Shown in pieces: positions 1 through 64,000 of a stretch of DNA of 64,000 nt; position 1 is the stretch's first letter, and every line of letters begins with the position of its first letter. This DNA comes from an uncultured Gemmatimonadales bacterium (GTDB lineage: Bacteria; Gemmatimonadota; Gemmatimonadetes; Gemmatimonadales; GWC2-71-9): assembly GCA_963842945.1 (NCBI GenBank), contig CAWJIM010000019.1, positions 608,001 through 672,000 on the forward strand, read 5' to 3'. The translations under genes and the position numbers were made by a program. Below the pieces are notes generated by a model that was given only the letters and a program-made list of their open reading frames with translations, ran no database searches and had not been told where the DNA came from.

Positions 1-810
1 TCGTAGGCGAGGATCGCCGCCGCCGCGGCCAGGCCGGCGTAGTACCAGAGCCCGAAGCCCATGCCATAGCCGAACAGCGCCAGGGCCGGGATGGTGATCC
101 CGTGCAGGAGCTTGGCGGCCAGGATCGCGCGCGGCTCACCCAGCCGCACCACGGCGCTCCTCAGGCCCTCCCGACGATCGAAGGCCTCGTCGGGGAGGGC
201 GTAGAAGATGTCGAACCCGGCCACCCAGGTCGCGACCGCGAGCGCCACCGCGAGGAGCGGCCAGGCCGGCGCGCTCCACCGTCCCGTCACCGCGAGGTAT
301 CCGCCGACCGGCGCGATCGCCAGGCTGAGGCCCAGCCAGAGGTGCGGCCACCAGGTGAATCGCTTGCTCAGGCTGTAGGTCAGGATCCACGCGAGCGCGA
401 CCGGGCTCAGCAGAAGACAGAGCCGGTTCAGCGCACCGGCGGCGAGCATGAAGATGGCGGAGGCCGCCAGCACCGAGGCCCACGCCTGGCCGAGCGTGAT
501 CGCGCCTCGGGGCAGCTCCCGCGCCATGGTGCGCGGGTTCCGGGCGTCGAAGGCGCGATCCGCGATCCGGTTGAAGCCCATCGCCGCCCACCGCGCCGCG
601 GAAAAGGCGATCACGACGAGGAGCACGAGTCTCGGCGTCACCGGGGCGGTCATCGAGGCCGCGAGCACGCCGAGCAGCGCGAACGGCAGCGCGAACAGGG
701 TGTGGGGCAGCTTGACGAAGTTGACGTAGCGGACGAAGAGCGACTCGCCGGCGAAGGTCTGACCTTCGGCGGACGGGCGGACAGGCGGAAGGGCGGAAGG
801 CTCGACTCAT
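1..810 (-). CDS. ubiA: UbiA-family prenyltransferase (MqnP-like, menaquinone pathway); 3' end outside the window, apparent frameshift just after the start
   Basis: An unlisted frame reads EGQTFAGESLFVRYVNFVKLPHTLFALPFA..MGFNRIADRAFDARNPRT..RELP (UbiA NxxxD motif). The ATG at 810 has a GGAG RBS but is one base out of frame. Confidence 0.88.
768..801. repeat. Tandem 8-bp repeat (GGCGGAnn) x4
   Basis: GGCGGACG GGCGGACA GGCGGAAG GGCGGAAG. Confidence 0.75.
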
Positions 811-2316
811 GAACCGTCGCTCCGCTGCCTCGCCGTCCGCCAGCGTGATTCCGAGCTTCGACCACATCTCATCAACGCGGCGCTTCGTCTCCTCGTCCAT
901 CACGATCCGCTCCGGCCACTCGCGATCGAACCCCTCCTCCTTCCACTTCCGCGTGCCGTCGATCCCCATCTTGCTGCCGTACGTGAAGCCACGACTGGAG
1001 TGATCGAGCACGTCCACCGGGCCCATGGTGAAGCGCACGTCGCGCTCGGGGTCGATGTTGTTGAGCGCGATCCACCAGGCCTCGTCGGGGTCCCGGACGT
1101 TCACGTCCTTGTCCACCACGACCATCACCTTGGCGAGCGACATCAGCCCCTGCCCCCAGAGCGCGTTCATCACCTTGTAGGCCTGCCCCGGATACTGCTT
1201 GTCGATCGAGACGAAGACCAGGTTGTGGAAGATCCCCGGCGCCGGCATGTGGTAGTCCACGATCTCCGGCACCGTGAGCCGGAGCAGCGGCAGGAAGATC
1301 CGCTCGGTGGCGTGTCCGAGGTAATAGTCCTCCATCGGCGGACGGCCCACCAGCGTCGCCGGGTAGATCGGGTCGCGCCGGGCGGTGACCGCCGTGACGT
1401 GCACCTTCGGGTAGTAGTCCGCCAGCGAGTAGAACCCGGTGTGATCGCCGAACGGTCCCTCGAGGGCCAGCGGCTCCGCCGGATCGATGTAGCCCTCGAG
1501 CACCAGCTCCGCCTCGGAAGGCACTTCGAGGTCGCAGGTGACCGCCTTCGTCAGGTCCACCGGCTGGCGCCGGAGAAAGCCGGCGAAGAGGAACTCGTCG
1601 ATCGTCGGGGGCAGCGGGGCGGAGCCGGAGTAGATGCTGGCCGGATCGCCTCCGAGGGCGATCACCACCGGCATGCGCTCGCCGGCGGCCGCCATCTCGC
1701 GCCAGTGCGCCGCCCCGACCTTGTGCCGCTGCCAGTGCATCGCGAGCGTGTTCCGGCCCAGCACCTGGATCCGATACATCCCGACGTTCCGGATCCCGCG
1801 GGCCGGATCGCGGGTGATGACCATGGGGAGCGTGATGTAGCGCCCGCCGTCGCCGGGCCAGGTCGTGAGAAACGGAATGTCGTCGAGGTTCACGGCATCG
1901 CCGCGCAGCACCACCTCCTGGCAGGGCGCGCGTCCGCCCCGCACGCGCGGCGGAAACTTCCCCACCTCGGCCAGCTTGGGCAGCATGGCCAGCTTGCCGA
2001 AGAGGCCCTCCGGGACCTTCATCTCCAGGAGCTCGGAGATCCTCCCGCCGATGGTCTCCAGGTCCTCCACGCCGAGCGCGAGGCACATGCGGCGCATGGA
2101 GCCGAAGAGATTGATGGCCACCGGATGGGGGCTCCGCCGCCCGTCCTCGAGCAGCACGTGCTCGAAGAGCAGGGCGGGCCCGCCGCCGGGGCTCTTCATG
2201 CAGCGATCCGCGATCTCCGCCACCTCCAGGCGCGCGCGCACCGGATGCGAGACGCGGACCAGCTCGCCCGCGGCCTCGATGGCCTGGAGGAACTCCCGGA
2301 GGTTAGCGAGCGCCAC
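807..2316 (-). CDS. ubiD: UbiD-family decarboxylase (MqnL-like); true stop uncertain, ORF runs on to 136
   Basis: EGPFGDHTGFY, RNVGMYR and GSKMGIDGT motifs; recognisable sequence ends near MWSKLGI. Confidence 0.92.
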
Positions 2317-2319
2317 CGA

Positions 2320-3048
2320 TTACACCCTCGTCCCGACGTGCAGCGCCGTCACTCCGCCCAGGTGCAGCCGGTAGCTCACGTCCGTGAATCCCGCGCACTC
2401 CAGGCGATGCACCAGCTCCGCCGGAGCGGGGAACGTCCGGGTCGACTCTGGAAGCCAGGTATAGGCACTCGTATGTTTCGAGATCAATCGGCCGATCCAG
2501 GGCAACACCCGGTTGAAGTAGAAGAGGTACAGGCGCCGGAGCCCCGGATGCGGAGGCAGGGTCATCTCCAGGATCACAAGGCGTGCGCCCGGCTTGAGCA
2601 CGCGCGCGGCTTCCCTGAGTCCGTCATCCAGGTCGACCAGGTTCCGCGCGCCCCATCCGACCAACGCTCCGTCGAAGGTCCGATCCGGAAACGGGAGGAC
2701 CAGCGCATCGGCGACCACCGGCGCGAGCCGGGGCGACTTGCTCCGGCCAAGGCTGAGCATGCGCTGGACGAAGTCGGCCCCGACGATCCGACCCCGGAAC
2801 CCGCGTCTGCCGGCGAGCATGGCGCCGAAGTCGAGGGTGCCGGCGCACAGATCCAGATACATTCCCTCCGGCGCCCGCTCCCACCCCAGTCGCCTCACCG
2901 CGTCGCGCCGCCACCGTTGATCCAGCCCCAGGCTGATGATGCGGTTGAGCCGGTCGTACGTGGGCGCGATGGCGGTGAACATATCGCGGACGTAAGTCCG
3001 CTTCTCGGGCCCGCCGGAAACGGGTAACTTACGATCCGAGGCTAACAT
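2320..3048 (-). CDS. ubiE: Ubiquinone/menaquinone C-methyltransferase
   Basis: MFTAIAPTYDRLNRIISLGLDQRWR, LDLCAGT and AYTWLPES motifs. Confidence 0.92.
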   Translation of the reverse strand: MLASDRKLPVSGGPEKRTYVRDMFTAIAPTYDRLNRIISLGLDQRWRRDAVRRLGWERAPEGMYLDLCAGTLDFGAMLAGRRGFRGRIVGADFVQRMLSLGRSKSPRLAPVVADALVLPFPDRTFDGALVGWGARNLVDLDDGLREAARVLKPGARLVILEMTLPPHPGLRRLYLFYFNRVLPWIGRLISKHTSAYTWLPESTRTFPAPAELVHRLECAGFTDVSYRLHLGGVTALHVGTRV

Positions 3049-3098
3049 AGGCGCAGAATGTAGTCCCGCCGCCGGAGCCTTGGCAAGCCGGACGGACG

Positions 3099-3701
3099 AT
3101 GGCTGAGGCGCCGGAATGGGCCCGGCTCACCGACCAGGAGGTCGTCCTGCTCGCCCGGGGTGGGCGGGAGGCGGCGTACCGGGAGCTGGTGCGTCGCTAC
3201 GAGCGGCCGGTGTTCGCTCTCCTCTACCGCATGGTGCGCGACCGGGAGCTGGCGGAGGATCTGGCGCAGGAGACCTTCGTCAAGGCGCTCAACGCCATCG
3301 ACTCCTATCGTCCGGAATTCAAGTTCTCGTCCTGGATCTTCAAGATCGCGAACAACGCGGCCATCGATCACCTCCGCCGCCGCGAGCTCGATACCCTCTC
3401 GCTGGACGGCTCGCCCCACGCGGAGACGCCGGAGGCGATGCAAGCCACCGCACTCCAGATCGGCGCGCGACAGGAGTCCCCGCTCGACGCGGTGGAGGCG
3501 AAGGAGCTCGGCGGGGCGATCGAGGCGGCCATCGGCCGGCTGCGGCCCGAGTACCGCTCCTGCATTCTGCTGCGCCATGTGGAGGGACGGGCCTACGAGG
3601 AGATCGCCGAGATCCTGGATCTCCCGCTGGGCACGGTAAAGACCTATATCCATCGCGCCCGCAACGAGCTGCGGCTCGCGCTGGCGCATCTGAGAGAATG
3701 A
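3099..3701 (+). CDS. ECF sigma factor (SigW/RpoE-like)
   Basis: AEDLAQETFVKA, FSSWIFKIANN and YEEIAEILDLPLGTVKTYIHRAR (regions 2 and 4). Confidence 0.95.
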   Translation: MAEAPEWARLTDQEVVLLARGGREAAYRELVRRYERPVFALLYRMVRDRELAEDLAQETFVKALNAIDSYRPEFKFSSWIFKIANNAAIDHLRRRELDTLSLDGSPHAETPEAMQATALQIGARQESPLDAVEAKELGGAIEAAIGRLRPEYRSCILLRHVEGRAYEEIAEILDLPLGTVKTYIHRARNELRLALAHLRE

Positions 3702-3725
3702 AACCTCTGCCCGACCCCGACCGTA
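3699..3725 (+). promoter_or_regulatory. Putative SigW-type ECF promoter overlapping the sigma stop codon
   Basis: TGAAAC-N17-CGTA upstream of the anti-sigma gene. Confidence 0.6.
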
Positions 3726-3738
3726 GGAGGGTCCACTT

Positions 3739-4335
3739 ATGACCCCGGCTCCCGGCCCCCACCTCTCGCCGGACGACGTCGAGCTCTGGCTCACCGGCAC
3801 CCTCGACGCCGCTCGCACCCGACACCTCGAGCTGTGCCCGGAGTGTTTCGACCGCGCCCAGGCCGAGCGGGAGATCGTCGAGCAGCTGGCCGCCCTACCA
3901 TTGATGGCACCGTCGCTCGGCTTCGAAGATCGGGTGATGGCGCGGGTCACCGTGGCCGATCCGTTCGCGCTCCGCTCGCTGCGGCAGCGGATCTTCGCGA
4001 GCCGCCGCTCCATGGCGATCGCGGCCAGCCTCGCGCTGGCGCTGGTCGGGTCGATGGCAGCCAGCGTCGCCTGGAGCCTGGCCAACCAGGAGATCCTGAT
4101 CTCCGCGGGCAACTGGGTCCTGGCGCAGGGTAGCCAGGCAGGGTGGTTCGCCCTTCGGGGTCTCGCCTCCAACTTCATCGAACAGCCGTGGTACGAGAGC
4201 GCACGCGCCTTCGCCGACCATCCGGGTCGTCTGGCCGCGGCGCTGGGCGCGCTCACGCTCACCTACCTGAGCGGGATGTTCGCGCTGCGTCGCCTGCTGG
4301 CTCTGCCGTCCCAGCAGGTGGCCCATGCCGCCTAG
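3739..4335 (+). CDS. Membrane anti-sigma factor with zinc-finger (HxxxCxxC)
   Basis: HLELCPEC motif, hydrophobic helices, directly after an ECF sigma. Confidence 0.85.
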   Translation: MTPAPGPHLSPDDVELWLTGTLDAARTRHLELCPECFDRAQAEREIVEQLAALPLMAPSLGFEDRVMARVTVADPFALRSLRQRIFASRRSMAIAASLALALVGSMAASVAWSLANQEILISAGNWVLAQGSQAGWFALRGLASNFIEQPWYESARAFADHPGRLAAALGALTLTYLSGMFALRRLLALPSQQVAHAA

Positions 4336-5627
4336 CGGCGCGGGGGCCCGCGCCCGCACTCTCGCGCGAGCACTGGCGCTGCTCGCGCTGCTGGTCCTGT
4401 CACCCCGCCTCGCGAGCGCCGAGCCCGTCGGTGCCCGCAGGGGAGACCGCCGTGCACCTGGTCCGGAATTTCTGGGACCTGGTCGCGAGTCAGCAGGGCG
4501 AGGAGCGCACGGCCCGTCCGGAGTCCCGGGCCATCGAGCCCGCGCCTCAGGGCGCCGCACCGGTCGACCTCAGCGACCTCTCCAACCCCGCCCGGATCGA
4601 GAGCCGCCTCAAGTCCGCGCTCGCACCGCGGGACGGCGCCGTCCGCCTGACCGTCTCCGAAGGCGCGGCGAGGCTGGGCGACTACCGGATCGGGGCCGCC
4701 GACGCGATCGAGGGTCACCTGCTCGTGGTGCAGGGCGACGCGGACGTGTACGGCCGCCTGCACGGCAACCTCGTCACGGTGGATGGCGACGTGATCGTGC
4801 ACCCGGGCGCGCTGGTCTCGGGCGACATCCTCGCGCTGGGCGGGATGGTGCACGACATGGGCGGGGAGATCGGGGGCGAAGTTCGGACGCTTCGTCACAC
4901 CTCGATCGTCGCGCCGCTGCGCGCCGTCGCCGCTCCGGAGCCGACCGCGCTGGAAACGATCGGCCGGAGACTCGCGGGCGTCGTCGGGGTGTTCCTCACG
5001 CTCGCCGTGCTCGGCTTCGGGCTGGTGATGTTCGGTCGCCCCAATCTCGAAGTGATCTCCGATACCGCCTCGCATTCCTTCGGCCGCGCCTTCGTGACCG
5101 GCCTGCTGGGACAGATCCTGGTGATCCCCACCTTCGGCATGGTGATCGTGGGCCTGATCCTGAGCGTGGCCGGCATCCTGCTGCTGCCGTTCGCGGTCGC
5201 GGTATACGCCCTGCTGGTGATCGTCGGGGCGCTGGGCGGTTTCCTGGGCGTGGCGCACGCGATGGGCGAGACCTATACCCGGCGCCGGATGGCACTGGGC
5301 GCGATGATCGGCTCGCCGAACAGCTATCGCTACCTCGTGGTGGGCCTGGGCGCCGTGGCGGTGCTGTGGCTGGCGTGGTCGCTCTTCGGGTGGGTGCCGG
5401 TGGCGGGCACGCTGATCGGGGGCGCGGCCTTCCTCGCGACCTGGCTGCTGGCCACGGCCGGCTTCGGCGCCGCCCTGCTCAGTCGCGCGGGGATCCGGGA
5501 GAACTTCGCGGGCCGCCTCATCCCGCCCGAGGCGCTCACCGACGAGTATCTCTGGGCCACCCCGCAGTTCGGAGTTCCCGCCGCGCGCCGGCCCGGCGGC
5601 GGGCGGACGCCCACGCGGGGGCTCTGA
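4325..5627 (+). CDS. Membrane protein with bactofilin-like repeats; frameshift near 4420-4440
   Basis: Signal peptide in one frame; GHLLVVQGDADVYGRLHGNLVTVDGDV repeats and several TM helices in another. Confidence 0.7.
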
Positions 5628-6472
5628 TGTACCGCGTCGCCCTCGCGGTGCTTGCCCTCGTGGCGGGCGCGACGAGCGCCTCCGCGCAGAGCATGCGCTC
5701 GTTCTCCACCTTCCGACAGCTCCACGGCGAGACCCGCCTGCAGGTGGGGCTCGACTACCGCGCCGGCGGCCTCCGGATCACACCGGGCCGCGCCAGCGAG
5801 CTCTACCGGATGGACGCATCGTACGACGAGGACCGCTATGCGCCCACCAGCACCTATGACGCCGCGCGTGGGATCGTGACCCTCGGGCTCCAGCCGGCCG
5901 GCGCGGGCGGCCTGCGGGTCGTCTCCACCCGTCAGCTCCGCCAGGACGCGACGGTGGCCTTCGCGCCCTCGGTAGACCTCGACCTCGCGCTCGCCCTCGG
6001 GGCGGTGCGGGCGGATATCGAGCTGGGTGGTCTCAACCTCACCGCGCTCACTATGGAAGCGGGCGCGAGTCAGGCCGTGGTCAGGTTCTCGGAGCCGAAC
6101 CTCTCGCGCTGCCGCGCAGCCGAGATCACGGCAGGGGCCGCCGAGCTCACGGTGCTCGGGCTGGGCAACAGCCGCTGCGACCGGTTCTCGCTCGAAGGCG
6201 GAATGGGCAAGATCACGCTCGACTTCGCGGGCGCGTGGACCTCCAGCACCGCGGCGGAAATCAAGATGGCCATGGGCGAGCTGACCCTGCGGCTTCCCCG
6301 GAACGTCGGCGTGCGGCTTACCCTCGACCGATTTCTCGCGAGCTTCGACCCGGCCGGGCTGGTTCGGACCGGGAAAGCCTTCGAGTCGCCCGGCTACGAT
6401 CGAGCCGAGCGGACGCTGGACATCGACCTGACGACGGCGGTGGGCGGGGTGAAGGTGGAGTGGGTGAAGTAA
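5627..6472 (+). CDS. Secreted beta-solenoid (toast-rack/LiaF-like) envelope-stress protein
   Basis: TGATG overlap, signal peptide MYRVALAVLALVAGATSASA, repeats such as IKMAMGELTLRLP. Confidence 0.65.
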   Translation: MYRVALAVLALVAGATSASAQSMRSFSTFRQLHGETRLQVGLDYRAGGLRITPGRASELYRMDASYDEDRYAPTSTYDAARGIVTLGLQPAGAGGLRVVSTRQLRQDATVAFAPSVDLDLALALGAVRADIELGGLNLTALTMEAGASQAVVRFSEPNLSRCRAAEITAGAAELTVLGLGNSRCDRFSLEGGMGKITLDFAGAWTSSTAAEIKMAMGELTLRLPRNVGVRLTLDRFLASFDPAGLVRTGKAFESPGYDRAERTLDIDLTTAVGGVKVEWVK

Positions 6473-6498
6473 CCGTACAGAGTCACTAGCTTCAAACC

Positions 6499-7110
6499 AT
6501 GTCCCCCCTCGAGACCCTGGGCTTCGCCCTCGGCACCTCGTTCGCGTCCGGCCTCAACCTGTACGCCACGGTAGCCGCCGCCGGGCTGTTCCAACGGCTG
6601 GGCATCGTGACCCTGCCCGAGCCCCTCGCGGTGCTCGCGCACCCGGTGGTGATCGGCGTCGCGATCACGCTGTTCGTGGTCGAGTTCATCGCGGACAAGA
6701 TCCCGTACGTGGACAGCGCCTGGGACGCGGTACACACTTTCATTCGTCCGCCCGCGGCCGCGATCCTCTCCTACAGCGCGTTCTCCGAGGGTTTTCCCGA
6801 GGAATGGAAGCTGGCAGCGGCATTGCTCGCCGGGAGTGTCGCCCTCACCTCCCACGGCGCCAAGGCGAGCACCCGCGCGGCGGCCAATGCCAGTCCGGAG
6901 CCGCTGAGCAACTGGACGCTGAGCGTGCTGGAGGACGGCTTCGCTGTATTCCTGGCCTGGATGGCGGCGGAGCACCCGCTCCTCACGGCGATGATCGTCG
7001 TGGTGCTGGTGATCCTCTCCGTGTGGGTGATCTGGACGCTGTTCGGCTACTTGCGGCGCGCGCTCGCGAGACTCAGGCAGGGCCCGGGGACTAGCCCAGC
7101 CGGGCCCTGA
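6499..7110 (+). CDS. DUF4126-family membrane protein
   Basis: SGLNLYA, EFIADKIPYVDSAWD and SVLED motifs. Confidence 0.85.
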   Translation: MSPLETLGFALGTSFASGLNLYATVAAAGLFQRLGIVTLPEPLAVLAHPVVIGVAITLFVVEFIADKIPYVDSAWDAVHTFIRPPAAAILSYSAFSEGFPEEWKLAAALLAGSVALTSHGAKASTRAAANASPEPLSNWTLSVLEDGFAVFLAWMAAEHPLLTAMIVVVLVILSVWVIWTLFGYLRRALARLRQGPGTSPAGP

Positions 7111-7849
7111 TCCTTCCTCCGACCCCCATCCCCAGCCGACGGGCCGCGGAGCCGTCCCGCACCGCGATCTCGACCTGGCCGCCCGACCCCAGATAGGCCA
7201 CCAGACCGCCGGTGGGCACGTCGCCGTAGGTGCGGCGGAGCGGTCCCACCTCGAGCCCTTCGACCTCGATCACGGCATAGGGCGGCACCAGCTCGGGTGT
7301 GAGGTTGGTGACCAGCGTGCCGAAGCGGTCCACGTACACCACCTGGCCCATCACGCTCTTGCCCTCGTGGTGCGGCTCCCGGTAGGCCAGCCGGACGGGC
7401 ATCCCGCCGAAGGGCGGGCCCAGCTCCGCGAGCGTGGCGCCCGCCGCCAGGGCGGCCGCCGCGGGCGCGAAGACGTCGCGTCCGTGGAAGGTCGGCGATG
7501 CGCCGTCGGGTGTCGGCAGGACGACGATCTGCACCTCGGCGTCGCGCAGGACCAGCGTGAACAGGCCGTTGTCGGGACCGACGAAGTAGTGCCCGTGCGC
7601 GGCGACGGCGAGCCCGGCGCGCCCGGTACCGACTCCGGGGTCCACCACGGCGAGGTGAACCGTGCCGCTGGGGAACCGCGGCCAGGCCCGGCCCAGCAGG
7701 TAGGCACCGGCTCGCACGTCGCCCGGCGGCACCGCGTGGGTCACATCCACCAGGGTGAGCCCCGGGGCGGCGCTCAGGAGCGCGCCCTTCACTTCGGCGA
7801 CGTAGGAGTCGCTGGTTCCGAAATCGGTGAGGAGAGTGACGAGGCCCAG
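7091..7849 (-). CDS. SAM hydroxide adenosyltransferase (DUF62, chlorinase/fluorinase superfamily); probable CTG start
   Basis: LLTDFG, VVDPGVG, GPDNG, TFHGRDVF and DRFG motifs. Confidence 0.9.
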   Translation of the reverse strand: MGLVTLLTDFGTSDSYVAEVKGALLSAAPGLTLVDVTHAVPPGDVRAGAYLLGRAWPRFPSGTVHLAVVDPGVGTGRAGLAVAAHGHYFVGPDNGLFTLVLRDAEVQIVVLPTPDGASPTFHGRDVFAPAAAALAAGATLAELGPPFGGMPVRLAYREPHHEGKSVMGQVVYVDRFGTLVTNLTPELVPPYAVIEVEGLEVGPLRRTYGDVPTGGLVAYLGSGGQVEIAVRDGSAARRLGMGVGGRIRARLG

Positions 7850-7855
7850 CGCGGG

Positions 7856-8965
7856 TCAGCCTCGGAGAATCGGCAGGGCGACGGCGCGGCCGGAGGTCTT
7901 GCGCTGAAGCTGGTCGGCCACCGCTTGAAGCTCCGCCGCCGCGGGGCTCGCCGGCTCGGCCACGAGGATCGGCTGACCCGCGTCGGCCAGCTCGGCCAGG
8001 CGAGGCTGAAGCGGCACGCTGCCGAGCAGGTCAACCCCCAACTCGTCGGCGAGGCGACGCCCGCCGCCGGAAGAGAACAGCTCGAACCGGCGGCCGCTGT
8101 CCGGATCCACGAAGCCGCTCATGTTCTCCACGATGCCGAGCACCGGCACGCCGACCCGCTCGAACATCCGGGCCCCGCGGAGTGCGTCGCCCACCGCCAT
8201 CTCCTGCGGCGTGGTGACGATCAGCGCCCCGGACACGTGGGTCGCCTGCACCAGCGAGAGCTGGGCGTCGCCGGTGCCGGGCGGGAGGTCCACGAGGAAG
8301 TAGTCCAGTGGCCCCCACTCCACGTCGCGCAGGAACTGCTGCACGATCTTCATGATGATGGGGCCGCGCCAGATCGCGGGCACGTCCCGCTCCACCAGGA
8401 AGCCCAGGGACATGAGGCGCACGCCGTAGGCCTCGAGCGGCTGGATCTTGCCGCCGACCACCGGCGGGCGCTCGGAGACCCCGAACATGCGGGGGATGTT
8501 GGGGCCGTACACGTCCGCGTCCATCAGCCCGACGCGCCGTCCCGCCGCCGCGAGCGCGACGGCCAGGTTGGCGGAGACGGTGGACTTCCCCACTCCGCCC
8601 TTCCCCGAGGAGATCGCGATGATCCGACCGAGGTCGGGCATCTCGGGCGCGGGCGGCGGCTGCGCCGGTCCGGCGTCGCCGGCACCGGGCGGGCCATGCG
8701 TCACCTTGGCCGGCCCCGAGGGGTTGCTCACCGCGATCTTGATCGCGTCCCGCCGCACGCCCTCGATCTCCTGCACCGCCGCGCGCGCCTGGCGCACCAG
8801 GGTCGCGGGATCGTCGGGGGCCAGCAGGAAGGTGAAGCTCACCGCGCCGTCGTCGCCTACGACGAGGTCGCGGACCATGCCGGCGGACAGCAGGTCGTTG
8901 TCGAGTCGGGGATTCCGGATGCGGGCGAGGGCGGCGGCAACCTGGGCTTGCAGCGGCTCCGCCAT
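7856..8965 (-). CDS. mrp: Mrp/NBP35 Fe-S cluster carrier ATPase
   Basis: SGKGGVGKST, DADVYGP, DLPPGTGD and ENMS motifs. Confidence 0.95.
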   Translation of the reverse strand: MAEPLQAQVAAALARIRNPRLDNDLLSAGMVRDLVVGDDGAVSFTFLLAPDDPATLVRQARAAVQEIEGVRRDAIKIAVSNPSGPAKVTHGPPGAGDAGPAQPPPAPEMPDLGRIIAISSGKGGVGKSTVSANLAVALAAAGRRVGLMDADVYGPNIPRMFGVSERPPVVGGKIQPLEAYGVRLMSLGFLVERDVPAIWRGPIIMKIVQQFLRDVEWGPLDYFLVDLPPGTGDAQLSLVQATHVSGALIVTTPQEMAVGDALRGARMFERVGVPVLGIVENMSGFVDPDSGRRFELFSSGGGRRLADELGVDLLGSVPLQPRLAELADAGQPILVAEPASPAAAELQAVADQLQRKTSGRAVALPILRG

Positions 8966-9195
8966 CAGACCGCCTCCACGTGCTTGACCTCGGGCACCAT
9001 CTCGCGGAGCCGCGCTTCGATGCCCTGGCGCAGCGTCACCGTGGACGCGGCGCAGCCGTGGCAGGTGCCACCGAGCCGCAGCAACAGCACGCCATCGCCC
9101 TCGTCGAAATCCACGACCTCGACGTGCCCGCGGTGGGACGCGATGTAGGGCCGGAGCGTGTCCAGCGTGCGCTCGATGCGATCAATCAGGTCCAT
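8965..9195 (-). CDS. NifU/Nfu-like Fe-S carrier domain protein
   Basis: LRPYIASHRGHVEVV and GTCHGC motifs. Confidence 0.9.
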   Translation of the reverse strand: MDLIDRIERTLDTLRPYIASHRGHVEVVDFDEGDGVLLLRLGGTCHGCAASTVTLRQGIEARLREMVPEVKHVEAV

Positions 9196-9233
9196 GCGCC
9201 ACCGGTCGCCGAATTCCTACTTCCATAGTCGGC

Positions 9234-9261
9234 AATATAGGTCGACCGGGGGGGCGGTCAA
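9234..9261 (-). promoter_or_regulatory. Putative sigma70 promoter of nfu-mrp-DUF62
   Basis: TTGACC-N16-TATATT on the minus strand. Confidence 0.55.
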
Positions 9262-10295
9262 CCGCGGGAAGAGGAGGGGCTGCCGTTATTCCCAAGGTAC
9301 TCGCGCGCGGCGGCGAGGACAGTCGTCTGCACCTGCGCCAGCGAGCCGGTGATCGCGAGCCCGGCCGCCTTGGTGTGTCCGCCGCCGCCGAAGCGCTTGG
9401 CGAAGGCGGCGACGTCCACCGGGCCGATGGAGCGGAGGGAGACCTTGACCCGGCCCTGGCTCACCTCGCGGAAGAGGAGCGCCATGCGCACGCCCTCGAT
9501 CGAGCGGGGGAACTCGACCACGCCGTCGAGATCGTCCGAAGAGACACCCAGCCGCTCGATCGCGCCGGGCGGCACCGTCACCCACGCGAGACCGTGCTCC
9601 GGCTCCACCACCAGCGTCTGCAGCGCCTCGGCGAAGAGCCGAGGGCGGCCCTCGGGCGCGCGGGCGTAGACCTCGAGGTAGATCTCCTCGGGGTCGACGC
9701 CGGTCTCGAGCAGCTCCGCGGCGATCCGGAGCGTGCGCGGGCGGGTGTTGCTGAACCGGAAGCCGCCGGTATCGGTGAGGATCGCGACATAGAGCCCGCG
9801 CGCCGCCGCCTGGTCGAGCGGCCAGCCGTTCGCGAGCGCCAGCTCGAACACCAGCTCGCCGGTCGCGGCGGCCTCGGAGTCCACGTAGCGCGGCCCGTCG
9901 GGCAGCACCCCCATCCCGACGTGGTGGTCGATGCAGCCGACCGGCACGCCCCGCGCGCGAACGTGCTCGCCCAGCATGCCGAGCCGGCCCAGGTCGCCGA
10001 TGTCGAGCACCACGATCCGGTCGGCGCGGCGGATCTCCTTCACCGCTTCCCCGGTCTTCTCCACTCCCGGCAAGTCCTCGAACAGGAACATGAACCGCGG
10101 CGGCGTGGGGGTCGGATTGGTGACCACGACGTCGACGCCGCGCGCCTTCAGCAGGTGAGCCAGACCCGCCTCGCTGCCGAGGCCGTCGCCGTCGGGATTG
10201 ACGTGGGTCGTGAGGCAGACGCGCTGTCCAGGATGGAACGTGGCGGCGAAGGCGCGCGCGGCCTCGACGCGGTCGGGGGGAAGCGAGAACGGCAT
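9258..10295 (-). CDS. nrnA: DHH/DHHA1 phosphoesterase (NrnA-like)
   Basis: HVNPDGD, IDHH, LTDTG and GGGGH motifs. Confidence 0.92.
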   Translation of the reverse strand: MPFSLPPDRVEAARAFAATFHPGQRVCLTTHVNPDGDGLGSEAGLAHLLKARGVDVVVTNPTPTPPRFMFLFEDLPGVEKTGEAVKEIRRADRIVVLDIGDLGRLGMLGEHVRARGVPVGCIDHHVGMGVLPDGPRYVDSEAAATGELVFELALANGWPLDQAAARGLYVAILTDTGGFRFSNTRPRTLRIAAELLETGVDPEEIYLEVYARAPEGRPRLFAEALQTLVVEPEHGLAWVTVPPGAIERLGVSSDDLDGVVEFPRSIEGVRMALLFREVSQGRVKVSLRSIGPVDVAAFAKRFGGGGHTKAAGLAITGSLAQVQTTVLAAAREYLGNNGSPSSSRG

Positions 10296-10342
10296 GTGGG
10301 GGAAGATAACGAAGGCGCGACAGGCGAACAGGCGGACTACGC

Positions 10343-10403
10343 TGTCATCCCGAGCGAAGCGAGGGATCATGCCGACTGGCGCCCTTCGCTCGCTCGGATG
10401 ACA
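10343..10403. repeat. REP-like palindromic element, copy A
   Basis: TGTCATCCCGAGCGAAGCGAGGG...CCCTTCGCTCGCTCGGATGACA. Confidence 0.85.
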
Positions 10404-10430
10404 GCGTGGGGCTGGTTCCTGCTCTCCTGT

Positions 10431-11912
10431 CTACCCCGCCGCCTGCTGCACCTTCGAATGCCGCTTCCCGTAGAGGAAGTAGATCGCGAGCCCCAGCGCC
10501 ATCCACACGATGAGCCGCGCCCACGTGTCCACCGGGAGGCCGAGCATCAGGTAAAGGCACGCCCCGACCCCTCCGAGCGGAACCAGTGGGACCAGCGGAG
10601 TGCGGAACGGCCGCGGAATGTCCGGGTCGGTATAGCGCAGCACCAACACGCCCGCGCACACGATCGCGAACGCAAGCAGGGTTCCGATGCTGACCAGCTC
10701 GCCGAGCAGGCCGATCGGCAGCAGGCCGGCGAAGGTCATCGCTACGACGCCGGTGAGCGCGCTGGCGACCCAGGGGGTGCGGAACCTCGGGTGCACCGAG
10801 GCGAAGATCGGCGGGAGCAGGCCGTCCTTCGACATGGTGTAGAAGATCCGCGGCTGGCCCAGGAGCATCACCAGAATGACCGAGGAGAGCCCCGCGATCG
10901 CGCCGATCTTGATGATCGGGCGGAGCCAGGCCAACGACTCGCCCGTCGCGTTGATGCCGACGGCGATCGGATCGGGGACGTTGAGCTCGGAGTAGTGGAC
11001 GATACCGGTGAGGACGAGGGCGACCGCGATGTAGAGCACGGTACAGATCGCGAGCGAGCCGAGAATGCCGATCGGCATGTCCTTCTGCGGATTTCGACAC
11101 TCCTGCGCCGCCGTGGATACCGCGTCGAATCCGATGTAGGCGAAGAAGATCACGCCCGCGCCCCGGACGATGCCGTCCCAGCCGTACTTCCCGGGGCCCT
11201 CCGCCGGGGGCACGAACGGCGTCCAGTTATCGGCGTTCACGTAGGCGAGTCCGAAGGCGATGAACAGCAGCACCACGGTGAGCTTGACGACCACCGCGAA
11301 GTTGTTGAACGTCGCCGACTCGCTGATGCCGATGATCAGGAGAATGGTGATGAGCCCGACGATGAACATCGCCGGCACGTTGAGCACCGCGCCCGTCGCC
11401 GACCACCCCTCCGTGAACAATCGCCAGACGTTGAGGCCGGCGTCGGCCGGCGTGGTGTGGATGTAGGGGGCCGATGTGTATTCCGCCGGGATGACGATGC
11501 CCAGGTCCTTGAGGAACGACACCGTGTAGCCCGACCACCCCACCGCGACGGTCGAGGCCGCGAACAGGTATTCCAGGATCAGGTCCCACCCGATGATCCA
11601 GGCGAACAGCTCACCCAGCGTGGCATAGCCGTAGGTGTAGGCCGATCCCGCGATGGGGATCATGGCCGCGAACTCGGCGTAGCACAGACCGGCGAAGGCG
11701 CAGGCGGTGCCGGCCAGGATGAAGGAGATCACGATCCCGGGGCCGGCGTAGTTGGCGGCGGCCTGGCCCGTCAGCACGAAGATTCCCGCGCCGATGACCG
11801 CGCCGATGCCGAGCAGGACCAGGTTGACCGGTCCCAGCACACGCTTGAGGCTTTGATCCGCGGCGAGCTCGGCCTGGAGCGCGGACACATCCTTGCGACG
11901 GAAGAGGCTCAT
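10431..11912 (-). CDS. APC-family amino acid permease
   Basis: [17 protein letters not shown] and [10 protein letters not shown] motifs; many TM helices. Confidence 0.93.
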
Positions 11913-12023
11913 GAGACGCTCGTCGATTGTGGGAGCTGTGGGGGACTGCGCGAAAACCGCGTCGTGACGCGCGCGAGGGATGCGAGTCCCTCTCGCGATT
12001 CACCTGATCCGCTTCACCGCCTG

Positions 12024-14252
<2,229 letters not shown>

Positions 14253-14294
14253 TCACGGTAGGGCCGGGTCCTCCCCGCGTCTGTGACGAGTGCC

Positions 14295-15773
14295 CTAAGC
14301 CGTCTGCCGCCCCCGCCAGATCAGATACACCGGGATCCCGGTCGCCACGATGAGCAGTCCGGGCCAGGTGTAGAGTGGCTTCTCGAACAGCAGGATCACC
14401 ATCAGCGCGCCCACCGCCAGCAGGTAGAGCCCTGGCAGGACCGGGTAGCCGAACGCCTTGACCGGCCGGGGGAGGTCGGGTCTGAGCCGCCGCAGGCGGA
14501 AGAGCGCGATGGTGGTGAGGAAGTAGAAGACCAGCGCGGCGAAGATCACGTAGTCCAGCAGCTGGCCGTAAGTCCCGCTGATACAGAGGACCGAGGCCCA
14601 GACCGCCTGGGCCCAGAGACCGAAGACCGGGGTGCGGTGCTCGGGGTGGAGCTCGCCGGCCCGCTCGAAGAACAGCCGGTCGCGCGCCATGGCCCAGTAG
14701 ACGCGAGGACCGGCGAGGATCAGCCCGTTGTTGCACCCGAAGGTCGAGAACAGGATCGCGATCGCCATCACCGCCGCTGCGCCCGCACCGAGCGCGACCT
14801 CGATGGCCGCGGTGCCGACCCGGTCCTGCGCCGCGTGCTGGATGCCGCGGGCGAGCGCGTCCTGCCCGCTCGGATCGCCGTAGAAGGGCAGCACGTTGAG
14901 GTAGGCTACGTTGGTCAGGATGTAGAGCAGGCTCACCAGCCCGGTGCCCACGGCCAGCGCCATCGGCAGGTTCCGGCTCGGGTTCTGCACCTCCGCGGCG
15001 GCGAAGGTCACGTTGTTCCATGCGTCGCTGGAGAAGAGCGAGCCGACCATGGCCGCGCCGACCAGCGGGATCATCGCCAGGGTCCAGTCGCCCGTGCCCC
15101 AGAAGTCGGCGAAGTTGGCGGCCGCGACGGCCGGCTGGCGGAAGAGGGTGAGGCCGCAGATCACCAGCACCGCGAGCGCGCCCGCCTTGGCCACGGTGAA
15201 CACCGTCTGGATCGCCGCGCCGAGCCGCACCCCGCGGACGTTGAGCCAGGTGAGGAGCAGGATCGAGAGGATCGCGACGACGCGCTGCGGCGAGAGGCCG
15301 AGCTGGATTGCGTCGGGCGCGCCGGGCAGGCGGACTTGTCCCAGCGGCAGGAAGACATCGGGGCTCACCGACGGCACCAGCACGCTCAGGAAGCGGGCGA
15401 AGGCCACGGCGACGGCGGCGATGGTGCCGGTCTGGATGACGGCGAAGAGCGTCCAGCCGTAGAGGAACCCCGCGGCCGGTGAAAGGCCCTCTCGGAGGAA
15501 CACGTACTGTCCTCCGGCCTTCGGCATCATCGCCGCCAGCTCGGCATAGGAGAGTGCGGCGATCACGGTCATCAACCCGGTGATGACCCAGACCAGCAGG
15601 AGGCCGCCGGGCCCCCAGGGCGAGACCTGGCGGCTGATATCCGCCGAGACGATGAAGATCCCCGAGCCGATCATGGATCCGACCACCAGGGAGATCGCGG
15701 CCAGCGGACCGATGCCGCGGATGAACTCCGTGGATGGCACAGTCTTGGGCGCAGTCTGGGCGGGAGCCGCCAT
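14295..15773 (-). CDS. APC-family amino acid permease (LAT-like)
   Basis: GSMIGSGIF, GGQYVF and PRVYWAMARD motifs. Confidence 0.92.
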   Translation of the reverse strand: MAAPAQTAPKTVPSTEFIRGIGPLAAISLVVGSMIGSGIFIVSADISRQVSPWGPGGLLLVWVITGLMTVIAALSYAELAAMMPKAGGQYVFLREGLSPAAGFLYGWTLFAVIQTGTIAAVAVAFARFLSVLVPSVSPDVFLPLGQVRLPGAPDAIQLGLSPQRVVAILSILLLTWLNVRGVRLGAAIQTVFTVAKAGALAVLVICGLTLFRQPAVAAANFADFWGTGDWTLAMIPLVGAAMVGSLFSSDAWNNVTFAAAEVQNPSRNLPMALAVGTGLVSLLYILTNVAYLNVLPFYGDPSGQDALARGIQHAAQDRVGTAAIEVALGAGAAAVMAIAILFSTFGCNNGLILAGPRVYWAMARDRLFFERAGELHPEHRTPVFGLWAQAVWASVLCISGTYGQLLDYVIFAALVFYFLTTIALFRLRRLRPDLPRPVKAFGYPVLPGLYLLAVGALMVILLFEKPLYTWPGLLIVATGIPVYLIWRGRQTA

Positions 15774-15804
15774 ATCGCCTCGGCGTTGGGCTGTTAAGGA
15801 GCCA

Positions 15805-15871
15805 TGTCACCCTGAACGAAGTGAAGGGGACCATGCCTGAGATGGCCCCCTTCGCTGCGCTCAGGGTGACA
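15805..15871. repeat. REP-like palindromic element, copy B
   Basis: TGTCACCCTGAACGAAGTGAAGGGG...CCCCTTCGCTGCGCTCAGGGTGACA. Confidence 0.9.
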
Positions 15872-16232
15872 ACTTTCGACTGTCGGTATCCAGCTCTATC
15901 GGGGGGGTGACCGTCGGCGAGCGCTTGGTGGCGTCCTCCGCCGCCTTCACGGCCTCGTCCATCACTGCCTGGCCCGCCGCGGCGAGGCCCTTCATCACCT
16001 TCGCGGCCCCATCCACCAAACCCATCGTGCCGCTGATCGCCTGGATCGGCAGCTTGCCGGCGCGCATCGTGTCCTCGACCGTCTCGGTGAGCTTGGCGAA
16101 GATCCCGCCGGGCCGCGCGCGCTCCGCGTACTTGCTCTCGAGGAACTCGATGTAATCGAGGATCTGATAGCCACGATCGTCGCTCAGCGCGTCCAGCGCC
16201 CGCGCGATCCGCTGCTTGAGCAGGTCGTTCAT
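15861..16232 (-). CDS. Small hypothetical protein
   Basis: RBS and natural composition (ILDYIEFLESKY); stop lies inside repeat B. Confidence 0.7.
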   Translation of the reverse strand: MNDLLKQRIARALDALSDDRGYQILDYIEFLESKYAERARPGGIFAKLTETVEDTMRAGKLPIQAISGTMGLVDGAAKVMKGLAAAGQAVMDEAVKAAEDATKRSPTVTPPIELDTDSRKLSP

Positions 16233-16236
16233 CGGC

Positions 16237-17322
16237 TCATCCTCCTGCCCGGGCCAGACCCGGGGTGGCGACCAGCTCCGCCACCGGCGTGGCGAGATAG
16301 CGGGTCCGCGCCGCCTTGAGCGTCACTCGGAGCGTCATCTCGTGCAGCGACGGCAAAGCCCGGAATTCGGCGACCCGATCGGGCGGGATCATGACGTAGA
16401 CGAACCCGGCCTCGGGGAGTGGACCGCGGGTCAGGAGGTAGGGCTGACCGGACGGCATCTCGGGCCGCAGCTCGTCGGCGAGCTGCACGGCGATGATCTG
16501 CAGACGCCAGTCGAGCGTCTGGCCCACGAACTTCTCCGGCGTGGCCCGGACCTCGGCCGCGGTGATCCCGGCGAGCACGCCGGCCTGCGCCGGCTTGACG
16601 TCCGCCTCGGGGACCCAGCCCTCGACCTGCACCCGCACCCAGGCACCCGACCGACCGATCACCCGGGCCGGCGTGCCCGCCGGCAGCGTGGTCACCGCGC
16701 CGCTGTCGGGCAGGCGGCTCAAGCCCGTCTCCCGCAGCATCTCTACCCCTTCCGTTGACGCAGGTGCCGGCGCGGCCGTTGCGGTCCGGGCGACTGCGGA
16801 CCCGCTGTCAGGCCGCGCGGCCGTCCGCCGGTCCGCCTGTCCGCCGGTCCGCCCCTGCCGTCGCGTCGTATCCGCCACCTTCTTCGCCGGCACTGCCTCC
16901 CGCGGCACCCACCCGTCCCGCCGGACCCGGAACCACTTGCCCCGCTCGCCCACCCGCTCCAGCAGCGTGCCCTCCCGGGCCCGGCCCACGATGGGGCCAT
17001 TGGGCGCCTGGCGGAGGTTCTCGCCTTCGTCCGAGGTCACCACGAGGTCGAAGCCATCGCGCTGGGTGGGGGAGGTGGACGGCCGGTAGATCCAACCCTC
17101 CACCCTGACCTGGCGCCAGTCGCCATCGGACTTCCCGGCCTCCACCGGGGCGCCGGCCGGAAGGGAGACGAGCGGGGTGCCGTCGGGATCGCGGTGGAGA
17201 TCGGCGGGGGCCTGGAGTTCCCGCTCCTCCTGCGCCCAGGCGGGTCCGGCGAGGAGCAGAAGGGCCACCACGCAGGCTGGTAGCTGGCTCAGGCCGGGAC
17301 TAGATTGCGGCGCGTAACTCAC
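16237..17322 (-). CDS. Secreted protein with SH3b-like repeats
   Basis: Signal peptide; WRQVRVEGW, WFRVRRDGW and WVRVQVEGW repeats. Confidence 0.75.
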   Translation of the reverse strand: MSYAPQSSPGLSQLPACVVALLLLAGPAWAQEERELQAPADLHRDPDGTPLVSLPAGAPVEAGKSDGDWRQVRVEGWIYRPSTSPTQRDGFDLVVTSDEGENLRQAPNGPIVGRAREGTLLERVGERGKWFRVRRDGWVPREAVPAKKVADTTRRQGRTGGQADRRTAARPDSGSAVARTATAAPAPASTEGVEMLRETGLSRLPDSGAVTTLPAGTPARVIGRSGAWVRVQVEGWVPEADVKPAQAGVLAGITAAEVRATPEKFVGQTLDWRLQIIAVQLADELRPEMPSGQPYLLTRGPLPEAGFVYVMIPPDRVAEFRALPSLHEMTLRVTLKAARTRYLATPVAELVATPGLARAGG

Positions 17323-17352
17323 AGTCCGGCATTGTAGAACACGCGGAGATCC

Positions 17353-18903
17353 ATGTCAAACGGACGTCCCCGGAACCGGGTTGTCCTGGTGGTTCTGGAC
17401 GGCTGGGGGTACCGGCGCGAGCGCGAGGGGAACGCCATCGAGCTGGCCTCCACTCCCATCTGGCACCGGCTCTGGGAAGGCTTTCCGCGCACGCTGCTCG
17501 AGGCCAGCGAGCTGGCGGTGGGTCTCCCCGAAGGTCAGATGGGGAACAGCGAGGTCGGCCACCTGAACATCGGGGCCGGACGGGTGGTCCCCCAGGACCT
17601 GGTCCGCATCTCCCAGAGCATCCAATCCGGTGAATTCTACCAGCTTCCGCCGCTGGTCGAGCTCTGCGCCAGGCTGCGGGAGACGGGTGGCACCCTCCAC
17701 CTCGCCGGGCTCCTGGGGCCGGGCGGCGTCCATGCGCTCGACCGGCACCTGCTGGCCTGCGTCGAGCTGGGCGTGCGCCATCGGGTCCCGGCCATCGCCA
17801 TCCACGGATTCCTTGACGGACGCGACTCGCCGCCGACGCTGGGCGCGGAGGTGGTTCGCACCCTGCTCCAGGACATGCGGCGGATCGCGGGATCGCGGGT
17901 CGACGTGGCGTCGCTGACGGGACGGTACTACGGGATGGACCGGGACCGGCGCTGGGACCGCACCAAGCTGGCGTACGACGCGATGGTCCACGGCGTCGGC
18001 ACGCCGGTGGAGCATCCGGTGCTGGCGGTTCAGGCCGCGTACCAGCGGGGTGAGACCGACGAGTTCATCAAGCCCCTGGTCCACCACCGCAGCGGCAGGC
18101 CGGTGGCCGTGATGCAGGACGGCGACGGGGTGCTGTTCTTCAACTACCGCAGCGACCGAATGCGCCAGATCGTCGCCGCGCTGACGCTGGAGAACTTCGA
18201 AGAGTTCGAGCTCGGCTCCCGACCCCGGCTCTTCGCGGTCACGATGACCCAGTACGACCAGACCTTTCCGATTCCGCAGGCCTTCCCCCCCTTCAGCCTG
18301 GCCCGGATCCTGGCGCAGGTGCTCGCGGATCAGGGCCGCACCCAGTTTCGGACGGCGGAGACCGAGAAGTACCCCCACGTCACCTACTTCTTCAACGGCG
18401 GCCATGAGCCGCCCTATCCCGGCGAGGAGCGCCGCCTGGTGCCGTCGCAGCGGGTGGCGACCTACGATCTCGCGCCCGAGATGAGCGCGAAGGGCATCAC
18501 CGACGTGCTCTGCCGGACCATCGAGACCGGAGACCACGATTTCCTCCTGTGCAACTATGCGAACGCCGACATGGTCGGGCACACCGGTGTCCTCCCGGCG
18601 GTGATCAAGGCCGTCGAGACGGTGGATGGGTGCCTCGCACGCGTCCTGTCCAGCGCGGACAAGGCGGGCTGCCGCGTCCTGATCACGGCGGATCACGGGA
18701 ACAGCGAGATGATGATCGACCCGGTGACCGGCGGCGTACACACCGCCCACACGACCAATCCGGTGCCGTTCGTCGCGGTGGGGACGCAGGCCGCCAGCCT
18801 GCGGGCAGGCGGCTCCCTGCGCGACGTGGCGCCGACGGTGTTGCGGCTGCTCGGGCTCGAGCCGCCGACGGACATGACCGGCCGGGATCTGAGGGAGTGC
18901 TGA
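17353..18903 (+). CDS. gpmI: 2,3-bisphosphoglycerate-independent phosphoglycerate mutase
   Basis: LDGWG, GQMGNSEVGH, AETEKYPHVT and DHGN motifs. Confidence 0.97.
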   Translation: MSNGRPRNRVVLVVLDGWGYRREREGNAIELASTPIWHRLWEGFPRTLLEASELAVGLPEGQMGNSEVGHLNIGAGRVVPQDLVRISQSIQSGEFYQLPPLVELCARLRETGGTLHLAGLLGPGGVHALDRHLLACVELGVRHRVPAIAIHGFLDGRDSPPTLGAEVVRTLLQDMRRIAGSRVDVASLTGRYYGMDRDRRWDRTKLAYDAMVHGVGTPVEHPVLAVQAAYQRGETDEFIKPLVHHRSGRPVAVMQDGDGVLFFNYRSDRMRQIVAALTLENFEEFELGSRPRLFAVTMTQYDQTFPIPQAFPPFSLARILAQVLADQGRTQFRTAETEKYPHVTYFFNGGHEPPYPGEERRLVPSQRVATYDLAPEMSAKGITDVLCRTIETGDHDFLLCNYANADMVGHTGVLPAVIKAVETVDGCLARVLSSADKAGCRVLITADHGNSEMMIDPVTGGVHTAHTTNPVPFVAVGTQAASLRAGGSLRDVAPTVLRLLGLEPPTDMTGRDLREC

Positions 18904-19625
18904 TGGGGGTATGGGAACGCGTCGGGAAACGGAGTGTCACCCTGACCCCGAACGCAGTGAGGGGGAAGGGGACCATATCGGGCATGACCCCCCTCGCTAC
19001 GCTCACGGTGACAGTGACACTGGCGCTGGCGCTGCTCGCGCCGGGGGCACTCTTGGCCCAGGTGGGCCACCCACCGGGGAAATCGCCCTATCGCGACATC
19101 CGGAAAGGCCACACTTTCACCCCATTCGCCGCGTTTTTCGCCGGCGACGGGGGCCGCTTCGGGGTCGCGCCCCACGACGGCTGGGTCTATGGGTTCCGCT
19201 ACGACATCCGCACCGGCAGCACCATCCAGATGGGACTGCTCCTGGGTCATGGGCAGATGGAGCGGCGGATCCTAGACTCTCTGGTCGCGGGGGGGCAGGT
19301 CACGGGAACGGTGGACCAATCCACCACGTTCGTCGAAGCGGATCTCCAGTTGAACCTCACAGGCGGCAAGACCTGGCACCGTCTCGCGCCGTTCATCGGG
19401 GCCGGCATCGGACTCGCCTGGGCGGAAGAACCCGACCGGGGCTTCGAGCTGGGCACCAGGTTCACCTTTGCTCCGCACGCCGGTCTCCGCCTCTTCGTCA
19501 CCGACCGCATTCACCTGCGCGGCGACGCCCGCGTCATGTTCTGGAAGCTGAACTATCCCAACTCGAGCGAGTGGGACACGTCCGGATGGTACCAGGCCGG
19601 ACTGGGCTTCGGCTTCTCCCTGTAA
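18903..19625 (+). CDS. Outer-membrane beta-barrel protein (alternative start 18984)
   Basis: Signal peptide, alternating beta strands, C-terminal YQAGLGFGF. Confidence 0.7.
   Translation: MGVWERVGKRSVTLTPNAVRGKGTISGMTPLATLTVTVTLALALLAPGALLAQVGHPPGKSPYRDIRKGHTFTPFAAFFAGDGGRFGVAPHDGWVYGFRYDIRTGSTIQMGLLLGHGQMERRILDSLVAGGQVTGTVDQSTTFVEADLQLNLTGGKTWHRLAPFIGAGIGLAWAEEPDRGFELGTRFTFAPHAGLRLFVTDRIHLRGDARVMFWKLNYPNSSEWDTSGWYQAGLGFGFSL
18935..19013. repeat. REP-like palindromic element, copy C, overlapping the 5' end of the OMP gene
   Basis: TGTCACCCTGA..GAACGCAGTGAGGGG...CCCCTCGCTACGCTCACGGTGACA. Confidence 0.8.
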
Positions 19626-19629
19626 CACG

Positions 19630-20046
19630 ATGCCGGTTACCCTGACCCGGACGGTGGGCTTTCGCGCCGTACACCGCCTCTACCGCGCCGACTGGAGCGA
19701 GGCCCGGAACCGGGACGCGTTCGGCGCGTTGAGCGAGCCGCCGGGCCACCCGCATGACTACCGCTGCGCCGTGACCGTCGCCGGGCCGGTGGATCCGCAC
19801 ATGGCGATGGTGTTCGATCTCGCCCAGCTCGACCGTATTCTTCAGGAAGAGGTGGTGGACCGGCTGGACGGCAAGCACCTGAACCAGGACGTGCCGAGCC
19901 TGGCAGGGACGATCCCCACCTGCGAGGCGATCGCGCTGGCCGTGTTCCGCCACCTGCTGCCGCGTCTGCCTCGGGACGTCACCCTCGAGCGAGTGCGGAT
20001 CATGGAGGACCCCACGCTCTATGCCGACTGCACCGGACTCGACTGA
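19630..20046 (+). CDS. PTPS/QueD-family T-fold protein
   Basis: FRAVHRL, GHPHDY, LDGKHLN and PTCEAIA motifs. Confidence 0.85.
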   Translation: MPVTLTRTVGFRAVHRLYRADWSEARNRDAFGALSEPPGHPHDYRCAVTVAGPVDPHMAMVFDLAQLDRILQEEVVDRLDGKHLNQDVPSLAGTIPTCEAIALAVFRHLLPRLPRDVTLERVRIMEDPTLYADCTGLD

Positions 20047-20077
20047 GCCCCAGCGGCCGTCCAAGCGCGGGGGCCGG

Positions 20078-20836
20078 ATGTCGGAGCTCGCCGTCGTCGA
20101 GGAGACCGCCGTCTGGCTGGAGGTGAACGGGCGGCCCGCGGTCACCTGGATGTGCACGCCGGAGCTGCTCGAAGAGCTCGCCGTGGGATGGCTGCACGGT
20201 GAGGGGTACATCGACCGGGTGGACGAGGTCCAGCTCCGGCCCTGCGCCACCGACCTCGGCTTCTGGGCGCAGGTGCCGCCGGAGCGAGTGGCGGTGGTGC
20301 AGGCGGAGGGCCGCCGACCTGTGTTGGCATCGGGCTGCGGTGCCGTCTCCACGTTTCTAGCGGAACCCACGACGGTCGAGGGCAGCCCGCTCCGGGGGCT
20401 GCCGCCCCCACCCGAACACCTGCGTGCCCTGTTCAAGGCCCTCTTCGCCCGCGGTGAGCGCTACAAGGACACCGGCGGGATCCACGCCGCCGCGCTGGTC
20501 GAGCCGGCCGCGCCGGGGGCGGAGGCGGATAGCTGCCTGGTCTCCCACGCCGAGGACATCGGGCGGCACAACGCGGTGGACAAGTCCATCGGCGGCGCGT
20601 TGCTCGCCGGGCGGAAGGTGGCGGGGCTCGGGCTGCTGGTGACGGGCAGGATCTCCGCGGAGCTCGCGTTCAAGGCGGCGCGCGCCGGTCTGGCGTGGGT
20701 GGCGACGCCGTCGGTTCCCTCGACCCTCGCGGTGGAGATCGCCCGCCGGAGCGGGATGGTGCTGGTCGGGCGCGCCGTGAGCGGCACGCCGCACATGCAT
20801 GGGGCCGCCGGTCCCGAGACGAAGGACCACCGTTAG
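20078..20836 (+). CDS. fdhD: Formate dehydrogenase accessory sulfurtransferase
   Basis: TGGIHAAA, EDIGRHNAVDK and TGRISAE motifs. Confidence 0.93.
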   Translation: MSELAVVEETAVWLEVNGRPAVTWMCTPELLEELAVGWLHGEGYIDRVDEVQLRPCATDLGFWAQVPPERVAVVQAEGRRPVLASGCGAVSTFLAEPTTVEGSPLRGLPPPPEHLRALFKALFARGERYKDTGGIHAAALVEPAAPGAEADSCLVSHAEDIGRHNAVDKSIGGALLAGRKVAGLGLLVTGRISAELAFKAARAGLAWVATPSVPSTLAVEIARRSGMVLVGRAVSGTPHMHGAAGPETKDHR

Positions 20837-20848
20837 CCGGGAGCTTCG

Positions 20849-21634
20849 ATGCGCATCCGGGATCTCGCAGCCATCGCCGCCCTGCTTGCGTCTCCCTCCA
20901 CCGCGGCCATGGCCCAGAAGACCGGAGACCAGTCACGCATCGTCTTCACCGTCTCGGGCGCGTACATCGGGGGCAAGGGACTCTGGACGGTCCCCAACCA
21001 GCCGGTGCAGGACCCGCCCTTCGTGGACACCTTCAACCTCAATCGAAGCATCAAGTCCAACTTCGGGGCCGGCTTCTCCGGCGCCTACTTTCCCGGCGAG
21101 AACCTGGGCATCACCGCCGACTTCCTGCTTCTCGGCCTCGGCTACGACGACTCCTGCCAGATCGTGAACACTCCGGAGAGTCAGCGCAACCTGGAGGTGT
21201 GCGACGACATCGACGAGCAGGACAAATCCGCGGCCGCGGTGACATTCGCGGTCGGAGTGAACTTCCGCTTGGCGAGCCGCGAGTTCATCTCTCCCTTTGT
21301 CCGTGCGAATGCCGGCGTCCTGTTCGCCAACCAGAGCTCGATCCTGGTGCAGGGTGTGAGCAACGAGGGCGTGCTGCTCACCATCTACGAGGACGAGAAG
21401 CGGGAGAGCGTGACCCCCGCGTTCGCGCTTGGCGTCGGGGCGTCGATGCAGATCAGCCGCGGCTATCACCTGCGCTGGGAGGTCCGCGACAACATCGTGG
21501 GCATCGACGCCGTCACCGGCCCGACCACCGCGCCGCGGTTCGAGCCGCCCCACGAGCAGGTGTTCAAGCACATGTTCAGCGTGCTCATCGGCATCGACGT
21601 GATCCTCGAGCGGGACCGGGGGAGGCGCTACTGA
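20849..21634 (+). CDS. Outer-membrane beta-barrel protein
   Basis: Signal peptide, amphipathic strands, C-terminal GRRY. Confidence 0.65.
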   Translation: MRIRDLAAIAALLASPSTAAMAQKTGDQSRIVFTVSGAYIGGKGLWTVPNQPVQDPPFVDTFNLNRSIKSNFGAGFSGAYFPGENLGITADFLLLGLGYDDSCQIVNTPESQRNLEVCDDIDEQDKSAAAVTFAVGVNFRLASREFISPFVRANAGVLFANQSSILVQGVSNEGVLLTIYEDEKRESVTPAFALGVGASMQISRGYHLRWEVRDNIVGIDAVTGPTTAPRFEPPHEQVFKHMFSVLIGIDVILERDRGRRY

Positions 21635-21642
21635 GCGGCGGC

Positions 21643-22281
21643 GTGCGGGGCGCGATCCTCGCGGGCGGCGGCGCCACGAGATTCGGCGGCCGCCCGAAGG
21701 GGCTGGAGACAGTCGGCGGCGAGCGGATCCTCGATCGCCTGGTGCGGGTGATGACGGCGGCCTTCGGCGGGCCGCCGTTGCTCGTTGCCAACGCCCCCGA
21801 GGCGCCGAGCTGGCGCCCGGACCTGCGCGTCGTGCCCGACGTGCGGCCGGGCCTCGGGTCGCTGGGTGGGATCTACACCGCGGTGGTGGAGACCCCCGCC
21901 CCCGTGGTCCTCGTCGCCTGGGACATGCCCTTCGTCTCCGAGGGACTGCTGCGCCGGCTGGGCGAGGGTCTCGGAGCGCACGACGCCTTCCTGCCGCAGA
22001 GCGACGGCCGCCGGGGCCTGGAGCCGCTGTGCGCCGGGTACGGTCCGGCCTGCCGCGACGCCATCGCGCAGTGTCTCGACCGGGGCGATCTCCGGGCCAT
22101 CGCCTTCCATGAGCGCATCGGCGTCGGTATCCTCCCCCTGTCCGAGGTCGCCCGCTACGGCGACCCGGAGGTCCTGTTCTTCAACGTGAACACCGCGGAC
22201 GACCTGGCGCGCACGGAAGAGCTGTGGCGACGAGAATCATCTCCATCATCGGCCGGAAGAACGCCGGAAAGACGACCCTGA
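21643..22281 (+). CDS. mobA: Molybdenum cofactor guanylyltransferase
   Basis: ILAGGGATRFGGRPKG, WDMPF, EPLCA and NVNT motifs. Confidence 0.92.
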   Translation: MRGAILAGGGATRFGGRPKGLETVGGERILDRLVRVMTAAFGGPPLLVANAPEAPSWRPDLRVVPDVRPGLGSLGGIYTAVVETPAPVVLVAWDMPFVSEGLLRRLGEGLGAHDAFLPQSDGRRGLEPLCAGYGPACRDAIAQCLDRGDLRAIAFHERIGVGILPLSEVARYGDPEVLFFNVNTADDLARTEELWRRESSPSSAGRTPERRP

Positions 22282-22754
22282 CGGTCGCCCTGGCGAGCGA
22301 GCTCGTGCGCCGGGGCCACCGGGTCATGACCATGAAGCACGCCGACCACCCCGCCCAGGTGGACCAGCCCGGCGTGGACAGCTGGCGGCACTTCCACGAG
22401 GGCCGCGCGGAGCGGGTGCTCCTGGTGAGCCCCGACATGCGGGCGCTCTTCCACCGCGCGCCCGAGGACTACGATCCGATCGGCCTCGCGCGCGAGTACC
22501 TCCCCGGCGCCGACATCGTCCTGGTCGAAGGCTTCAAGCGGGCGCCCATTCCCAAGATCGAGGTCTTTCGCCGGGCGGTCGCTCCCAGTCCGCTGTACGA
22601 TCCCGCCGGGAGCAACGCGAGCGAGTGGGTGGCGATCGTCACCGACGACTACGGCTTCGATGCCGACGTCCGGATCCTGCGCTTCAACGACACCATGTGG
22701 CTCCAGCTCCTGGCGAACCTGGCCTGGGAGCACGCGCTGACGCTGGAGCCATGA
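22224..22754 (+). CDS. mobB: Molybdopterin-guanine dinucleotide biosynthesis protein B
   Basis: GRKNAGKTT, DSWRH and VEGFK motifs. Confidence 0.92.
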   Translation: MATRIISIIGRKNAGKTTLTVALASELVRRGHRVMTMKHADHPAQVDQPGVDSWRHFHEGRAERVLLVSPDMRALFHRAPEDYDPIGLAREYLPGADIVLVEGFKRAPIPKIEVFRRAVAPSPLYDPAGSNASEWVAIVTDDYGFDADVRILRFNDTMWLQLLANLAWEHALTLEP

Positions 22755-24004
22755 CCGCGCCGCTCGCCGCGGCCGAAGCGGCGCGCCGCATCCTCGAGGA
22801 CGTGCGGCGGCAGCCCGCGCTCCGGATGCCGCTGGACGACGCGCTCGACGCCGTGCTCGCCGAGGACATCGTCAGCCCGCTCGACATTCCCGCGTGGACC
22901 AATTCGGCGATGGACGGCTATGCCACGCGCGGCGACGACGTCCGCGGCGCGACCCAGGAGCGACCCGTCCGTCTTACCGTGGTCGAGCATCTCCCCGCCG
23001 GCCGATTTCCCACCAGGCCCATCGCGCCGGGCGAGTGCGCCCGCATCTTCACCGGCGCGCCGCTCCCCGAAGGCGCGGACACCGTGGTGCGGCAGGAGGA
23101 CACCGATCACGGCGCCGAGGTCGTCACCATCTTCAAGGACCGCGACGTCGGGGTGAACATCCGGCGCGCCGGCGAGGACATCCGGAAGGGCCGGACGGTG
23201 CTCCAGGCCGGGACCGAGCTCGGCCCCGCTCAGCTCGGCGTGCTCGCGTCGCTCGCGGTGGCGAGCCCGCTGGTGTACCGGCAACCCCGGGTCGCGATCC
23301 TCGGGAGCGGCGACGAGATCGTGGACGTGGATCAGCCCGAGGAGATCCTCAGCGGCCGCAAGACCGCCAGCAGCAACACGCACACCCTGCTCGCCATGGT
23401 ACGCCGCGCGGGCGCGGAGCCGGTGAATCTGGGCATTGCCCGGGACACGCCGGAGAGCCTGCGGGAACGGCTCACCCGGGCGCTCGACGCCGACCTGCTG
23501 GTGACCACGGCCGGGATCAGCGTCGGCGAGCACGACTACCTGCGGGCCGTGCTGGACGAGCTCGGCGCGGAGCAGCGGTTCTGGAAGCTCCGGATGCGGC
23601 CGGGCGCGCCGGTCGGGTTCGGGCTGCTCCAGGGCATTCCCTGGATCGGCTTGCCCGGGAACCCGGTGAGCACGATGGTGACCTTCGAGCTCTTCGTCCG
23701 GCCCGCGATCCGGAAGATGGCAGGCCACCCCCTGCCCTTCCGCCGGACCGTGCCGGTGCGCGTCGCCGAGCCGATCCACCTCAAGCCCCGGCTGCAGCAC
23801 TTCCTTCGCGCCGTGGTCGCCGACGGGCCCGATGTCCGGGAGGCGCGGCTCACCGGTCCTCAAGGCTCCGGCATTCTCACCTCCATGATCCTCGCCAACG
23901 CGCTCCTCATCGTGCCGGAGGGCCAGTTCGAGACCCCGGTCGGGGCCACCCTCCGGGCCCTCCTCCTCGACGACCCCGTCCACAGCGCCGACCCAGGGTT
24001 CTGA
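22751..24004 (+). CDS. moeA: Molybdopterin molybdotransferase
   Basis: SAMDGYA, IFTGAPLP, SGDE and GLPGNPVS motifs. Confidence 0.95.
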   Translation: MTAPLAAAEAARRILEDVRRQPALRMPLDDALDAVLAEDIVSPLDIPAWTNSAMDGYATRGDDVRGATQERPVRLTVVEHLPAGRFPTRPIAPGECARIFTGAPLPEGADTVVRQEDTDHGAEVVTIFKDRDVGVNIRRAGEDIRKGRTVLQAGTELGPAQLGVLASLAVASPLVYRQPRVAILGSGDEIVDVDQPEEILSGRKTASSNTHTLLAMVRRAGAEPVNLGIARDTPESLRERLTRALDADLLVTTAGISVGEHDYLRAVLDELGAEQRFWKLRMRPGAPVGFGLLQGIPWIGLPGNPVSTMVTFELFVRPAIRKMAGHPLPFRRTVPVRVAEPIHLKPRLQHFLRAVVADGPDVREARLTGPQGSGILTSMILANALLIVPEGQFETPVGATLRALLLDDPVHSADPGF

Positions 24005-24024
24005 CCCCGGGCGCACCACCCGGA

Positions 24025-24066
24025 TGAGATCGGGTTGAGATCGCGATGAACCCGTGCCGGTAGTCT
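24025..24066 (+). promoter_or_regulatory. Triple 11-bp-period direct repeat plus -10 element
   Basis: TGAGATC at 24025 and 24036, TGAA at 24047, TAGTCT at 24061. Confidence 0.65.
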
Positions 24067-24117
24067 GCTGACCATCGAAGCGGCACGACGGTCTCAAATC
24101 TCTCCGGGGGGTGCACC

Positions 24118-24777
24118 ATGAAGTCGATTGCTGTGCTCGGCATGGGGGTCATCGCGCTGACGGCGGGCGCGTTCATCACGGCGGGAGCGGCGCTGGGCAC
24201 CAGCGCCTCGTACTTCGAGGCCTCGGTCGAGGGCGGAATGAGCGCGCGCCCGGCCGGTGAGGTGGCGTTCGGGGTCGTGGGCGACAGCGGGACGGGGGTG
24301 TCGGCCTTCACCATCACGCTCGGCGGCGCGGACTCCTCGGGGGCGATTCTCTTCTCCAGCCTCGACGGCCGGATGCCGGCACCGGGGCGCTACGAGCTGA
24401 GCGACACGACGGTCGACGGCTTCCGGGCGATGTACATCGCCGGCAGCTCCGAGCGGCCCACCGGGCTGTATCGGGCGAAGCGCGGCACGCTGGAGATCAC
24501 CGCCTCGAGCGCGGAGCACATCAGCGGGCACTTCAGCTTCACCGGGGCCGGCTTCCTGGCCAGCGATCCGACCGACGAGGGCTCGGAGGTGAAGGTCGAC
24601 GGCGCCTTCATGTCCACTCACCGCGCCGGCCGCGCGGCCGGCTCAACCTTGAGTGAGGAGGAAGCAGCGGAGCGGGAGCCGCGACGGTACGGCGCCCGGT
24701 GGGCCGAGAGCCTGCCGGGCGCTCGTGTGTTTCGGGTGTGTTTCCGACGGGATGAGATCGAGGTGAGATCGAGGTGA
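24118..24777 (+). CDS. Secreted hypothetical beta-rich protein (C-terminal tail uncertain)
   Basis: Signal peptide; GTLEITASSAEHISGHFSF. Confidence 0.7.
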   Translation: MKSIAVLGMGVIALTAGAFITAGAALGTSASYFEASVEGGMSARPAGEVAFGVVGDSGTGVSAFTITLGGADSSGAILFSSLDGRMPAPGRYELSDTTVDGFRAMYIAGSSERPTGLYRAKRGTLEITASSAEHISGHFSFTGAGFLASDPTDEGSEVKVDGAFMSTHRAGRAAGSTLSEEEAAEREPRRYGARWAESLPGARVFRVCFRRDEIEVRSR

Positions 24778-24794
24778 AGCCCGGGTTCTATCGT
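24753..24794 (+). promoter_or_regulatory. Second copy of the triple direct repeat plus -10 element
   Basis: TGAGATC at 24753 and 24764, TGAA at 24775, TATCGT at 24789. Confidence 0.65.
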
Positions 24795-24844
24795 AGCTGC
24801 GTCGATCGGGGCTCACTGACTCACCACACTCGAGGAGGAACACG

Positions 24845-25315
24845 ATGCTCTCGCACTCGCTTCGCCGGCTCGCCGGCACCGCACTCACCGCGCTCGCTCT
24901 GGGGACCGCCGCCTGCGGCGGCGACAACAGCGGCTCGACCGGGCCCGAGCCCGCACCGGCCGACGTCAGCGGCACCTACGATCTCACCGGCCTTCGCACC
25001 CTTGGCAACCTGGGCGGCGGCGGCGCCGGCCTGCCGGTGACCTTCACCGACGGCGGCGGCTCGTCCCTGCGGTTCGAGAGCGGCTACCTGGAGCTCCTGG
25101 CCGATGGGAGCTACTACCTCGAGGTCGAGGCGGCGTTCAATGGCGGCAGCGTCACCATGTCGGACGAGGGGACCTACCAGATGGCCGGCAACGCCATCGA
25201 CTTCACCCCGACCGGCGACCCGGCTCGGATGCGTGACGGCGTCGTCAGCGGCAGCTCGATCACGGCGGAGACCCAGTTCGGCGGGATCCCCTTCGAGATC
25301 GATCTCCAGAAGTAG
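24845..25315 (+). CDS. Lipoprotein, lipocalin-like
   Basis: GAGGAG RBS, lipobox TAAC, VSGTYDL and DEGTY. Confidence 0.75.
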   Translation: MLSHSLRRLAGTALTALALGTAACGGDNSGSTGPEPAPADVSGTYDLTGLRTLGNLGGGGAGLPVTFTDGGGSSLRFESGYLELLADGSYYLEVEAAFNGGSVTMSDEGTYQMAGNAIDFTPTGDPARMRDGVVSGSSITAETQFGGIPFEIDLQK

Positions 25316-25323
25316 TGGGACCC

Positions 25324-25785
25324 ATGCACGGAGCGACCGATCCCATGAAAGCCGGGACTGTGGAGCACGCGACGGTGGTCGGTCGCTACGAGCTGGTGGG
25401 CGTCAATGGGGGACTGCTACCGGTCTCCCTCGACCAGGAGGCGAACGGGTCCGGAATGGTGGGATGCAGCGTCCTGAGCGGCGAGCTCCGCCTCGAGACC
25501 GACGGGACGTACGTTCTCGAGCTCATCGCCCGGTACGATCTGTCGGCGGGTGCCGGCGGCGTCCGCACCATCGCCAGCGGGGGCACCTGGCGATTCCTGC
25601 CTTCGGCACTCGACCGGACTTCGGGCGAGATTCGGCTCAGCTCAGGTGAGGGCCAGACCAGCGCCGCCGTGGCGGGCGTGTCCCTGGTCCACCGGATGCG
25701 GCCGGAACGGCGGTCGGGCGGCCAGGCACACTGGGTGTACATTCGGCGCGAGCTCCCTTATCTTCAGGCACAAGAAGGGGAGTAG
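25324..25785 (+). CDS. Hypothetical lipocalin-like protein (start uncertain)
   Basis: GRYELVGVNGGLLP..GELRLETDGTY..GTW resembles the upstream gene. Confidence 0.55.
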   Translation: MHGATDPMKAGTVEHATVVGRYELVGVNGGLLPVSLDQEANGSGMVGCSVLSGELRLETDGTYVLELIARYDLSAGAGGVRTIASGGTWRFLPSALDRTSGEIRLSSGEGQTSAAVAGVSLVHRMRPERRSGGQAHWVYIRRELPYLQAQEGE

Positions 25786-25787
25786 CT

Positions 25788-25937
25788 TATCCGCCGAGTG
25801 GCGGACCCCCGAATCGTCAGGACTGTCCGCCAAAGTGCGGGCACGGTTCGGAGGGGGAGCGGGGCGGCAGCGCCCGGCGTATCCAGAGCGAGACCTTCGT
25901 CCAACGCGCATGTCGCGGCAACGGACGGGGTCTCGCT
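25788..25937 (+). promoter_or_regulatory. Putative sigma54 promoter with two upstream activator palindromes
   Basis: TATCCG-N8-CGGACC, TGTCCG-N8-CGGGCA, and GG-N10-GC at 25923-25936. Confidence 0.4.
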
Positions 25938-25987
25938 CTTTTTTTCGCCCTCTCCGCCGCGGGATGCGTACGCATCTGGAGGAGCGT

Positions 25988-26824
25988 ATGAACAACGTGA
26001 AGACGTTCGTGCTGATGGGGGCCCTCGTGGCCCTGTTCGGGCTGGCCGGCCAGCTGCTCGGCGGCGCACAGGGACTGGTCTTCGCCCTGATCCTCGGCAG
26101 CCTGTTCAACTTCGTGATGTACTTCTTTTCCGACCGACTGGTGCTCCGGATGTACGGGGCCCAGGTCGTCACCGAAGCCCAGGCCCCGGAGCTGTATCGC
26201 ATGGTGGACCGGCTGCGCCAGCGAGCCGGGCTTCCCATGCCGGTGGTGGCGGTGGCGCCGCACGAGCAGCCCAACGCTTTCGCCACCGGCCGAAGTCCGA
26301 GCAAGGCCGTGGTCGCGGTCACGACCGGCATTCTCAAGTCGATGCCGCAGGAGGAGCTGGAGGGTGTGATCGCGCACGAGCTGGCGCACATCAAGAACCG
26401 CGACATGCTCATCGCCACCGTGGCCGCCGGCATCGCCGGCGCGCTCAGCAACCTGCCCTATCTCTTCCTGTTCGGTGGGGGGAGCGATGACGACGGCGGG
26501 CATCCGTTCGCCCAACTCGCGGTGATGCTGCTGGCGCCGATCGGGGCCATGATCATCCAGACGGCGGTCTCCCGGCAGCGGGAGTTCGAGGCCGACCGGG
26601 TGGGCGCCCTGATCCTGGGGCGGCCGCTGCCGCTGGCGCATGCGCTGGTGCGGCTCGACGCGATGGCGCATCGCATCCCGATGCAGGTGGCACCGGCGGC
26701 GGCGCCGCTGGCCCAGGTCAACCCGCTGGCAGCCTATCGCGGAGGGTTCGGCAAGCTGTTCAGTACCCATCCTCCCACGGAGCAGCGCGTCGCGCGGCTC
26801 GAAGCCATGGCCGCGGGCCGCTAG
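25988..26824 (+). CDS. htpX: Zinc metalloprotease HtpX
   Basis: PNAFATG, HELAH, SRQREFEAD and STHP motifs. Confidence 0.95.
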   Translation: MNNVKTFVLMGALVALFGLAGQLLGGAQGLVFALILGSLFNFVMYFFSDRLVLRMYGAQVVTEAQAPELYRMVDRLRQRAGLPMPVVAVAPHEQPNAFATGRSPSKAVVAVTTGILKSMPQEELEGVIAHELAHIKNRDMLIATVAAGIAGALSNLPYLFLFGGGSDDDGGHPFAQLAVMLLAPIGAMIIQTAVSRQREFEADRVGALILGRPLPLAHALVRLDAMAHRIPMQVAPAAAPLAQVNPLAAYRGGFGKLFSTHPPTEQRVARLEAMAAGR

Positions 26825-27763
26825 TTGTTCGGGCATCATGGTGCGGCGGTCTGGCTCGGCTTCACGGGCCTGGTCGCCGCTCTGCTCATTCTCGACCTGG
26901 GGGTCCTCAACCGCCGGTCGCACGTGCTGTCCTTCAAGGAGGCGCTGAGCTGGAGTCTCGGGCTCATCACCTTCGCCCATCTCTTCGGCCTGTTCATCCT
27001 CTGGCGGGAGGGCACCCAGCCTGCGCTGGAGTACTACACCGGCTACCTCATCGAGCTCTCCCTCAGCGTCGACAATCTCTTCGTCTTCATCCTCATCTTC
27101 TCCTACTTCGGCGTGTCGGCCGAGGCGCAGCCGAAGATCCTGAAATGGGGCATCCTGGGCGCGATCATCATGCGGTTCATCATGATCGCCCTGGGCGCCC
27201 TGCTGCTCGACCGATTCGAGTGGATCATCTATCTCTTCGGCGCGATCCTCATCGTGACCGGCATCCGGATGATGCGGCAGCAGGAGGAAGAGGTCGAGCT
27301 GGAGAAGAACCCGGTCGTCCGGCTGGCCCGGCGGATCCTGCCGTTCAGCAACTACTACGACGGCACCCGCTTCTTCACCCGCCGGAGGGACGGCGCGGTG
27401 CTGGCCACCCCGATGCTGCTGGTGCTCATCATCGTGGAGTGGTCGGACCTGGTGTTCGCGATCGACAGCATCCCCGCCATCTTCGCGATCACCCGCGACC
27501 CTTTCCTGGTCTACAGCTCCAACGTCTTCGCCATCCTCGGCCTCAGGGCCCTCTTCTTCGTCCTGGCCGGCATGATGGACAAGTTCGTCTACCTCAAGCC
27601 GGGCGTCGCCCTCATCCTCATCTTCGTCGGTCTCAAGATGACGCTGAGCCACTGGCTCCATGTGCCGACGCTGCTCTCGCTGGCCGTCATCGTGGTCACC
27701 CTCGCGGGAGCGGTGCTGTTGTCCCTGCGTCGGATCGCGCGGGAAGCGCGCCAGCCGGCGTAA
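26825..27763 (+). CDS. TerC/Alx-family membrane protein
   Basis: ELSLSVDNLFVF, DLVFAIDSIPA and SNVFAILGLR motifs. Confidence 0.93.
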   Translation: MFGHHGAAVWLGFTGLVAALLILDLGVLNRRSHVLSFKEALSWSLGLITFAHLFGLFILWREGTQPALEYYTGYLIELSLSVDNLFVFILIFSYFGVSAEAQPKILKWGILGAIIMRFIMIALGALLLDRFEWIIYLFGAILIVTGIRMMRQQEEEVELEKNPVVRLARRILPFSNYYDGTRFFTRRRDGAVLATPMLLVLIIVEWSDLVFAIDSIPAIFAITRDPFLVYSSNVFAILGLRALFFVLAGMMDKFVYLKPGVALILIFVGLKMTLSHWLHVPTLLSLAVIVVTLAGAVLLSLRRIAREARQPA

Positions 27764-29453
27764 CCGCGGCCCCGCCGCGGAGCTTTTCCAGCATCTGCCG
27801 GGCGTTCTCGTTGGCGGGGTCCAGCGCCAGCGCGCGCTCGTAGCTCCGCACCGCCTCGTCGTGTCTCCCCGCCTGCATGTAGGCCTCGCCCAGGCTGTCG
27901 AAGGCGTTGGAGGAGCCGGGGTGATCCGCCGAGTTCAGCTGAAGCACCGCGATGGCAGCCACGTGTCGCCCCTGCCGCAGCAGCTCGTACCCCAGCGCAT
28001 TGAGCTCGACCTCCGTATCGGTGTAGGCGTGGCGAGGGTCGGTCTTGTACGCGAGATGAAGCTTGAGCGCACCGGCGGAGTCGCCCGCCGCGAACGCATC
28101 GCGCATGCGCTCCGCGAGGGAGGGCTCCGGCTTCCAGGCCAGGATCTCGCGCATCGCCGGATCCACGTTGGCCCGGTAGTCGCGCGAGGTGAGCTCGGCC
28201 GCAACGTCCGGGCCCTTCCAGGGCCGGCTGTCGAGCGGGTGGGTCCGCTGCCAGTAGTAAATGGACGCGCGCACGGTGATGCCGCTGTTGGGCAGCGTGA
28301 TGCGACGGGAGTCGCCGTAGGAGTTGGGCTTTCCGGCCGTGGGCTCGCCGACGAAGACGGCGTCGGTGTACTCCTCGAGATCGTGCACCAGGAACTGGGC
28401 GGCGGAAAAGGTGCTCCGGCCGATGACGACGAACAGGTGCCCGGGCCCTTCCAGCCTGGGTGAGCGGATCAGGCTCAGCACCAGGGGCTGGTTGAGCGTG
28501 CCGTCCCCACCGCGGTTCAGCCGGAGGTCGAGCACCACGCGGTCCACGGGTGCGGAGTCCACGAACGCGCGCAACCGCCCCGCGAAATCGGCGACCGTCT
28601 CGTCGGGCGCGTCGCCCACCTTGTTGTACTGCACGTACGCGGTCCGGCTCTCGGGCAGGTAGTCGAGCCGCAGGGGGACCCGTGGGTCGCCGCGAAGCCA
28701 GATCGGGGTGCGCGGCCCGTCGGGGCCCCGCATGTCCACCCAGCCGTCCTCCTGCATCCAGCTCACGTCCGTGTCCGAGGGTAGCATCGGGGCGAGGCCC
28801 GAGGGGTGGAGCACCGTCACGACGCGGGTGCCGCCCTGCTCCAGGAGCAACGGCGCGGCGTCGGGCTCGTCGATCGCGCCGACGGCGTGCAGGACCTCGG
28901 GCATCGCGAGGAGGAAGGGCGCGAAGTAGCGGGCGTTCATCTCGTTGTCACGGCCGATCAGCTCCCGCACGGCGAGATAGGCCTCGTCGGCGGTGAGCCG
29001 GCCGATCCGGATCACCTTCGCGCCCACCAGATCGGTCACCGGTTTCGCGGCGCTGCGGATGAAGAGCCCGTCCTTGAAGAAGTAGAGCCGCACCGGATAG
29101 GTGTGGAACCCGATCTTGGGGTCCCGGGTGGGAGCGATGTTGGTGTGCCCGTCGCCCACCAGCGCGACCAACCGCGCCAGCTCGACGATCACCTGGTGGC
29201 GCGCGAGACCCGGCAGCTTGCGCTCGAGCGCGCCGAGCGCGCTGTCGAACTGCTGCCGGCTGATCGTATGGAAGAGGTTCTTATGCCGTCGCGGCAGCTC
29301 ACGCGCGAGATAGGCGAGGTCTTCGCGCCACTGGCGGACGGATGAGGAGTCGGAGGATGCCGCCGCTGCGGCGGCCTGGGGATCGGGGCGCGCGCCCTGA
29401 AGCGCGAGGGTGCCGACCAGCGCCAGTGCGATCGGAGAGAGCATGGGCCACAC
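27696..29453 (-). CDS. Secreted S41-like peptidase with C-terminal TPR
   Basis: Signal peptide; DGHT, DLRLNRGG, TFSAA, GEPT; TPR NAFDSLGEAY. Confidence 0.8.
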   Translation of the reverse strand: MWPMLSPIALALVGTLALQGARPDPQAAAAAASSDSSSVRQWREDLAYLARELPRRHKNLFHTISRQQFDSALGALERKLPGLARHQVIVELARLVALVGDGHTNIAPTRDPKIGFHTYPVRLYFFKDGLFIRSAAKPVTDLVGAKVIRIGRLTADEAYLAVRELIGRDNEMNARYFAPFLLAMPEVLHAVGAIDEPDAAPLLLEQGGTRVVTVLHPSGLAPMLPSDTDVSWMQEDGWVDMRGPDGPRTPIWLRGDPRVPLRLDYLPESRTAYVQYNKVGDAPDETVADFAGRLRAFVDSAPVDRVVLDLRLNRGGDGTLNQPLVLSLIRSPRLEGPGHLFVVIGRSTFSAAQFLVHDLEEYTDAVFVGEPTAGKPNSYGDSRRITLPNSGITVRASIYYWQRTHPLDSRPWKGPDVAAELTSRDYRANVDPAMREILAWKPEPSLAERMRDAFAAGDSAGALKLHLAYKTDPRHAYTDTEVELNALGYELLRQGRHVAAIAVLQLNSADHPGSSNAFDSLGEAYMQAGRHDEAVRSYERALALDPANENARQMLEKLRGGAAVTPAGALPARSDAGTTAPLPRG

Positions 29454-29556
29454 CCTGGTTCGAGTGAGGGAGGCCCGGCGGAGCGCCGGTACGTCTTGGA
29501 CTCGCGGCGCGCCGGAAAGGTTGCCTTGTCATCCGGCCGACCCGATCTTCTCCGCA

Positions 29557-30909
29557 ATGCCACGACCATCGCTGCTCGAACGGATGGGCCTGGGACGGCC
29601 GGAGCTTCGCGCCTGGGCGATGTACGACTGGGCGGCCTCGTCGGTCCAGACGACGATCATGGTCGCCGTGTTTCCGATCTATTTCGTGAAGGTGGCGGGC
29701 GCCGGCATCGCCGAGGGCGGCGCCACGCAGCGCCTCGCGACCATCAACTCGATCGCGCTCCTGATCATCGCGCTCGTCTCCCCGCTGCTCGGCGCCATAT
29801 CCGACTACCGGGCGGCCAAAAAGCGCTTTACGGCGATTTTCCTCGGCATCGGCGTGGTCGCGTGCTGCGGACTGTTTCTGGTCGGCACCGGTGACCTGGA
29901 TCTCGGCTCCTGGCTCTTCATCGCGATCATGGTGGGCGTGGCGGGGAGCTACGTCTTCTACGAGGCGCTGCTTCCTCACATCGCCGCGCCGCACGAGATC
30001 GACCGGGTCTCGGCCGCAGGGTACGCCGTGGGGTACCTGGGTGGGGGTCTGCTGCTGGCCCTCAACCTGGCCTGGATCCAGATGCCGGCGGCCTTCGGGC
30101 TGCCCTCAGGGGAGGGGCTGAGCGAAAGCGAGGCCACGCTTCCGGCGCGCCTGGCGTTCCTGTCGGTCGCGGTCTGGTGGGCGCTGTTCTCGATTCCGCT
30201 GTTCCGCAAGGTCCCCGAGCCGCCGGTGCGGATCGAGCCGGACGAGCGTCCGGGCGAGAGTCCGGTCCGGGTCGCCTTCGTGCGACTGGGGGAGACCTTT
30301 CGCGAGCTCCGGAGCTTCCGCCAGGCCTTCCTGATGCTGCTCGCCTTCCTGATCTACAACGACGGCATCCAGACCATCATCAAGATGGCGACGGCCTACG
30401 GGACCGAGATCGGCATCGACCAGAGCGCGCTCATCGGTGCGATTCTGCTGGTGCAGTTCGTGGGCATCCCCTGCACCTTCCTTTTCGGCACCGTGGCCGG
30501 ACGCATCGGGGCCAAGCGGGCGCTCTTCCTCGGCCTGCTGGCATACACCGTGATCAGCATCCTGGGCTACTACATGACCACGGCCACCCACTTCTACATC
30601 CTCGCGGGACTGGTGGGTGTGGTGCAGGGCGGCACCCAGGCGCTGAGCCGCAGCCTGTTCGCCAGCATGATTCCCCAGCACAAGTCGGGAGAGTTCTTCG
30701 GGTTCTTCAGCATCTTCGAGAAGTTCGCGGGGATCTTCGGCCCGCTGATCTTCGCGGGCACGATCGCGGTCACGGGGTCGAGCCGCAACGCGATCCTGTC
30801 GGTGATCGGATTCTTCGCCGTGGGCGCGGTGCTGCTGGCGCTGGTGAACGTGGAGGAGGGACAGCGGGCGGCGCGGGAGGTGGAGCGGGAGATGCGATTG
30901 TCACCCTGA
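29557..30909 (+). CDS. MFS transporter (UMF1/Atg22-like)
   Basis: [14 protein letters not shown] and QALSRS motifs. Confidence 0.9.
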
Positions 30910-30965
30910 ACGAAGTGAAGGGGGCCATATCGAGCATGGCCCCCTTCGCTGCGCTCAGGGTGACA
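30899..30965. repeat. REP-like palindromic element, copy D, between convergent genes
   Basis: Near-identical to copy B. Confidence 0.9.
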
Positions 30966-31620
30966 ACCTTCTACGGTGACAGGTCCCTTCACGGACGGCT
31001 CCCCCACCTCCCCACAGCGCACGTCGATCGCCACGCGCACCGCCTTCCCCGGCACCACGGTATACGGCTGAGGGTTCCCGCCCACCACGTCGCAGAAGTC
31101 CGCCACGTCCTTGAGGGTGACCAGGTGCGCGCCGGGGGCGAGTCCCTCGTAGCTCTCCTCCGCGTTCACCTCGATCGCGCGCAGCGGCGTGCCCGCCACC
31201 GAGAGCTGGTAGCCATCGTCGTCCTGCGGTGTGCCGACGGTGGTGACCACGATGCGGAAGCCGCCGGTCTCCGGCACGCTGCACGCCACCGAGAAGCTGA
31301 TCTCGATGACGGCACCCCGAATGACGCGGACCGACCGGCTGTTGGGCGAGCCGCTGACCGCGCAGTTGTCGGCCAGAGCGAAGAGGTGGACGACATAGGT
31401 GCCCTCGGGCACCTCGTCGTAGACCGCGGATCCGTTGGGAGTGATCGAGAGGGGACGCTCGCCGTTCAAGGTGACGAGATATTCGTCGGACTGGGGCTCC
31501 GCGCCGCGGGTGGAGACGGTGACCAGGATGCGACCCTCGGCGGACGACTCCGTCGTACTCCCCGCAGCCGAGAAGGGCTGCGGCACCGGCCACGACCAGC
31601 GGGCCCAGGGCGCGCATCAT
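30955..31620 (-). CDS. Lipoprotein with two beta-sandwich repeats; apparent frameshifts
   Basis: Lipobox LLGC in one frame; duplicated VTxxTxG...Y...L....C.V.G repeat in another. Confidence 0.6.
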   Translation of the reverse strand: MMRALGPLVVAGAAALLGCGEYDGVVRRGSHPGHRLHPRRGAPVRRISRHLERRASPLDHSQRIRGLRRGARGHLCRPPLRSGRQLRGQRLAQQPVGPRHSGCRHRDQLLGGVQRAGDRRLPHRGHHRRHTAGRRWLPALGGGHAAARDRGERGGELRGTRPRRAPGHPQGRGGLLRRGGREPSAVYRGAGEGGARGDRRALWGGGGAVREGTCHRRRLSP

Positions 31621-31664
31621 AGCTCAGAGTTATGGGCCGCGCCCGACGGCGTCAAGCGCCCCAC

Positions 31665-31694
31665 TTGCCCGTTCCCCCGTCCCTCTCATACGTT
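31665..31694 (+). promoter_or_regulatory. Putative sigma70 promoter of the dap operon
   Basis: TTGCCC-N18-TACGTT, ending 7 nt before the leader ATG. Confidence 0.5.
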
Positions 31695-31700
31695 AGACGC

Positions 31701-31763
31701 ATGACTCCCTGCATGACCACCATGCTCAAGCGCCGCAGACGCGGCGGGCGCCGACCGGCCTAG
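31701..31763 (+). CDS. Putative attenuator leader peptide MTPCMTTMLKRRRRGGRRPA
   Basis: 20-aa ORF with 3 Met, 3 Thr and 1 Lys in the first 10 codons, followed by a hairpin. Confidence 0.7.
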   Translation: MTPCMTTMLKRRRRGGRRPA

Positions 31764-31792
31764 GGACGTCACGACCATCCTTCGACCTGGAA

Positions 31793-31829
31793 GCCCCGCC
31801 GTGCCAAGCGCAGGCGGGGCGTTTGCATT
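31793..31829 (+). terminator. Attenuator hairpin
   Basis: GCCCCGCC/GGCGGGGC stem followed by GTTTGCATT. Confidence 0.7.
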
Positions 31830-31830
31830 C

Positions 31831-32835
31831 ATGGACCCTTTGGAGTTGACGCGCGCCCTCGTGGCGCTGGAAACACCGACCGGCTCGGAGCAGCCGGCGA
31901 TCGACCTCCTCGAGGGGATCCTCCGGCGCGCCGGGTATCGGACCTCGCGCCAGCCGGTCTCGCGCGGCCGGGACAACCTGTACGCCTACCGGGAGACGCC
32001 GGAGCTGGTCTTCTCGACCCACGTGGACACCGTCCCTCCCCACCTGCCGCTGGTGGAGGACGAGGTCGCGATCCGGGGAAGGGGCAGCTGCGACGCCAAG
32101 GGCCTGGCGGCGGCGATGGTGGCGGCCGCGGAGCGGCTGGCCGCCGGGGGCGAGCGCCGGATCGGGCTCCTCTTCGTAGTCGGCGAGGAGAACGGGTCCG
32201 ACGGCGCCCGCGCGGCGGCCGATTTCGGTCCCCGCGGCCGGTTTCTCATCAACGGCGAGCCGACCGAAAACCGCCTGTCCATCGGGCAAAAGGGCACGCT
32301 TCGCGTGGACCTCACCGCGACCGGGCGGGCGGCCCACTCGGCCTATCCGGAGGATGGCTCCAGCGCGATCGCGGCGCTGCTGGACACCATCGAGCGGATC
32401 CGCCGGATACCCCTGCCTCACGATGCCCTGCTCGGCCCTTCCACGCTGAACCTCGGTCTGATCGACGGCGGGGTCGCGCCCAACGTGATCCCACCATTCG
32501 CATCCGCACAGCTCCTGGTGCGGACCGTCGAGCCGACCGGACCTCTCCGGGCGATGATCACCGAGCAGCTCGCACCCGGTGTCAGCGTCGCGTTTCCTGT
32601 CGAGCTCCCCTTCCACAAGTCCGGCGGAGCGCCGCCCGGATGGGACACGACCGTCGTGCGTTACGCCAGCGACCTGCCCTTTCTCTCAGCCTGGGGCGAA
32701 GGCTTCCAGATGGGCCCGGGCTCGATCCGTGTGGCCCACACAGCCAAGGAGCACATCCTCAAGGCCGACCTGCTGCGCGGGGTGGACCTCTACGTCCGCC
32801 TGGCCGCCGACCTCCTCTCCCGCGAGGCGCCATGA
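31831..32835 (+). CDS. M20 ArgE/DapE-family deacylase (DapE role likely from context)
   Basis: HVDTV, GRGSCDAKG, GEE, GEPT and AHT motifs. Confidence 0.88.
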   Translation: MDPLELTRALVALETPTGSEQPAIDLLEGILRRAGYRTSRQPVSRGRDNLYAYRETPELVFSTHVDTVPPHLPLVEDEVAIRGRGSCDAKGLAAAMVAAAERLAAGGERRIGLLFVVGEENGSDGARAAADFGPRGRFLINGEPTENRLSIGQKGTLRVDLTATGRAAHSAYPEDGSSAIAALLDTIERIRRIPLPHDALLGPSTLNLGLIDGGVAPNVIPPFASAQLLVRTVEPTGPLRAMITEQLAPGVSVAFPVELPFHKSGGAPPGWDTTVVRYASDLPFLSAWGEGFQMGPGSIRVAHTAKEHILKADLLRGVDLYVRLAADLLSREAP

Positions 32836-33893
32836 GCGCGAAGATCCCGGTCTGCATCCTCGGCGCCACCGGCACGGTGGGCCAGAAGTTCGTGCGGCTC
32901 CTGGCCGACCACCCCTGGTTCGAGATCGCCGCCGTGGCGGCGTCGTCCGCCAGCGCGGGCAAGCGCTTCGGCGACGTGGTGCGGTGGAGGGAGCAAAGCG
33001 ACCTGCCGCCCGCGATCGCGGATCTCACGATTGCCGAGTGCGCGCCGCCGCTCCCGGGGGCAGTGGCCTTCTCCGCGCTCGATGCCGAGGTGGCCGGGCC
33101 CATCGAGCAGGCCTTCGCCCGCGCGGGGGCGTACGTGGTCACCAACACCCGCACGCATCGCATGGAGCCGGACGTTCCACTCCTCATTCCCGAGGCCAAC
33201 GCCGATCACCTGGTACTGATCGACCGCCAGCGCGAGGCACGCGGGTGGAGCGGCGCCATCCTCGCCAACCCCAACTGTTCCACCGCGGCCCTCGCGCTCG
33301 CGCTCGCACCGCTGCACCGGGCCTTCACGATCGAGCGTCTGTTCGTCTCCACGATGCAGGCGGTGTCGGGCGCGGGGTACCCCGGAGTGCCTTCGCTCGA
33401 CGCGCTGGGCAACGTGATTCCTCATATCGGGGGCGAGGAGGAGAAGATCGAGCGCGAGAGCCGCAAGATCCTCGGCGCCCTCGGGCCCGTCGGCGTGGAG
33501 CCGGCCGACTTCGCGGTGAGCGCGCACACCAACCGGGTCGCGGTCATCGATGGACACCTGGAGACGGTCTCGGTCGGGTTCCGCCGGCGTGTTACGCCGG
33601 AAGACGCGATCGCGGTCCTGAAGGAGTTTCGCGGCTCGCCGTGCGTGGCCGGACTCCCTTCGTCGCCCAATCCGCCCGTCGAGGTGGACGCGCGCGCCGA
33701 CCGGCCGCAACCTCGCCTCGATCTCGATCGCGGGCGGGGGATGGCGGTGACGGTGGGCCGCATCCGGCCCTGCCCGATCCTCGATCTGCGCATGGTCGTT
33801 CTCGGCCACAACACCATCCGGGGCGCCGCGGGGCAGGCGGTCCAGATCGCCGAGCTGCTGGTGGCGGACGGTCGGCTGGGTCAGCGCACATGA
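32832..33893 (+). CDS. asd: Aspartate-semialdehyde dehydrogenase
   Basis: LGATGTVGQ, NPNCST, QAVSGAG and HNTIRGAAG motifs. Confidence 0.95.
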   Translation: MSAKIPVCILGATGTVGQKFVRLLADHPWFEIAAVAASSASAGKRFGDVVRWREQSDLPPAIADLTIAECAPPLPGAVAFSALDAEVAGPIEQAFARAGAYVVTNTRTHRMEPDVPLLIPEANADHLVLIDRQREARGWSGAILANPNCSTAALALALAPLHRAFTIERLFVSTMQAVSGAGYPGVPSLDALGNVIPHIGGEEEKIERESRKILGALGPVGVEPADFAVSAHTNRVAVIDGHLETVSVGFRRRVTPEDAIAVLKEFRGSPCVAGLPSSPNPPVEVDARADRPQPRLDLDRGRGMAVTVGRIRPCPILDLRMVVLGHNTIRGAAGQAVQIAELLVADGRLGQRT

Positions 33894-33919
33894 TCGTCAG
33901 CAAGTTCTTCGGCGACTGA
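33890..33919 (+). pseudogene. Vestige of aspartokinase (lysC): MIVSKFFGD*
   Basis: ATGA overlap with the asd stop; MIVxKF matches the aspartokinase N-terminus (KFGG). Confidence 0.6.
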
Positions 33920-33962
33920 CCGCTGGCTCCCGCGGTTCTCATAACCCAGACCGATCCAACGA

Positions 33963-34658
33963 ATGCAGATCGTGATCGTAGGCAACGGCAGGATGGGACG
34001 CGCGGTGGCCGCGCTCGCAGCGGAGCGTGGCCATGCCGTGCGCGTCATCGGACGCGAGGAGAACGCGGGCGGCGCCGCGCTGACTCCCGAGCGGCTCGCC
34101 GGAGTGGACATCGCGATCGAGTTCACCCGGCCCGATGCCGTCGCCGGCAATCTCGAGCGGCTGATCGAGGCCGGTGTTCCGACCGTGACCGGCACGACCG
34201 GCTGGACTGCCGAGCTGCCCCGGATCGAGCGCCTGGTACGGAGTCGCGGGGGCGCGCTCCTCTACGCAGCAAACTTCTCGATCGGCGTGCACCTCTTTCT
34301 CCGCGCGGCGCGGGAGCTCGCCACGCTCTTCGCAAAGCGTCCGGAATTCGGCGCCTTTATACTGGAGGAGCATCACGCGGGGAAGCTCGACGCGCCGTCG
34401 GGCACCGCGGCGCTGCTGCGGGAGAAGGCTCGTGAGGCCGATCCAGCGCGCGAGTTTCCTATCACCTCGGTGCGCGCCGGCTTCATCCCCGGCACCCACC
34501 AGCTGACGTACGACGGACCGCACGAGAGCGTCTCCCTCAGCCACGTGGCCCGGAGTCGCGCCGGGTTCGCGGTTGGCGCGCTGGCGGCGGCGGAATGGCT
34601 GCCGGGCCGTCCCGGATTCCACAGTTTCGAGGCGATGCTGTTCGGAGGAGCCGGATGA
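33963..34658 (+). CDS. dapB: 4-hydroxy-tetrahydrodipicolinate reductase
   Basis: GRMG, GTTG, NFSIG and EEHHAGKLDAPSGTA motifs. Confidence 0.95.
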   Translation: MQIVIVGNGRMGRAVAALAAERGHAVRVIGREENAGGAALTPERLAGVDIAIEFTRPDAVAGNLERLIEAGVPTVTGTTGWTAELPRIERLVRSRGGALLYAANFSIGVHLFLRAARELATLFAKRPEFGAFILEEHHAGKLDAPSGTAALLREKAREADPAREFPITSVRAGFIPGTHQLTYDGPHESVSLSHVARSRAGFAVGALAAAEWLPGRPGFHSFEAMLFGGAG

Positions 34659-35539
34659 CGCGTCTGCAGGGCTGCGGTACCGCGCTGGTCACGCCGTTCA
34701 CCGAGCGCGGCGAGGTGGACTACGCCGCGCTGCGCGCGCTGGTGGAGTGGCAGATCGCCGAGGGGATCGACTTTCTGGTGCCCTGCGGCTCCACCGGCGA
34801 GGCGCAGACGCTCGAGGACGCCGAGCGCGAGCGAGTCGTGGCGATGGTGGTGGAGACCGCCGCCGGCCGTGTTCCGGTGATGGCGGGCGCCAGCAGCAAC
34901 GACACCAGCCGCGCCGTGGCCGAGGCCCGCCGAATGTGCCGCGTCGGCGCCGACTACATCCTCACCGCGACACCCTACTACAACAAGCCCAGCCAGGGCG
35001 GACTCCACCGGCACTTCAGCGCCGTCGCCGACGCCTCCTCCAAGCCGATCTGCCTCTACAACGTACCGGGCCGCACGGCCGTGAATCTCCAGCCCGGGGT
35101 CACCCTGCAGCTCGCGGAGCACCCCAACGTCATGGGCATCAAGGAGGCGAGCGGCGACCTCGCGCAGATCATGCAGATCCTCCAGGGCCGCCCGGACGAC
35201 TTCAGCGTGCTCTCGGGCGACGACTGGCTCACGCTGGCCGTCATCGCGGCCGGTGGCGATGGCCTCGTCTCGGTCGCGTCGAACGAGCTGCCCGGCCAGA
35301 TGCGGGCCATGGTGGCCCTCCTGCTCTCTGGCGAGTTCGAGAAAGCCAGGGAGTGGCACTACCGCCTGCTCCCCTTGATGGAGGCGAATTTCCTGGAGAG
35401 CAACCCGGCCCCGGTGAAGGCGGCTCTCGCCCTCGCCGGCCGGATCAGCAACGAGCTGCGATTGCCGCTGGTGCCGGTCACCGAGAAAACCCGCGCGACA
35501 CTCGCCGCCGTGCTGAAGAAACTAGGGGTCGAGGTCTAG
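34655..35539 (+). CDS. dapA: 4-hydroxy-tetrahydrodipicolinate synthase
   Basis: ALVTPF, GSTGE, PYYNKP, YNVPGRT and GIKEAS motifs. Confidence 0.96.
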   Translation: MTRLQGCGTALVTPFTERGEVDYAALRALVEWQIAEGIDFLVPCGSTGEAQTLEDAERERVVAMVVETAAGRVPVMAGASSNDTSRAVAEARRMCRVGADYILTATPYYNKPSQGGLHRHFSAVADASSKPICLYNVPGRTAVNLQPGVTLQLAEHPNVMGIKEASGDLAQIMQILQGRPDDFSVLSGDDWLTLAVIAAGGDGLVSVASNELPGQMRAMVALLLSGEFEKAREWHYRLLPLMEANFLESNPAPVKAALALAGRISNELRLPLVPVTEKTRATLAAVLKKLGVEV

Positions 35540-36388
35540 TGGTGGCCGATCCGAGGGCGCTACGGGCGGAGCTGGAGCGCTTCGCCGAGGAGGTTCCCTC
35601 GGGCCAGGAGCCTGCGGCGCTGGAGGCGTTCCGGGCACTCAAGGCGGAGCTCAACGCCGGCCGGGTGCGGGCGGCGGAGCGCGGCGCGGATGGCTCGCTG
35701 GCGAGCCAACGCATGGGTGAAGGCGGGCATCCTGCTGGGCTTCCGCCTGGGACAGGTCGGGCCGGCGGCCCCCGGCAGCCCCTTCCCCTTCTTCGACAAG
35801 GACACCTACCCGCTCCGCGCCCTCGGACCCCAGGACGGGGTACGGGTGGTGCCCGGTGGCTCCGCGATCCGGGATGGGTGCTATCTCGGCCGCGGCGTGG
35901 TGTGCATGCCGCCGATGTACGTGAACGTCGGCGCCTATGTGGACGACGGGACGATGATCGACAGCCACGCGCTGGTGGGCTCCTGCGCGCAGATCGGCAA
36001 GCGGGTCCACCTCTCGGCCGCGGCACAGATCGGCGGCGTGCTGGAGCCCGTGGGCGCGCTGCCGGTCGTGATCGAGGACGACGTGCTGGTGGGCGGGAAC
36101 TGCGGCGTATACGAGGGCACCGTGGTACGGGAGCGCGCGGTGCTGGCGCCAGGCACGATCCTCACCGGCGGCACGGTGGTGCTCGATCTGGTGCGCGACC
36201 GCACCTACCGCCGCGAGGAGGACCGCCCGCTCGAGATCCCCGCCGGCGCGGTGGTGGTGCCGGGGACCAGACCGGTGCGGAGCGGACCGGGCAAGGACGC
36301 GGGCGTCTCGCTGTACGCGCCGGTGATCGTGAAGTATCGCGACGAGAAGACGGACACGGCGGTTCGACTCGAGGAGCTGCTGCGCTGA
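35539..36388 (+). CDS. dapD: Tetrahydrodipicolinate N-succinyltransferase; frameshift near 35697
   Basis: [10 protein letters not shown], then [20 protein letters not shown] and IGGVLEP. Confidence 0.93.
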
Positions 36389-36398
36389 TGGCGGAGCC

Positions 36399-36820
36399 AT
36401 GACCACCCACACCCACTATCTCTGGTTCGAGACCAAGAAGCGGCAGGAGATCATCGACATCACCGAGCAGGTCGCGGAGCAGGTGCGAGCCAGCGGCGTG
36501 CGCGAGGGGATGGTCCTGGTCTCGGCGATGCACATCAGCGCGTCGGTGTTCGTCAACGACCACGAATCCGGGCTCTGGCACGACATCCTGGAGTGGCTCG
36601 AAGGCACCATCGCGCCCTGGGACCCGGCGCGCTACCGGCACAACGAGACCGGCGAGGACAACGCCGCCGCGCACCTCGGAGCCTCACCGTCGGCCACGAG
36701 GTCATCGTGCCGATCACCGGCGGCAAGCTCGACTTCGGGCCCTGGCAGCGGGTGTTCTACGGGGAGTGGGACGGCCAGCGGCGGAAGCGGGTGATCATCA
36801 AGGTGATGGGGGAGCGCTGA
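36399..36820 (+). CDS. yjbQ: YjbQ/UPF0047 protein; frameshift near 36678
   Basis: [23 protein letters not shown], then LDFGPWQ..EWDGQR. Confidence 0.9.
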
Positions 36821-36827
36821 CGCGGGT

Positions 36828-39746
36828 CTAGGATTCGCCGGCCAGACGCGCCAAGGCCTCCCTCGCCTCGGTCACGTAGGGCTGCAACTGCGCATCCGCG
36901 TGCCGCCACGCGTCCGCGACATACTGGTAGTCACGTGACGCCTTCGCCCGATCGCCCACCCGTTCAGCCACCCGGGCGCGCTCCAGCGCCCAAAGCACCT
37001 GGCTGGGCACCTCGAGGTCGATGAGCCATCGGTCCAGGAGCCTTGTCGCTTTCTCGTCGTCGTGCCGGGCGGAGAGGAGCTGCACCAGAGTCAATCGCTC
37101 CAGGTAACAGACGACACACAGCGACTCCGGGAGCGACTCGAGACGCCGGATCGCGGCCGCGGTGTCGCGTCGCACCAGATCCAGATAAGCGAGCGCGGCG
37201 TCGTGCGTATAGGCCGCGATATCCCGGTCGACCCCTTTCGTCGTCGAGCGGGACACGGTGCCGCTGGTGCGTGCGAGCTGCCGAATCGAGGCGCTGTCCC
37301 CCTGTGCCGCCCACCAGGGCAGGGCGTGGGCCGCCGCGAGGACCGGGCCTGCCGACAGCCAGCGGTGGAACACGACGGCTGCGCTGTCCGGAGGCTCCGC
37401 GCTCAGGAGCGCCGCCTCCACCAAGTGTGGCGGTATGCTCCCCGGATTCTGAAAGAGAATCCTCGCCCCATCGTGGACATGGCCGCGCAACAGCAGGGCG
37501 GTCCCGACCCGGCGTTCCCTGTCTTGTTTTGTGACTCGACTCCACATCCTCGGCCGGGCTGGCCGCCAGTGCGCGCGCTACCGCGACTGCCGTTTCGCCC
37601 GGGTCCATGAAGTGTCGAAATGCCAGCCAGGGCATCGTCCAGCACATCCGGGCGAGGCGTCCCGCAGCAGGCTGCGGAACCCGCTGCGGCTGAGTGTCCC
37701 CCGCCTCCAGCACCTGCCCTATCAATTCCATCCCTGAAGCCGAGACCCCAGTCGGGCCGAGCGCGAGGTAAGTTCTCGCGTACCGCCGGGCTGCCTCGGG
37801 ACCCTCGAGCCACAGCGCAAGCTCCACGGGATGGATGTAGGCAGGAGCGAAGGAGGAATCGAGCGCGATGGCCCGGTCGAAGGCCTCGAGTGCCTGGCGG
37901 GGTGAGCTCCCGACTCGGCTGCCGAAGTGATAGCGCGCCTCCCCGAGGGTATACCACGACTCGACGTCGTCGGGGTAGCGGCTGGTGAGCTCCTGCGCGA
38001 CTGCATGGGCCCGACGGACGACGGACCATTCGACCAGCGGAATCGTCGCATAGACCGTCGAGTGCAGAGAGTCGGAAGTGACCAGCAGGCTGTCTCTCGG
38101 GGCCAGCCCATGATTCAGCGCGCCGGCCCGCAACTTGAGTCGTAGGGAGAGCGGGTCGAAGGCCGAACGCTGCCAGCCCAGCACCTGCCCGGCGCGCCTG
38201 AGGGCGAGTGGAAACGTGCTGTCCAGCGCGATGGCGTGCTCGTAGTAGGCGAGGGCGGAGTCCCAGGCCGCCCGTCGGAACCATTGCTCGCCCTGAAGGA
38301 AAGCCTTGAGCGCCGGCAGCGAGGTCGCCCCCAGCGAGGTCGTTCGGAACACCTCGTTCCGCCGAGTGCGACCCAGCTCCCGGAGCAGCTTCACCGTGAG
38401 CGAGTCGGTCAGCCGATCCATGCGGTCGGCCGCATCGCGAAGCTCGAGCTCGGCGATCGGACGCTGTTCCTCGACGTCGAGTGCCGTCACGGTGAGCCGC
38501 ACCGAATCCGGACCGGTACCGATCAGACTCCCGAACACGAGGAGACCCGCGCGGGTGCGCTGGCCCAGTGCCATGGCGGACGGCAGGTCGGCCCGACCTC
38601 TCCACCGCCGGATCACCGTGGTCGGCGGCACGGTCCGCAGCGGGCCGGCGCCATCCAGGCTCCGGGACAGGAGGTCCACCAGACCCTCACGCCAGAGCGA
38701 GAGTCTCGGATCGGGCACATCGAATGGCGCGACGGCGATCAAATTGGTATCCAGCGGGGGAGCCTCCCCCCTTGCCGGGCGATGAAAAATCCGGCCAGGA
38801 CGACCCCGAGTCCGATGCCCACGGTTAGGAGCGCCTGGGAGCGGGGCCTCGAGCGCGACGGCACAGGCGCGGGTGTCACCTGCGTCGTGACGCCCGTCTC
38901 TCCCAAGGCACCGAGCGCCTCGAGCGCATGAACCAGCTCCTCCGCACTCTGCGGCCGATCGGCTGGTCGCTTCTCGAGACAACGCATGATCAAACTGGCG
39001 AGTGCCGGCGGGACGCTGGTCCGTGCGTGGGTCAACGGCGGGGGCGCCTGGGTGAGCTGTGCGGCGACGATCGCCTGGGGCGATGCGCCGAGGAACGGGG
39101 GACGGCCCGCCAGCATCTCGTAGCCCAGGACACCGAGAGCGTAGATGTCGGCGCGCTGGTCGGTGTGAGGATCCCCGGCTGCTTGCTCGGGCGCCATGTA
39201 GGTCGGGGTGCCGAGCGCGAGGCCGGTGGCAGTCACGGCCGTCGCGGGCCCCGCTTCGTCGAGCGCCTTGGCAACTCCGAAGTCGGTCACCAGGGCATGA
39301 TGCTCGGACAGTAGGACGTTGCCGGGCTTGATGTCGCGATGGACGAGGCCGTGCCGATGGGCATAGCTCAGCGCATCCGAGACGTCGCGCAGGATTCGCA
39401 GGGACTCCGCGACGGGAAGCTCGCCCTGACGTGCGAGTCTCGCTCGGAGGGACTCTCCCTCAACCAGGGGCATGGTGTAGTACAGCAGGCCGCCGGCCTG
39501 TCCTGCGCTGAGAAGCGGAACGATATGGGGGTGCTGGAGGGAGGCCGCGAGGTGGACCTCGCGATGGAAGCGGTCGGTGTTCACGCCGGCCGCGAGCTCC
39601 GGGGGAAGGACCTTGACCACCACCTTCCGCCCCAGCCCGGTCTCCTCGGCTATGAACACACGGCTCATCCCGCCGCCACCCAGCTCGCGCACGAGCAGGT
39701 AGCGGTCGGCCAGGGCGGCCCGGAGGTGATCGGAGAGGTCCGTCAG
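36828..39746 (-). CDS. Membrane Ser/Thr kinase with C-terminal TPR-like region; several frameshifts; probable CTG start
   Basis: LGGGGMSRV, HRDIKP, DFG and YMAPE motifs, a TM helix, then helical repeats across ORFs 38739-39692, 36964-38982 and 36828-37547. Confidence 0.88.
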
Positions 39747-39823
39747 GCTGAGGACTCGAGAGGGATACGCTGTAGGCTACTGCGGTGGTCCGCGGGCGGC
39801 CAGTGAGGCGCCCCCATGACGGC

Positions 39824-40192
39824 TCAGAGCGGCACCATCCCTCGGCGCATCCCCTCCCGCACCGCCTCCATTCTCCCGTGCACTCCCAGCTTGGCGAAGA
39901 TCGCCTCCAAGTGATGCTTCACGGTGGACCGACTGACGCCGAGCCGCCCTCCGATCATCCGGTTATCCAGTCCCTCGGCGGCGAGGGCGAGCACCTCGAG
40001 CTCTCGCGCCGTGAGCCTGTCGTGCGTCGCGGTCGGCAGCGACATCGGAACCGGCGTCGGCTCCGCCTCCCGGCACACGACATCGGCCTCGGCCTCGGAC
40101 CCGACGAGCCTGACCGACGCGTCAGTGCGAAGCGCTCGGATCAGCGCCGCGCGGCGCTCGGGATCCCGCACGGCGACCCATACCCTGATCAC
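39824..40192 (-). CDS. LuxR/NarL-type HTH regulator with a vestigial N-terminal domain
   Basis: LTARELEVL..G..N..IG..L..S..TVKHHL..IFAKL. Confidence 0.9.
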   Translation of the reverse strand: MIRVWVAVRDPERRAALIRALRTDASVRLVGSEAEADVVCREAEPTPVPMSLPTATHDRLTARELEVLALAAEGLDNRMIGGRLGVSRSTVKHHLEAIFAKLGVHGRMEAVREGMRRGMVPL

Positions 40193-40797
40193 GCCGGGAT
40201 GGCTTCGCTCCCGGCCTGCAGCAGTGCCCGGATGTCCGGGACCGGAACGGCCAGCGCGAGCCCTCCGAAGACCATCGTGTTGATGCCGATCACCCGCCCC
40301 TGGATGTCCACCAGCGGTCCGCCGGAATTCCCGGGGGCGAGCATGATGTCAGCCTGAATCCAGGACAGCTTGTGTGAGCGCGGGGTCATCTCCCACGCGC
40401 CGCGCAAGTGACCCATTGAATGCACGATGCCGGCGGTGACCGCGTTGGCCAGTCCGAGCGGGTGACCGATCGCAAGGACGAGCTGCCCCGGGCGCACCGT
40501 CGCGGTGTCGCCCAGGGTTGCGGGGGAGAGGTCACGCGAAGCGGCGGACGGGAGCGCGAGCAGGGCGAGGTCGCGACGATCGTCCGACCGCTCGATCGTC
40601 GCCTGGTACGCCGTCCGACGATGGCTCAGGATCCGCAGCCGGTTACCCGTCGCGCCACGAGCGACGTGCGCGTTGGTCACGACCACCAGCTCTCCGCCGC
40701 GCGAGAGGACCACGCCGGCTCCGCCCGAGCTGCCGGGCAGCACCTGCACCACGCTCCCTCGTACCGCCGCGGCGATCACGTCCAGGTTAGTGTCCAC
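40189..40797 (-). CDS. Trypsin-like S1C protease, no PDZ domain, no signal peptide
   Basis: TNAHV, DLALL and PGNSGGP triad motifs intact. Confidence 0.9.
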   Translation of the reverse strand: MDTNLDVIAAAVRGSVVQVLPGSSGGAGVVLSRGGELVVVTNAHVARGATGNRLRILSHRRTAYQATIERSDDRRDLALLALPSAASRDLSPATLGDTATVRPGQLVLAIGHPLGLANAVTAGIVHSMGHLRGAWEMTPRSHKLSWIQADIMLAPGNSGGPLVDIQGRVIGINTMVFGGLALAVPVPDIRALLQAGSEAIPA

Positions 40798-41710
40798 GCG
40801 GCCGCTCCCCGATCAGAACTTCAACCTGCTCCAGACGGCCTCCGCGCACCAGCTCCAGGGGAAGCGTGCGGCCGACCGTATCGCCGTCCAGCGCCTTGAG
40901 CACGTCTTCCGGCTCCGCGACCGGTCTTCCGGCGATCGCCATGATCACGTCTCCCACGAGCAGGCCTCCCGCGGCCGATGGGCCGTCCGGCTCGATCGAC
41001 ACGACGAGCAGTGCCCCACCCCGATCCAGGCCGAGTCGGGAGCGGAGCTGCTGCTGCAGCTCTACCGGCTGCATGGTGGCGCCGAGATAGCCGCGGCGGA
41101 CGTAGCCGCGACTCGCGAGCTGCCCGATCACCCGGTTCACGGTCTCGGCCGGCAGCGTGGTCGCATAGGGCCGACTCAGGCGGCCGGAGTTGATGCCGAG
41201 CACCTGCCCGGACGGATCGACGAGGGGGCCTCCGCCGAACCCGGGATAGAGGTTGACGTCGCTCAGGATCAGCCGGTCGATCTCACCCCCTCCCCAGGGA
41301 CGCCAGGCGCCACCGACCACGCTGACGGCGCCGAAGGCGGCACGCGCACCCGTATCGTCCAGCCGTGCCAGCGCGAGGACAAGATTCCCCGGTCTGAGCG
41401 CGCCGGCGTCTCCAAGGGTCGCCACCGACAGGACTCCGGTTGCGACTCTGAGCACGGCCACATCGGTGGACGGATCGCGCCCCTGGAGTGAGGCCTCGAT
41501 TCGCTTGCCGCTCGGCAGGGTCACCGTGATGTCACGGTCGCGACGGACGGTGCCGTTGGTGGTCACCACCAGGCCGTCTCGCCAGTGCACACCCGTGGAG
41601 GCCAGTTGGGGCCGGGCATGTACCGCGACGATGCTCTCGGCCCCGCGCTCGACGGCGCCGGCGAGCTGGTTGGACAGGTCGATCAGAGTCTGCGACTGTG
41701 GCTGCGACAT
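40787..41710 (-). CDS. HtrA-like pseudoprotease with PDZ domain
   Basis: TTNGTV lacks His; PGFGGGP lacks Ser; PDZ (RGYLG..GLLVGDVI) present. Confidence 0.85.
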   Translation of the reverse strand: MSQPQSQTLIDLSNQLAGAVERGAESIVAVHARPQLASTGVHWRDGLVVTTNGTVRRDRDITVTLPSGKRIEASLQGRDPSTDVAVLRVATGVLSVATLGDAGALRPGNLVLALARLDDTGARAAFGAVSVVGGAWRPWGGGEIDRLILSDVNLYPGFGGGPLVDPSGQVLGINSGRLSRPYATTLPAETVNRVIGQLASRGYVRRGYLGATMQPVELQQQLRSRLGLDRGGALLVVSIEPDGPSAAGGLLVGDVIMAIAGRPVAEPEDVLKALDGDTVGRTLPLELVRGGRLEQVEVLIGERPRGH

Positions 41711-41787
41711 ACGTCTGCTCCCGCGAGGATCTTATCACCATGCCTTCGGTGTTGATCCAAGGATATCGCGGGGCGTCGGAGGGCGAA

Positions 41788-41803
41788 TCGGCCAGGTGGC
41801 CGA
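41788..41803. promoter_or_regulatory. 7-2-7 inverted repeat, putative LuxR/NarL operator
   Basis: TCGGCCA-GG-TGGCCGA; minus-strand TATCCT at 41760-41765. Confidence 0.6.
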
Positions 41804-41811
41804 GGAGGGGC

Positions 41812-43665
41812 CTACGGCTTCGCGCCGAGCGTCAGGGTTCGGCTTACTACGGTGCCGGGGACCTTGGCGGACAGCTCAGGTCGTTGCGATTTCGGGCCGA
41901 GCGTCCATCGAACGCTGGTGTGACCGTCCACATCGCTCAGACCGCGCGTGGGGGTGACGGTACCGCTGCTGGCCTTGAACAACACCGTCTGTCCGGCGAT
42001 GGGATTCCCGTAGCTGTCCGTCACCTGCACCACGAGTGGTTTGGGGAGCGCGCGTCCCGCCTTCCCGCCCACGGGCGGGTCCACGAACGCGAGCTTCACC
42101 GCCTTGCCGGGCCTCGCAACCGCCGTAATCTCCGTCTCGGCGGTGTCGCCCTGCAGTCGCGCCGTCAGCCGCTGCAGGCCGGCGGTCCGGCCCAGGGTCC
42201 AGACGACCTTGGCCCGTCCGGTGGAGTCGGTAGAGAGCTCGTTGTCCGCGGGCCGTCCGGCGGCAGGGAGCAGCCGCAGAACCGCACCCGCTACGGGATT
42301 CCCGTGTCGGTCGATCGCGCGCAGGACGATCGCTTGCGGGAGCGGCTGACCGACGGAGCCCGTCTGCCGATCGCCGGAGACGGGGCGTACCGCCGCGGCT
42401 GGTCCCGGCTCGGCGGCGGCCATCAGGCCGACCGGCGGCATCGTGCGCGCGTTGCCCACCTGCACTCTCGCTCGCTGACGGCCCGCCTTCGTCCCCAGCT
42501 TCCAGGTCGCGCGGGCCTCGCCCAGTGAGTCGGTGCGCATGGCCTGCCCGGTGATTGACTCCGCCGTCGAGCGCGCTCCACCCCACCGGCAGATCGGCCA
42601 GCGCGCGGCCAAGCGAGTCGGTGACCCGCACGACGATCGGCTCACGGCAGCGTATCGCCCACCCGGCCGGCCAGGTCGGAGCTCGCGATCTCCACCCGCG
42701 CGTTGCCCGGCAGGGGGTCCGCCTCGGCGCTCACCGTCGGTGACGCGCTCACGCCCTCGACGGCGATGGACAGCTGTTGCCGTCCGGGCAGCTCGCCCAG
42801 CCGCCACACCGTCTTCACGATCCCGCGCGCATCCGAGGTATCGAACGCCGGCTCGCGCCGACGCGCCGGACGCGGCGGGGTGGAAGCCTGCCACGACGCC
42901 CGCGATGGGCCGCCCGCTGCGGGAGACGATCTGCGCGGTCACCGGCACCGAAAGCTCGGCGCCCGCCGGTCCACGCTGTCCGTCGCCACCAAGCACGGTG
43001 ATGGAGCCGGCCACCGGCGTCACCTCCAGCGGCAGCGACGCCTGCAGCTGACCCGCCATAGCCAGGAACAACGTTCTGCCGGCACTGACCCCAACGGCGT
43101 CGGCACTCTCGACCTTGGCGACTGCCGGGTCCGGTGCCGACCAGGTCACATCCGCGCCGACGATCGGATTGCCCCGCGCGTCCAGCACCCGGGCGCTGAG
43201 CGGACGGCGATCGCCCTCGGGCACCTGAAGCAGGGTGTCGTCCACCTGAAGCGAGGCGGGTCGCTGCAGCACCACGATGTGGGCGCGGGTCTCTACGTTT
43301 CCGACCCGCACCATGATCGCGGTGGCCCCCGCGCCACGGATCGCCACGGTACCCGCCGGACTCACTTCGGCAATGGAGGGATCTCCGCTGGTCCAGGTCG
43401 GAGCGACCCCGGCGAGCACGGTGCCGCCGGAGTCGGTGATCACGGCCGCGAGCTGGATCGTGTCGCCCACGGCGGCGGCGGTGTCCAACGCGGGCGCGAC
43501 GGTCACCGAGTGTGCCCGGGAGGCGGCCGAAGGCATGCCCGGGACCGCGATCCCCGCCGAGCTGGTGTAGCTCAGGATCGAGACCAGCGCGGCTCCGCCG
43601 GAGAGCATCGCAGCGACCCCCTGCGCGACGCCCGTGGTCCAGCGCTGCTGCTTCGGCTTGCCCAA
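41812..43665 (-). CDS. Membrane-anchored Ig-like (Big_2/Big_1) repeat protein; compensating frameshifts
   Basis: TWTSGDPSIAEV, TDSLGEARATWKLG and TDSTGRAKVVWTLG repeats. Confidence 0.8.
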   Translation of the reverse strand: MGKPKQQRWTTGVAQGVAAMLSGGAALVSILSYTSSAGIAVPGMPSAASRAHSVTVAPALDTAAAVGDTIQLAAVITDSGGTVLAGVAPTWTSGDPSIAEVSPAGTVAIRGAGATAIMVRVGNVETRAHIVVLQRPASLQVDDTLLQVPEGDRRPLSARVLDARGNPIVGADVTWSAPDPAVAKVESADAVGVSAGRTLFLAMAGQLQASLPLEVTPVAGSITVLGGDGQRGPAGAELSVPVTAQIVSRSGRPIAGVVAGFHPAASGASARAGVRYLGCARDREDGVAAGRAARTATAVHRRRGRERVTDGERRGGPPAGQRAGGDRELRPGRPGGRYAAVSRSSCGSPTRLAARWPICRWGGARSTAESITGQAMRTDSLGEARATWKLGTKAGRQRARVQVGNARTMPPVGLMAAAEPGPAAAVRPVSGDRQTGSVGQPLPQAIVLRAIDRHGNPVAGAVLRLLPAAGRPADNELSTDSTGRAKVVWTLGRTAGLQRLTARLQGDTAETEITAVARPGKAVKLAFVDPPVGGKAGRALPKPLVVQVTDSYGNPIAGQTVLFKASSGTVTPTRGLSDVDGHTSVRWTLGPKSQRPELSAKVPGTVVSRTLTLGAKP

Positions 43666-43843
43666 CGCGTGCGATCCCAGAGTGCACCCCTGAGGCTCGA
43701 TGTCGCCGACGGCCGGCTGGTTGTGAGGGACGGATCAAGGTTGGGAAGGAGCTTCCTGCGACACAATCCGCAGGAAGCGCACAGTGTCGACTTTCGCGGC
43801 AACGTCCGACGTCGCGGCACTGCAAGGTGTGGCAAGACGACTG

Positions 43844-45499
43844 CTACATCGCGCGGTACTTGGGCCCGCTGCCCCCCTCTCGCGGCGTCCAGCGCGGTCC
43901 GAGCACGTCGGTCGCCTTGCAGTCGATGCAATTCGGCGCATTGACCCGGAGCTCGTCGCCCACGCGCTCGTAGACGCCCGCGGGGCACACGTGGGAGTAG
44001 AGCTCGGCGACCTCCGCGCTCACATCCGGCCCGACCAGCAGGTGCGAGGGGATGGTGTCGCGCGTCGCGTTCCCCGACTTGAACACGGCGTCCAGCTTGC
44101 CGAACGTCAGCTTCCCGTCCGGCGTGAACGGCTCGGCCTCGGTGACCCGCCGCGGAGTGGCGGCATCCTCGGGCATCTCCATGCGCCCGCCGAAGAGCCG
44201 CCCGCCGCTGATCGTCATGAGCCCGGCCTTGAATCCGCCGACGTAGAGCCCGTCCTTGAACGCGAGTCGCATGTTCCGCGTCCGGTACATGTCGGCCACG
44301 ATGTAGCTCTCGTCCACCAGGCGGTCGTACGCCGAGAGCCGGGCGGCGGAGAGGTCGCCTTGCTTGAGCCCGGCGAACGCGGCGCGCGCGGCGTAGATCC
44401 CCGACTGCATGGCGTAGTGGATGCCCTTGAGCGAGGGGACGTCCACGAGCCCGACCGCGTCGCCCACCAGCAGGATGCCGTCGCCGCTCCGGCGCTCGAG
44501 CAGCGCATGGTACCCCCCCTCGGGGATCGTCTTGGCACCCCACTCCAGCAGCTCGCCCCCCTCCAGATAGGGCCGGAAAAGCGGGTGCAGCTTCATTCGC
44601 TGGAGCAGCTCGTGCACGTCGAGCGACGCGTCGTGATAGTCGAGCCCGACCACCAGGCCGAGGGCGATCTGTCCCGGCCCCAGCGGGTACATGAAGCTGC
44701 CGCCGAACGCGTCGTCGGGCAGCGGCCACCCGAGGGTGTGGATCACTGCGTTGAGCGGCTTCGGGGTCTGCCAGACCTCCTTCACGCCGAGCGCGAAGAT
44801 CTGCGGATTGGGCGAGCGGACTTGCTGCCACTCGCACCAGCCCTGGCTCAGCAGCCCCCGCGTTCCCTCGGCGATCACCGTCACCTTGGCGGTGACATCG
44901 GTCGGCTCGCCATAATCGGCCGTCGGCTGGCGATCGCGGTCGAGACCGGACGGGGTGGTGCGGACGCCGCGCACCGCGTCGCCCTCCACCAGCAGCGCGT
45001 CCACCGGAAACCCGGCGAACAGGTTGACGCCCGCCTGCTCCGCCCGCTCGCCCATCCAACGCACGATCTCGCAGATGGATGCCGTGTAGAATCCGGCGTT
45101 GTGCATGGTGGGCGGGGTGGGAATGCGCTGAGCGCGGCCCTCGGTCATGAAGTACACCGCTTCGCCCGCGACGGGCTGGCGGAAGGGGATGTCGCTGGAG
45201 TTGAGGTCGGGAAAGAGCTCGTGGAAGGCGCGCGGGTTCACCACGGCGCCGGAGAGATTGTGCTCGCCCAGCGCACCCGCCTTTTCCAGCACGGCGATGT
45301 TGAGCTCGCCGAGACCGCCGCCCGACTCCGCGTCCTGCTTCGCCAGCCGGGTCAGCTCGATGGCGCAGGCCAGCCCGGCGGGCCCTGCCCCGACGATCAC
45401 GACATCCATCTCGATCGCCTCGGCGCCCGGCGGATCGCGGCGGATGATCTGATCGAGCGGCAGCGGACGCTGGTGTCGGGCGGGGACGATGGTGGACAC
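43844..45499 (-). CDS. ETF:quinone oxidoreductase (FAD domain plus ferredoxin domain)
   Basis: VGAGPAG, LSGAV, KGIHYAM, CPAGVYE and NCIDCKA motifs. Confidence 0.92.
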   Translation of the reverse strand: MSTIVPARHQRPLPLDQIIRRDPPGAEAIEMDVVIVGAGPAGLACAIELTRLAKQDAESGGGLGELNIAVLEKAGALGEHNLSGAVVNPRAFHELFPDLNSSDIPFRQPVAGEAVYFMTEGRAQRIPTPPTMHNAGFYTASICEIVRWMGERAEQAGVNLFAGFPVDALLVEGDAVRGVRTTPSGLDRDRQPTADYGEPTDVTAKVTVIAEGTRGLLSQGWCEWQQVRSPNPQIFALGVKEVWQTPKPLNAVIHTLGWPLPDDAFGGSFMYPLGPGQIALGLVVGLDYHDASLDVHELLQRMKLHPLFRPYLEGGELLEWGAKTIPEGGYHALLERRSGDGILLVGDAVGLVDVPSLKGIHYAMQSGIYAARAAFAGLKQGDLSAARLSAYDRLVDESYIVADMYRTRNMRLAFKDGLYVGGFKAGLMTISGGRLFGGRMEMPEDAATPRRVTEAEPFTPDGKLTFGKLDAVFKSGNATRDTIPSHLLVGPDVSAEVAELYSHVCPAGVYERVGDELRVNAPNCIDCKATDVLGPRWTPREGGSGPKYRAM

Positions 45500-45580
45500 G
45501 TCGGACAACTCCTGGGGAAGGGGTCGGACGTCGAGGCGGCGGAAATATAACCCGCCCATCCGAGGGGCTAAGTTGGTGGC

Positions 45581-46051
45581 ATGGACCTGCACAAGGCGAC
45601 GCGGGACCCCTGGGTCTGGGGACAGCTGGCGCTGTTCGCGCTGGTCGGCCTGGGCGCGCCGCTGCTGCCCCGGTACGCCGGTCTTGGGGAGGCAGGCCCG
45701 AGTCGCATCAGGTGGTTGGGCGCGCCACTGATCGCGGGCGGTCTCGCGCTCGCCATCTGGGGAGTGCGGTCCCTCGGCCGGAGCCTGACGCCCGGCACCG
45801 AGCCGCTGCCGGGAGCGCCGCTGGTCACCTCGGGTGCATACGCCCACGTCAGACACCCGATCTATGCGGGGATCGTGCTCGGACTGACTGGCTACACGCT
45901 GGCGTGGAGCAACTGGACACTGGCGCTGCTGGTGGGGCTGCTGGCGGGGGCCTACTTCAACGGCAAGGCGAAGGCGGAGGAGCGCTGGCTGGTGCGGCGC
46001 TATCCAACGTATGAAGCGTACATGCGGCAGGTGCCGCGGCGAGTGCTGTAG
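45581..46051 (+). CDS. ICMT/PEMT-family membrane methyltransferase
   Basis: LVTSGAYAHVRHPIY and EE..L..RY..YEAY motifs. Confidence 0.88.
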   Translation: MDLHKATRDPWVWGQLALFALVGLGAPLLPRYAGLGEAGPSRIRWLGAPLIAGGLALAIWGVRSLGRSLTPGTEPLPGAPLVTSGAYAHVRHPIYAGIVLGLTGYTLAWSNWTLALLVGLLAGAYFNGKAKAEERWLVRRYPTYEAYMRQVPRRVL

Positions 46052-46054
46052 CCG

Positions 46055-46480
46055 CTAGCCGGGATCGAGGCAGGTGGAGCTCGCCTCCACCACCTTCGGC
46101 GCCGTTCCGGAGGTTACGAACCGGAGCACGATCGGCTCCTCCTCGCAGGTCCGCCCGCCTGGGTATGGGTAGACGAACACCTCCGTCGTATCTCCCCGCC
46201 GCTCACCAGTCCAGGCCTCGATCCGTCCCTTCCAGTTTGTGAGCAGGTCCGGATGACGGCGAGCCGCCGCGAGGGCCCAGCGCACTGGCGACTCGGAGGT
46301 CGAGAGCCGCGTCAGGGTGGCCGAGTCCTGGCGCATGGCCGCTCGGATGTACCGCCGCGCCGGCTCGGTGTACACCGTCCCCGGCCAATCCGCCGAGTAC
46401 GGCTGGAGGACGACCAGCGCAGTGAGAAGAATTCCCAGGAAGACCAGGGTTCCGTAAATCGGCTGCCTGTCGTTCGCCAT
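46055..46480 (-). CDS. Hypothetical membrane-anchored protein
   Basis: GGAGG RBS, N-terminal TM helix, two Cys. Confidence 0.6.
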   Translation of the reverse strand: MANDRQPIYGTLVFLGILLTALVVLQPYSADWPGTVYTEPARRYIRAAMRQDSATLTRLSTSESPVRWALAAARRHPDLLTNWKGRIEAWTGERRGDTTEVFVYPYPGGRTCEEEPIVLRFVTSGTAPKVVEASSTCLDPG

Positions 46481-46541
46481 ACGACCTCCTGGTCCATCTA
46501 CGATGTCATATTGCAGGGTCGCTGTCCAGCCAGGAGCCACC

Positions 46542-48980
46542 ATGTTGCGCGATCTCCGCCACGCCCTGCGAACCCTCGGCCGAGCGCCGGGATACACCAT
46601 CGCCGTCACTCTCACGCTCGCGCTCGGCATCGGGGGCACGACCGCCGTGTACAGCGTGCTGCGCTCAGTCATCCTGCGGCCCTTCACCATGGGCACCCGC
46701 GGACCGGGTCATGATGATCGCCGAGCAGGATTCGGCCGCCAATGTGAGGCCCGCGTCATACCCCACCTTCCAGGACTGGCGAACGGGGACGAACGCGTTC
46801 GCGGCACTCGCCTTCGTGCGCGGCCAGGGCGCGGTGCTGAAGACGGGCGAGACCGCCGAGCGGCTGGTGGGGGCATTCGTCACCGACGAGTACTTCCGCG
46901 TACTCCCCGAGTCCGCGGCCCTGGGCCGCACGCTGGGGCCCTCGGACTTCGCGCCGGGCGCCCCAGCCGTGGCGGCCATCTCGTGGCCGCTCTGGCAGCG
47001 CGGGTTCGGCGGCGACCGGTCGGTCGTCGGCAGGAGCGTCACCCTGGGCGAGCAGAGCTATCACCATCGTGGGCGTCATGCCTCAGAGTTTCGTGTACCC
47101 GGTCTGGGCCGATCTCTGGGCGCCGATCACCGCCATTCTCTCCACCAGCCCCGCCCTCCAACAGCGGGGTCTGCATACCGACAGCCGTGTCGTGGGCCGT
47201 CTCCGTGTCGGACGTCGACTCGGCAGCCGGTGTGCAGGCGCTCTCCGCGGTGGCCGCGCACCTGGCCGAGACGTATCCGGCGGAGAACGGCGGCTGGGGC
47301 CGTGTGGCGTTTCTTCCGGTAGCGGCGGAGATCCTGGGCGGCACGGGGCCGCAGCTGCGCCTGCTCACGGCGGCCGCGATCTTCGTCCTGCTCATCGCCT
47401 GCGTCAACGTCGCCGCCCTCGCGCTGGCCCGGGCCGGGACCCGCTCGCGCGAGCTGGCCATCCGCACGGCGCTGGGCGGGGGCCGAGCCGCGCTGCTTCG
47501 GCTGCTCGCCGCGGAATGTGTCGTTCTCGGGGTCGCGGCCGGCACGCTTGGGCTCGTCGCCGCGGTGCTGCTGGTAGGCTGGCTCCGTGTCGGCGGCAGG
47601 GACCTGCTGCCCCGCGCCGGCGAGCTCGCAGTCGATCCCTGGGCGATGGTCACGGCCGCCGCGCTGTCGGTCGCGCTCGTCGTCGTGCTGGGCGTGGTGC
47701 CGGCGCTCCGTTCTTCTTCCCTTGTCGGCTCGCTCCGCCAAGGCCTCGGCGCGGGAGCCGGGCTCTCGCGTCGCCGGCTGCGCGCGGCGCTCGTCGTGGG
47801 CGAGATCGCGCTGGCGCTGGTCCTGCTCACGGGCGCCGGGCTGCTGTTGCGCAGCCTCGAGCGGCTTCAGCGTGTGCCCACCGGCTTCGACGAGGGGCGC
47901 CTGCTGGCCGTTCCGATCATGCCGCCCTCGTCCCGATACGAGAGCCCGGAGCGGGCGCTGCAGCTCTACCGGGACGTCGCCACGGCCGTGGCGGCCGTGC
48001 CCGGTGTCGAGGCGGTTGCGATGACGAACCACGTCCCGCTCAGTGGCGCCTCGATCAACACGCCGCTCGAGGTAGAAGGCGCCCCCGCTCGCGAGACCGA
48101 CGAGGCGCTCTTTCGGGTGGTAGATACCGCCTACTTCCGGACGGCCGGCATCCCGGTGGTGCGTGGGCGCGAATTCGCCGCCGAGGATCTGATCCACCCG
48201 GGTGCCGCGGCGCTGGTGAACCAGGCGCTCGCCGACCGCTACTGGCCGGGCGGGGACGCGCTCGGCAAGCGGATCACCGTGCGCAAGTCCGCCCAGGGGC
48301 GGCCGGAGTTCGGCGAGCCGGTGCACGCCACGATCGTGGGCGTGGTGGGCAACGTCCGGCACTACTCCCTCGACACGGACTTCGTCCCCGAGGTGTACCT
48401 GCCCTACACCGTCACGGTCTGGGGCTGGATGTCACTCGTCGTCCGCACTGTCGGGGACCCTGCGGCGCTGGTGCCCGCGGTGACCCGGGCCGCCCGATCG
48501 GTGGAGCCCGACCTGCCGCTGGAGGGCGCGACCTTCAGCAACCGGGTGTACGACCTGCCGACTTCGCTTCAGCAGTCGCTGGCCTATCGGCGTTTCATCA
48601 CCGGACTCCTCGGCGCCTTCGCGCTTCCGGCGGTGGTGCTGGCGGCGCTCGGGATCTTCGGGGTCGTCGCCTATCTGGTCACTCAGAGGAGCCGTGAGAT
48701 CGGGATTCGGATGGCGCTTGGCGCCCAGCGGGGAAACGTGCTGGCGCTGGTGCTCGCGGAAGCGATGCGGCTGACAGGGGTCGGGATCCTGCTCGGCACC
48801 CTGGGCGCGATCGCCACCACGCGGTGGCTCAGCTCCGAGCTGTACGAGATCAGCGCCACCGATCCACTCACGTTCGTGCTGGCGGCACTCACCCTGGCCG
48901 GGGTCAGCCTCTGCGCCACAGCGATTCCCGCGCGGCGGGCCACGGCGATCGACCCGGCTCGCACGCTCCAGTCCGAATAA
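46542..48980 (+). CDS. Duplicated MacB/FtsX-type orphan permease (ADOP-like); three compensating frameshifts
   Basis: DLRHALRTL, TLALGIG, LLIACVNVA and REIGIRMALGA motifs. Confidence 0.9.
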   Translation: MLRDLRHALRTLGRAPGYTIAVTLTLALGIGGTTAVYSVLRSVILRPFTMGTRGPGHDDRRAGFGRQCEARVIPHLPGLANGDERVRGTRLRARPGRGAEDGRDRRAAGGGIRHRRVLPRTPRVRGPGPHAGALGLRAGRPSRGGHLVAALAARVRRRPVGRRQERHPGRAELSPSWASCLRVSCTRSGPISGRRSPPFSPPAPPSNSGVCIPTAVSWAVSVSDVDSAAGVQALSAVAAHLAETYPAENGGWGRVAFLPVAAEILGGTGPQLRLLTAAAIFVLLIACVNVAALALARAGTRSRELAIRTALGGGRAALLRLLAAECVVLGVAAGTLGLVAAVLLVGWLRVGGRDLLPRAGELAVDPWAMVTAAALSVALVVVLGVVPALRSSSLVGSLRQGLGAGAGLSRRRLRAALVVGEIALALVLLTGAGLLLRSLERLQRVPTGFDEGRLLAVPIMPPSSRYESPERALQLYRDVATAVAAVPGVEAVAMTNHVPLSGASINTPLEVEGAPARETDEALFRVVDTAYFRTAGIPVVRGREFAAEDLIHPGAAALVNQALADRYWPGGDALGKRITVRKSAQGRPEFGEPVHATIVGVVGNVRHYSLDTDFVPEVYLPYTVTVWGWMSLVVRTVGDPAALVPAVTRAARSVEPDLPLEGATFSNRVYDLPTSLQQSLAYRRFITGLLGAFALPAVVLAALGIFGVVAYLVTQRSREIGIRMALGAQRGNVLALVLAEAMRLTGVGILLGTLGAIATTRWLSSELYEISATDPLTFVLAALTLAGVSLCATAIPARRATAIDPARTLQSE

Positions 48981-48991
48981 CCGATATCGCG

Positions 48992-50272
48992 ATGCCTTTG
49001 CCACCCCCGATTCCCGGCTTCCGCCCCGTCCCGTTCACCGGCGTCATCTTCGTCATGGCCGAGGCCGGGCGTCTCGGCTACCGCTACGGCCATCCCGACT
49101 GGTGCAACCTCGGCCAAGGGCAGCCGGAGACCGGCCCGCTGCCGGGCGCACCACCCCGGGTCCACCAGATCGAGATCGGGGTCGACGACCAGGACTACGC
49201 TCCGGTACCGGGGATCTGGGAGCTGCGGCGCGCGGTGGCGGAGCTGTACAACCGGCTCTATCGCGGCGGGAAAGGCTCCCGCTACACCGAGCGCAACGTC
49301 TGCATCTGCGGCGGCGGGCGCTCGTCGCTCACCCGCGCCGTCGCCGCCCTCGGGCAGGTGAACCTCGGTCATTTTCTCCCCGACTACACCGCGTACGAAG
49401 AGCTGCTCGACATCTTCAAGCTGTTCACCTCGATCCCCATCCTGCTCGACGGCCGGGAGGGCTATCACTTCAGCCCCGAGCACCTCCGCGAGGAGATTAC
49501 CGGACGCGGACTCTCGGCGGTGCTGCTGTCGAACCCCTGCAACCCCACGGGGCGCGTGATCGCCGATGCGGAGCTCCGCGGATGGGTCGAGGTCGCGCGC
49601 GAGCTCGGCTGCTCGCTGCTGGTGGACGAGTTCTACTCGCACTACGTCTGGCGGGAGACGGAGGATGGCGACGGGCTGGTTTCGGCAGCGCGGTACGTGG
49701 ACGACGTGGATGCCGACCCGGTCGTGCTCTTCGACGGCCTGACCAAGAACTGGCGCTACCCCGGCTGGCGCTGCAGCTGGATCGTGGGGCCGCAGCAGGT
49801 CATCGAGGCGGTGTCCAGCAGCGGCTCGTTCCTCGACGGCGGTGGCAGCAAGCCGCTGCAGCGCTCCGCGGTTCAGCTGCTGGAGCCGACGGTGGTCGAG
49901 GCGGAGACCCAGGCCATCCGGGAGTCGTTCCTGCGGAAGCGGGCGCTCATGGGCCAGGCGCTGCGGGAGGCGGGGGTACGGTTCGACCTGGAGCCCGAGG
50001 GGACGTTCTACTGGTGGGGCGACGTCTCCGGTTTGCCGCCGGCGATCAACGACGGGATGTCGTTCTTCCGGGCGGCGCTCGAGCGGAAGGTGATTTGCGT
50101 TCCGGGCGAGTTCTTCGACGTGAATCCGGGCAAGCGGCGCAGCGGCCGGCCGTCACGCTTCCGCCACTACGTGCGGTTCTCGTTCGGGCCCGATGAGGCG
50201 ACCGTGGTGGAAGGCGTGCGGAGAATTCGGGAGATGGTCGCGGAGCTCCCGAGCCTGTCATCCCGAGCGTAG
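48992..50272 (+). CDS. PLP-dependent class I/II aminotransferase
   Basis: NPCNPTG, DEFY and LTKNWRYPGWR motifs. Confidence 0.9.
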   Translation: MPLPPPIPGFRPVPFTGVIFVMAEAGRLGYRYGHPDWCNLGQGQPETGPLPGAPPRVHQIEIGVDDQDYAPVPGIWELRRAVAELYNRLYRGGKGSRYTERNVCICGGGRSSLTRAVAALGQVNLGHFLPDYTAYEELLDIFKLFTSIPILLDGREGYHFSPEHLREEITGRGLSAVLLSNPCNPTGRVIADAELRGWVEVARELGCSLLVDEFYSHYVWRETEDGDGLVSAARYVDDVDADPVVLFDGLTKNWRYPGWRCSWIVGPQQVIEAVSSSGSFLDGGGSKPLQRSAVQLLEPTVVEAETQAIRESFLRKRALMGQALREAGVRFDLEPEGTFYWWGDVSGLPPAINDGMSFFRAALERKVICVPGEFFDVNPGKRRSGRPSRFRHYVRFSFGPDEATVVEGVRRIREMVAELPSLSSRA

Positions 50273-50338
50273 CGAGGGATCTTCTCACCCGGTCTTCGAG
50301 GATCGCCGAGAAGATCCCTCGCTGCGCTCGGGATGACA
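50256..50338. repeat. REP-like palindromic element, copy E
   Basis: TGTCATCCCGAGCGTAGCGAGGGATCTTCTC...GAGAAGATCCCTCGCTGCGCTCGGGATGACA. Confidence 0.9.
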
Positions 50339-50348
50339 GCTAGCGCCG

Positions 50349-51338
50349 CTAATGCCCGCTACGCGCCTTGCGGACCTCTTCGGTCAACCGCGGCACGATC
50401 TCGAACAGGTCACCCACGATCCCGTAGTCCGCGATCTTGAAGATGGGCGCGTCCTTGTCCTTGTTGATCGCGACGATGGTCTTCGACGTGCGCATCCCGG
50501 CCAGGTGCTGGATGGCGCCTGAGATGCCGAGCGCCACGTAGAGATCGGGGCTGACGTTGCGCCCGGTCTGCCCGATCTGATCCGTTGCGGGCCGCCAGCC
50601 GTCGTCGGTGACGGCGCGGGTCGCGCCGACCGCGGCGTTGCCGAACGCGTCGGCCAGCTCTTCCACCAGCTTGAAGTTCTCCGCTGCGCGGAGGCCGCGG
50701 CCGCCGCTCACGATGACCGGCGCCTCACCCAGGTCGAGCCGCGCGCCCGTGCGCTGCGTCGTCTCCGTAACCGACACGCGCGCCGAGGCGGGATCGATGG
50801 CCGGCTTCGCCTGCTCCACCCTCGGCGTGCGCGGCTGCTCCGCGGGGGTGATGGCCCCTGGGCGCAGCGACACCAGCGCCGGCGAGCCCGCGAGCCGCAA
50901 CGTGAGAATCACCTTGCCGGTGTATCCGGGATGCCGGGCGAGCACCGCGTCACCCTGCAGCTCGAAATCGGTGACATCGGACGCCAGGCTCACGCCCAGC
51001 GCCGCCGCGGTGCGCGGGGCCAGGTCGCGGCCCTGGGCCGAGGCCGGGAAGAACGCCGCGCGATAGTCCCCCGCGCGCAGCCGCTCCGCCGCTGTCGCCG
51101 CGAACGCCTCCGGGTTGTACCGCGCGAGCCCCTCGTGCTCCACCACGAAGACCACGTCGGCACCGTAGCGGCCGAGCTCCTCGGCCCTGGCGGCGATCCC
51201 CGGCGCGCCCAGCAGGAGGGCATGCGCCTCGCCTCCTCCCGTGGCGTCGGCCGCGCGGCGCGCGGCGGTCACCGCTTCGAACGCCACCTTGCGGAGATTG
51301 CCGTCCCGCGACTCGGCGAAGGCAAAGGTCGTCGCCAT
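50349..51338 (-). CDS. etfA: Electron transfer flavoprotein alpha subunit
   Basis: [14 protein letters not shown] and [11 protein letters not shown] motifs. Confidence 0.95.
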
Positions 51339-52090
51339 CAGAGCACCTTCGCTTCCGTGCGGAGCAGCCGCACCAGCTCGGGCACGGCGTCCGCCCCCTC
51401 GCCCACGATCCGACCTCCGCTGCGCTCCGGCGGCAGGGCCATGGACTCGACGGTCAGTCGCACCTCTCCGAGCTGCGCCGGCCGCACGTCGAGCGGCTTC
51501 TTCTTGGCCGCCATGATGCCCTTGAGCGTGGCCAGGCGCGGGCGCGCAATGCCCTCGTCGATCGTGAGCACGGCAGGGAGAGGAAACGAGACCGTCTCGG
51601 AGGCGCCCTCGAGGTCGCGCCCCGCGGTGCCCCGTCCTTCGCCGAGCTCGAGATGGGAGATGGCGGTGACGGCGGGAAGATCGAGCAGGTGCGCCGTCAT
51701 GGCTCCGACGGTGCCGCTGCCGGTGTCGGTCGCCATCCGGCCGAAGAGAATCAGGTCGTACCCGCCGTCCTTGAGCTCCGCCGCCAGCGCGGCCGCGACG
51801 GCTGACCCGTCGAAGGGCACCTCGTCCGCCTTGAGCTGGACCGCTCGGGTGGCGCCCATGGCGAGCGCCTTTCGGAGGGTCTCCTGCACCCCGTCGGGGC
51901 CGAGGCTGATCGCCACGACCTCACCGCTTCCCGCCTTTTCCACCAGCTGCAGCGCGACTTCGAGGGCGTAGCCGTCGAAGTCACTGATTTCGTACTTGAG
52001 CCCACCCGGATCCAGCGACTTGCGGTCGCCCGCGATGGAGAACCTGAGCTCCATCTCCGGCACCCGCTTGAGACACACCGCGATCTTCAA
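51338..52090 (-). CDS. etfB: Electron transfer flavoprotein beta subunit
   Basis: VCLKRVP, ALAMGA and GIMAAKKKP motifs. Confidence 0.93.
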   Translation of the reverse strand: MKIAVCLKRVPEMELRFSIAGDRKSLDPGGLKYEISDFDGYALEVALQLVEKAGSGEVVAISLGPDGVQETLRKALAMGATRAVQLKADEVPFDGSAVAAALAAELKDGGYDLILFGRMATDTGSGTVGAMTAHLLDLPAVTAISHLELGEGRGTAGRDLEGASETVSFPLPAVLTIDEGIARPRLATLKGIMAAKKKPLDVRPAQLGEVRLTVESMALPPERSGGRIVGEGADAVPELVRLLRTEAKVL

Positions 52091-52161
52091 CGCACGCTCC
52101 CGGCCTCGGTTCTTCGGCTGCCCTGCAAACTGGCGGCAAAGCTAGTCGCGGGCCGCTCTCT

Positions 52162-52177
52162 TGTCACCCTGAACGAA
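52162..52177. repeat. Truncated REP-like element, copy F (left arm only)
   Basis: TGTCACCCTGAACGAA is identical to the start of copies B, D and G. Confidence 0.7.
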
Positions 52178-52184
52178 CAGCCGC

Positions 52185-54419
52185 TCAATCGATGTCCGGC
52201 ACACCGCCCTCCTGCCGCGCCCCACCCAGTGAGGTCCGCACGATCAGCCGAAACATCCGCTCCGAGCCGGGAGTGAGGAAGCGCTCCACCGTCGGGCCCG
52301 CCGGATTGCCCTGATTGACGTTGTAGTTGCCGAAGCTGGCGTAGCGATTCTGCAAGACATTGGTCACCACGCCGCTGATCTCCCATCGGTCGAGCTCCAT
52401 CCCCACCCGCGCATCGGTCACCACGTAGTCGTCCAGCTTGCTGGTGACGTTGGCCTCGTCGCCGCGAAGCCATTGCTTTCCGGTGTACCGCGCGTCCGCT
52501 CCGACGTAGAGGTATCGGCCCACTCTCAGCGTCGCGCCGCCTTTGAGCAGGTGATCGGGCGACAGCGGAAACCGGTCGCCCGCCACGACCTGGTTGTCGC
52601 TCGGGAAGGGATTGAGCACCTCGCCCCCGTCCCCTTCCTCCAGCGAGCGGATGCTGAAGATGTCCGCCGGACTCTCGAACGTGGCCCGGGTATAGGCGTA
52701 GTTCAGGTAGGCGGAGTGCCCGCCCTTGAAGCGATAGGCGGCGCCGAGCTCCACCCCGACCCGTCGCGTCTTGTCGATGTTGACGAAGAAGCCGTCGATC
52801 GTGCCACCCTCCGGCTCCTCCTCCCCGAACGGGGTCAGGAAGATGTCGTCCCGCACGTCCATGTGATACACCGAGCCTTCGAGCGCGAGGTGCTCGGTGG
52901 CGTAGCTGAAGCCTGCCTCGAGAGTGGTCGCCTTCACCGGCTCGAGCGGCGGGTCGTCACCCAGCGCGAAAGGCAGCGGGCAGGGCGCCTCCGGGTCCGC
53001 GCACGCGTTCTCGATCACCGCCGGCGAGCGGAAGCTCTTCCCCCAGGAGGCGAATACCGACGCTCCGGGTCCCAGGGCGACGCTCACGCCGAGGCGAGGA
53101 TTCAGCCGGCTGTAGCGACCCACCGTGTCCGCCGAAGGGTCGAGCAGATTCTCGAAGGGGATGCGGACGTAGTCGTACCTCGCGCCGGCCGATAATGTGA
53201 CCGCCCCTCGCGTCAGATCAGCCATGAGAAAGGGCGCGATGTCCCAGATCGGGCTCCTCGCCTGGGTGGTCGACGACCGGTCGCCCCCGAACTTCACCGA
53301 GTCGGAGAAGATGTCGATCTTCACCTGGTTGATGCTGCCGTCCACGCCACCCCGCAGACTCAGCGCGAGATTCTCATCCAGCAGCGTGGCCCAGCGGTAG
53401 TCGGCGGTGTAGCCGAAGCTGCTGTTATAGGAGATGCCGAAGACGTCCGGATCCAGCGCCTGGTTGACGTTGAACCGCTCGGCACGGCTGCGGCGGAAAT
53501 ACACCGTCGCCGACCCGCGGCCGGTGCCGAGCTGGGTGTACCCCTGGAGCGAGCCCTGGTAGGACCAGAGGTCCTCGTAGTCGTTGGCGCTGAGGTTGGA
53601 GTCCGGGCTGGACTCGAAGATGGATTCCGGCAGCGAGCCCGCCGCGTGCACCAGGGAGTTGCCATACATTCCCTGGAACCGGATGCCACGGGTGTCATTC
53701 AGCTTGCCCAGGTTCACGAACCCGCTGTACTGCTCGGCCCCGGTCACGTCGCGCCAGCCGTCCTCCCGGTTGTAGTTCCCGCCTAGGTACCAGTCCACGC
53801 CGCCGCCGGTCAGACCGGAGACATTGGCCTCACCTCGGGCCGTGCCGAAGCTGCCGCCCGACAGCTCGACCGTGCCACTGGTGGGTCCGGTGCCCCGCGC
53901 GGTAACCAGATTGACCGCTCCACCCAGGGCGTTGCGGCCCAGCAGCGAGCCGTTGCCGGACAGTACCTCGATGCGCTGGATGTGGTCCATCGGGAGCAGA
54001 TCGAAGTTGACCTGCGAGGCCTCCGGCTCGTTCATCCGCACGCCGTCGAGGAACACCGCGACGCCCTGCGGCAGACCCACGACCGGCGAAGAGTAGAAGC
54101 CTCGCGAGGAGATGTTGAGCTTGTAGGGGCTTCCCAGGTCATCGTAGGTGGAGAAGCCCGCAACCTGCCGCATCGCGTCGGACAGCACCCGCGGCTCATA
54201 GGCGTCGACGTCCTCCGCTCCAAGCGTCGTCACCCGAGCCGGCACGCCGGATCCGACGGTGGGGCCGGCGTCCGGCCGAATCGTTCCGACGACCTCGATC
54301 GGAGGCAGCGCGAAGGCGCCGGTGTCCGCCGCGGCCGTGTCGGGCACCTGGGCGTGCGCGGCCCCGACGCCGAACAGTCCGGCAGTCACGAGCAGGCTCG
54401 CGAGCTTCATGCGGGTCAT
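52185..54419 (-). CDS. TonB-dependent receptor
   Basis: Signal peptide, TonB box (PIEVVG), plug (IQRIEVLSG..GRNALGGAVNLVT), barrel ending TNVLQNRY..PGSER. Confidence 0.92.
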   Translation of the reverse strand: MTRMKLASLLVTAGLFGVGAAHAQVPDTAAADTGAFALPPIEVVGTIRPDAGPTVGSGVPARVTTLGAEDVDAYEPRVLSDAMRQVAGFSTYDDLGSPYKLNISSRGFYSSPVVGLPQGVAVFLDGVRMNEPEASQVNFDLLPMDHIQRIEVLSGNGSLLGRNALGGAVNLVTARGTGPTSGTVELSGGSFGTARGEANVSGLTGGGVDWYLGGNYNREDGWRDVTGAEQYSGFVNLGKLNDTRGIRFQGMYGNSLVHAAGSLPESIFESSPDSNLSANDYEDLWSYQGSLQGYTQLGTGRGSATVYFRRSRAERFNVNQALDPDVFGISYNSSFGYTADYRWATLLDENLALSLRGGVDGSINQVKIDIFSDSVKFGGDRSSTTQARSPIWDIAPFLMADLTRGAVTLSAGARYDYVRIPFENLLDPSADTVGRYSRLNPRLGVSVALGPGASVFASWGKSFRSPAVIENACADPEAPCPLPFALGDDPPLEPVKATTLEAGFSYATEHLALEGSVYHMDVRDDIFLTPFGEEEPEGGTIDGFFVNIDKTRRVGVELGAAYRFKGGHSAYLNYAYTRATFESPADIFSIRSLEEGDGGEVLNPFPSDNQVVAGDRFPLSPDHLLKGGATLRVGRYLYVGADARYTGKQWLRGDEANVTSKLDDYVVTDARVGMELDRWEISGVVTNVLQNRYASFGNYNVNQGNPAGPTVERFLTPGSERMFRLIVRTSLGGARQEGGVPDID

Positions 54420-54436
54420 CGAGGTCAGATACGGGG

Positions 54437-55021
54437 CTAGCGGAGGGGAAAACCGGCCGAGCCGGCGGCGTCACCGGGCCGGCGCTCGTAGATCGCGGCC
54501 ATCACCACGCGGTCGGGCGGAACGCCGATGATAACCAGCCCGTCGTCGGCCGGCCCTCCGCCGTCGAAGTCGACGCAGCAGTGCTCGATGGTGACCAGTC
54601 CTCCGGTGGCAGCGCGATGCATGGCGGGGCTGGCCCCGCGGTCGAGCCGAACGAGATCGCTTTCGGTGAAGCTGCGCGAGCGGTCGATGTCCTCATAGAT
54701 GCGAAGGTGATGCACCCTGGCATCCCGCTCCGCGAGCACCAGCACGCCGTCATCGGCGTCCCCGCCGCCGTCGAGATCGTAGCAGCAGCGGTCCACCGTC
54801 ACCGAGCCCGTGGCACGCAGCAGGATCGCGCCCGCCGTTGCGGCGAGCAGAGCCGCCGTGACGGTGGCGAGGGCCTGCCGGCGTCGCCGAGGGGGGCCTG
54901 CCCCGGCGGGGGGCTCGCCTCGACGCACGCGGCCGAGGATCTCGGGGCCGAGCGACGCGCGCGGGGCAAAGGCGATGCCCCGAAGCCTCCGATCCAGCTC
55001 CCGAAGCTCCGGCTCGCTCAT
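54437..55021 (-). CDS. Putative membrane anti-sigma factor with a duplicated CCxDxDGGGxADDG motif
   Basis: ATGA overlap with the ECF gene, short N-terminal domain, one TM helix, internal repeat. Confidence 0.7.
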   Translation of the reverse strand: MSEPELRELDRRLRGIAFAPRASLGPEILGRVRRGEPPAGAGPPRRRRQALATVTAALLAATAGAILLRATGSVTVDRCCYDLDGGGDADDGVLVLAERDARVHHLRIYEDIDRSRSFTESDLVRLDRGASPAMHRAATGGLVTIEHCCVDFDGGGPADDGLVIIGVPPDRVVMAAIYERRPGDAAGSAGFPLR

Positions 55022-55579
55022 GGGGCCAGGACCTCTCGCAGCTTGCCGAGCGCTCGCCAGAGCCTGGTGCGTACGCTGCCTTCGCTGATCCGGAGGATCT
55101 GCGCCACCTCGGCGGTGTCGAGCCCGCTCCCGTACCGCAGGCCGATCAGCTCACGGTCGGCCTCGCCCAGCGTCGCGACGGCGTCGAGCAGCCGCCCGAC
55201 CTCTTCCTCGCGCAGGAGCCGCTCTTCCGGAGAAGGAGCCTCGTAGATCAGGTCGTGCATGGTGCCGAGGGCGACGTACTGCCGGAGCCGGGCGCGCCGG
55301 CGCCAATCGCCCAGGGCGTTCCGGGCTACCGTGAGAATCCAGGCCTTCGCAGTGCCGCGGGCCGGGATCGAAGCGGTCCGCCGCCCGCACCACCTTCAGG
55401 AAGGTCTCGGCGGTGAGATCCTCGGCGACGTCGGGGAGCGGGACGTGGAACCGGAAGTAGTTGTAGACCGCCGCCCCGTACGCTTCGTACCACTCGCGGC
55501 AGAGCGTCTCCGCGGCCTGTGCCGGCGCGGATCCGGAGGGGGCTGGCATGTCGGGAGCGGACACGAGTGGCAGGCTCAC
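55018..55579 (-). CDS. ECF sigma factor; frameshift near 55360
   Basis: AEDLTAETFLK, then KAWILTVARN and EVAQILRISEGSVRTRLWRAL. Confidence 0.9.
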
Positions 55580-55641
55580 GAGAAGGATTACGTACGAGGG
55601 GGCCGCGCGTCACGCGGGCTTGTTGCCTCTAACACCCGGCA

Positions 55642-55700
55642 TGTCACCCTGAACGAAGTGAAGGGGCCCATGCCGGCATGGCCCCCTTCGCGTCGCGCTC
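55642..55700. repeat. REP-like element, copy G (right end degenerate)
   Basis: TGTCACCCTGAACGAAGTGAAGGGGCC...GGCCCCCTTCGC. Confidence 0.85.
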
Positions 55701-55769
55701 CACCATCGGTCCCTCTCGGGTAGCTGGTTCCCAAGGGTGGCCGCCGGGAAGCCGGAGCGGTGAGCTATC

Positions 55770-56972
55770 TCACTGGATGGCGCTCAGCCCGGTGATGGCC
55801 TGACCCACGATGAGCGAGTGCATGTCGTGGGTGCCCTCGTAGGTGTAGACCGACTCGAGGTTCGCCATGTGCCGCATCGAGTGATACTCGGCCAGGATCC
55901 CGTTCGCGCCGAGCAGCCGCCGGGCCTCACGCGCGATGTCGCAGGCCATGTTCACGTTGTTCCGCTTGCACAGCGAGACCTGGTCCGGCGTCATGGTGCC
56001 GGCGTCCTTGAGCCGGCCGAGCTGGAGGGTCATGAACTGCGCCTTGGTGATCTCGGTCAGCATGTCCACCAGCCGCACCTGCTGGATCTGCGTCTGCGCG
56101 ATGGGCCGGTCGAACATCACCCGCTGCTGCGCGTAGCGGAGCGCCTCGTCGTAGCACGCCATCGCCGCCCCGATCGCTCCCCAGGCGATGCCGTAACGGG
56201 CCTGGGTCAGGCACATGAGCGGGCTCTTGAGACCGCCCGACTTGGGCAGGATCGCGTCCTTCGGCAGATGGACGTCCTGGAGATGGATCTCGCTGGTGTC
56301 GCTGGCGCGCAGCGAAAGCTTCCCCTTCTGGTCCTTGCCCGTATACCCCTTGGTATCGGTGGGAACGATGAAGCCGCGAATCGTACGGGGATCCTTGATG
56401 TCGCCCGTCTTGGCCCAGATGACCGACACCGTGGCCTGGGAGCCGTTGGTGATCCACATCTTGGTGCCGTTGAGCACCCAGCCGTCCTTGGTCTCCCGCG
56501 CGGTGGTGATCATGCCGCCGGGGTTGGACCCGTAGTCCGGCTCGGTCAGCCCGAAGCAGCCGATCTCCTGCCCCGACGCCAGCAGCGGCAGCCACTTCTT
56601 CTTCTGCTCGTCGGACCCGAAGGCGTAGATCGGGTACATCACCAGCGCGCCCTGCACCGAGGCGAAGGAGCGGATCCCCGAGTCGCCCCGCTCCAGCTCC
56701 TGCATGATGAGGCCGTACGCCACGTTGTTGAGCCCGGCGCAGCCGTACTCCTCCGGCAGGTTGGCCCCGAAGAGCCCCAGCTCGGCCATGCCGGCGATCA
56801 GCTGCTTCGGGAAACGCCCCTCGATGTAGGCCTCGCCGATGACCGGGATGAGGTTCTCGTCCACCCAGGTGCGGACAGTGTCGCGGACCGCGCGCTCCTC
56901 CTCGGAGAGGAGGGTGTCGAAGTTCAGGAAATCGACCCCGGCGAACTGGGACGTGGGGGCGGCGGTGGCCAT
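55770..56972 (-). CDS. Acyl-CoA dehydrogenase (glutaryl-CoA dehydrogenase-like)
   Basis: FGLTEPDYGS, KMWITNG and TYEGTHD motifs. Confidence 0.92.
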   Translation of the reverse strand: MATAAPTSQFAGVDFLNFDTLLSEEERAVRDTVRTWVDENLIPVIGEAYIEGRFPKQLIAGMAELGLFGANLPEEYGCAGLNNVAYGLIMQELERGDSGIRSFASVQGALVMYPIYAFGSDEQKKKWLPLLASGQEIGCFGLTEPDYGSNPGGMITTARETKDGWVLNGTKMWITNGSQATVSVIWAKTGDIKDPRTIRGFIVPTDTKGYTGKDQKGKLSLRASDTSEIHLQDVHLPKDAILPKSGGLKSPLMCLTQARYGIAWGAIGAAMACYDEALRYAQQRVMFDRPIAQTQIQQVRLVDMLTEITKAQFMTLQLGRLKDAGTMTPDQVSLCKRNNVNMACDIAREARRLLGANGILAEYHSMRHMANLESVYTYEGTHDMHSLIVGQAITGLSAIQ

Positions 56973-57042
56973 AAGCTCCTCGGGCATGGTCGGTTGGTTG
57001 GCAGGGGGTAAGATAGCCCGCCCGCCGACCCCGCGGCAGCAC

Positions 57043-57058
57043 TGGTTTGGATCTTGCT
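57043..57058 (+). promoter_or_regulatory. Putative sigma54 -24/-12 promoter
   Basis: TGGTTTGGATCTTGCT (GG-N10-GC, with TTGC). Confidence 0.5.
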
Positions 57059-57210
57059 TCCGCGCCCCTTGCGCGGGGCCTCCGGGCACCAGAGACCTTA
57101 GCTCAGCCCAGCCCGAGCCGATCAGCCGCCCTGACGCTGTAACCTCTTCCGCTGGAGGTGGGTACGCCCCTCGGCACCGGGACCGCACTCGACCGTAGGA
57201 CCCGAGTGCG

Positions 57211-58369
57211 GTGAGGATTCTCCTGCTTGCCCCCCAGCCCTTTTTTCAGGCCCGCGGCACGCCCATCGCCGTGAGGCTGGTCCTGGAGTTCCTCACCGGT
57301 CGCGGACACCAGGTCGACGTGCTCACCTACCACGAGGGGAGCGACGTCGAGATCCCCAATTGCCGTATCGCGCGAATCCCGCGCATCCCTGGGGTACGGA
57401 ATATCCGGCCGGGCTTCTCCCTCAAGAAAGTGCTGTGCGATGCGGTGATGCTCGCGAGTTGCGCCCGCATGATGCGCCGGACCCGGTACGACCTGGTGCA
57501 CGCGGTGGAGGAGTCGGCCTTCATCGCCGCCGCGCTCCAGCCCTTCACCGGCGTTCCCTACGTCTACGACATGGACTCCTCGCTGGCCGAGCAGATGATC
57601 GATGCCTACCCGGCCTTGGGGCCGGTGGGGCCGATCCTGCGCTGGTGCGAGGCGGTGGCGGTGCGGCGGAGCGCCGGCGTCCTGACCGTGTGCGCCGCGC
57701 TGCAGGACATCGCGCAGGGCCACGCGCCGAGCACGCCGGTCGGACGGGTGGAGGACACGACGCTCCTCGCCCCCGGCAACGGTGCCGAAGGGCCGAAGCA
57801 CCTGCCTCCCGAGACGGCGGGTGCCCCGGTCGCCATGTACGTGGGGAACCTGGAGCGCTACCAGGGCATCGACCTGCTCCTCGAGGGCTTCCGCCACACC
57901 CTGAGCCAGATGGAGGAGGCCAGGCTGGTGATCGTGGGCGGGGCGAAGGACGACATCGAGCGCTACGGCCGCCGGGCTTCCGCGCTCGGCATCGGTCAGG
58001 CGGTCCACTTCCTGGGACCGAAGCCGGTGTCCGAGCTGGCCGATCTGCTTCGCGAGGCGGACGTGCTGGTCTCGCCTCGCCTCAAGGGCACCAATACGCC
58101 GATGAAGATCTACTCCTACCTGGACTCCGGCACCGCCGTCCTCGCGACTCGACTGCGCACCCACACCCAGGTGCTCGACGATCGCACCGCCTATCTGGTG
58201 GATCCCGAGCCGATCGCCCTCGGCGCCGGCCTCGCCAAGCTGCTGAAGGACGACTCCCTGCGCCAGGGACTCGCCGCCCGCGCGAAGGACCACGTGCGCC
58301 GCGAGTTCACTCCCGAGGCCGCGGCGACGCAAGCTGGCGGCCTTCTACTCCACCATCGAGTCGCGTTGA
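57211..58369 (+). CDS. Family 4 glycosyltransferase; probable frameshift near 58328
   Basis: YVGNLERYQGIDLL, ADVLVSPR and PMKIYSYL; alternative frame ends KLAAFYSTIESR*. Confidence 0.88.
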
Positions 58370-58416
58370 CCGCGCTGTCATCATTCACGCACCCAACGCA
58401 TTGATTGGAGCTATTC

Positions 58417-60231
58417 GTGGGAGCTGTCTACGGCATCTTGGGTGGGGCGGACCGCGGCGAGCTGCGCGCCATAGGAGCGAGGCTCGAGCATCGCGGGGCG
58501 GAGTCGGCGGAGTGGTCTCCGGCCGAGGGCGTGTGGCTCGGCGTCCGCGGCTCGGTGGCCGTGGTGGGGCGCCAGCGCGACGGTGCGGTCGTGTTCGACG
58601 GCTCGATCGACAATCGAAGGGAGCTCGCCCGCGTCCTGGGCCGGGCCTCGGGAACTGGGGAGCCCGCGCGGGACGGCGTGCTCGCGGGAGAGCTCTGGGA
58701 GGCCTCGGTGAGGAGGGGCTGGCGCGGATCGCGGGCCAGTTCGCCCTCGCCCTGTGGGACTCGCGCAATCGCCGCGTGGTCCTCGCCCGCGACCGGGTGG
58801 GATATGCCCCGCTCTACTTCGCGCTGGATGGCGACGGCTGATCTTCGCGAGCGAGTACAAGGCATTGCTTGCCATTCCGTCCATTCCCGCCGTCGCCAAC
58901 CGCGCCGCCCTCCAGGCGATCCACAACACCAAGTGGGTCCTGCCCGGATTCACCTGCATCCAGGGCGTGCATCCCGTGGCGCCGGGCACGCTGGTGGAGG
59001 TGCAGGAGGGACGCGCGGGGAGCCGCCGCTTCTGGGACATCCCGGTCCGCGCCGCGGACCGGGACGAGGCGGGACATGCCGCGCGCCTGCGGGAGAGCTT
59101 CCTGGAGACCCTCCGGATGCAGGCGGAGCCGTACGAGCGGATCGGTGTCTCGCTGAGCGGAGGCCTCGACTCGGCGGTGGTCGCAGCGGGCGCGCGGCGC
59201 GATCGCCGGCGATCGGGAGGTCCACACCTTCTCGGCGGGCTACGGTGAGGACGATCGCGAGCTGGTGAACGCGGCGATCGTGGCGCGCGAGCTGGGCACG
59301 GTCCACCATCCCGTGGTGCTCGACCCCGACGATCTGCCGGGCCTGCTGCCCTGGATGGTCTGGCACCTGGAGGAGCCGATCGGCCGCGAGGACATCGCCT
59401 ACCTCTTCGTCGCGGCGCGGGAGGCGTCGCGCTACGTCGATCTGATCGTCACCGGCTTCGGCTTCGACGGCCTCTTCGCCGGACTGCCAGGCACCGGCTG
59501 GTGGACCTGGGCGTGAAGTACCCCGTGTTCCGGCGCCCGCTCGAGGAGTTCTTCGACTATACCTATCGGAGCGTGGAGCCCCGGACGCTGGCCGGGTCGC
59601 GCGCTGAAGAAGGCGTACTTCCGGGGACGCGAGTTCCCCGCCCCGCAGCTGCTCGGCACGCCACCCCTCGCGCCGTTCCCCGGCTTCCCCCGCGGCGGCG
59701 ATCAGCCGCTCACCAACTTCCTCCGACGCGGGCTTTCTCACCCTGCCCTATCAGCACGCGGTCGAGCGACTCTACGCCGGTGTCGGGATGCGGATGAACG
59801 CGCAGCATACCAATCCCGACTTCCTCGCGGCGGCCTTCTCGATTCCGGACAGCCTCAAGATCCACGGGCGGACGCAGAAGTACATCCTCCGCCGGGCCTG
59901 CGAAGGTCTGCTGTCGCCGTCGATCCTGGCCACCGGGAAGAGCTTCAATCGGCTCAAGCACGACACCCGGATGTCCGAGCTGCTCGACTCGCTGGCGGAC
60001 GATCTGCTCTCCCGGCCGGTGCTGGCCTCACGCGGACTGTTCGACCCGCGCTACGTGGCCAGCTTCGGCGTCGGCCTGCGGGCCTGCCGTACAGCCAGGA
60101 GCGGGCCTACCGCCTCTGGTCCCTGCTCCTCACCGAGATCTGGTCCCGTCACTTCATCGACCGGCGCGGGGCGGCGCCGACGAACCCGCTGCCGCCGGTG
60201 CGCCGGCTCACCCGGAAAGCGCGGCGGCCTG
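58417..60231 (+). CDS. Asparagine synthetase-like protein; many frameshifts, 3' end approximate
   Basis: GQFALALWD, ARDRVGYAPLY, FASEYKA, SLSGGLDS, HLEEP and KYILRRA spread over several frames. Confidence 0.82.
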
Positions 60232-60293
60232 AAGCCAGAGGGGCCGCGCGGCGATCGTCGCGCGGCCCTTGCGGAGGCGTGTCGGGGAGTGGG

Positions 60294-61320
60294 TTACGCC
60301 GGCGAGACCTGCGCCAGATCGCTGGCCTGCTCGATCTGCAGGTAGCCCTGCTCGCGGTACCACCGGCCGGTGCGCCGCAGTCCTTCGTCCAGGTCGACGC
60401 GCGGCGCGTAGCCCAGCTCCCGCTTGGCCCTGGTGATGTCGAACGCGCGGTTCTGCCGGTACCAGTCCACCCGCCGCGGGAAGATGGGCGGCGTGATCCC
60501 GAACGGCTTGCACGCCTTCTCCACCACGTGCCCGACGGCCACCACCGGCCAGACGGGATAGTGCGGGATGCGCAGAGGCACGTCGAGCGCGCGACCGACC
60601 GCCTTCACGATCTCCTCGATCGGATAGTAGTGCTCATCGGCGATGAGATACTCCCGACCGTTGCCGACGCCCGGGCGCCAGGCAGAGCATGAACGCGTCC
60701 ACCAGGTTGTCGATGTAGAGCGGGTGGTAGAGCGTCTTGCCGCTGCCGAACATCGGGAAGGTGCCGCGGGCGACGCGCTTGAAGATCATGAAGAACCGCT
60801 CCGGATCGCCCGGGCCGTAGATCGCCGCCGGCCGGAGGATCACCATCTCCATCTTGCCCGCCGTCAGCTGCTTCACCAGCGGCTCGGCCTCGTACTTGGT
60901 GCGCTGGTAGTAGTCCGCCGGCTGGATCGGCGCGTCCTCGTTGGCCGGGGGATGATCCACGTTCCCGTGGACTCCGCACGTGCTGCAGTACACGAACTTC
61001 CACACGCCGGCCCGAATGGCTTCCTCGGCCACGATCCGGGTGCCGTTGACGTTGACGTCGTCGTAGAACGAGTTGGGGACGTTGAGCTCGCGGAAGGCAG
61101 CCGCGAGATGAAAGACGTACTCGACGCCCTTCATGCTTCGCTGCACCGCGGCACGGTCGGTGACCGACCCCAGGACCACCTCGGCGCCCATGGCGCGGAG
61201 GCTGTCGCACTGAAGGCCGTCCTTGTAGTCCAGGGCCACGACCTGGTGACCCGCGCCGATGAGGCGTCGAACCAGTGCCGTACCGGTGAACCCTGTCCCG
61301 CCCGTGACCAGGACCCGCAT
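60294..61320 (-). CDS. NAD-dependent epimerase/dehydratase; frameshift near 60670
   Basis: VTGGTGFTG, HLAA, YQRTK and IYGPGD motifs. Confidence 0.9.
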
Positions 61321-61366
61321 GCTGACTCCTTGGATGGCTGTTCGAACGCCGGATCCGACGACCGCT

Positions 61367-61382
61367 TACAAAAACCATGCCC
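61367..61382 (-). promoter_or_regulatory. Putative sigma54 -24/-12 promoter
   Basis: GGGCATGGTTTTTGTA on the minus strand. Confidence 0.45.
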
Positions 61383-61468
61383 CTGCGGCACTTCCGACAC
61401 AGGCCAGTGCTGCTTGAGGTTGCTTCCAGCCGGTAGGATCCAGGCCTGCAGAGTGTCGCGTCGGCGCG

Positions 61469-61897
61469 TCAGGCTGCCTCGGTCCCGTCGCGCCCGCGCA
61501 CGATGCGAAAGAGAAGGGGATCCGCGTGGTGCGCCGTCCCCCGTACACCCACCGTCAGAATATGTCCGGAGCCGACCTCCCACCAAAGGGCGACGGGCTC
61601 CGGCCCGGTGGCCCGTGCCCAACCCCTCGGCCATGCCCCTTCCATGGCGAGCCTCGCCTCGGCAACCGGCGTCGCGCCGCCTGTTGCCTTGCACACCGAC
61701 TCCTTGCAGCTCAACACCGTGACCATCGCCAGCCGAAACGAGGGTTGGGACCCACACCAGACCCGCTCCGCCGGTGAGAGCCAGCGGCGAGCCGCTCGCT
61801 CCACCGCGTCCGGCGCCAGATGCTCGAACGTGTTGGGGTCGGCGAGGTCGATCCCCACCCCGCCGGCGCTAGGCGACCGAGCCGCGCCGCCGTCCAA
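61469..61897 (-). CDS. 4'-phosphopantetheinyl transferase
   Basis: VGIDL, LSPAE and SCKESVCKA motifs; adjacent to an ACP. Confidence 0.78.
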   Translation of the reverse strand: MDGGAARSPSAGGVGIDLADPNTFEHLAPDAVERAARRWLSPAERVWCGSQPSFRLAMVTVLSCKESVCKATGGATPVAEARLAMEGAWPRGWARATGPEPVALWWEVGSGHILTVGVRGTAHHADPLLFRIVRGRDGTEAA

Positions 61898-62123
61898 GGG
61901 CGTCCAGGATGGCCGTGAATGAGGTGAGTCCCTTCACCTCGGTGCTGGAGAAGACCACGCCGAACTCGCTTTCGAGCTGCGAAATGAGCATGAGGTGGTT
62001 GAGTGAGGTCCAGGCGCTCGAGGTCTCCGGGGAGAGCTCCGGGCCGATCTCGCCGGGCGGCAGATCCAGCACCTGCGCCATCACCTCGCGGACCCGCACC
62101 GCTACCTGCGACTGGTCGGTCAT
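61869..62123 (-). CDS. Acyl carrier protein
   Basis: WTSLNHLMLISQLESEFGV. Confidence 0.85.
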   Translation of the reverse strand: MTDQSQVAVRVREVMAQVLDLPPGEIGPELSPETSSAWTSLNHLMLISQLESEFGVVFSSTEVKGLTSFTAILDALGRRRGSVA

Positions 62124-63973
62124 CCTATCGTCTCCCGCTGGCTCTCGGCTGGCGCGCTCACGGCCGACGCCGCTTCGATCCAGGCCGGCCATTGCGGGCT
62201 TCCGGTCTCGAGTGAGCGTGTCCATCGTCCGTCCGGCCCCGCGGCGAAGCCGTGACCGGGTAGGAAGCCCGCCGCGACCTGGTTGCGCCCGGAGTCGATG
62301 AACTCGGCGGCGAGTGCCGTCGCCCCGGCCTCACGCGCGTCTTCCGCGATGCGAGCGAGGAGAGCCGTCTCCACCGACTTGCCGATGACCCGGCAGCTCA
62401 TCAGGAAGGACTCCAATTGCCACGTCCCCTCGCCCGGTACCACGATGGCCACCCCGGTGAGGCCGAAATCGCCGAAGCGGTCGGTGACCCGCATGGTGTA
62501 CACCCGCCACTCCCCGGACGCCGTCCGGCGCCGGATCGTGGACTCGTCGTGACGCCGTGTCGTCAGGTTGAACTGGTTGGTCTTGGCGAGGAGTTGCACC
62601 ACCCGGGCCACACTGTCGTCGTCGAGCTGCGTGATGTCCGCCCGCAGCCCCAGTCCCCGGAGAAAGGCTTCCACCGAGCCCACCGAGCCGCGGTAGGCCT
62701 CGCGGCTGCGAGATTCCTGGTACTGCCGGGTGCGCTGGGTGTCCTCCAGCGTCTGCTGGAGCACGATGAGCGACGGGAGTGAGCCGACCCAGCTCGCGTA
62801 CATCGTCGGATCGGACGGGAGCTCGGGGACCCGCAGCTCGGGAATCTCCTGCCGCACCCAGGCCCGCTCGTGCGGGCTGTCGTCGATCAGCAGCATGTGG
62901 TCGAGGCCGATGTTCAGCTCGCGGGCGATGTCGCGAATGTTGGTCGCCTTGTCGTCCCAGTTGATGCGGTAGGCCGCGAGGTGGGCCTCGCGGATCAGCA
63001 TGCTGGAATGCTCCCGCAGGACGGCGAGCGCCTCATGCTCGTTGTTCTTGCTGCAGAGCGCGAGGAGAATGCCCTGCCCCTGGAGGTCCAGCAGCTCGCG
63101 CTGGAAGTCCACGAACTCGCTGCCGGGCCACTGCGGTCCGAGGGCGATCCCCGCGGGCCCTTCCTCGCCGAGCACGCCGCCCCAGAGGGTGTTGTCCAGG
63201 TCGAGCACGATGCACTTCGTGGCCCTGCCCATGGCCGCCAGCGCGAACCCGACGTAGCGCTCGGCCACGGCGGCCATCAGCCGGTCGGACCACGTCACAT
63301 GACCGCGGTAGTGGGTGCGCCAGTTGAAGGCGTGATCGCGGCCCACCTGCGCCACGACATCCGCCAGGGGAAAGAGAAACGTATGGTCGCGGAGCGACAG
63401 ACGCAGCCGCAGATGCTTGTTGGCGTGCGCCACCGTGTGGGCGAAGGTGCCCTTGCTGCGGAAGGCGTTGACCCCTTCGGTGCTGCGGCGAGGCAGCACG
63501 AAGTCGTTCATGACCACGATCCCCGTGCCGGCCCGGTCGAAGACGTCCAATCCCGAGAACAGCGGCGTGAGGAGTCCGCCCACCACCGGCTCGGTCTTGA
63601 GCGGCGGCGACTCCGCCCACCGCTGGTTCCACAGTACGTCCGGGTCGACCGCGAGGAACGTGACCTTGGGCCGGAAGCGATAGAGCCCCGAGGTGGGATC
63701 GATCAGCTCCGAGAGATACTGACCGTAGGGAGCGACGTAGATATCGAGCCAGATGCCCGCCCTCGCGGCCTCCACCCGGAGGACAGGCACGAACGGCTCC
63801 AGCGTGAAGGAGCCGAGCAGCGCCACCCTGGCGCGGAGCCGGTCGGGCACGGCCCCCGCCGGGATGCGATCCAAGGCGCGTGCCGCCGCCTGATACGAGG
63901 ACCAGGCCTGCCCCGGTTCCACACCGGCGGCGATGCGCCGCAATGCGAGACTGTCGATCTCCTGCTGGCTCAT
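62120..63973 (-). CDS. FkbH-like HAD-IIIC glyceryl transferase
   Basis: LDLDNTLWGG, SKNN, IDDSPHER, KTNQFN and LMSCRV motifs. Confidence 0.93.
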   Translation of the reverse strand: MSQQEIDSLALRRIAAGVEPGQAWSSYQAAARALDRIPAGAVPDRLRARVALLGSFTLEPFVPVLRVEAARAGIWLDIYVAPYGQYLSELIDPTSGLYRFRPKVTFLAVDPDVLWNQRWAESPPLKTEPVVGGLLTPLFSGLDVFDRAGTGIVVMNDFVLPRRSTEGVNAFRSKGTFAHTVAHANKHLRLRLSLRDHTFLFPLADVVAQVGRDHAFNWRTHYRGHVTWSDRLMAAVAERYVGFALAAMGRATKCIVLDLDNTLWGGVLGEEGPAGIALGPQWPGSEFVDFQRELLDLQGQGILLALCSKNNEHEALAVLREHSSMLIREAHLAAYRINWDDKATNIRDIARELNIGLDHMLLIDDSPHERAWVRQEIPELRVPELPSDPTMYASWVGSLPSLIVLQQTLEDTQRTRQYQESRSREAYRGSVGSVEAFLRGLGLRADITQLDDDSVARVVQLLAKTNQFNLTTRRHDESTIRRRTASGEWRVYTMRVTDRFGDFGLTGVAIVVPGEGTWQLESFLMSCRVIGKSVETALLARIAEDAREAGATALAAEFIDSGRNQVAAGFLPGHGFAAGPDGRWTRSLETGSPQWPAWIEAASAVSAPAESQRETIG

Positions 63974-64000
63974 GCCGACTGCTTACCTTCGGGTGAAGAT

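Follow-up and report, generated by a model that had tools for sequence, protein, structure and literature searches.

In the lut cluster of Methylorubrum extorquens, the TonB-dependent receptor LutH (META1p1785/Mext_1853; PMC7391723, PMC6850437) stands beside an ABC transporter and lanM; no sigma or anti-sigma gene is found near Mext_1853 (PMC6850437). The lutH promoter is repressed fourfold by La3+ (PMC7391723), and in M. flagellatus La3+ induces the receptor rather than repressing it (PMC9988556). In mluARI of M. extorquens (PMC11317620) and in E. coli FecIRA, a TonB receptor, an anti-sigma and an ECF sigma factor form one unit; for mluARI, cell-surface signalling with a receptor of the siderophore type and a tie to lanthanide supply are described (PMC11317620). 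Single-helix ECF anti-sigma factors (zf-HC2/ZAS; partners of BldN-family sigmas) comprise a cytoplasmic anti-sigma domain, one helix and an outside domain, with overlapped stop and start codons and a promoter-like site in front. LanM and LanP are small acidic periplasmic domains in a lanthanide-uptake setting; LanM belongs to the helical EF-hand proteins, and LanP is built as a pair of PepSY domains (PMC9988556). PqqU is common in Gemmatimonadetes (PMC12124388). The lanthanide regulators known so far come from Proteobacteria, and a 2024 review (PMC11146143) treats bacterial lanthanide sensing as an unanswered question.

The window (the whole stretch analysed, 64,000 nucleotides of contig CAWJIM010000019.1) contains three minus-strand genes in the order ECF sigma, one-helix partner, TonB receptor; the sigma stop and partner start overlap as ATGA (55021-55018), the partner–receptor gap is 17 bp, and acyl-CoA dehydrogenase and ETF genes are the neighbours. 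The tight linkage given in the preliminary description was thus confirmed, and the three-gene unit is conserved in soil Gemmatimonadales bacteria. The assembly (G000) is chimeric where the window lies, the window being on 70% GC sequence that belongs to a second organism, and the genome context was therefore taken from relatives; the assembly's own xoxF, pqqC and PqqU, located on 64–65% GC sequence, were rejected as context. A LanM search of this assembly (87% complete) returned no match.

Table 1: Features of the three-gene unit; positions refer to the window, residues to the partner protein.
Feature	Position	Strand	Basis
Predicted ECF promoter: -35 GTGAC (55613-55609), 16-nt spacer, -10 CGTA (55592-55589)	55589..55613	-	motif conservation
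ECF sigma, N-terminal part (region 2)	55363..55579	-	PF04542, E 7.6e-8
One extra base shifting the sigma frame	55362..55367	-	missing in contigs of 4 runs
ECF sigma, C-terminal part (region 4)	55018..55362	-	PF08281, E 3.6e-11
Predicted anti-sigma domain of the partner, residues 1-49, two helices, cytoplasmic	54875..55021	-	helices 3-14, 24-34 (model)
Predicted transmembrane helix of the partner (its only one), residues 50-68	54818..54874	-	hydropathy; model helix 44-69
Repeat 1, CC-x-D-x-D-GGG-xx-DD-G loop, residues 74-96	54734..54802	-	sequence and conservation
Repeat 1, second acidic loop, YED-x-D-x-S-xxxxxx-D, residues 109-122	54656..54697	-	conservation
Repeat 2, CC-x-D-x-D-GGG-xx-DD-G loop, residues 143-165	54527..54595	-	sequence and conservation
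TonB-dependent receptor, LutH clade, 744 aa, without signalling domain	52185..54419	-	Pfam, alignment, phmmer, motif, tree
Receptor plug motif	54104-54027	-	alignment, motif
Receptor C-x(5-8)-C-x-LP loop	53003-52971	-	alignment, motif

The sigma gene has the ECF layout (regions 2 and 4 only, ca. 185 aa). The earlier ECF assignment stood as regards both regions; the reading frame is split in the window, regions 2 and 4 lying in different frames. Contigs of four public runs (X1, X7, X8 and X2; three studies) each have one base fewer at this place, and for this reason the extra base is probably an assembly error; the relatives' sigma is mostly a single unbroken ORF, and the frameshift occurs in this assembly only. 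An intact relative of the sigma (L016) gave TIGR02952 (BldN family) as best match with 116.5 bits, below the cut-off of 206 and outside BldN membership. Assignment to an ECF group failed; in the accessible part of the PMC7826278 supplement, TGTGAC is given for ECF118 only, with a different -10 element.

The predicted promoter lies 9 nt upstream of the sigma gene's GTG start codon. Of 46 sigma copies of the window type, 41 have exact GTGAC-N16-CGTA upstream, compared with a mean of 0.04 after shuffling and 0 with other spacers; directly upstream of the receptor it was found in 0 of 20 receptor loci lacking the cassette. In two genomes (G007 and G162) the site stayed with the anti-sigma gene and the sigma is located elsewhere; the receptor follows in G007, the contig ends in G162. 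Control of its own receptor by the unit, as claimed before, is consistent with a promoter-like site retained alongside the anti-sigma and receptor genes. A strict-pattern scan of five near-complete relatives gave each genome's own site and 3 extra matches vs 3 control matches. One extra site lies ca. 130 nt before another TonB receptor and one inside a cytochrome gene of a xox cluster; being at chance level, the extras were rejected as regulon members, and upstream of xoxF no site was found in these five genomes.

The partner (54437-55021, minus strand; 194 aa) has one hydrophobic stretch, as described earlier: the 19-residue Kyte–Doolittle maximum (2.08) begins at residue 50, behind RRRR. Its N-terminus gave a weak NF052375 anti-sigma match (E 0.0067), and in 5 loci a related N-terminus, joined to another C-terminal part, comes after an ECF sigma. 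Both repeats quoted in the preliminary description (residues 74-96 and 143-165) and the DIDRSRSFTESD loop (residues 109-122) were confirmed. The second loop of repeat 2 ends early, after IYER (54493-54482); the full loop is kept by some relatives (P0136, P0141 and P0168). C79, C80, C148, C149, D84, D90, D91, E110, D151, D153, D159 and D160 are invariant in 44/44 two-repeat rows; for the second acidic loop: E110 – 44/44, D111 – 43/44, D113 – 43/44, S115 – 41/44, D122 – 42/44. The name 'EF-hand-like' given to the latter loop had to be dropped: it is predicted between beta-strands without flanking helices, and in two structure models (pLDDT about 90) the loops are flanked by strands only, not by the helix-loop-helix of EF-hands and lanmodulin. 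Unlike LanM and LanP, the module is predicted to be an all-beta domain with a membrane anchor, in one chain with a regulator.

The outer acidic twin-cysteine domain is previously undescribed. A Pfam search with 51 members of the module gave 0 consistent matches; Foldseek with the whole model and with the domain gave nothing at E<=0.001, blank searches of this kind not showing a new fold; the best VIA-align match (Z 5.1, rmsd 4.5, 79 aligned) was to propeller fragments; a profile search of PDB sequences with the module gave one chance match (E 2.2); the Atlas search returned the own cluster (0.89) and no usable match among named clusters.

The partner follows the ECF sigma gene directly and has the membrane anti-sigma layout, i.e., one helix and a cytoplasmic N-terminal domain. 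Among 53 module loci, a sigma gene was found upstream in 50, a receptor downstream in 51, and both in 48; linkage of middle-gene homologues to ECF sigmas, against which the earlier proposal was to be judged, was thus borne out. Of 20 distant relatives that were picked, 13 carry an N-terminal zf-HC2 anti-sigma finger before the same module, and in 7 of these it scores at or above the cut-off. Searching for longer fusions yielded 15 matches, and those inspected or already known were zf-HC2 types, long-linker types or read-through products. From this fusion and linkage we strongly infer that the partner acts as an anti-sigma factor, as first suggested. It differs from zf-HC2/ZAS anti-sigmas in having no zinc finger, an outside domain in no Pfam family and a sigma below the BldN cut-off. 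The sigmas of the zf-HC2-module loci are only 28–34% identical to the window type; two sigma lineages therefore have the module in common.

The receptor has PF07715 (Plug, from residue 59) and, after it, PF00593 (beta-barrel), both over cut-off; no N-terminal STN or signalling domain was matched at E 0.1, as had been stated. The partner is not FecR-like (hhalign probability 0.06 against E. coli FecR; no Pfam match), and the unit, having also a LutH-clade receptor, is distinct from FecIRA-type cascades, again as described, and from mluARI, the latter judged by its description. In the receptor tree (33 rows, LG+G4; 3 long-branch rows excluded), the receptor falls in one clade (100/100) with receptors of Methylobacterium-type lut clusters (L142, L151 and L153) and the lanM-linked M. 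nodulans receptor, the lut references being named by gene order (lutH position) and not from the AM1 sequence; a quick tree with all 36 rows did not settle the LutH-clade fork. PqqU, BtuB, FhuA, Fiu, FepA, CirA and FecA are set apart. The likeness to LutH suggested earlier was thereby upheld, and no grouping with siderophore or B12 clades was observed; heme receptors were judged by family scores only, the NCBIfam scores for siderophore, B12 and heme receptors all being below cut-off. phmmer gave E 1e-54 to 1e-67 to lut-type and other proteobacterial receptors vs 3e-19 to PqqU.

With the lut-cluster receptors the window receptor has the plug motif and the C-x(5-8)-C-x-LP loop in common, and neither carries a signalling domain; however, the Gemmatimonadales receptor is a sister branch, ca. 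30% identical to the lut type, the lut ABC transporter and lanM were sought beside it and are absent, and, unlike Mext_1853, it has a dedicated sigma/anti-sigma pair. PqqU (YncD; PDB 9c4o/6v81) is the best solved-structure match (E 3e-17), yet the PqqU family score is 87.6 bits (87.6–92.7) vs a cut-off of 1200, and the receptor lies outside the PqqU pair in the tree. A separate receptor in the assembly (345 bits) groups with E. coli PqqU (100/99), and in locus L074 a PqqU-like receptor adjoins a LutH-clade one.

The receptor was present in 60/65 genomes with a C3-type XoxF-like enzyme, in 6/53 with other XoxF-like matches only and in 10/232 with none, these counts being confounded by kinship. 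The two module loci without receptor both adjoin a LutB-like propeller and a PepSY protein, and one of them xoxF-J-G; a link to lanthanide-type PQQ dehydrogenases was supported by these data. The module is missing from 32/76 receptor-bearing genomes, hence the cassette is dispensable for the receptor. Of nine plasmid relatives inspected, five are neighbours of lanM or of a PQQ dehydrogenase carrying the lanthanide-type Asp; no lanthanide marker was found nearby in 4/9 plasmid relatives and 28/41 long metagenome loci. The Asp test is unspecific, membrane glucose-dehydrogenase-like proteins (L043 and L111) passing too; in one genome with the cassette (G303) the sole dehydrogenase match is without this Asp.

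Rather more credence than doubt is given to the reading that an ECF sigma, paired with a one-helix anti-sigma whose module is predicted to bind lanthanides, would drive the operon to which both belong, and with it a LutH-clade receptor that likely supplies XoxF-type dehydrogenases with lanthanides. The partner probably senses a metal; under lanthanide shortage it would turn the importer on. The sigma would be held at the membrane by the anti-sigma and, once free, would read the GTGAC-N16-CGTA site and transcribe the operon; the receptor, judged by phylogeny and neighbours, would bring Ln3+ or a Ln chelate into the periplasm. Candidate Ln3+ binding is placed in the carboxylate loops, which vicinal disulfides would pin; the loaded module would keep the sigma held and the empty one would free it, probably by proteolysis. 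The putative outcome is negative feedback resembling the La3+ repression reported for lutH; the M. flagellatus receptor, being La3+-induced, speaks against this direction of control.

Ca2+ is likewise bound by Asp-rich loops, those of the Dx[DN]xDG-like kind being classic sites for it; as Cys binds lanthanides poorly, the CC pair would need a structural or redox role. The receptor may accordingly import lanthanides while the module loops hold structural Ca2+, the signal being envelope Ca2+, the redox state of the Cys–Cys pairs or a periplasmic partner (PepSY, LutB or apo-XoxF). The resemblance of the loops to Ca2+ sites, the invariance of all four cysteines and the PepSY and LutB-like genes adjoining the module (L075, L081, L073 and L092) are in line with this; nevertheless it is considered rather unlikely, as among the loci seen the module of both unrelated sigma lineages occurs only next to genes linked to lanthanides, and the wider regulon to be expected of a general sensor did not appear in the scan. 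That the Gemmatimonadales branch carries another metal or cofactor, the twin cysteines sensing Cu, Ni or another thiophilic metal, is improbable: the low identity to lut-type receptors, the PqqU structure match and an Ideonella relative adjoining nickel and copper genes speak for it, but the receptor tracks XoxF-like genes, the module occurs beside xoxFJG, a distinct PqqU-like receptor exists, and no His/Met-rich site is found among the invariant residues. Cell-surface signalling of a new type, in which the module would contact the loaded receptor or chelate and free the sigma, with lanthanides inducing the operon as inferred for mluARI, is equally poorly favoured, the regular downstream receptor and the La3+-induced M. 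flagellatus receptor being set against a receptor without signalling domain, a partner unlike FecR and two loci that retain the sigma/partner pair with no receptor adjoining.

Compared with the lanthanide-sensing reading preferred above, the wider proposal is advanced tentatively, at somewhat under even chances: the Cys–Cys/acidic beta-module may be a new lanthanide-selective fold, these anti-sigmas may be the first membrane-bound proteins to sense lanthanides directly and relay the signal to an ECF sigma, and two unrelated sigma lineages may have recruited the module for LutH-type uptake in abundant soil Gemmatimonadota. The unit supplies a soluble domain of 120 residues together with a defined promoter and the receptor, each amenable to work in standard hosts. 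Were the domain Ln-selective, it would be a third non-enzymatic binding scaffold after lanmodulin and lanpepsy, useful in rare-earth sensing and separation; if true, the scheme would show management of the XoxF metal supply in an abundant, mostly uncultured soil phylum.

RNA runs gave short low-depth contigs only, which say nothing of expression level; one spans the partner/receptor junction. A direct repeat flanking the unit was rejected as a mobile-element end; further copies of it are spread over the window, and many unrelated soil contigs contain it too.

The three linked minus-strand genes of the preliminary description are present in the window (table below): an ECF sigma gene, the gene of a one-helix candidate anti-sigma (the partner) and a TonB receptor gene; they constitute a real, conserved regulatory unit. 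Synteny was compared at 55 loci, a subset of all search matches. The twin-Cys/acidic periplasmic part of the partner (the module) was seen in 53 of them, with sigma upstream in 50, receptor downstream in 51 and both in 48; the linkage of partner homologues to ECF sigmas was thus upheld, and the gene order was kept also in unrelated genomic settings.

Table. Positions of the unit and of accompanying features (window numbering unless a contig is given)
Feature	Position	Strand	Remark
ECF sigma gene	55579-55018	-	spread over two reading frames
Partner gene, 194 aa	55021-54437	-	start overlaps sigma stop
TonB receptor gene, 744 aa	54419-52185	-	17 bp past partner gene
Site of missing base in public runs	55362-55367		within sigma gene
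ETF-QO-like, ETF alpha/beta and acyl-CoA dehydrogenase genes	43844-45856, 50349-52090, 55770-56987		housekeeping frame around unit
REP-like palindromic repeat	55642-55691, 52162-52177, 15805-15870, 30899-30964, 18936		one copy flanking each side of unit
High-GC stretch	G000:C19 ~550000-749892		~200 kb, whole window inside
Second receptor copy	G000:C21:301387-303624		same GCDH-ETF site

Of 46 sigma copies of the window type, a set from which 5 loci were omitted because their C-terminal domain is a different one, 41 have GTGAC-N16-CGTA upstream (shuffles, 0.04; spacers of 14, 15, 17 and 18, 0). The pattern stands directly upstream of none of 20 receptor loci that have no sigma/partner cassette. 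Since ECF sigmas are usually autoregulated, the window-type sigma is taken to read this site upstream of its own gene. The cassette is split in G007 (L025/L243) and G162 (L090/L244): the sigma stays between GCDH and ETF, promoter site and partner lie elsewhere, and the receptor accompanies them in G007. A pattern scan of five relatives gave no wider regulon beyond chance. One pattern match, possibly by chance, stands ~130 nt before another TonB receptor (L133, G165:C3:1680436); two tandem sigma/partner pairs precede one receptor at L058 (G113:C27); a repeat membrane protein (MS_channel_1st_1) follows the receptor in 17 loci (L021, L022, L026 and others).

Search with the partner gave 990 relatives at E ≤ 0.001 (127 cluster representatives); no Pfam family matched the window protein or the relatives searched, and, judged by sequence, its sensor-like domain belongs to no known family. 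In the predicted layout, two helices are followed by a single hydrophobic one and then by a domain made of strands throughout, this domain being predicted at pLDDT 90. The module repeat, ~55 residues, reads CC-x-D-x-D-GGG-xx-DD-G, two strands, then YED-x-D-x-S-x6-D, and occurs once or twice per protein; the second copy in the window protein ends after IYER. Across the 44 two-repeat rows, all four Cys and a further eight acidic positions are kept without exception. Among 20 hand-picked distant relatives the module stands behind a zf-HC2 finger, a mark of anti-sigmas, in 13, of which 7 reach or exceed the cut-off; loci of this kind have sigmas on a separate branch, 28–34% identical to the window type. 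Family f7 (L083–L087) has a related anti-sigma N-terminus after a 41–43% identical sigma, between gap and pgk; its C-terminal part is different, TonB_C-like by eye.

The receptor is below the cut-off of every NCBIfam family. Its supposed resemblance to LutH, the lanthanide receptor of lut clusters, was borne out by the tree: it groups with LutH-position receptors, apart from others, on a 100/100 branch when three long-branch rows are omitted (a quick tree with these rows kept left the fork open), and the Gemmatimonadota receptors are the sister branch to the proteobacterial ones. A C-x(5-8)-C-x-LP loop is present in 22 of the 23 rows on the in-group side of this branch and in 0 of 13 others. 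The window receptor matched lut-position and plasmid relatives at E 1e-54 to 1e-67, PqqU at 3e-19, CirA at 5e-11 and BtuB at 3e-9. A plasmid collection gave 27 records, 9 of which were opened: four receptors adjoin a PQQ dehydrogenase whose lanthanide position is occupied by Asp, one adjoins lanM (175 bits, cut-off 135), four neither. Some metagenome loci with kin of the lanM-linked receptor run ABC binding protein, propeller, small protein, ATPase, permease, exported protein, receptor; these receptors were named LutH by position, as were the LutH references of the tree, because this is the lut order given in PMC7391723. A lanthanide marker (any of four) was present in only 13 of 41 metagenome receptor loci of at least 10 kb.

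In 350 genomes drawn from Gemmatimonadota, receptor was found in 76 and module in 45 (rows reaching the repeat counted); an XoxF-like match was found in 118, of which 65 were at least 62% identical to the C3 enzyme, C3 being one XoxF-like clade. Receptor was present in 60/65 C3-type, 6/53 other XoxF-like and 10/232 genomes with no XoxF-like match, kin not being independent and only three candidates having been scored in each genome. One unpublished genome (G196) is part of the totals of 118 and 53. Of the 45 module genomes, 40 gave an XoxF-like match and 44 have the receptor; in the one that does not, the contig stops 538 bp away. A second Asp is a mark of lanthanide-type dehydrogenases; four of the other five genomes, all except G303, have a PQQ dehydrogenase with this Asp, a test passed also by glucose-dehydrogenase-like proteins. 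Single loci are more telling than these counts: in G277 (L081, C1) a zf-HC2-type pair adjoins PepSY, LutB-like propeller, cytochrome, XoxJ-like and XoxF-like genes; in G148 (L075, C140) PepSY and propeller genes follow the sigma/partner pair; in G303 a separate PqqU-like receptor gene follows the unit. The PepSY proteins of L081 and L075, beside LutB-like propellers (and xoxFJG), are possible lanpepsy-like binders in Gemmatimonadota. Each of the genomes G258, G261 and G328 has between 15 and 44 PQQ-dehydrogenase-like matches.

That the unit, taken whole, is linked to lanthanides is very probable, and in its working it would be like a metal-uptake ECF switch. As the most likely mechanism we favour, if only slightly, a lanthanide-loaded partner that holds the sigma and lets it go when empty: the receptor would bring Ln3+ in, the carboxylate loops of the partner's periplasmic part, kept in place by vicinal disulfides, would bind it, and empty loops would free the sigma for transcription of sigma, partner and receptor. 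Such negative feedback is favoured because La3+ represses lutH (PMC7391723); the opposite direction of control also occurs, the receptor of M. flagellatus being, by contrast, induced (PMC9988556). Lanthanide selectivity of the module domain itself is a tentative assignment, with chances somewhat below even. Asp-rich loops bind Ca2+, and structural Ca2+ in the module, with another signal sensed, is an unlikely reading. Induction of the unit triggered by its receptor has little probability; no signalling domain was detected in the receptor and no likeness to FecR in the partner, so that the unit, as previously stated, is not FecIRA-type. The one lanthanide-linked sigma/anti-sigma/receptor unit found in print, mluARI, is described as cell-surface signalling in PMC11317620, and PMC6850437 points out the absence of a sigma gene near lutH. 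Another metal instead of lanthanides is as improbable as receptor-triggered induction. No paper on the unit was found in the open literature searched, subscription journals lying outside this scope, and it is apparently undescribed; an ECF group holding the sigma was possibly missed in the supplement of PMC7826278, covered in part, by term.

Relatives bearing names are uncultured Gemmatimonadales, and the runs holding the unit best are soil and rhizosphere metagenomes. The assembly (G000) contains two Gemmatimonadales species: the high-GC stretch of contig C19 (69–71% GC) is joined to sequence of 64–65% GC and is colinear with contig C21 over ~140 kb (DNA identity 65–83%). The second organism's receptor copy on C21 is 49% identical; sigma, partner and promoter were not found at its locus. 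A search for xoxF and pqq genes found both in G000; because the assembly is mixed, its xoxF, pqqC and PqqU-like genes are not assignable to the organism of the window. Among the relatives, G021 and G020 are the closest, and in both there is an XoxF-like gene of the C3 type that encodes the lanthanide-type Asp (L123, which is partial, and L114). The window sigma is spread over two reading frames, probably by assembly error, as contigs of four public runs (three studies) have one base fewer, the ORF is unbroken in most relatives, and G000 has several other apparently split genes; a strain-specific mutation may also be the source. The REP-like repeat on both sides of the unit is very abundant in soil contigs.
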